Shown here: piece by piece, positions 1 through 20,422 of the stretch
Numbering within the stretch: the stretch's first letter is position 1
Layout of the letters: the number at the start of each line of letters is the position of its first letter
Notes under the pieces: model-generated
What the model was told of the DNA's origin: nothing
Databases searched by the model: none
The model's input: only the letters and a program-made list of their open reading frames with translations
Position numbers and translations under genes: made by a program
Assembly: GCA_046758505.1 (NCBI GenBank)
Contig: JBHIAH010000046.1
Coordinates: 1-20,422, forward strand
Direction of reading: 5' to 3'
DNA length: 20,422 bases
Source of the DNA: Candidatus Methylomirabilales bacterium
Lineage (GTDB): Bacteria; Methylomirabilota; Methylomirabilia; Methylomirabilales; CSP1-5

Positions 1-348
1 GGGGTGACCGCCTGTTCGACGGTCTATTCCGGTACGGGGGGAGTCAGTAGTCCCGGCGAGTATAACTCTGTCACCGGGAACTTTACCCAGGAGTTCGCCG
101 CGTCGCTGGACGACACGTGGGATACCACCCTTGAGGCCTTGGAAGCCCTGGAACTCACCATCGTCCGACGGGCAAAGGACCAGCTCGGCGGGCGCGTGCT
201 CGCCAAGCGGGCTGATGGCACCGACGTGACGGTTACGCTAAGGCCGCGAGGCCGCGCGATGACGTTCGTCCAGATCGAGGTCGGCCGAGGGGACAAGGAG
301 GCGTCGATCCGCATCAGTCAGGAACTCGAACGGAGACTGTCCAAATAG
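1..348 (+). CDS. DUF3568-family lipoprotein, probably 5'-truncated by the window edge
   Basis: Frame is open from base 1 and begins ...GVTAC (lipobox-like). The pattern 'SLDDTWDTTLEALEALEL..KD.LGG...AKRADG..V.V.L....T.V.I.VG..GD...S..I' resembles DUF3568. Confidence 0.7.
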   Translation, partial: GVTACSTVYSGTGGVSSPGEYNSVTGNFTQEFAASLDDTWDTTLEALEALELTIVRRAKDQLGGRVLAKRADGTDVTVTLRPRGRAMTFVQIEVGRGDKEASIRISQELERRLSK

Positions 349-551
349 ACCCGGGACCTCCCGGCTTTCTCCCCCACGAGCCATTCGGCCGCTGGATTCA
401 CCCCCCCTGACTTTCCCTCGCTCAGTCTCTGCCCGGACTGCGGTGACCGTTGGTGCGAACGGGGCACTGTGCGGTCCGGATTTCCTTGACCGGAGCCGCG
501 GCGTGTGCTAGCTACTCAAATTGTCTGCTTCCATCCAGCCGGGAGGGATCC

Positions 552-944
552 ATGACGCGCGCACTCTTGCTGGTGGACCACGGCAGCCGGCGGCCCGCGG
601 CCAATGCCGTGCTCGTCCAGGTGGCCGAGATCATCCGGCATCAATCGGATTTTGCGGTGGTCCATTATGGCCATATGGAAATCGCGGAGCCGACGATCGC
701 CCAGGCATTCGATGCCTGTGTGGCCGACGGGGCCCGCGAGGTCATTGTCCACCCGTATTTTCTGGCCCCTGGGGACCACTATAACGAAACTGTCCCGCGG
801 CTGGTGGCCGAGGCGGCCACGAGGCATCCCGAGGTGCGTTGGACCATCACCGAACCCCTCGGGATCCATGCCAAGCTCTGCGAAGTCGTCCTCGAGCGCG
901 TGGAGGCCGCGGTCGACCACAGGCCCGTGCGCGGCTCCTGCTGA
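552..944 (+). CDS. cbiX: Short CbiX/SirB-family sirohydrochlorin chelatase (130 aa)
   Basis: GGAGG RBS before ATG 552; motifs LLVDHGSR, MEIAEPTI, PYFLAPGDH and EPLG.H with both metal-binding His residues. Confidence 0.88.
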   Translation: MTRALLLVDHGSRRPAANAVLVQVAEIIRHQSDFAVVHYGHMEIAEPTIAQAFDACVADGAREVIVHPYFLAPGDHYNETVPRLVAEAATRHPEVRWTITEPLGIHAKLCEVVLERVEAAVDHRPVRGSC

Positions 945-1153
945 GGGCAGAGCGTCGGGACATCGCCTGCTGAAGTTGCCGGACTCCCCCGGGGGAAAAC
1001 CGCCGTACCGAAGATGGCACGACCCGTCCAAGGGGCCGCCAGCAGCATCCGTTTCTCCTCACGCGTTCTCTCGCGGCAATACACGGTACCTGTTCCGCCA
1101 CGGGATCGGGATGGAAAAGGCGAGGCCCGATCCGGTGGTGGGGGATGGCCGCC

Positions 1154-1882
1154 ATGAGACCTGATCCGAACGAGGGCAAGCGGGCAGACGTCCGGCGCAT
1201 GTTCGCCTCCATCGTCCCCCGGTACGATCTGCTGAACCGCCTACTCAGTTTTCGCCGTGATATCTACTGGCGCCGGGTCGCCGTCACGCGGGGCCAGGTT
1301 GTTCCCGGGGGGCGCGTCCTGGACCTGTGCGCCGGGACGGCCGATGTGGCGTTGGAGATCACCCGGCAGGTTTCGGGGGCGCGCGTGGTCGCCGTGGATA
1401 ACTGTGAGCCGATGCTGGTCCGGGGTGTCCAGAAGGTCAGGCGAGCAAGGGCGGTGGATCGGGTCCGCTTTACGGTCGCGCCGGCCGAGCACCTGCCCTT
1501 TCCCGACGAAACCTTCGACGGGGCCTTTGTGGCTTTTGGGATCCGCAATGTCGCCGATCGGCGGCGCGGGCTGGAGGAGATGGCGAGGGTCCTGAGACCG
1601 GGTGGCCGGGCAGTCATCTTGGAGTTCTCGACTCCCGCATCTCCCCTCGTCGCGTCCCTGTATCGCCTGTACTCCCGCCGGCTCCTCCCGTGGATCGGCG
1701 GTCTTGTGTCGGGGAACCGGGCGGCTTACGAGTATCTTCCCGCGTCGGTGGACGGCTTTCCGTTGCCCGAGGGACTCCGGGCCCTGATGGAGGAGGCGGG
1801 ATTCTCGCAGGTCTCGGTTCACCCCTTGACCTTCGGGATCGTGACAATCCACGAGGGGAGGAAAGTTGCGCGTCATGGGTGA
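1154..1882 (+). CDS. ubiE: UbiE/MenG demethylmenaquinone methyltransferase
   Basis: VRRMFASIVPRYDLLNRLLS, VLDLCAGTAD (SAM motif I), AFGIRNV, RVLRPGG, ILEFS, AYEYLPASV. Alternative start at 1145. Confidence 0.95.
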   Translation: MRPDPNEGKRADVRRMFASIVPRYDLLNRLLSFRRDIYWRRVAVTRGQVVPGGRVLDLCAGTADVALEITRQVSGARVVAVDNCEPMLVRGVQKVRRARAVDRVRFTVAPAEHLPFPDETFDGAFVAFGIRNVADRRRGLEEMARVLRPGGRAVILEFSTPASPLVASLYRLYSRRLLPWIGGLVSGNRAAYEYLPASVDGFPLPEGLRALMEEAGFSQVSVHPLTFGIVTIHEGRKVARHG

Positions 1883-2762
1883 ACAGCGAAAACCCGGCGG
1901 TCTGTTCCAGCAGCTTCGCCTCTTTCTGGAGCTGATCAAATTTCCCCATACGATCTTTGCCCTCCCCTTTGCCTTTACGGGGGCGGTGATGGCGGCGCGG
2001 GGGATTCCGGAAGGCGAGAAGGTCCTGTGGATCTTGGTGGCGATGGTGGGGGCCCGGACCGGGGCCATGGCCGTGAACCGGCTTGTGGACATGGAGCTGG
2101 ACGCCGTGAACCCCCGGACCGCCCTTCGCGCCCTCTCCCGGGGTCTGATTCAACCCGTGACCGTCTTGGTCATCGCGATCTGTTCTTTTGCCCTATTGGT
2201 CTTCGCGGCAGCCCAACTGAACCGCCTCTGTCTCCTCCTCTCGCCCGTCGCCATCGGCCTGACCGTCTTCTACTCCTACACGAAGCGGTTTACCGCGTGC
2301 TCGCACCTGGTGCTGGGACTCTGCCTCGCCGCTGCCCCCATCGGGGGCTGGATCGCCGTCCTCGGGCGCGTGGACTTGCCGCCCCTGGTGTTGGGTTTGG
2401 CCGTTCTGTTTTGGGTGGCCGGCTTTGACATCCTGTATGCCTTGGCGGATATCGAGTTCGACCGCGCCCACGGGCTCTACTCGATTCCGGCGAGACTGGG
2501 AGAGAAAGCGGGAATGCGGGTGAGCCTGCTCTTCCATGCGGCGGTTCCCGTCCTGCTCGGGCTTGTTGGTCAGCTTCTCCACTTGGGTCCTCTCTACTAC
2601 CTGGGACTCCTCGTGATCGTGGTCTTGCTCGGGTACGAGCATGCCACGGTGCGTCGCAACGGCCTGCGGCGGCTGGAGGTCGCCTTCTTTAATGTGAATG
2701 GGCTCATCAGCATCACCCTGTTCACCGTCACCCTCCTGGATGCCTTGGTGGCCTTCCGCTGA
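1875..2762 (+). CDS. mqnP: UbiA-family polyprenyltransferase of the MqnP (futalosine pathway) type
   Basis: IKFPHTIFALPFA, ARTGAMAVNRLVDMELDAVNPRT, YSYTKRFT, WVAGFDILYALADIEFD, FFNVNG. Overlaps the ubiE stop by 8 nt, consistent with translational coupling. Confidence 0.9.
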   Translation: MGEQRKPGGLFQQLRLFLELIKFPHTIFALPFAFTGAVMAARGIPEGEKVLWILVAMVGARTGAMAVNRLVDMELDAVNPRTALRALSRGLIQPVTVLVIAICSFALLVFAAAQLNRLCLLLSPVAIGLTVFYSYTKRFTACSHLVLGLCLAAAPIGGWIAVLGRVDLPPLVLGLAVLFWVAGFDILYALADIEFDRAHGLYSIPARLGEKAGMRVSLLFHAAVPVLLGLVGQLLHLGPLYYLGLLVIVVLLGYEHATVRRNGLRRLEVAFFNVNGLISITLFTVTLLDALVAFR

Positions 2763-2943
2763 CGGACCGGAGACGCCTCACCGCTTCGCCCTGTCGGCGT
2801 CGCCGCGGCCACCGCCTCCATTCCCCTCTCGCCGGTCCTGCCCTGGCGCCCTGCGCCATCGGCGATGAGGTAACGCATTCCCTCGACTGTATGGATGACA
2901 CGACGTGGTGGGCACGGACGGGGCCTCTGCCAAGGGTAGGCAC

Positions 2944-2981
2944 AAAAACACCCCTCCCCGGGTCGAGCAGGGGAGGGGCGT
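2944..2981 (-). terminator. Rho-independent terminator of the glycine-zipper gene
   Basis: 9-bp stem CCCCTCCCC (2951-2959)/GGGGAGGGG (2970-2978), followed on the minus strand by TGTTTTT; lies about 35 nt past the stop at 3015. Confidence 0.75.
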
Positions 2982-3014
2982 ACCAGGGCCGTTACGCCCG
3001 TCTTTTCCGGAGAG

Positions 3015-3410
3015 TTACTTCAGGAGCTTGTAACCGCGATTGCGCATGCAGGCGTCGTACGCGTTCTCGTACTTCGCTTGGGCAGAGGTACCGCCGAAGA
3101 TGGCGCCACCGGTGGCGCCGGCCAGGGCCCCAATGGCTGCTCCGGTTCCCGCACCCCCGGCTATGGCGCCGGTAGCCGCCCCGAGCGCTGCCCCTCCGAG
3201 GGCGCCGATGGCTCCCTTCTCGACGGCTTCTGAGCCTTTATCGCGAGAGTGCGATTTTGCAATCTGCTCGCACTCGAAGAGGTCCTTCTGAAGCCTCGCA
3301 CTGTCGGTGGCAAAAGTGGGGTCGACCGGCGGACGATAGTTACTCGCACACCCTGCCGCCAGCAAGGCGGCGGCGGGCAAGAGGACCAGGTATCGTTTCA
3401 CCAATTTCAC
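3015..3410 (-). CDS. Glycine-zipper lipoprotein
   Basis: GAGGAG RBS before GTG; lipobox LAAGC; DLFEC...GAIGALGGAALGAATGAIAGGAGTGAAIGA...YDACMRNRGY pattern. Confidence 0.88.
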   Translation of the reverse strand: MKLVKRYLVLLPAAALLAAGCASNYRPPVDPTFATDSARLQKDLFECEQIAKSHSRDKGSEAVEKGAIGALGGAALGAATGAIAGGAGTGAAIGALAGATGGAIFGGTSAQAKYENAYDACMRNRGYKLLK

Positions 3411-4162
3411 CTCCTCTCGGATTGGCCTGTCCTATCTCATGCGGTAGCGCATTCCACCACAAGGGACTCTATTTTGTATGGCATAGTTCCCGGGGCCTGT
3501 CAATTTCTTTTGGGGCCGGTCCCCTCCGGTGGGGCACGAGAACAGGACGGGCGTCATGCCGGCCGCGGTGGTACCAGACTGAAATCCTGGGAAGGGATTC
3601 CCATGAAGGATGAGAGCCACTCACATACTGGCCAGGGTGTTCCGATGACGGTTTCCCGATAACCGCAATGTGTGCACGGCGGCGGCGGGAGATGGACCCA
3701 GAGCCGGTGGAGCATGAGACCAGGACGGAACGGAGGACGAGGCCCCGATCCTCATATATTTTCGGCCTGGGGAGGGACGTTCCGCTCGTCAGCGGAAAAT
3801 TCCACTGGCCAATAGTTCGTGAGGTGAGATGTTCCGCACAATCCACTCAGCTAGGCAATAGGACGGCCATCCCCCGCCGCCGCTTCGCTCCGGCGGGAGG
3901 TACCCCCCGGCCGGACGCAAACCAGATTCCGCTTTCCTCGAGGATCCGCCCCTCTCTCGGCTTCGGGGTCCTGATGTGAATGAACGGGGCCGTAGACGAG
4001 ACTCCCGGGCCTTGCGCGACATTGCCGGAACAGGGTCGCCCCGAGAGGCCAGGCGCGAAGGGCTCGGGAGTCTCCGTAAATGCGTTACTAATCGAGCCCT
4101 TCCCAGCGGGTTGCATTTGAATCTTTGGCCAAGAACCTCACCCGCTCTTTCTGGAGGTGACC

Positions 4163-5308
4163 ATGCAAGCCTTTCTCGGCACGCGCCTAGCCGCCGACAT
4201 CAATCTGGTCGCACAGATTGTGTTACTCATCGGGCTCTGGATCGGTGTGTATTTCGCGCGCACCGGCCAGATCTCCAGGCATGCCAATATGCAGACCACG
4301 ATGGTGCTGGCAAATGTGATCTTTATCTTCCTGGTGATGGTCCCGAGTTTTTTCCAGTACGTGATCCTGGGCGGCACGACCGGGGGGACCGTCGCGCGAT
4401 TGATGCTACTGCACGGGCTGCTCGGCCTTCTCGCGCAACTCAGCGGTATCTATCTTATCTTGCGCATGCGCACACCACTCATTCCGGCGCGGCTTCGCGT
4501 GCGCAACTTCAAACGTGTGATGCGTTGGACGCTTGCGCTCTGGACCGTGGTTTTCGTGCTGGGGATCGCCGTGTACTACTACCGCTACCTGCTCCCGAAG
4601 CCCACGGCAGCCGTCACCGCGTCCCTGGTACAGTTCCGCCGGGCCGGGAGTGCACTCGTGGTCCAGGCCGGCGAACTCCGCACTGCGGCGAGTCGGGGGG
4701 ATGACAAGGCTGCCCGGCGCGCCGCGGAGGGACTGATCAACCTGATCGAAGGGAGAACCGGAACCCACTATGGCGATCTTGATAAAGATGGATCGATTGA
4801 GGATCCGGGCGACGGCATCGGCCTTCTGAATTATCTCCGGGCCGTGAGGAACGCCACGCGGGACGCGCCGATTTCCGCACTGGCCATGAACGTAGAGCGC
4901 GGGCTCACGAGAATCCGGGAGGACGCCTCGGCCGTGATCAGGGCGGCGGATCTCAGTTCCGTACGGGTGGCGGTCGGGGGAGTAGTCCCCCTCGCAGAGC
5001 GCGTAGAGGGCGGGGGGATCGCCAAGTTACTATCCGGTGCTCCCCCCGTGGCCATCGTCGTGATCGACGAGATTGCCTTTCAACCCCCGCAGGTGACGAT
5101 TCACAAGGGGACGACCGTGGTGTGGCTCAACCAAGAGGCGGAGGTCCACACCGTCACGGCCGATGACGGAAAGTTCGACTCTGGCGATCTGTCTCGCGGC
5201 GGGATCTTTTCCTTCCCCTTCACGAAAGCGGGGGCCTTCCCCTACTACTGCATATTTCACGGTGATCGGGGGGGCGTAGATATGGCCGGGACCGTCGTCG
5301 TGGAGTAG
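4163..5308 (+). CDS. Membrane protein with N-terminal DUF420-like 4-TM domain, helical middle region and C-terminal cupredoxin (amicyanin/plastocyanin-like) domain
   Basis: GGAGGT RBS; four hydrophobic segments; C-terminus has FQPPQVTIHKGTTVVWLN..HTVT..FDSG and YYCIFHGDRGGVDMAGTVVV, giving type-1 Cu ligands His, Cys, His, Met. Confidence 0.85.
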   Translation: MQAFLGTRLAADINLVAQIVLLIGLWIGVYFARTGQISRHANMQTTMVLANVIFIFLVMVPSFFQYVILGGTTGGTVARLMLLHGLLGLLAQLSGIYLILRMRTPLIPARLRVRNFKRVMRWTLALWTVVFVLGIAVYYYRYLLPKPTAAVTASLVQFRRAGSALVVQAGELRTAASRGDDKAARRAAEGLINLIEGRTGTHYGDLDKDGSIEDPGDGIGLLNYLRAVRNATRDAPISALAMNVERGLTRIREDASAVIRAADLSSVRVAVGGVVPLAERVEGGGIAKLLSGAPPVAIVVIDEIAFQPPQVTIHKGTTVVWLNQEAEVHTVTADDGKFDSGDLSRGGIFSFPFTKAGAFPYYCIFHGDRGGVDMAGTVVVE

Positions 5309-5314
5309 GCCGGC

Positions 5315-5518
5315 CTATTTCTCTCCCGTCCGTCCTCGCAGCTTTGTCACTCGTGTGACCAGCCATCGGTGCAGACGAGCCGCCGCTCTCCGCGTGGGGG
5401 AGGGGATCTGCGGTATCTTCTGGGATCCCCAGCAGCGGGGACAGGGGTTCAGGGTATAGTGCGGGTTGGTCCCACCGAGGCATGTGGGGCATTCGACGAT
5501 GTCCTTGGTCTCTACCAT
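5315..5518 (-). CDS. Small zinc-finger protein (67 aa) with two CxxCxG motifs
   Basis: GGAGG 6 nt before ATG 5518; MVETKDIVECPTCLGGTNPHYTLNPCPRCWGS...; consensus sigma-54 promoter directly upstream. Confidence 0.7.
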   Translation of the reverse strand: MVETKDIVECPTCLGGTNPHYTLNPCPRCWGSQKIPQIPSPTRRAAARLHRWLVTRVTKLRGRTGEK

Positions 5519-5556
5519 CGTACGCCTCCAATCCTGAGGAGCCACCTTTTCCCTTC

Positions 5557-5571
5557 GCAAACTGCGTGCCA
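5557..5571 (-). promoter_or_regulatory. Sigma-54 -24/-12 promoter
   Basis: Minus strand reads TGGCACG-CAGT-TTGC, a perfect match to TGGCACG-N4-TTGC. Confidence 0.85.
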
Positions 5572-6048
5572 CAGCGTGTGGGCCGCAACCTTCGAGAAAT
5601 AAAGATGTGTGCACGTCACAGCGCGCCGGCGCCCTGACGGATTTTGGACGGCTGCCGGGAAATAGGCACGCATTTGAACTGGCGTGAGGGTCTGGCCGCT
5701 CCAAGACAGAGGCGTATCGCCGGAAGGGGGGTCAAGCTCGCGAGCCGAGCGTTTGTGCCCCGGGACGAGATGGGAGGAGTGAGAGAGGCGGGGACGCTTT
5801 GCCCTCGGAAGATGGGCAGCGATGGGAGAGGGGGCGCGAGGGAAAACCTCTCCCTCGGCCGGAGGCATTGCGGGACACCGCGGGGGGCCTGGGGCGGCTG
5901 ATGATCCCTATCCTGCGTGACAATGTGGCCAGTTCGAATGACCCACTGCCAGATTGGCCCACTTTCCCCTGTGCACCTCCGCTTCGCCGTTACCCCCATG
6001 CCGGATTGTGCATCGGAAAATCAAAGCGTTACGTCCCATCGAGGCACC

Positions 6049-6064
6049 TGGCATAACCCCTGCT
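6049..6064 (+). promoter_or_regulatory. Sigma-54 -24/-12 promoter
   Basis: TGGCATA-ACCC-CTGCT (GG-N10-GC) upstream of the PilZ gene. Confidence 0.65.
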
Positions 6065-6148
6065 TACTCGCAACTCTGTTCGGGGATGTTGGTGGGCGGA
6101 TCTGGGAGAGGGTCCTGCACGAGGGCGGAGATGGCAAGGGGGGAGAAG

Positions 6149-6502
6149 ATGGAGGAGAAGAGGAAACATCCCCGTTACGCCTTTAGCGCGCCGATGATGT
6201 ACCGGGAGATCGGACCGGTCAATGCTGGCAGGATTCACAACCTGAACGAAGGCGGCGTGATGGTCGCCCTCGCAGAGCGGTTCCCCCTCGGGACTCCGCT
6301 CGAGCTTCTTATCTTCCTGGGTGAAAGGTCCGTCCGCGCGCAGGCCGAAGTCGTCTCGTCGCAGGACCCGTTCCCCGAGGCGCCTACCTCATACCCGCAT
6401 AGACTGAAGTTCACCAGGCTCGACTTTCAAGATCAGTTGACCCTGGAGCTCTTTATCGCCGCGGCCCTCGGCGAGCAGGCCAGGGCTGGGGAGGCGTTAT
6501 AG
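6149..6502 (+). CDS. Single-domain PilZ protein
   Basis: EKRKHPRY (RxxxR), NLNEGG (variant of D/NxSxxG), and L..G..LEL...AEVV...KF pattern. Alternative start at 6131. Confidence 0.85.
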   Translation: MEEKRKHPRYAFSAPMMYREIGPVNAGRIHNLNEGGVMVALAERFPLGTPLELLIFLGERSVRAQAEVVSSQDPFPEAPTSYPHRLKFTRLDFQDQLTLELFIAAALGEQARAGEAL

Positions 6503-6877
6503 ATTCCCGGTCTCCTCTTGTTGAATCATCCGCGCCACTTCGGCGAACACTCCGGCGGGACTGAGGGGTTCCTCCACGGTGATCCTTCCATTGATTGCCG
6601 CCCCCTCACGGACGACGAGGGTCTTGCTCCGGATATCTCCCACGAGGTGGCCCGTCGAGGAAAGCTCCACCTTCTCTGCGGCCAGGAGATTTCCCCGAAC
6701 CACGCCGGCCACAATGATTGCGGTGGCCGTGATATCCGCCTGGATGCTCGCCTCCTCCAGGACGACGACGGTCCCCGTCACGTTGATCTTCCCTTCCAAA
6801 TGGCCTTGTACCTGGAGATCCCCCTCACCCGTGAGCTCACCCCGAAGGACCAATCCTTTTCCAAAGACAAAGGCCAT
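6497..6877 (-). CDS. Bactofilin (polymer-forming cytoskeletal protein, CcmA family)
   Basis: GLVLRGELTGEGDLQVQGHLEGKI...IIVAGVVRGNL.A.EKVEL..TG...GDI....LVVREGAAINGRI beta-helix repeats; GGAGG RBS before ATG 6877. Confidence 0.92.
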   Translation of the reverse strand: MAFVFGKGLVLRGELTGEGDLQVQGHLEGKINVTGTVVVLEEASIQADITATAIIVAGVVRGNLLAAEKVELSSTGHLVGDIRSKTLVVREGAAINGRITVEEPLSPAGVFAEVARMIQQEETGNL

Positions 6878-6997
6878 CCCCTTGCCCTCCTCCTTTCCGT
6901 CGCCGGTGCCTCTCCGCTGATCGTCGGGCAGGGCAGGCGTGATCCCCCCCGGTGGGGGCAGAGAGAAAGACGCCAAGGCCCCCGTGCGGAGGGTTCA

Positions 6998-7026
6998 AGT
7001 ATCTTCCACTCTGCGGGGGGTGTCAA
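6998..7026 (-). promoter_or_regulatory. Sigma-70-type promoter for the bactofilin gene
   Basis: Minus strand reads TTGACA-N17-GATACT. Confidence 0.55.
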
Positions 7027-7199
7027 GCGGCAGACATGTCATTGGCGGGAGGAGCGCCTCGACGATCCCATTCGGCTCTGCGGCGGTTGTTCTGACGGTC
7101 CTGAGCGCCTGACGGAACGCGGGGGTATCCAGGCCGGCGCGGCGAACCCGGATTCGCTTTTCCTTGTTTTTTCAATAGGGGTGGCCAGTTTGCCGGATT

Positions 7200-7215
7200 T
7201 GGTACCAAAAATGCA
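7200..7215 (+). promoter_or_regulatory. Sigma-54 -24/-12 promoter
   Basis: TGGTACC-AAAA-ATGCA (GG-N10-GC); T-rich tract at about 7158-7176 and TGT-N10-ACA at 7021-7036 lie upstream. Confidence 0.6.
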
Positions 7216-7263
7216 GGCGGGACAGTCTAAGGGAGATCGGACGTTCCTAAGGGAGTGGAAATA

Positions 7264-7743
7264 ATGAGGAAGAGCTGGCTTGTCGGGTTGTTCACAATGA
7301 TCGTGCTAGGGGCCTCGGGGGTCGGTCTTGCGGGAGAGGCGTACACCTGGGGCCAAGTCGTCGAACGCGGGATGCCCGACTTCAACAATCAGACGGTGGC
7401 CCAGAACGCGCTCCTGGCAACGGTCCCACTGCACCTCTCCTTTTCGTCCGGGGTGCACGTGGTGTTCGTGTTCGTAAACCATGCGGGACAGACGTATGGG
7501 GTCTACCTCGACTACGACACCGACGACGTGGTCGGCATTACCCGCCTCGATCGGGATCCTTCTTGGCCTCAGGGGCTCCATTTTTACGAGTTGTACGTTG
7601 ATACCGGGCTGCTCAAGGGACGCGCCCTCACGGGACGTTTCCTCCACATCGCGGGGAATAATCCCGTCTTCGCGGGGGTGTGCCAAATCGCCGACTTGTC
7701 GAATGAGGCGCGCCGCCATGCGGCGTGTCCGGGGAGCGCGTGA
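7264..7743 (+). CDS. Secreted hypothetical protein (159 aa), paralog A
   Basis: Signal peptide MRKSWLVGLFTMIVLGASGVGLA; ungapped homology to 14209-14688 supports the reading frame. Confidence 0.85.
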   Translation: MRKSWLVGLFTMIVLGASGVGLAGEAYTWGQVVERGMPDFNNQTVAQNALLATVPLHLSFSSGVHVVFVFVNHAGQTYGVYLDYDTDDVVGITRLDRDPSWPQGLHFYELYVDTGLLKGRALTGRFLHIAGNNPVFAGVCQIADLSNEARRHAACPGSA

Positions 7744-8138
7744 TCCACGCGGTCTCAGGACACATCCCCACTCCCAAGGCCCCACGTCCCCGAGCATGAA
7801 GTCGTCGGCCCCCACCCCCTGTTCCCCAAAAGTCAAGACAACACCGCCTGACACCTCCCGCTTCACCAGGACCCCGCGACGGGACAGGGGCGAGGCCTGA
7901 CGCTCATCCCCGCTCGTTCGTGTCACCCTGGCCCGGGCGCACAACGGCGCCCACGGGTGATCTGCGCAATGTGTTCGGCTGGCATGGGTGTGCTGGACTC
8001 CCGGACCCACCGTGCCGGGGTGGCGAGGGGGGCGATTACCTTGCCCCGTTTCACGCGGGGTCGTGCGAGGGGCGCTACAGCACCATTCTTCCGGGGGGTC
8101 GCGGCCAGTATTATGATGATACGCTCCGTCATGAGCGG

Positions 8139-8167
8139 TTGACATATTGCGTCGGCAAGCATATAAA
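8139..8167 (+). promoter_or_regulatory. Sigma-70-type promoter
   Basis: TTGACA-N17-TATAAA, 75 nt before the ATG at 8243. Confidence 0.7.
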
Positions 8168-8242
8168 CAGGCGTACTCATGGGGGTATGGCGAAAAAGGA
8201 GAGAACCGACGGGGTCTCTCTCACACGTAAGGAGGAGTCAAG

Positions 8243-8803
8243 ATGGGCGAGTCAACGATGGAGACTCTGGCGCGAGGGCTGGAGCGCGTGGAGCGCGAGA
8301 ATCGCCGCCTGAAGAAGATGGGACTGGCGGCCCTCGCCGGGGTCGTTGCTCTGGTGCTGATGGGGCAGGCCCGGCCGACACCTCGCGTCATCAGAGCTGT
8401 TCAGATTGAGGCCACACGTTTCGTCCTGAGCAATCCCCGGGGAAAAGTGCTGGGCGGATTCGAGATTCGACGGGACGGGACACCGATGCTGTTTCTTGAT
8501 CACGCGGTAGGCAGGAGAAGAGCGCCAGGGTTCATGGTGGCCGTGCAAGACAACATGATGAGCGTCAACCTCTTTGCTCATGACAGCAAGCATCAGGTAG
8601 CTATCGCTGCGGATAAGATAATTCTCAAAGGCAGCAGCGGGGAAGACCGTGTTGTGGTCCTGGCCCACAAGAAAGGGATTCCCCTGGTGGCGTTGAACGA
8701 CAAAGATGAAAATCACCGGGCCATGTTGCTTGTCACTCCAGACGGTGAGCCTTTCCTGGCATTCCGGACAAAGGATGGGAAGACCTTCTGGAGCGCCCCC
8801 TAG
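8243..8803 (+). CDS. Membrane-anchored hypothetical protein (coiled coil, one TM, beta-rich exported domain)
   Basis: AGGAGG RBS; LERVERENRRLK coiled coil, hydrophobic helix, then repeated beta-hairpin-like units (FVL.N..GK, LNDKDEN.R, FRTKDGK). Confidence 0.82.
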   Translation: MGESTMETLARGLERVERENRRLKKMGLAALAGVVALVLMGQARPTPRVIRAVQIEATRFVLSNPRGKVLGGFEIRRDGTPMLFLDHAVGRRRAPGFMVAVQDNMMSVNLFAHDSKHQVAIAADKIILKGSSGEDRVVVLAHKKGIPLVALNDKDENHRAMLLVTPDGEPFLAFRTKDGKTFWSAP

Positions 8804-8975
8804 CGGAAAAGAGAAAGGGATGGATTCGCGTCGCCGCTCGACGTATCGCGCCAGAAACGGACCACACGCGGTGGCTCGGATGTGGTGACCGGGATGCTCG
8901 TGTGATCGAATGCGTGTGGTCCATGTCGAGCTGTAATTCCGTTCCCCATGCCCAGGTGAGGTGAGGAGGAGGGCT

Positions 8976-9293
8976 GTGGACCCTGTGGAGAAACTGTCGC
9001 GCATGGAATCGCGGGTGAAGGCCTATCTGGAGGCACGATACCCCCTAGGGTGTACGATCGCGCCGCATGGAGGTTTCATGCCGTGTCACGTGCGATTGGA
9101 AGTGTGCAGTCCAGACGGCCGGCGCGGGCCCACCCTGGTTTTGCCGGAAGAATTCGCCGATCACGGGGACGAGATTGAGCGAGAGCTCGACTCACGGGAT
9201 GTCATGGGCGTCATGGCGAGAGCGGGGAGAGGCACCGTGATCGTCCCCAAGTTCGGGCCGCCGGTGATCGAGCCCGGAGGAGAAAAGGAATGA
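8976..9293 (+). CDS. Hypothetical protein (about 105 aa)
   Basis: Strong GAGGAGGAGG RBS before GTG 8976; protein-like composition; no family recognised. Confidence 0.6.
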   Translation: MDPVEKLSRMESRVKAYLEARYPLGCTIAPHGGFMPCHVRLEVCSPDGRRGPTLVLPEEFADHGDEIERELDSRDVMGVMARAGRGTVIVPKFGPPVIEPGGEKE

Positions 9294-9411
9294 GAAGTGC
9301 CGGTGCGAGCCGGTGTCGATTGTCCCGATGTGGTGATTATCTTCCCCTGCGATGTTGTTCCCCGGACGTGGTCCCACCTCCGCGGATTCGCGCGGTATTC
9401 ACAGAAGTTCC

Positions 9412-10614
9412 CTACGGCCGCGGCCGCCCGATCTGAAACTTTTGTCGTGCGGCGATGGTATTGAGAGCGGCACGGGCGCGTGCTGCGGTCTCCGGCGACG
9501 GATCGAGGTCGAGTGCGTCGAGGAAGTGTTGGTAGGCGGGGGTCGCCTGGCCGAGGGACATCAGATGCACGAGCCCCGCTCCCAGATGGGCTTCGGCGGC
9601 GCCCGGTCCCTGAGGATAGTCGCGCAGGTGGCGTCGATAGACAATGAGCGCGGCACGATGGTGTCCGGCGCGCTCGAGCCATTCGGCCAGTGCAAGCGAG
9701 TCTGCCGGCATCAGGACGCCTCGCGTCTCGTCCGGGGCGAGGGCAAAGTACATCTTGGCCGCATCAGGAAAGTCGCCAGAGGCCAGCGCTCGCGCGATGG
9801 CGTGGGCGGGGATTTCAGCACTCTCCGGGGTAGGGTGTACCCTCCGGCGATACTCGTGCGGGCGTGCGGTGATCTCCTGTCGTTTCATGAACCACGCGAC
9901 GCCCACCCCCGCCAGGAAGCCCCCGATGTGGGCGCCATGGGCAATCCCCCCGCCGTCCATGCCGCGCGTGATGAGAAACGGCAGCAGGTTGTCCACCAGC
10001 AGGTAGAAGCCGAGCACGAGGCGCGCTGGGACCGTGATCACGTTGACGAAAAAGGGGAAGAAAACAAAGAGCAGCCGAACCGTATTCCGCGGAAACCAGA
10101 CGAAATAGAAGCCCAACACACCCGAAATGGCGCCGGACGCCCCGATCAGCGGCAGGGGCGAACCGAGGGCAAAGAGCGTGTGAAACACCGTGGCTGCCAC
10201 CCCCGTTGCCAGATACCAGAACAGAAAGGGCAGTCGGCCCAAGCGGTGCTCCACGTTGTCGCCGTAAATCCAGAGAAAGAGCATGTTCCCAAAGAGGTGG
10301 AGGAAACCGGCGTGGAGAAACATGGCCGTGAAGAGCGAGGCCACGTGTGGGGCTGCCGGTTGGAAGCCGTACCGAAACACGAAGAGATCGTACGCGGACG
10401 TGTGACGGATCAACTCTTCCACTGGGACGGGGCGTGGCAGGCTCGGCGCTACGATGCGCAGATACTCCCAGAGTGCCGGGTCATTCGGGTCGGGCGCCCG
10501 CCCACTGAGGGGCAGGGTGATGAGCACGAAGACGGCACAGTTCACCAGGATGAGGGCATACGTGAGGAAAGGCGTCCCACGTGGATTGGGGGCATCGCCC
10601 AGGGGGAGGATCAT
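9412..10614 (-). CDS. Rhomboid intramembrane serine protease with C-terminal TPR-like domain
   Basis: MILPLGD start, TAMFLHAGFLHLFGNMLFLWIYGDNVE, catalytic GASG and AHIGG, then YRRHLRDYPQGPGAAEAH TPR-like helices. Confidence 0.93.
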   Translation of the reverse strand: MILPLGDAPNPRGTPFLTYALILVNCAVFVLITLPLSGRAPDPNDPALWEYLRIVAPSLPRPVPVEELIRHTSAYDLFVFRYGFQPAAPHVASLFTAMFLHAGFLHLFGNMLFLWIYGDNVEHRLGRLPFLFWYLATGVAATVFHTLFALGSPLPLIGASGAISGVLGFYFVWFPRNTVRLLFVFFPFFVNVITVPARLVLGFYLLVDNLLPFLITRGMDGGGIAHGAHIGGFLAGVGVAWFMKRQEITARPHEYRRRVHPTPESAEIPAHAIARALASGDFPDAAKMYFALAPDETRGVLMPADSLALAEWLERAGHHRAALIVYRRHLRDYPQGPGAAEAHLGAGLVHLMSLGQATPAYQHFLDALDLDPSPETAARARAALNTIAARQKFQIGRPRP

Positions 10615-11023
10615 GGCTGGCGCTCCGTGCGCGGGGCGAGCTCGCTTCTCAGGCTGCCATCCGGCCTCTGCGAGCGGGAGTCCGAGTCCGCGGAATCCGA
10701 AGACCGCGCGATCCGCATCGTTGAGATCTGTGGACCTGGCGTTACCCCGACCGGGAAGATGGGTGACGCGACCAGAATAGGCTGTCCGAGGGGGCCGAGA
10801 CGTGAGGGGAGCGTAACAGAGGTGCGGTCGGATTGCAAGGGCTGACCCCGATCCGTAACGCCCGCGCCATGTGACAAACTGTCCGTCCCCAAGAGACCTC
10901 CTGTCAATATGGCGGGGTTTTCCCACCTCCCGGGAGCCAGATTCGTGTGAGCGTAGGGCGGCATGAGGAAGTCGAGATAGGGAATTCAAGGGCTTGCCTC
11001 GTTGGTGTCACCGCACGCTTTTT

Positions 11024-11039
11024 TGGCACAGTTGTCGCT
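11024..11039 (+). promoter_or_regulatory. Sigma-54 -24/-12 promoter
   Basis: TGGCACA-GTTG-TCGCT upstream of the REC-PilZ gene. Confidence 0.65.
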
Positions 11040-11215
11040 CTTGGTATGCTCGGGGAAAGGCCGTTCGGGCTTCATTGGTCGATTCAGAGCCTCATGTGGC
11101 GCGCTCCAGCCGACCTTTCCCTTCTCGGCAATGCGGGCCAAGGGGGGCATGCCACCGGGCCACATGTGGAGCGGGGTCACACGCGTCGTGGCCGACCGCT
11201 TCTTTGGGGGTATGG

Positions 11216-11956
11216 ATGCGGAAGCGCCCGATCCTGGTTGTTGACGACGATCCCCGGACCCGGGAGCTCGTCGCTGCCATTCTCACGATCGCGGGATTCG
11301 AGGTCCGCTCGGCTGCTGACGGGGCATCGGGGATCGAACAGGCCCGCGTGGCGCAGCCCGCCACCATCCTCCTCGATATGATGATGCCTGGCATGGACGG
11401 GATCGACACGTTGCAGCGCCTGAAAGGGGATCCCGTCCTCGCGGATATCCCCGTCGTTGGCATGACGGCCTCGACAGACGTGACCTACACGGGAAAGGCC
11501 TTCCGCGCCGGAGCCGACTTCTTCGTGGCGAAACCTTTCAGTCGGACGAGCCTCGTCCGCGTGGTGGAGCTGGCCGTGGAGAAGGTCAAGCGGGGAACCC
11601 CGATGCGTCATCACCGCCGCTATCCTCGTTTTCAGGCCGGGGTCGCTGTCCGGTGTGTGGTGGGTACCGATGTGCGGTCGTCCCGGGAGGTCTCAGCCAC
11701 GACGAGCAACGTGAGTCTTGGCGGCCTGATGCTTTTGCTGCCCGAAGAGCTGGCACCGGGGACCGTGTGTGGTCTCCGGCTCGCGCTCCCCGAGCGGACA
11801 GTTCCTGCCGAGGGGAAAGTGGTGTGGCAAGACCCCGGGCTGATGGTCGACGGAAGGCTCCGGCATGGGATTCAGTTTCTCCGCTTTGGCAACGACTCCA
11901 GCCTCGTGGGGTACAGACGCTACCTCAGCCAGATAGCCGTGGGTGGAGCGCTGTAG
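11216..11956 (+). CDS. Response regulator: receiver domain plus C-terminal PilZ domain
   Basis: ILVVDDD, LLDMMMPGMDG (phospho-Asp), MTA and KPF; PilZ motifs RRYPR and NVSLGG are intact. Confidence 0.92.
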   Translation: MRKRPILVVDDDPRTRELVAAILTIAGFEVRSAADGASGIEQARVAQPATILLDMMMPGMDGIDTLQRLKGDPVLADIPVVGMTASTDVTYTGKAFRAGADFFVAKPFSRTSLVRVVELAVEKVKRGTPMRHHRRYPRFQAGVAVRCVVGTDVRSSREVSATTSNVSLGGLMLLLPEELAPGTVCGLRLALPERTVPAEGKVVWQDPGLMVDGRLRHGIQFLRFGNDSSLVGYRRYLSQIAVGGAL

Positions 11957-12161
11957 GTGCGCCCGCCGCGCCAGAACCGCTGCTCCCCTCCTTCCCGCTC
12001 AGGATCTCGATCATTCCATTGATCAGCGGCACGAACCATAGCGAGGTCTCAGACACGGTACCCCCGTGCGAGAGACCCGAAGAGATCCGGAGGGCACCTC
12101 CACGGGCCCCTTGAGGGGATCCCTGAGCCTGGAGGGACAAAGGGGAACCTGCACTGCGTCC

Positions 12162-12191
12162 TTGACACCCACCGCACCTCGGCCATATGCT
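12162..12191 (+). promoter_or_regulatory. Possible sigma-70 promoter of the CBS-BON gene
   Basis: TTGACA-N18-TATGCT. Confidence 0.45.
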
Positions 12192-12363
12192 AGAAAAAAT
12201 CGGTTCGCGAGGCGTGCACGGAGACGGCTGGAAGCAACGGACCCCGGGGGTGGCAGGCGCGCTCGTCGAGGCGTGCGGGGGATCGTCGGAAGCCGTGCGG
12301 GGTTGCACGGGCGCCCTACAGGGCTTTTGCTTTCCTCGGGAGGCGGACGCCGAGAGGGGGAGC

Positions 12364-13056
12364 ATGCTGGCACGGGATGTGATGACGCACGAGGTGGTTA
12401 CGGCCACGCCGGAGATGCCGGTGGAAGCTCTCACGCGGCTCCTGCTGGAGAAGGGGGTGAGCGCGGTCCCGGTCGTGGGGGCCGACGGCGCGGTCCTGGG
12501 GGTGGCGAGCGAGGCCGACCTGGTCCGTCGGTTGCGCGGTCCCCAGCGTCGCAAATGGTGGCTGGCCTTCCTGGTCGACCGGGAGGCGATGGCGCGGGAC
12601 TTTGTCCGAAGCCACGGGAAGCGCGTGGGGGACGTGATGAACCAGCCGGCGGTGACCGTCACGGAAGAGACCCCGGTCGAGGAGATCGCCCGGGTGCTCG
12701 AGGAGCACAGGATCAAGCGGGTGCCGGTCGTCCGCGACGACCGTCTCGTCGGGATCGTGAGCCGTCGGGACCTGGTCCGTGCTCTCGCCATGCGCCCCGC
12801 AGCCGCCCCGGTTGGAGGGTCTCTGACCGACGCGGAGATCGATCGCCAGGTCTCTGAGGAGCTCAGGCGTGTCGAATGGCTGGAGTGGCCGTCCGTGCAG
12901 GTCACGGTGGCTGACGGGCTCGTGCGGCTGGTGGGCTTCGTCACCCACACTGAGGTCCGCCGGGCCCTGCGGGTCCTGGTTGAGAATATCCCCGGTGTTC
13001 GGGGAGTGGAGGACCAGCTACGGGTCCGCCGGCGCATGCCCACCACTGAGCTCTGA
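12364..13056 (+). CDS. CBS-pair protein with C-terminal BON domain
   Basis: ARDVMT..V...SAVPVV...LGVASEADL; IKRVPVV...LVGIVSRRDL; D.EI...V..EL...V.V.DG.V.L.G...ENIPGVRGVEDQL. Confidence 0.93.
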   Translation: MLARDVMTHEVVTATPEMPVEALTRLLLEKGVSAVPVVGADGAVLGVASEADLVRRLRGPQRRKWWLAFLVDREAMARDFVRSHGKRVGDVMNQPAVTVTEETPVEEIARVLEEHRIKRVPVVRDDRLVGIVSRRDLVRALAMRPAAAPVGGSLTDAEIDRQVSEELRRVEWLEWPSVQVTVADGLVRLVGFVTHTEVRRALRVLVENIPGVRGVEDQLRVRRRMPTTEL

Positions 13057-13370
13057 GGGGCGCGGCAACCGCCCCGTGCGGCAGCATGGGGATCTGGCGC
13101 CAAGACACGGTTGGCCAGAAGGGGTGTCACAGGTTTTCGGTCGATCGCTGAGCCTGCCCGGTCCGGACTGCCCCGCTATTCCGGCGGTATCGTTCTAAGA
13201 TCGCCCAGTTCCAATCACTCAGCCTCGCCGCATCGGCTTCCGGACATGGCCCGGTTTCTTGTTGGTCCGTGTGGATACGCCGCTCCGCGGGGAGCTGGAG
13301 CGGCCCGACCGACTTCGCCGGGACATGAAGAGATCCTCGCCTGGTGCTGCACCACCCAACACAGAAGCAG

Positions 13371-13481
13371 TCAGCGGTCTCTTGTCAGCTATCAACCTAT
13401 TTCGAATTTGAAAAACGAGGGGCGCTCCTACAAAATTCCAAATCCGCAATTCCAAATCCGAAATACTTGAAGCTGACCGCT
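13371..13481. repeat. About 110-bp imperfect palindrome built from heptamer repeats
   Basis: TCAGCT (13385-90)/AGCTGA (13471-76); TATTTCGAATTTG (13398-410)/CAAATCCGAAATA (13453-65) pair at 12 of 13 positions; internal tandem AATTCCA-AATCCGC-AATTCCA-AATCCGA. Confidence 0.65.
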
Positions 13482-13558
13482 ACCCGTACGGGGCAGGCCC
13501 CCCCTCGGTGCCCCTGGCTGTATCGTGTGAATCTGAGGAGCAATGGGTTGGCTGGGTC

Positions 13559-13714
13559 CTAGAACACGAAGAGCATCAGGCAGAGAAGGGGGAACCCCAC
13601 CAGGTAGAGTAGGCTTCCGGAAGAATAAGGGATAAAGAGGGATACGAGCCCAAATGCAGTGCAGCCGACTGCAGCCCATAGGATGAGATTGCGAAAAAGC
13701 GTCACGAGTTTCAT
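13559..13714 (-). CDS. Small 2-TM membrane protein (51 aa), absent from the ORF track
   Basis: MKLVTLFRNLILWAAVGCTAFGLVSLFIPYSSGSLLYLVGFPLLCLMLFVF*; GGAAGG RBS; strong sigma-54 promoter upstream. Confidence 0.7.
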   Translation of the reverse strand: MKLVTLFRNLILWAAVGCTAFGLVSLFIPYSSGSLLYLVGFPLLCLMLFVF

Positions 13715-13758
13715 TGATGGCCTTCCGTCGTAGTTGATTGTCCTGGGAAGCCGGACCG

Positions 13759-13774
13759 TGCAACATGAATGCCA
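13759..13774 (-). promoter_or_regulatory. Sigma-54 -24/-12 promoter
   Basis: Minus strand reads TGGCATT-CATG-TTGCA. Confidence 0.8.
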
Positions 13775-14208
13775 AGTGCTGGTCTCGTTCGGTGCGTCTC
13801 AGGGCAGAGAAGGTCCCTCCAAGCCCGGGGGCGACCTCCGGGAATGTGTTCTCGCCGATCCTCCACGCGGAGGGGGCCCCGCGGGACGTCCTGATCCCAA
13901 GGGGGGTCGTCCTGAGGAGGGAGGAGGTGCCGGAAAAGCTCTGTCTGCTTCAAGGCTGATCCGTTTCGCCTTGTGCGGGTGACAGCCTTTTGAGCAGGCG
14001 ATATCCAGGGTCCCCTTCACCGGGCGGGACCGGGAGCGAGCTTGCCCTCGCGAGCGGGAAAGTGTTAGTGTGGACGATGCCTGGGTGCGATCCCGTCCAC
14101 GCGGACCTGCCTCTTCGGGAATCGGGACGGCTTTGCGGTCCTGTTCTGGTGCTTCGCATGTGCGGAAGGACGGGTCGAGAAGCTTCTGACGTTCACCGAC
14201 GAGCGGAT

Positions 14209-14688
14209 ATGCGCACGAAGCGGCTTTTCGGGTTGATTATGCTCGTCGTGCTTGGGCTCGGGAGGATGAGTGTCGCAGACCCCTTGTATACCTGGGTCCA
14301 AGTGGTCGAGCGCGGGATGCCCGACTTTAACGATCAGGCGGTGGCCGGGAAGGGGTATATCGCAACTATTCCTCTGCACCTGTCCTTCCCGTCCGGGGTG
14401 CACGTGGTGTTCGTGTTCGTAAAGCATCAGGGACACACGTACGCGGTGTACCACCACGGCCAGACGAAGGATGTGGTCGGCATTGGTCGGCTCGATTGGG
14501 ACCCTGCCTGGCCCCAGGGAATGCACTTCTACGAGTTCTACGTTGATACCGGGTTACTCGAAGGCCACGCACTCACGGGCCGGTTCCTGTACATGGGGGA
14601 CAGTGATCGCATCTTCGAGGGGATGTGCCGCATCGCACAGTTGTCGAATGAGGCACGCCCGCACGCTGATTGTCCCGGACCTGTCTGA
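14209..14688 (+). CDS. Secreted hypothetical protein (159 aa), paralog B
   Basis: Signal peptide MRTKRLFGLIMLVVLGLGRMSVA; same length as, and collinear with, 7264-7743. Confidence 0.85.
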   Translation: MRTKRLFGLIMLVVLGLGRMSVADPLYTWVQVVERGMPDFNDQAVAGKGYIATIPLHLSFPSGVHVVFVFVKHQGHTYAVYHHGQTKDVVGIGRLDWDPAWPQGMHFYEFYVDTGLLEGHALTGRFLYMGDSDRIFEGMCRIAQLSNEARPHADCPGPV

Positions 14689-14985
14689 TTCATCCCGTTC
14701 CCACGCCACCTCGGGGCCGCTCTGGTGTTGCACGCCTCACGCCGGGGATTTCCAACATCCGCTTTCCATCTGCGCATTGTGCCCCGACGCCGTTGTGCAT
14801 TCTGATACCATACGCCCCGGGATGTTCCGGCTGAAGAACGATCGATCGCCCCGACCTTTCCTCGCACGAATCATGGTCGCTATCTCTGCGTTCCATGAAG
14901 GCCTGCGTCGTCCGGGTGGCGCGGGAATGGCTGAGGCGGGAGGCGAAACAACCCCGGGAGAAGACATACCATAGGCGCCGAGAGG

Positions 14986-15321
14986 ATGAAGCACCTCACC
15001 TTCAACATCAAGGCGCAAATCGCCTTCTATGGCACGGGGCTGTTTATTGCCGTTACGATCATCGCCCTGCGGTACGAGAAGATCCCGAGCGCATGGATAG
15101 TCCTCTCCCTGTGGGCGCTCGGCGTCGCGATTGTTGGCCTGAGCGCATTAGGGGCGGGGCTTGCCGCGGTGAGAATCGTGGAGGTGAAAGTCCCCCAGGA
15201 GGGTGCGACGGTGGAGGAACGCGTGGCGTGGAGGACAGAGGTTGACAAGCTTATCGTCATTGTCTGCATGGTCCTCATCAGTGTATGCCTCTTCTCGTTG
15301 GTCGGCTGGTACATGCGGTGA
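14986..15321 (+). CDS. Hypothetical 3-TM membrane protein
   Basis: Three clear hydrophobic segments; purine-rich GAGAGG just upstream of the ATG. Confidence 0.7.
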   Translation: MKHLTFNIKAQIAFYGTGLFIAVTIIALRYEKIPSAWIVLSLWALGVAIVGLSALGAGLAAVRIVEVKVPQEGATVEERVAWRTEVDKLIVIVCMVLISVCLFSLVGWYMR

Positions 15322-15814
15322 CCGTGTTGATGACTCTTACTGAAGAGCAGCGGCCGCGTCTGCGTGTGGCTCACCCGAACCATTGGGCCGTCTCGCTAAT
15401 TAGAAGGTCATGGCAGGACGTATAGCGGGATTCGTTGCCGATGGTCCACATGAGGATATCATCCGGCGAGGAAGATAGGAGATAGAAGCGAACGGGATCC
15501 CTCAGATCAGTCGGGCTCTTTAGAAAGGCTTGCCGACGCCTTAGGCGGATTAGGCAAGACCGACACGAGCCTTCAACGCCTCGGCCGGGGGGAGGGTCGG
15601 CCGGTGTAGCCCGGATCGGAGTTGGCCGTTGGGTCGGGGTATTGATGAAGCGTGGGGAGGAGCAGTGTGGCGGATTCGGCCCCCTGGCCGCTGACCTGCT
15701 GATCGATTTTCGTTCGACCTCCCCACGTCTTTTAGGACAGTACGCGTCGCACATTCACCTGATAATCCCTTCCTGTCCAATAGTCACGCCTGTTTCCATC
15801 TACTGATCATCCGC

Positions 15815-15830
15815 TGGAACAGCTCTTGCA
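15815..15830 (+). promoter_or_regulatory. Sigma-54 -24/-12 promoter
   Basis: TGGAACA-GCTC-TTGCA. Confidence 0.75.
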
Positions 15831-15905
15831 AACGCGCAGACCCGTTGAGCTTACCACTGGGGCCGGCTGGACCTCGTTGTTCACCAAACAGAGGAGGAGA
15901 AGAAG

Positions 15906-16031
15906 ATGGCCACTGTCGCGAGGTGCTCGAACTGCAGGCGGACCTACATGGTTCTCGGTCAGCATTCCCGCACGATGATGGCCGTGTGGGTCTGTCCGCG
16001 GTGCAAGCGCGGGCGCAACTTGCCGCGTTAG
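15906..16031 (+). CDS. Zinc-ribbon microprotein (41 aa), absent from the ORF track
   Basis: MATVARCSNCRRTYMVLGQHSRTMMAVWVCPRCKRGRNLPR*; GAGGAGG RBS; sigma-54 promoter upstream. Confidence 0.72.
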   Translation: MATVARCSNCRRTYMVLGQHSRTMMAVWVCPRCKRGRNLPR

Positions 16032-16093
16032 GAATCCCCTGAGAATGCCATCTTGAGTCTGCCGGGGGACCGGCGGATGTGCCGGGAATCGGG

Positions 16094-16930
16094 CTACCGA
16101 TCCGAGCCCGACCCCCCTCCCCCTCCTTTGCGCGTCCCCTGTGGCGTGGACCTCCCGCCTCTCCCCCGGACCTTCAGATCCTCCAGATACCTGAAGGCCG
16201 TCCCTCCTTCCTCCTTCAGATAGAAGGCCTGGAGGGAAAGTCCTCTTGCCCTCTCCAGGATGCGCATGGGCACTGCGATGGAAACATACGCCTCAGCGCC
16301 TGGTGGGAGGTGCGTGGGCGTCACAGAAAGCCGGATCTTCTGAAGTGGCCCACTGATCCCTGTGATCTTTCCCAAGAGGACAACCTCTGAAAGAGTCGCG
16401 CGCCCTCCATTGACCAGGCGGAGTAAGATCACCCGAAGATTTCCGGACCTCTCCACCATCCCGGCTGGTTCCACTCGGAGCGTCCCTGTTCCCCGGAGGA
16501 GGCGGGCAGGAGTCGGCCGTGGCCGCAGGGGAAAGGAATAGACCAGGCGCTTCAAAGGAGGGTCGGCAAGCGGGAAGCCCAGAACCTCCTCCAGGAACAT
16601 GTGAAGCTCCAGGTGGTGGGCTTCCGGCACCAGCATCGACGGAATCCGAGCCCGGATCAACTCCACATCCTCCCGTTCCAGGCGGCCGAGCGTCGTGACG
16701 GGACGCAGGAGTTCAATTCGCCGACCGATCTGGTCGAAGACGTGCACCTCGACGCGGCGGAGGTCCCAGCGATCCACAGAGGCGTTCTGTAATTCGTAGA
16801 CTACAGAGAGCCCTTCCGCCTGTCTCTGTTGCCTGACCTCTCGGACACGGATGTTTATAGCCTCGGCCTCTCGGGGTCCCAGCATCCCCAAGAGCACTAA
16901 GCCGATGAGAGTCGCTATGAGCGTTCGCAT
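16094..16930 (-). CDS. Secreted hypothetical protein, probably two tandem Ig-like beta domains
   Basis: Signal peptide ending AEA; GGGGGTG RBS; two beta-rich halves (VVYELQN...; LLRLVN...LPPG). Confidence 0.78.
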   Translation of the reverse strand: MRTLIATLIGLVLLGMLGPREAEAINIRVREVRQQRQAEGLSVVYELQNASVDRWDLRRVEVHVFDQIGRRIELLRPVTTLGRLEREDVELIRARIPSMLVPEAHHLELHMFLEEVLGFPLADPPLKRLVYSFPLRPRPTPARLLRGTGTLRVEPAGMVERSGNLRVILLRLVNGGRATLSEVVLLGKITGISGPLQKIRLSVTPTHLPPGAEAYVSIAVPMRILERARGLSLQAFYLKEEGGTAFRYLEDLKVRGRGGRSTPQGTRKGGGGGSGSDR

Positions 16931-17346
16931 TGTGTCACCCCCCTTGAACGGACGAAACCCCCCGTACTGACCATTGGTATCCCGAACCGGAAGAATCCGT
17001 TCTTCCAGATGGAACGACGGAAGATGCAAAAAATAAAACGCCCTCGCGGGCCGTACTGTGCCCGGGAGGGCGTCTGAATGCTTTGTGCGGCAAGGCTTGT
17101 GTCGGAGCTGGGCCGTGAACTATGCTCACCCCGGTTCCATGGTTGCGCTATCTACTGGGGGCTCACCGCTCTCCCAACGGGCAGGTACCAACGCGACAAC
17201 CCGAAGAGTCGCCTGGAGCTACCTCTCTTCTACCGCGATAGGCCTACCCCCTGTCAAGGCCGAACCGCAGTTGGCTCAGGGGAGAGAGCCTCAGACGCCT
17301 TGCCCAACGTCACAATTCCAGACCGAACCCTGCCCTCCCTCACGAT

Positions 17347-17362
17347 TGGCACAGAGGTTGCT
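17347..17362 (+). promoter_or_regulatory. Sigma-54 -24/-12 promoter
   Basis: TGGCACA-GAGG-TTGCT, near-perfect consensus. Confidence 0.85.
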
Positions 17363-17400
17363 ATTGCACCCCCCGCTCTGCATGACACATGGGGACTTTG

Positions 17401-18201
17401 ATGCGAAATCAGGCACCAGAGCGGCTTGCCAGAAACTTCTTCCCGATCAACGGACTGGGCCTCGCCTACGCGCGTGCAGGCAGGCGATGGCCGCTGCGCA
17501 GGGGTCGGCTTGTCCTGGTCCACGGCAGCGGGTGTAGCGCTGACGCCTGGCGGTTCCAGGTGGACGGGCTCTCGCGGAATCTCGAGGTGATCGCCCTCGA
17601 TCTACCGGGGCATGGCGGCACGAAGCCGGTGCCGGATCCCTCCATCCGGCGCTACGCGAGCACGGTTACAGACCTCCTCCAGCACATCGGAGGGCGACGG
17701 GTCTTTCTCGGCGGCCATTCCATGGGCGGGGCCGTGGCGCTGCAGGTCGCCCTGGACCATCCGGAGCTGCTCAAGGGCCTGATCCTGGTTGCGACGACGG
17801 CCTACCTCGACACGCTGGCGCTGACGCCAGACATCTTGCTGTGGGCCGCCGCGGCCGTGCCGCACAAGTTCAAGGGGATGTTCTTTTCGAAGACGGTGAG
17901 GGAGGAAGCACTGGCCATCGCGCGAAACGATGTGCGACGCTGCGGCCTGGAGACGGTCCTCGGCGACTTTGCCGCCTGCCGTGACTTTGATCTCAGGCGC
18001 CAACTAAAGGACCTGACGCTCCCTGCCCTGATCCTGTGCGGGAGCGAAGATCGGATCACGCCCCCGCGGCACTCCGCGCGACTCCACGAGGAGATTCCGT
18101 CATCCTCGTTTGTGCTCATTCCGAAGGCGGGGCACATGCTTCCGCTCGAAGCGCCTGCGCCGGTCAATGCCGCCATCCGCAACTTCATCCGCAAGCGCTA
18201 G
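17401..18201 (+). CDS. Alpha/beta-fold hydrolase
   Basis: LVLVHG, DLPGHG, nucleophile GHSMGG, GSEDRIT (Asp) and AGHM (His) triad motifs. Alternative start at 17389. Confidence 0.93.
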   Translation: MRNQAPERLARNFFPINGLGLAYARAGRRWPLRRGRLVLVHGSGCSADAWRFQVDGLSRNLEVIALDLPGHGGTKPVPDPSIRRYASTVTDLLQHIGGRRVFLGGHSMGGAVALQVALDHPELLKGLILVATTAYLDTLALTPDILLWAAAAVPHKFKGMFFSKTVREEALAIARNDVRRCGLETVLGDFAACRDFDLRRQLKDLTLPALILCGSEDRITPPRHSARLHEEIPSSSFVLIPKAGHMLPLEAPAPVNAAIRNFIRKR

Positions 18202-18308
18202 ACGCGGCCTGCGCGCCGACGTTCACACACGGGAGGCCTGGAAAGGCTGCGACCGAACCATCCGCGTCCCGGCCTCTCTCCCTTTGTCCGAGCCGCACGG
18301 AACCATCT

Positions 18309-18324
18309 TGGCACCTCACATGCA
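18309..18324 (+). promoter_or_regulatory. Sigma-54 -24/-12 promoter
   Basis: TGGCACC-TCAC-ATGCA. Confidence 0.75.
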
Positions 18325-18372
18325 TGGGGAACGATGGGCCCGGTGCGGCCGGTTTGGAAAACAGGAGGACAT

Positions 18373-18510
18373 GTGCCTTACAACGGGATTGACAAGTGTG
18401 ATCAGTGCGGGAAGCCCCTCGAAGAGGGGCAATGGCTTATCGGTCTGTGCCGCGCGTGCGAGCGGAAGCCGGTGGCTGCGGGGAAGAAGGGAAAGAAGGG
18501 AAAGCGGTAA
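18373..18510 (+). CDS. Zinc-finger microprotein with Lys-rich tail (45 aa), absent from the ORF track
   Basis: GTG start after AGGAGG; MPYNGIDKCDQCGKPLEEGQWLIGLCRACERKPVAAGKKGKKGKR*. Confidence 0.75.
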   Translation: MPYNGIDKCDQCGKPLEEGQWLIGLCRACERKPVAAGKKGKKGKR

Positions 18511-18724
18511 GACGCCTCATCGTCGGGCGGCGCGGTCAGCCCTCCGGCCTCTGCATCCAGAGGTCGCCAAACGCTTCCACGGGGAGAAGGTTCCTGAACG
18601 GAAACCCGCAGACCGGACACTCACCATGCAATCGCTGAATCGCCATATAGACGAGGCGGCATTGATTGCATTTCATGCACGTGATCTCGATCTCGACCAC
18701 GACAACCTCCGCGCGTGAGGCGTA

Positions 18725-18946
18725 TTATGGTTCCAGATGAAACGTCTGGCTCACGTTGTTCCAGGAGACCACAGCCTCTTGCGTCTTGGCCTGATTGATC
18801 ACCGATTCCACAAAGCGCAGCAGATGGTTCACGTGCAGGCCGCAGGTTTTTTCGAGATCCTCTATTTCTTTCGCGGTGAATGGTTTCGCGGTTGAGTCGG
18901 CCTCGATCCATTCGACCGGTAATGTGTCAAGCAAGAGCGGGGACAT
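18725..18946 (-). CDS. Small hypothetical protein (73 aa)
   Basis: GGAGG/GAAGGA upstream, protein-like sequence, sigma-54 promoter upstream. Confidence 0.6.
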   Translation of the reverse strand: MSPLLLDTLPVEWIEADSTAKPFTAKEIEDLEKTCGLHVNHLLRFVESVINQAKTQEAVVSWNNVSQTFHLEP

Positions 18947-19003
18947 TCCTTCACATCCTCCTTCCATCTTCCATCAGCAAATATGCTGCTATAGCGGATG
19001 GGG

Positions 19004-19019
19004 TGCAAGTTGTGGACCA
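19004..19019 (-). promoter_or_regulatory. Sigma-54 -24/-12 promoter
   Basis: Minus strand reads TGGTCCA-CAAC-TTGCA. Confidence 0.7.
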
Positions 19020-19459
19020 TCTTGCGTTTGACCGCCCTCGGCCGAAGCCCCACGTGAATAGCCTGTGCCCAGTGGGCTCAGGGTAGCTGGCCTTGCCGCC
19101 CTTGTTTTTCGGCCAGTTATGCGTTATAACGCGGTCCGTGGGCGAGATATTCACTGCGGGCCTTTGCCTTGCGCGGCAACGCCCTTTGAGCCTCGACGCG
19201 GCCGCGGGGAGTGGGGCAATTCACCGCTAGCCCCATTTTCTGGTGGGTTGGCCGTCTGGTTTGGCTGGAGGATGGCGGTGCCAACGGCCGACCGATGACA
19301 ACGGGGGGCCGGGAAAGCCACGGCGGTCCCGCGGAAGCTGGAAAGGAGACGGGGGGGTAAACCGATGCCAAGGGGAGGGTCATCCGGAGCGCACCATGAG
19401 AATTCTCGCCCGGGACGTGAGGCGGCCCTGAGGACGAACGGTATGGAAGGAAAACGAAG

Positions 19460-19669
19460 ATGGAATGGCTAAGGCAATGGGATATAGTCCTGGTGCTCGG
19501 CGCCTTGCTGGTTTTGTGCATCGTCGCCCTGTTTCTTCGGTGGTTTCTCAGGCTCGACGAGATGGCCAGGACGCTGCACAATATTCATGAGGAACTCAGG
19601 CTCATGCGCGGGGCCCGCAAGAAGGAAGGGACGGATGAGCACAACGAGGAGGAAGAATATTATCTATGA
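19460..19669 (+). CDS. Small single-TM membrane protein with coiled-coil and acidic tail (69 aa)
   Basis: GGAAGG RBS; hydrophobic helix followed by RWFLRLDEMARTL..I.EEL. Confidence 0.7.
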   Translation: MEWLRQWDIVLVLGALLVLCIVALFLRWFLRLDEMARTLHNIHEELRLMRGARKKEGTDEHNEEEEYYL

Positions 19670-19846
19670 GCGACGGTCGGGGACGAGGCTACGGGACCCG
19701 AAGTGGGATCAGGCGTTGATATCTTGACAATCTTCTTGCGTTTTGACAGAGCCCGCTGTAGGAATGACCTATACGGTCCCCACTCATTCCCCCCATCACA
19801 TAGTCACTATGAGATACCCGGCACGAACCGTGAAAAGGAGGGAGCC

Positions 19847-20212
19847 ATGGCAAGACTGCTGATTACGGCCACGTACGGATACGATGACTCCACCCGCGCG
19901 ACGATGCCGTTCTTCTTAGCCAAGGGTGCCAACGAGGTGGGAATCGACGTCGGCGTTGTGTTGGCCCTCGACGCCACCGTGCTCGTCAAGCCTGAGTTCC
20001 GGCAGCACATCAGGCCGTTCGGCCAGCCGCCGCTCGAGGAGCTGTTCAACTTCGCCGTGGACCATAAGATCCCGATCTACGTCTGAGGGGGGTGAGCCCA
20101 GACCCGGGGGGTCTTGGACGCAGACCTCGAGCGTATCCCGGTGGTGCAAAAGATTGACGTCAAGCGGTGCGCCCAACTGCTGGTCGAGTACGACCGATCC
20201 GCCTCCTACTGA
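19847..20212 (+). CDS. DsrE/DsrF-like family protein, predicted selenoprotein with U80-G-G-U83 (121 aa)
   Basis: AGGAGG RBS; DsrE-like pattern LLITATYGYDDSTRATMPF.LA.GA...G.DV.V.L..DA..L...PPL.EL.......IPIYV; in-frame TGA at 20084 and 20093 where CxxC is expected; frame continues AQTRGVLDADL...AQLLVEYDRSASY to TGA 20210-20212. Confidence 0.88.
20098..20128 (+). promoter_or_regulatory. Candidate bacterial SECIS elements (two overlapping hairpins)
   Basis: Hairpin 1: AGACCC (20100-105)/GGGTCT (20109-114), GGG loop. Hairpin 2: GGGGTCT[T]G (20108-116)/CAGACCTC (20121-128), GACG loop, bulged U20115. Confidence 0.6.
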
Positions 20213-20422
20213 GTGCACCAACAGAAAAGGGCCCAGGCCCAGTCTTGGCCAAGATAGCTCTTTGAGAGTCCATGTTGGACAGCATCCAGCGCCGATCGTA
20301 GTTTTCTCTGTGCCTCGCAGCTGCCCCTGTGTGCCCGTAAGAGGCTGTTTCAGGGGGGGGCTCAATGGACTGCAAGCATCCCAAAGCGTTTGGGCGGTGT
20401 CTTCAAGAAAAGGGGACAGGCT

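Follow-up and report, generated by a model that had tools for sequence, protein, structure and literature searches.

The published model of the bacterial SECIS (bSECIS), in the text available from PMC13188914, describes a stem of 4-16 bp with a folding energy of -7.5 kcal/mol or lower and a loop of 3-9 nt, which has a G in its first two positions, mostly followed by G or U, and lies 16-37 nt after the UGA. For the SECIS of E. coli, the accessible parts of two further reports give G23 and U24 as the sites of SelB and put 11 nt between the UGA and the upper stem (PMC8659212), and state that the lower part has to open for the element to fit into the mRNA tunnel (PMC4513850). In the available text of these sources one element per UGA is described, including that of E. 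coli fdhF. At the locus presented here, each of two hairpins taken alone agrees with the four bSECIS constraints with respect to its own UGA, but the two share a strand and exclude each other, and the 5'-side bulged U17 is lacking.

DsrE-like selenoproteins (PF02635) are catalogued as UxxC proteins with one Sec in the accessible parts of PMC13188914 and PMC2398784, and UxxU is absent from the catalogue rows examined. The protein described below shares with them the family, the fold, the first Sec and a first hairpin, and differs in that the second Cys is also encoded by UGA (in 48/144 homologs) and is accompanied by a second hairpin. How bacteria decode Sec codons that lie close together is stated to be unresolved in the available text of a 2026 study of UXXU Group 4 [NiFeSe] hydrogenases, which puts forward a single SECIS for the pair while allowing for other factors (PMC13582414). 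These hydrogenases likewise have two UGAs three codons apart and pose the same decoding problem, but their relatives are, as far as that text goes, CXXU proteins with a SECIS beyond both UGAs. Here the relatives are UxxC proteins, so that the shared SECIS is too near the second UGA and another hairpin appears. In selenoprotein P, too, multiple UGAs go together with two SECIS elements; unlike the present case that protein is eukaryotic, and its SECIS pair lies in the 3' UTR, does not overlap and is independent of ribosome position, according to the portions available of PMC10778597 and PMC8659212. A search of full-text literature, which covered few subscription papers and no supplements, found no bacterial SECIS pair that overlaps or assigns one element to each codon, and none appears in the accessible text of PMC1976440, PMC10778597, PMC13326102, bioRxiv 2025.11.18.688581 or bioRxiv 2022.07.06.499078; the entries of BSepDB and the supplementary SECIS figures of PMC13582414 could affect this novelty. 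From comparative and folding analyses of the locus we propose, with a probability of roughly 0.6, that each of its two UGAs has its own SECIS, and that the two overlapping elements would be handed over by the moving ribosome.

The DsrE-family gene and its UGA pair

The window, that is, the whole stretch of 20,422 nt that was analyzed, carries on its forward strand a DsrE-family gene (19847..20212) encoding 121 aa when U80 and U83 are read through. The stop codon is the last TGA (20210-20212), and 11/11 close homologs end there too, with TAA, TAG or TGA; a Shine-Dalgarno-like AGGAGG (19836..19841, forward strand), read from the sequence and of presumed function, lies 5 nt upstream of the start codon. 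The protein matches Pfam PF02635 (DsrE; E=3.2e-13, 50.3 bits against a cut-off of 22.7), and its predicted structure (pLDDT 94.7) has the DsrE/YchN/TusD fold, with YchN, DsrE and DsrEFH as the top structural matches (E 6.5e-7 to 3.2e-6). A PDB sequence search with the protein returned no matches, and NCBIfam held no family for the three DsrE proteins tested. Judged by its fold, the protein is most likely a thiol/selenol sulfur or selenium carrier or reductant with a diselenide. Pfam families were assigned to 6 of the 27 neighboring ORFs, none of them tied to sulfur or selenium, and a promoter and terminator scan of 19600-20422 gave no sites. Directly after the stop codon there is a GC-rich short inverted repeat (20224-20245) with an A run on its 5' side, which failed the terminator scan. 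Five of the six closest named homologs are titled Methylomirabilota (identity 73-77%); one copy of the gene, 77% identical, is found in L047, a record with the unexpected title Patescibacteria.

Positions are numbered from the U of the first UGA (+1 = window 20084; +n = 20083+n). The translated motif is U80-G-G-U83. UGA-1 (20084..20086, forward strand; Sec80) is a TGA in 127 of 144 distinct homologs and a Cys codon in the other 17, and UGA-2 (20093..20095, +10 to +12, forward strand; Sec83) is a TGA in 48 of them and a Cys codon in 96. The preliminary description of this DNA had placed the two TGAs at 20084 and 20093, CAGACC at 20099 and again at 20121, and GGTCT at 20110, and all of them are located exactly there. 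Downstream of UGA-2, the homolog alignment shows that the reading frame is kept and that the variation is synonymous. As expected of a DsrE-like selenoprotein, the UGA is aligned with a conserved Cys in a genome with selA, selB, selC and selD. Both UGAs, three codons apart, are very probably read as selenocysteine. A sequencing error was rejected, since both TGAs are common to 48 distinct homologs, and so was a recoded genetic code with UGA as Trp or Gly, since UGA also terminates the gene and the Sec machinery is present.

This machinery consists of tRNA-Sec, selA, selB and selD, the last with a TGA of its own; selB is cut by a contig end, and the SECIS-binding winged helix, not found in the genome's selB, is present in 5/5 relatives tested. 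It seems scarcely probable that one of the UGAs is instead read as Cys via tRNA-ReC, in which case the motif would not be a true double Sec. According to the available text of PMC13582414, tRNA-ReC occurs in about 56% of the genomes with UXXU hydrogenases, and a tRNA could be missing from an assembly that is 96.8% complete and in 149 contigs. However, the 39 tRNAs of the genome include one with a UCA anticodon and one tRNA-Cys, a single tRNA-Sec match exceeds the cut-off and CysRS has one full-length match; moreover, tRNA-ReC is described in the same text as also SECIS-dependent, which would leave the two-hairpin logic as it is.

Homologs were collected in searches of relatives, the phylum, named genomes and metagenomes (one set being the best 80 of 259 matches), with 40 further picked regions. 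Three partial matches without the motif column were dropped from the main set, in which 208 usable matches gave 144 distinct 75-nt motif regions, namely 79 UxxC, 48 UxxU and 17 CxxC. Sampling of two other phyla later brought in another set of 32 UxxC, 11 CxxC and 4 CxxS or SxxS sequences, some of the CxxC genes being distant paralogs. These samples (351 genomes each) contributed no new UxxU DsrE gene among 47 new sequences; they held two two-TGA matches, of which one was already in the set and the other was a UxxC gene with its second TGA elsewhere. A protein-pattern scan of genome contigs with a single protein confirmed none of 225 candidates, while an alignment scan succeeded. The UxxC sequence L123, which is included in the counts, lacks 1 nt near +27 that its twins L118 and L120 have, probably an assembly error. 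The UxxU genes consist of clade A (n=35, including the window; SH-aLRT 100 in a quick tree), whose nearest sisters are the two UxxC genes L052 and L053, and of group B (n=13), which is unresolved as a clade. One origin of U83 in clade A and group B was not rejected against separate origins (AU p=0.241; 42/144 rows, motif and next 14 residues masked). The unpublished genome G021 supplies 2 of the 13 group-B rows (L024 and L033) and 2 of the 19 rows (L238 and L253) of the HMA-type family considered further below, and no claim on clade A depends on it.

The overlapping hairpins and their conservation

Hairpin 1 (20098..20117, +15 to +34, forward strand) has a core stem of 20100-20105/20109-20114, a loop at 20106-20108 (G23, G/U24, G25) and a short extension beyond a bulged U. 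Applying the published bSECIS constraints by hand, we found its 8 pairs, its 3-nt loop and its energy of -9.5 kcal/mol (+15 to +34) to lie within the limits, and the G23 G24 of the window to agree with the rule of a G in the first two loop positions; G and G/U at +23 and +24 are also the SelB positions of the E. coli fdhF SECIS. The 5'-side bulged U17 of fdhF-type elements is replaced by a paired A in 33 and by G in 2 of the 35 clade A genes. The loop begins 19 nt after UGA-1, a spacing that was claimed earlier and follows from the confirmed coordinates, and 10 nt after UGA-2. The first distance lies inside the range of 16-37 nt; the second is under the 16-nt minimum, and hairpin 1 therefore cannot serve UGA-2.

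Hairpin 2 (20108..20128, forward strand) has a stem of 20108-20115/20121-20128 and a GGAYG loop (20116-20120), with a U-C mismatch at the closing pair in the window. It had previously been described with a bulged U and a GACG loop starting at 20117, 21 nt after UGA-2, and with a CAGACC repeat flanking GGTCT. The spacing stands, but the bulged U and the GACG loop turned out to be a local variant (C at that position in 4/35), the conserved form having a U32-A38 closing pair (31/35) and the GGAYG loop; nor is the repeat a shared feature, since a double CAGACC occurs in 2/35 clade A genes and AAGACC stands at the second place in 30/35. Counted to the loop, the distances are 20-21 nt from UGA-2 and 29-30 nt from UGA-1, both inside the published range, and the 8 pairs, the G-first loop of 4-5 nt and the energy of -10.1 kcal/mol in the window (clade mean -11.6) are within the bSECIS limits too. 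The 3' arm of hairpin 1 is at the same time the 5' arm of hairpin 2 (20108..20114, +25 to +31, forward strand), and because both use this shared strand the hairpins are mutually exclusive.

As anticipated in the preliminary description, folding predicts both hairpins, each in some folding window: by minimum energy or centroid, hairpin 1 is obtained when folding starts at 20097 or 20100 and hairpin 2 when it starts at 20103 or 20106. Compared with dinucleotide shuffles, the stability of the single sequence gave no signal beyond chance in 10/10 folding windows (z -0.07 to +0.89). Synonymous codon shuffles gave p=0.012 for hairpin 1 and p=0.049 for hairpin 2 (2000 shuffles), and both hairpins together in 3/5000, in folding windows picked after the hairpins had been seen. 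The real support for the hairpins is comparative.

Across the UxxC alignment (73 distinct rows) hairpin 1 is 96.8% paired, with two-sided changes in 4/6 pairs, and none of 500 shuffles scored as high; in clade A it is 99.5% paired, a score that 8/500 shuffles reached. At least five of its six pairs are present in 109/111 UxxC genes (78/79 and 31/32 in the two sets) and in 35/35 clade A genes, and in none of the CxxC genes (0/17 and 0/11). G23 followed by G or U is found in 110/111 UxxC, 33/35 clade A and 4/28 CxxC genes, the clade A members L020 and L107 having A24 instead. CxxC genes lack hairpin 1 even where they encode the same ARG(V/I)T peptide, indicating that it decays when unused. Comparison within the DsrE family thereby shows hairpin 1 to be the SECIS of the single-Sec (UxxC) forms, still maintained in clade A, and from its conservation we infer that it is the hairpin used by SelB at U80.

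Hairpin 2 is 98.0% paired in clade A, where 4/500 shuffles reached its score, and 66.9% paired in UxxC genes, where 479/500 did. At least seven of the eight pairs can form in 34/35 clade A genes, in 9/111 UxxC genes (7/79 and 2/32) and in 0/28 CxxC genes, and in its nearest UxxC sisters, L052 and L053, both end pairs (25-45 and 31-39) are disrupted. By this comparison, hairpin 2 is shown to be fixed in the clade carrying the second UGA and largely specific to the two-Sec form. Evidence against a hand-over is that six of the eight pairs are partly a by-product of the peptide (G-V...D-L), pairing there being present in 46-76 of the 79 UxxC genes, and covariation in clade A is confined to one of eight pairs, two-sided in two related rows, while five pairs never vary; the support for this helix lies in its synonymous freezing.

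Selection on the two stems was followed on a synonymous-change DNA tree of clade A (33/35 rows, L193 and L194 left out; hairpin region excluded; length 3.8). No synonymous change was counted at Gln85, Thr86, Val89, Asp93 and Leu94, one each at Gly88, Leu90 and Glu92, four at Arg87 and seven at Asp91. Outside the hairpin region, none of 74 conserved degenerate codons had one change or fewer, with means of 4.9, 7.4 and 8.0 for two-, four- and six-fold codons. Rough Poisson tails were 0.0004 for Thr86 and Leu94, 0.0035 for Asp93, 0.033 for Glu92, 0.074 (weak) for Arg87 and 0.79 for Asp91, so that Asp91 in the loop of hairpin 2 is free whereas Asp93 in its stem is frozen. The third positions of Thr86 and Arg87 are part of hairpin 1 only and that of Glu92 is part of hairpin 2 only. 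Arg87 is never CGC in clade A, and outside the region 0/48 four-fold columns are without C; Glu92 is GAA in 28/29 rows, compared with 3-15 rows in the other six Glu columns. In L112 and L115, +17, +31 and +39 change jointly from A-U-A to G-C-G, by which one pair is kept in each hairpin. This is a single event in two related rows, L115 breaks one pair in each stem, and most pairs never vary and are uninformative alone. The preliminary description had reasoned that conservation of one hairpin only, or the same structures in Cys-only homologs, would speak against a hairpin pair. Neither pattern was found in clade A: both stems are synonymously frozen there, and Cys-only homologs have neither hairpin. 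It is thus well supported that two mutually exclusive hairpins are both under purifying selection behind UxxU in clade A. Separately, Arg96 (20132-20134) is never CGG in 28 clade A rows (CGT 17, CGC 7, CGA 4), CGG being the commonest Arg codon elsewhere in the gene.

Alternatively, hairpin 1 might recruit SelB at U80 and U83 might be decoded without a second SelB-read loop (e.g., with SelB held nearby), hairpin 2 serving to slow the ribosome or to shield UGA-2 from RF2. Hairpin 1 is indeed the better-proven SECIS, and besides the single covariation event in hairpin 2, G34-A35 of its loop is fixed by the Asp codon. We nevertheless regard this explanation as unlikely, because G33, the synonymous position that opens the loop of hairpin 2, is invariant in 35/35 clade A genes but is G in 3/9 UxxC genes with the same V-L peptide, and because the GGAY loop recurs in the different hairpin of group B and in other SECIS candidates of the genome.

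A possible 5-bp lower stem (20084-20088/20125-20129, +1 to +5/+42 to +46, forward strand) can pair in 35/35 clade A genes, with no two-sided change. It can coexist with hairpin 1 and would block hairpin 2 until a ribosome arrives; its predicted probability is 0.90-0.96 in the window with upstream sequence, and on average only about 0.3 across clade A. Weighing against the hand-over, the constraint at +42 and +45 is explicable by this stem, though that at +33 or +39 is not. A single long hairpin, made of hairpin 1 and the lower stem from UGA-1 to +46, could account for +42 and +45, in which case hairpin 2 would arise incidentally from the GVLDEDL peptide and from that lower stem; many UxxC genes likewise form the outer six pairs of hairpin 2, the single-sequence significance of which is marginal. 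Such a hairpin would, however, leave U83 without a SECIS at a usable distance, and it fails to explain GAA at Glu92, the matched +31/+39 change and the separate hairpin of group B, making it a very improbable substitute for two hairpins.

Folding at each UGA and the proposed hand-over

The mechanism that we favor would proceed as follows. When UGA-1 is in the A site, hairpin 1 would stand at the mRNA entrance, and SelB would bind its G23-G/U24 loop and deliver Sec80. When UGA-2 is in the A site, the 5' arm of hairpin 1 (+17 to +22) would lie 5-10 nt past the codon, inside the 11 nt kept unpaired, and hairpin 1 would be open because, in E. coli geometry, +13 to +23 forms the 11-nt spacer. The shared strand would then pair with +38 to +45 as hairpin 2, whose GGAYG loop, 20 nt after UGA-2, would bring in another SelB complex to insert Sec83. 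Hairpin 1 is the less stable of the two by about 2 kcal/mol on average and would have to be kept in place at U80, whether through SelB binding, the lower stem or slow refolding, and the lower stem would favor it before ribosome arrival. The UGA-2 half of this hand-over would follow from the geometry borrowed from E. coli.

Of the hand-over as suggested in the preliminary description, the conserved overlapping hairpins held up, and hairpin 1 is too close to UGA-2 to serve it; the expected order of folding at UGA-1 was not supported. With the mRNA free from +21 or +24 onward, hairpin 2 exceeds a probability of 0.5 in 33 and 34 of the 35 clade A genes, respectively. But with +15 onward free, corresponding to UGA-1 in the A site, equilibrium folding already gives hairpin 2 above 0.5 in 27/35 and hairpin 1 in 7, and hairpin 1 above 0.05 in only 11. 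For the window itself a sharp switch is predicted: the probability of hairpin 1 is 0.94-1.0 until +6 is covered, 0.51-0.63 from +14/+15 and below 0.1 from +16, but this prediction is unstable, with 0.02-0.04 for starts at +9 to +13. Folding with a growing 3' end gives no clear support for hairpin 1 forming first, as its mean probability is at most 0.41 before hairpin 2 can form. The barrier from hairpin 1 to hairpin 2 is estimated at about 10 kcal/mol.

The earlier premise that one hairpin cannot serve both UGAs was not supported: the loop of hairpin 2 is 29 nt after UGA-1 and thus in range, candidate loop Gs of the genome lie at +21 to +37, and 5/13 group-B genes are without hairpin 1. It is conceivable, if doubtful, that hairpin 2 is the SECIS for both UGAs (at 29 and 20 nt) and that hairpin 1 is a back-up or a competing fold tuning U80, with no obligatory hand-over. 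Hairpin 2 is more stable than hairpin 1 by a median of 2.1 kcal/mol across clade A and is the predominant predicted fold at both positions in most members, and both distances fit the published model. One SECIS can apparently suffice in the five group-B genes and in the HMA-type family, and a single SECIS has been proposed for the UXXU hydrogenases in the accessible text of PMC13582414. On the other hand, the sites belonging to hairpin 1 only are as frozen as those of hairpin 2 over the tree length of 3.8, and the G-G/U loop is kept in 33/35 clade A genes while hairpin 1 is gone from 28/28 CxxC genes; retaining a competitor of the sole SECIS calls for a reason.

Other UxxU genes, selenoprotein candidates and a possible direction rule

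In group B, the second hairpin (+31 to +51) has a GGAY loop 26 nt after UGA-2 and lies beside hairpin 1 without overlapping it. It is present in 12/13 group-B genes, in 0/111 UxxC genes and in 0/35 clade A genes. A strong hairpin in range of UGA-2 is thus found in every UxxU gene examined bar one per group, whereas UxxC genes are mostly without one. Against the hand-over, five of the 13 group-B genes (L079, L026, L033, L122 and L028) have lost hairpin 1 together with its G-G/U loop. All five read CGC GCC CGC GGG and can form an alternative hairpin of 4-5 bp at +14 to +27 with a GCCC loop, which may be a spacer, an odd SECIS or chance.

UxxU motifs were also found in an HMA-type family of metal-binding selenoproteins, present in 16/251 genomes (19 motifs parsed), the proteins of which are similar to NCBIfam NF041115 below its cut-off. 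As in the DsrE genes, two hairpins follow UxxU in 12/13 cases, but they stand side by side and the first is without a constant G loop. The first (+19 to +35) is covarying and has a mostly G-less loop; only the second (+38 to +54) has a constant loop, UGGA, 44 nt into the region, and the 13th UxxU gene has a single UGGA loop at +35. The first hairpin may therefore be a spacer, with one SECIS serving both UGAs. Two HMA-type UxxU genes lie on the minus strand of contig C10 of genome G000, with their first TGA at 41183 and 37432 (L231, L233, L249). Between them, at 40320 on the minus strand (L231:4603-4887), a TolB-like beta-propeller gene with an in-frame TGA is a candidate selenoprotein; it matches NCBIfam TIGR02800 below the cut-off and has a strong hairpin with a loop G at +22.

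Further candidates suggest that the G000 genome looks rich in selenoproteins. On contig C19 (minus strand, 2289; L232), a TGA at a Cys-like position is followed by an 8-bp hairpin with a loop G at +23, in a gene whose product we take, by motif, to be a cobalamin-independent methionine synthase look-alike. About a dozen more candidate genes lie on contigs C1, C2, C7, C24, C41, C48, C73, C79, C88 and C114, with motifs that are presumably thioredoxin-, peroxiredoxin-, AhpD-, OsmC-, deiodinase- or PrdB-like. After 15 other candidate Sec codons of the genome, chosen by eye from the best 90 of 108 and with presumptive family labels mostly based on motifs, the first loop G falls within +21 to +23 in ten cases and within +27 to +37 in the other five, among them selD with +37.

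We consider it about an even bet that the clade A element is a ribosome-driven RNA switch within a coding sequence, which would present one SelB loop to each UGA in turn and be latched in its first state by the stem that buries UGA-1, and that it is one case of a direction rule. Under this rule, a change from UxxC to UxxU, which puts a Sec downstream of the first, would need a new SECIS, whereas a change from CxxU to UxxU, with the new Sec upstream, would not, and the DsrE family would have found two solutions, overlapping hairpins in clade A and side-by-side hairpins in group B. A Prx-like UxxC family, taken as a test of the rule, contained no UxxU among 26 motifs parsed from 30 loci and so gives no information on it. 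One Prx-like gene (L272:435-902, minus strand) has an adjacent TGA pair (U-U) where its relatives have W-U; being a single sequence, this may be a mutation or an error.

The gene offers a sharp test of how close Sec pairs are decoded, as synonymous changes can abolish either hairpin without the other, and natural forms with no Sec, one Sec and two Sec are available for comparison. Should the hand-over be true, translation-driven refolding would join bacterial Sec decoding, SECIS predictors should seek one element per UGA, overlapping ones included, and the arrangement would give protein engineers a compact way to encode diselenide motifs.
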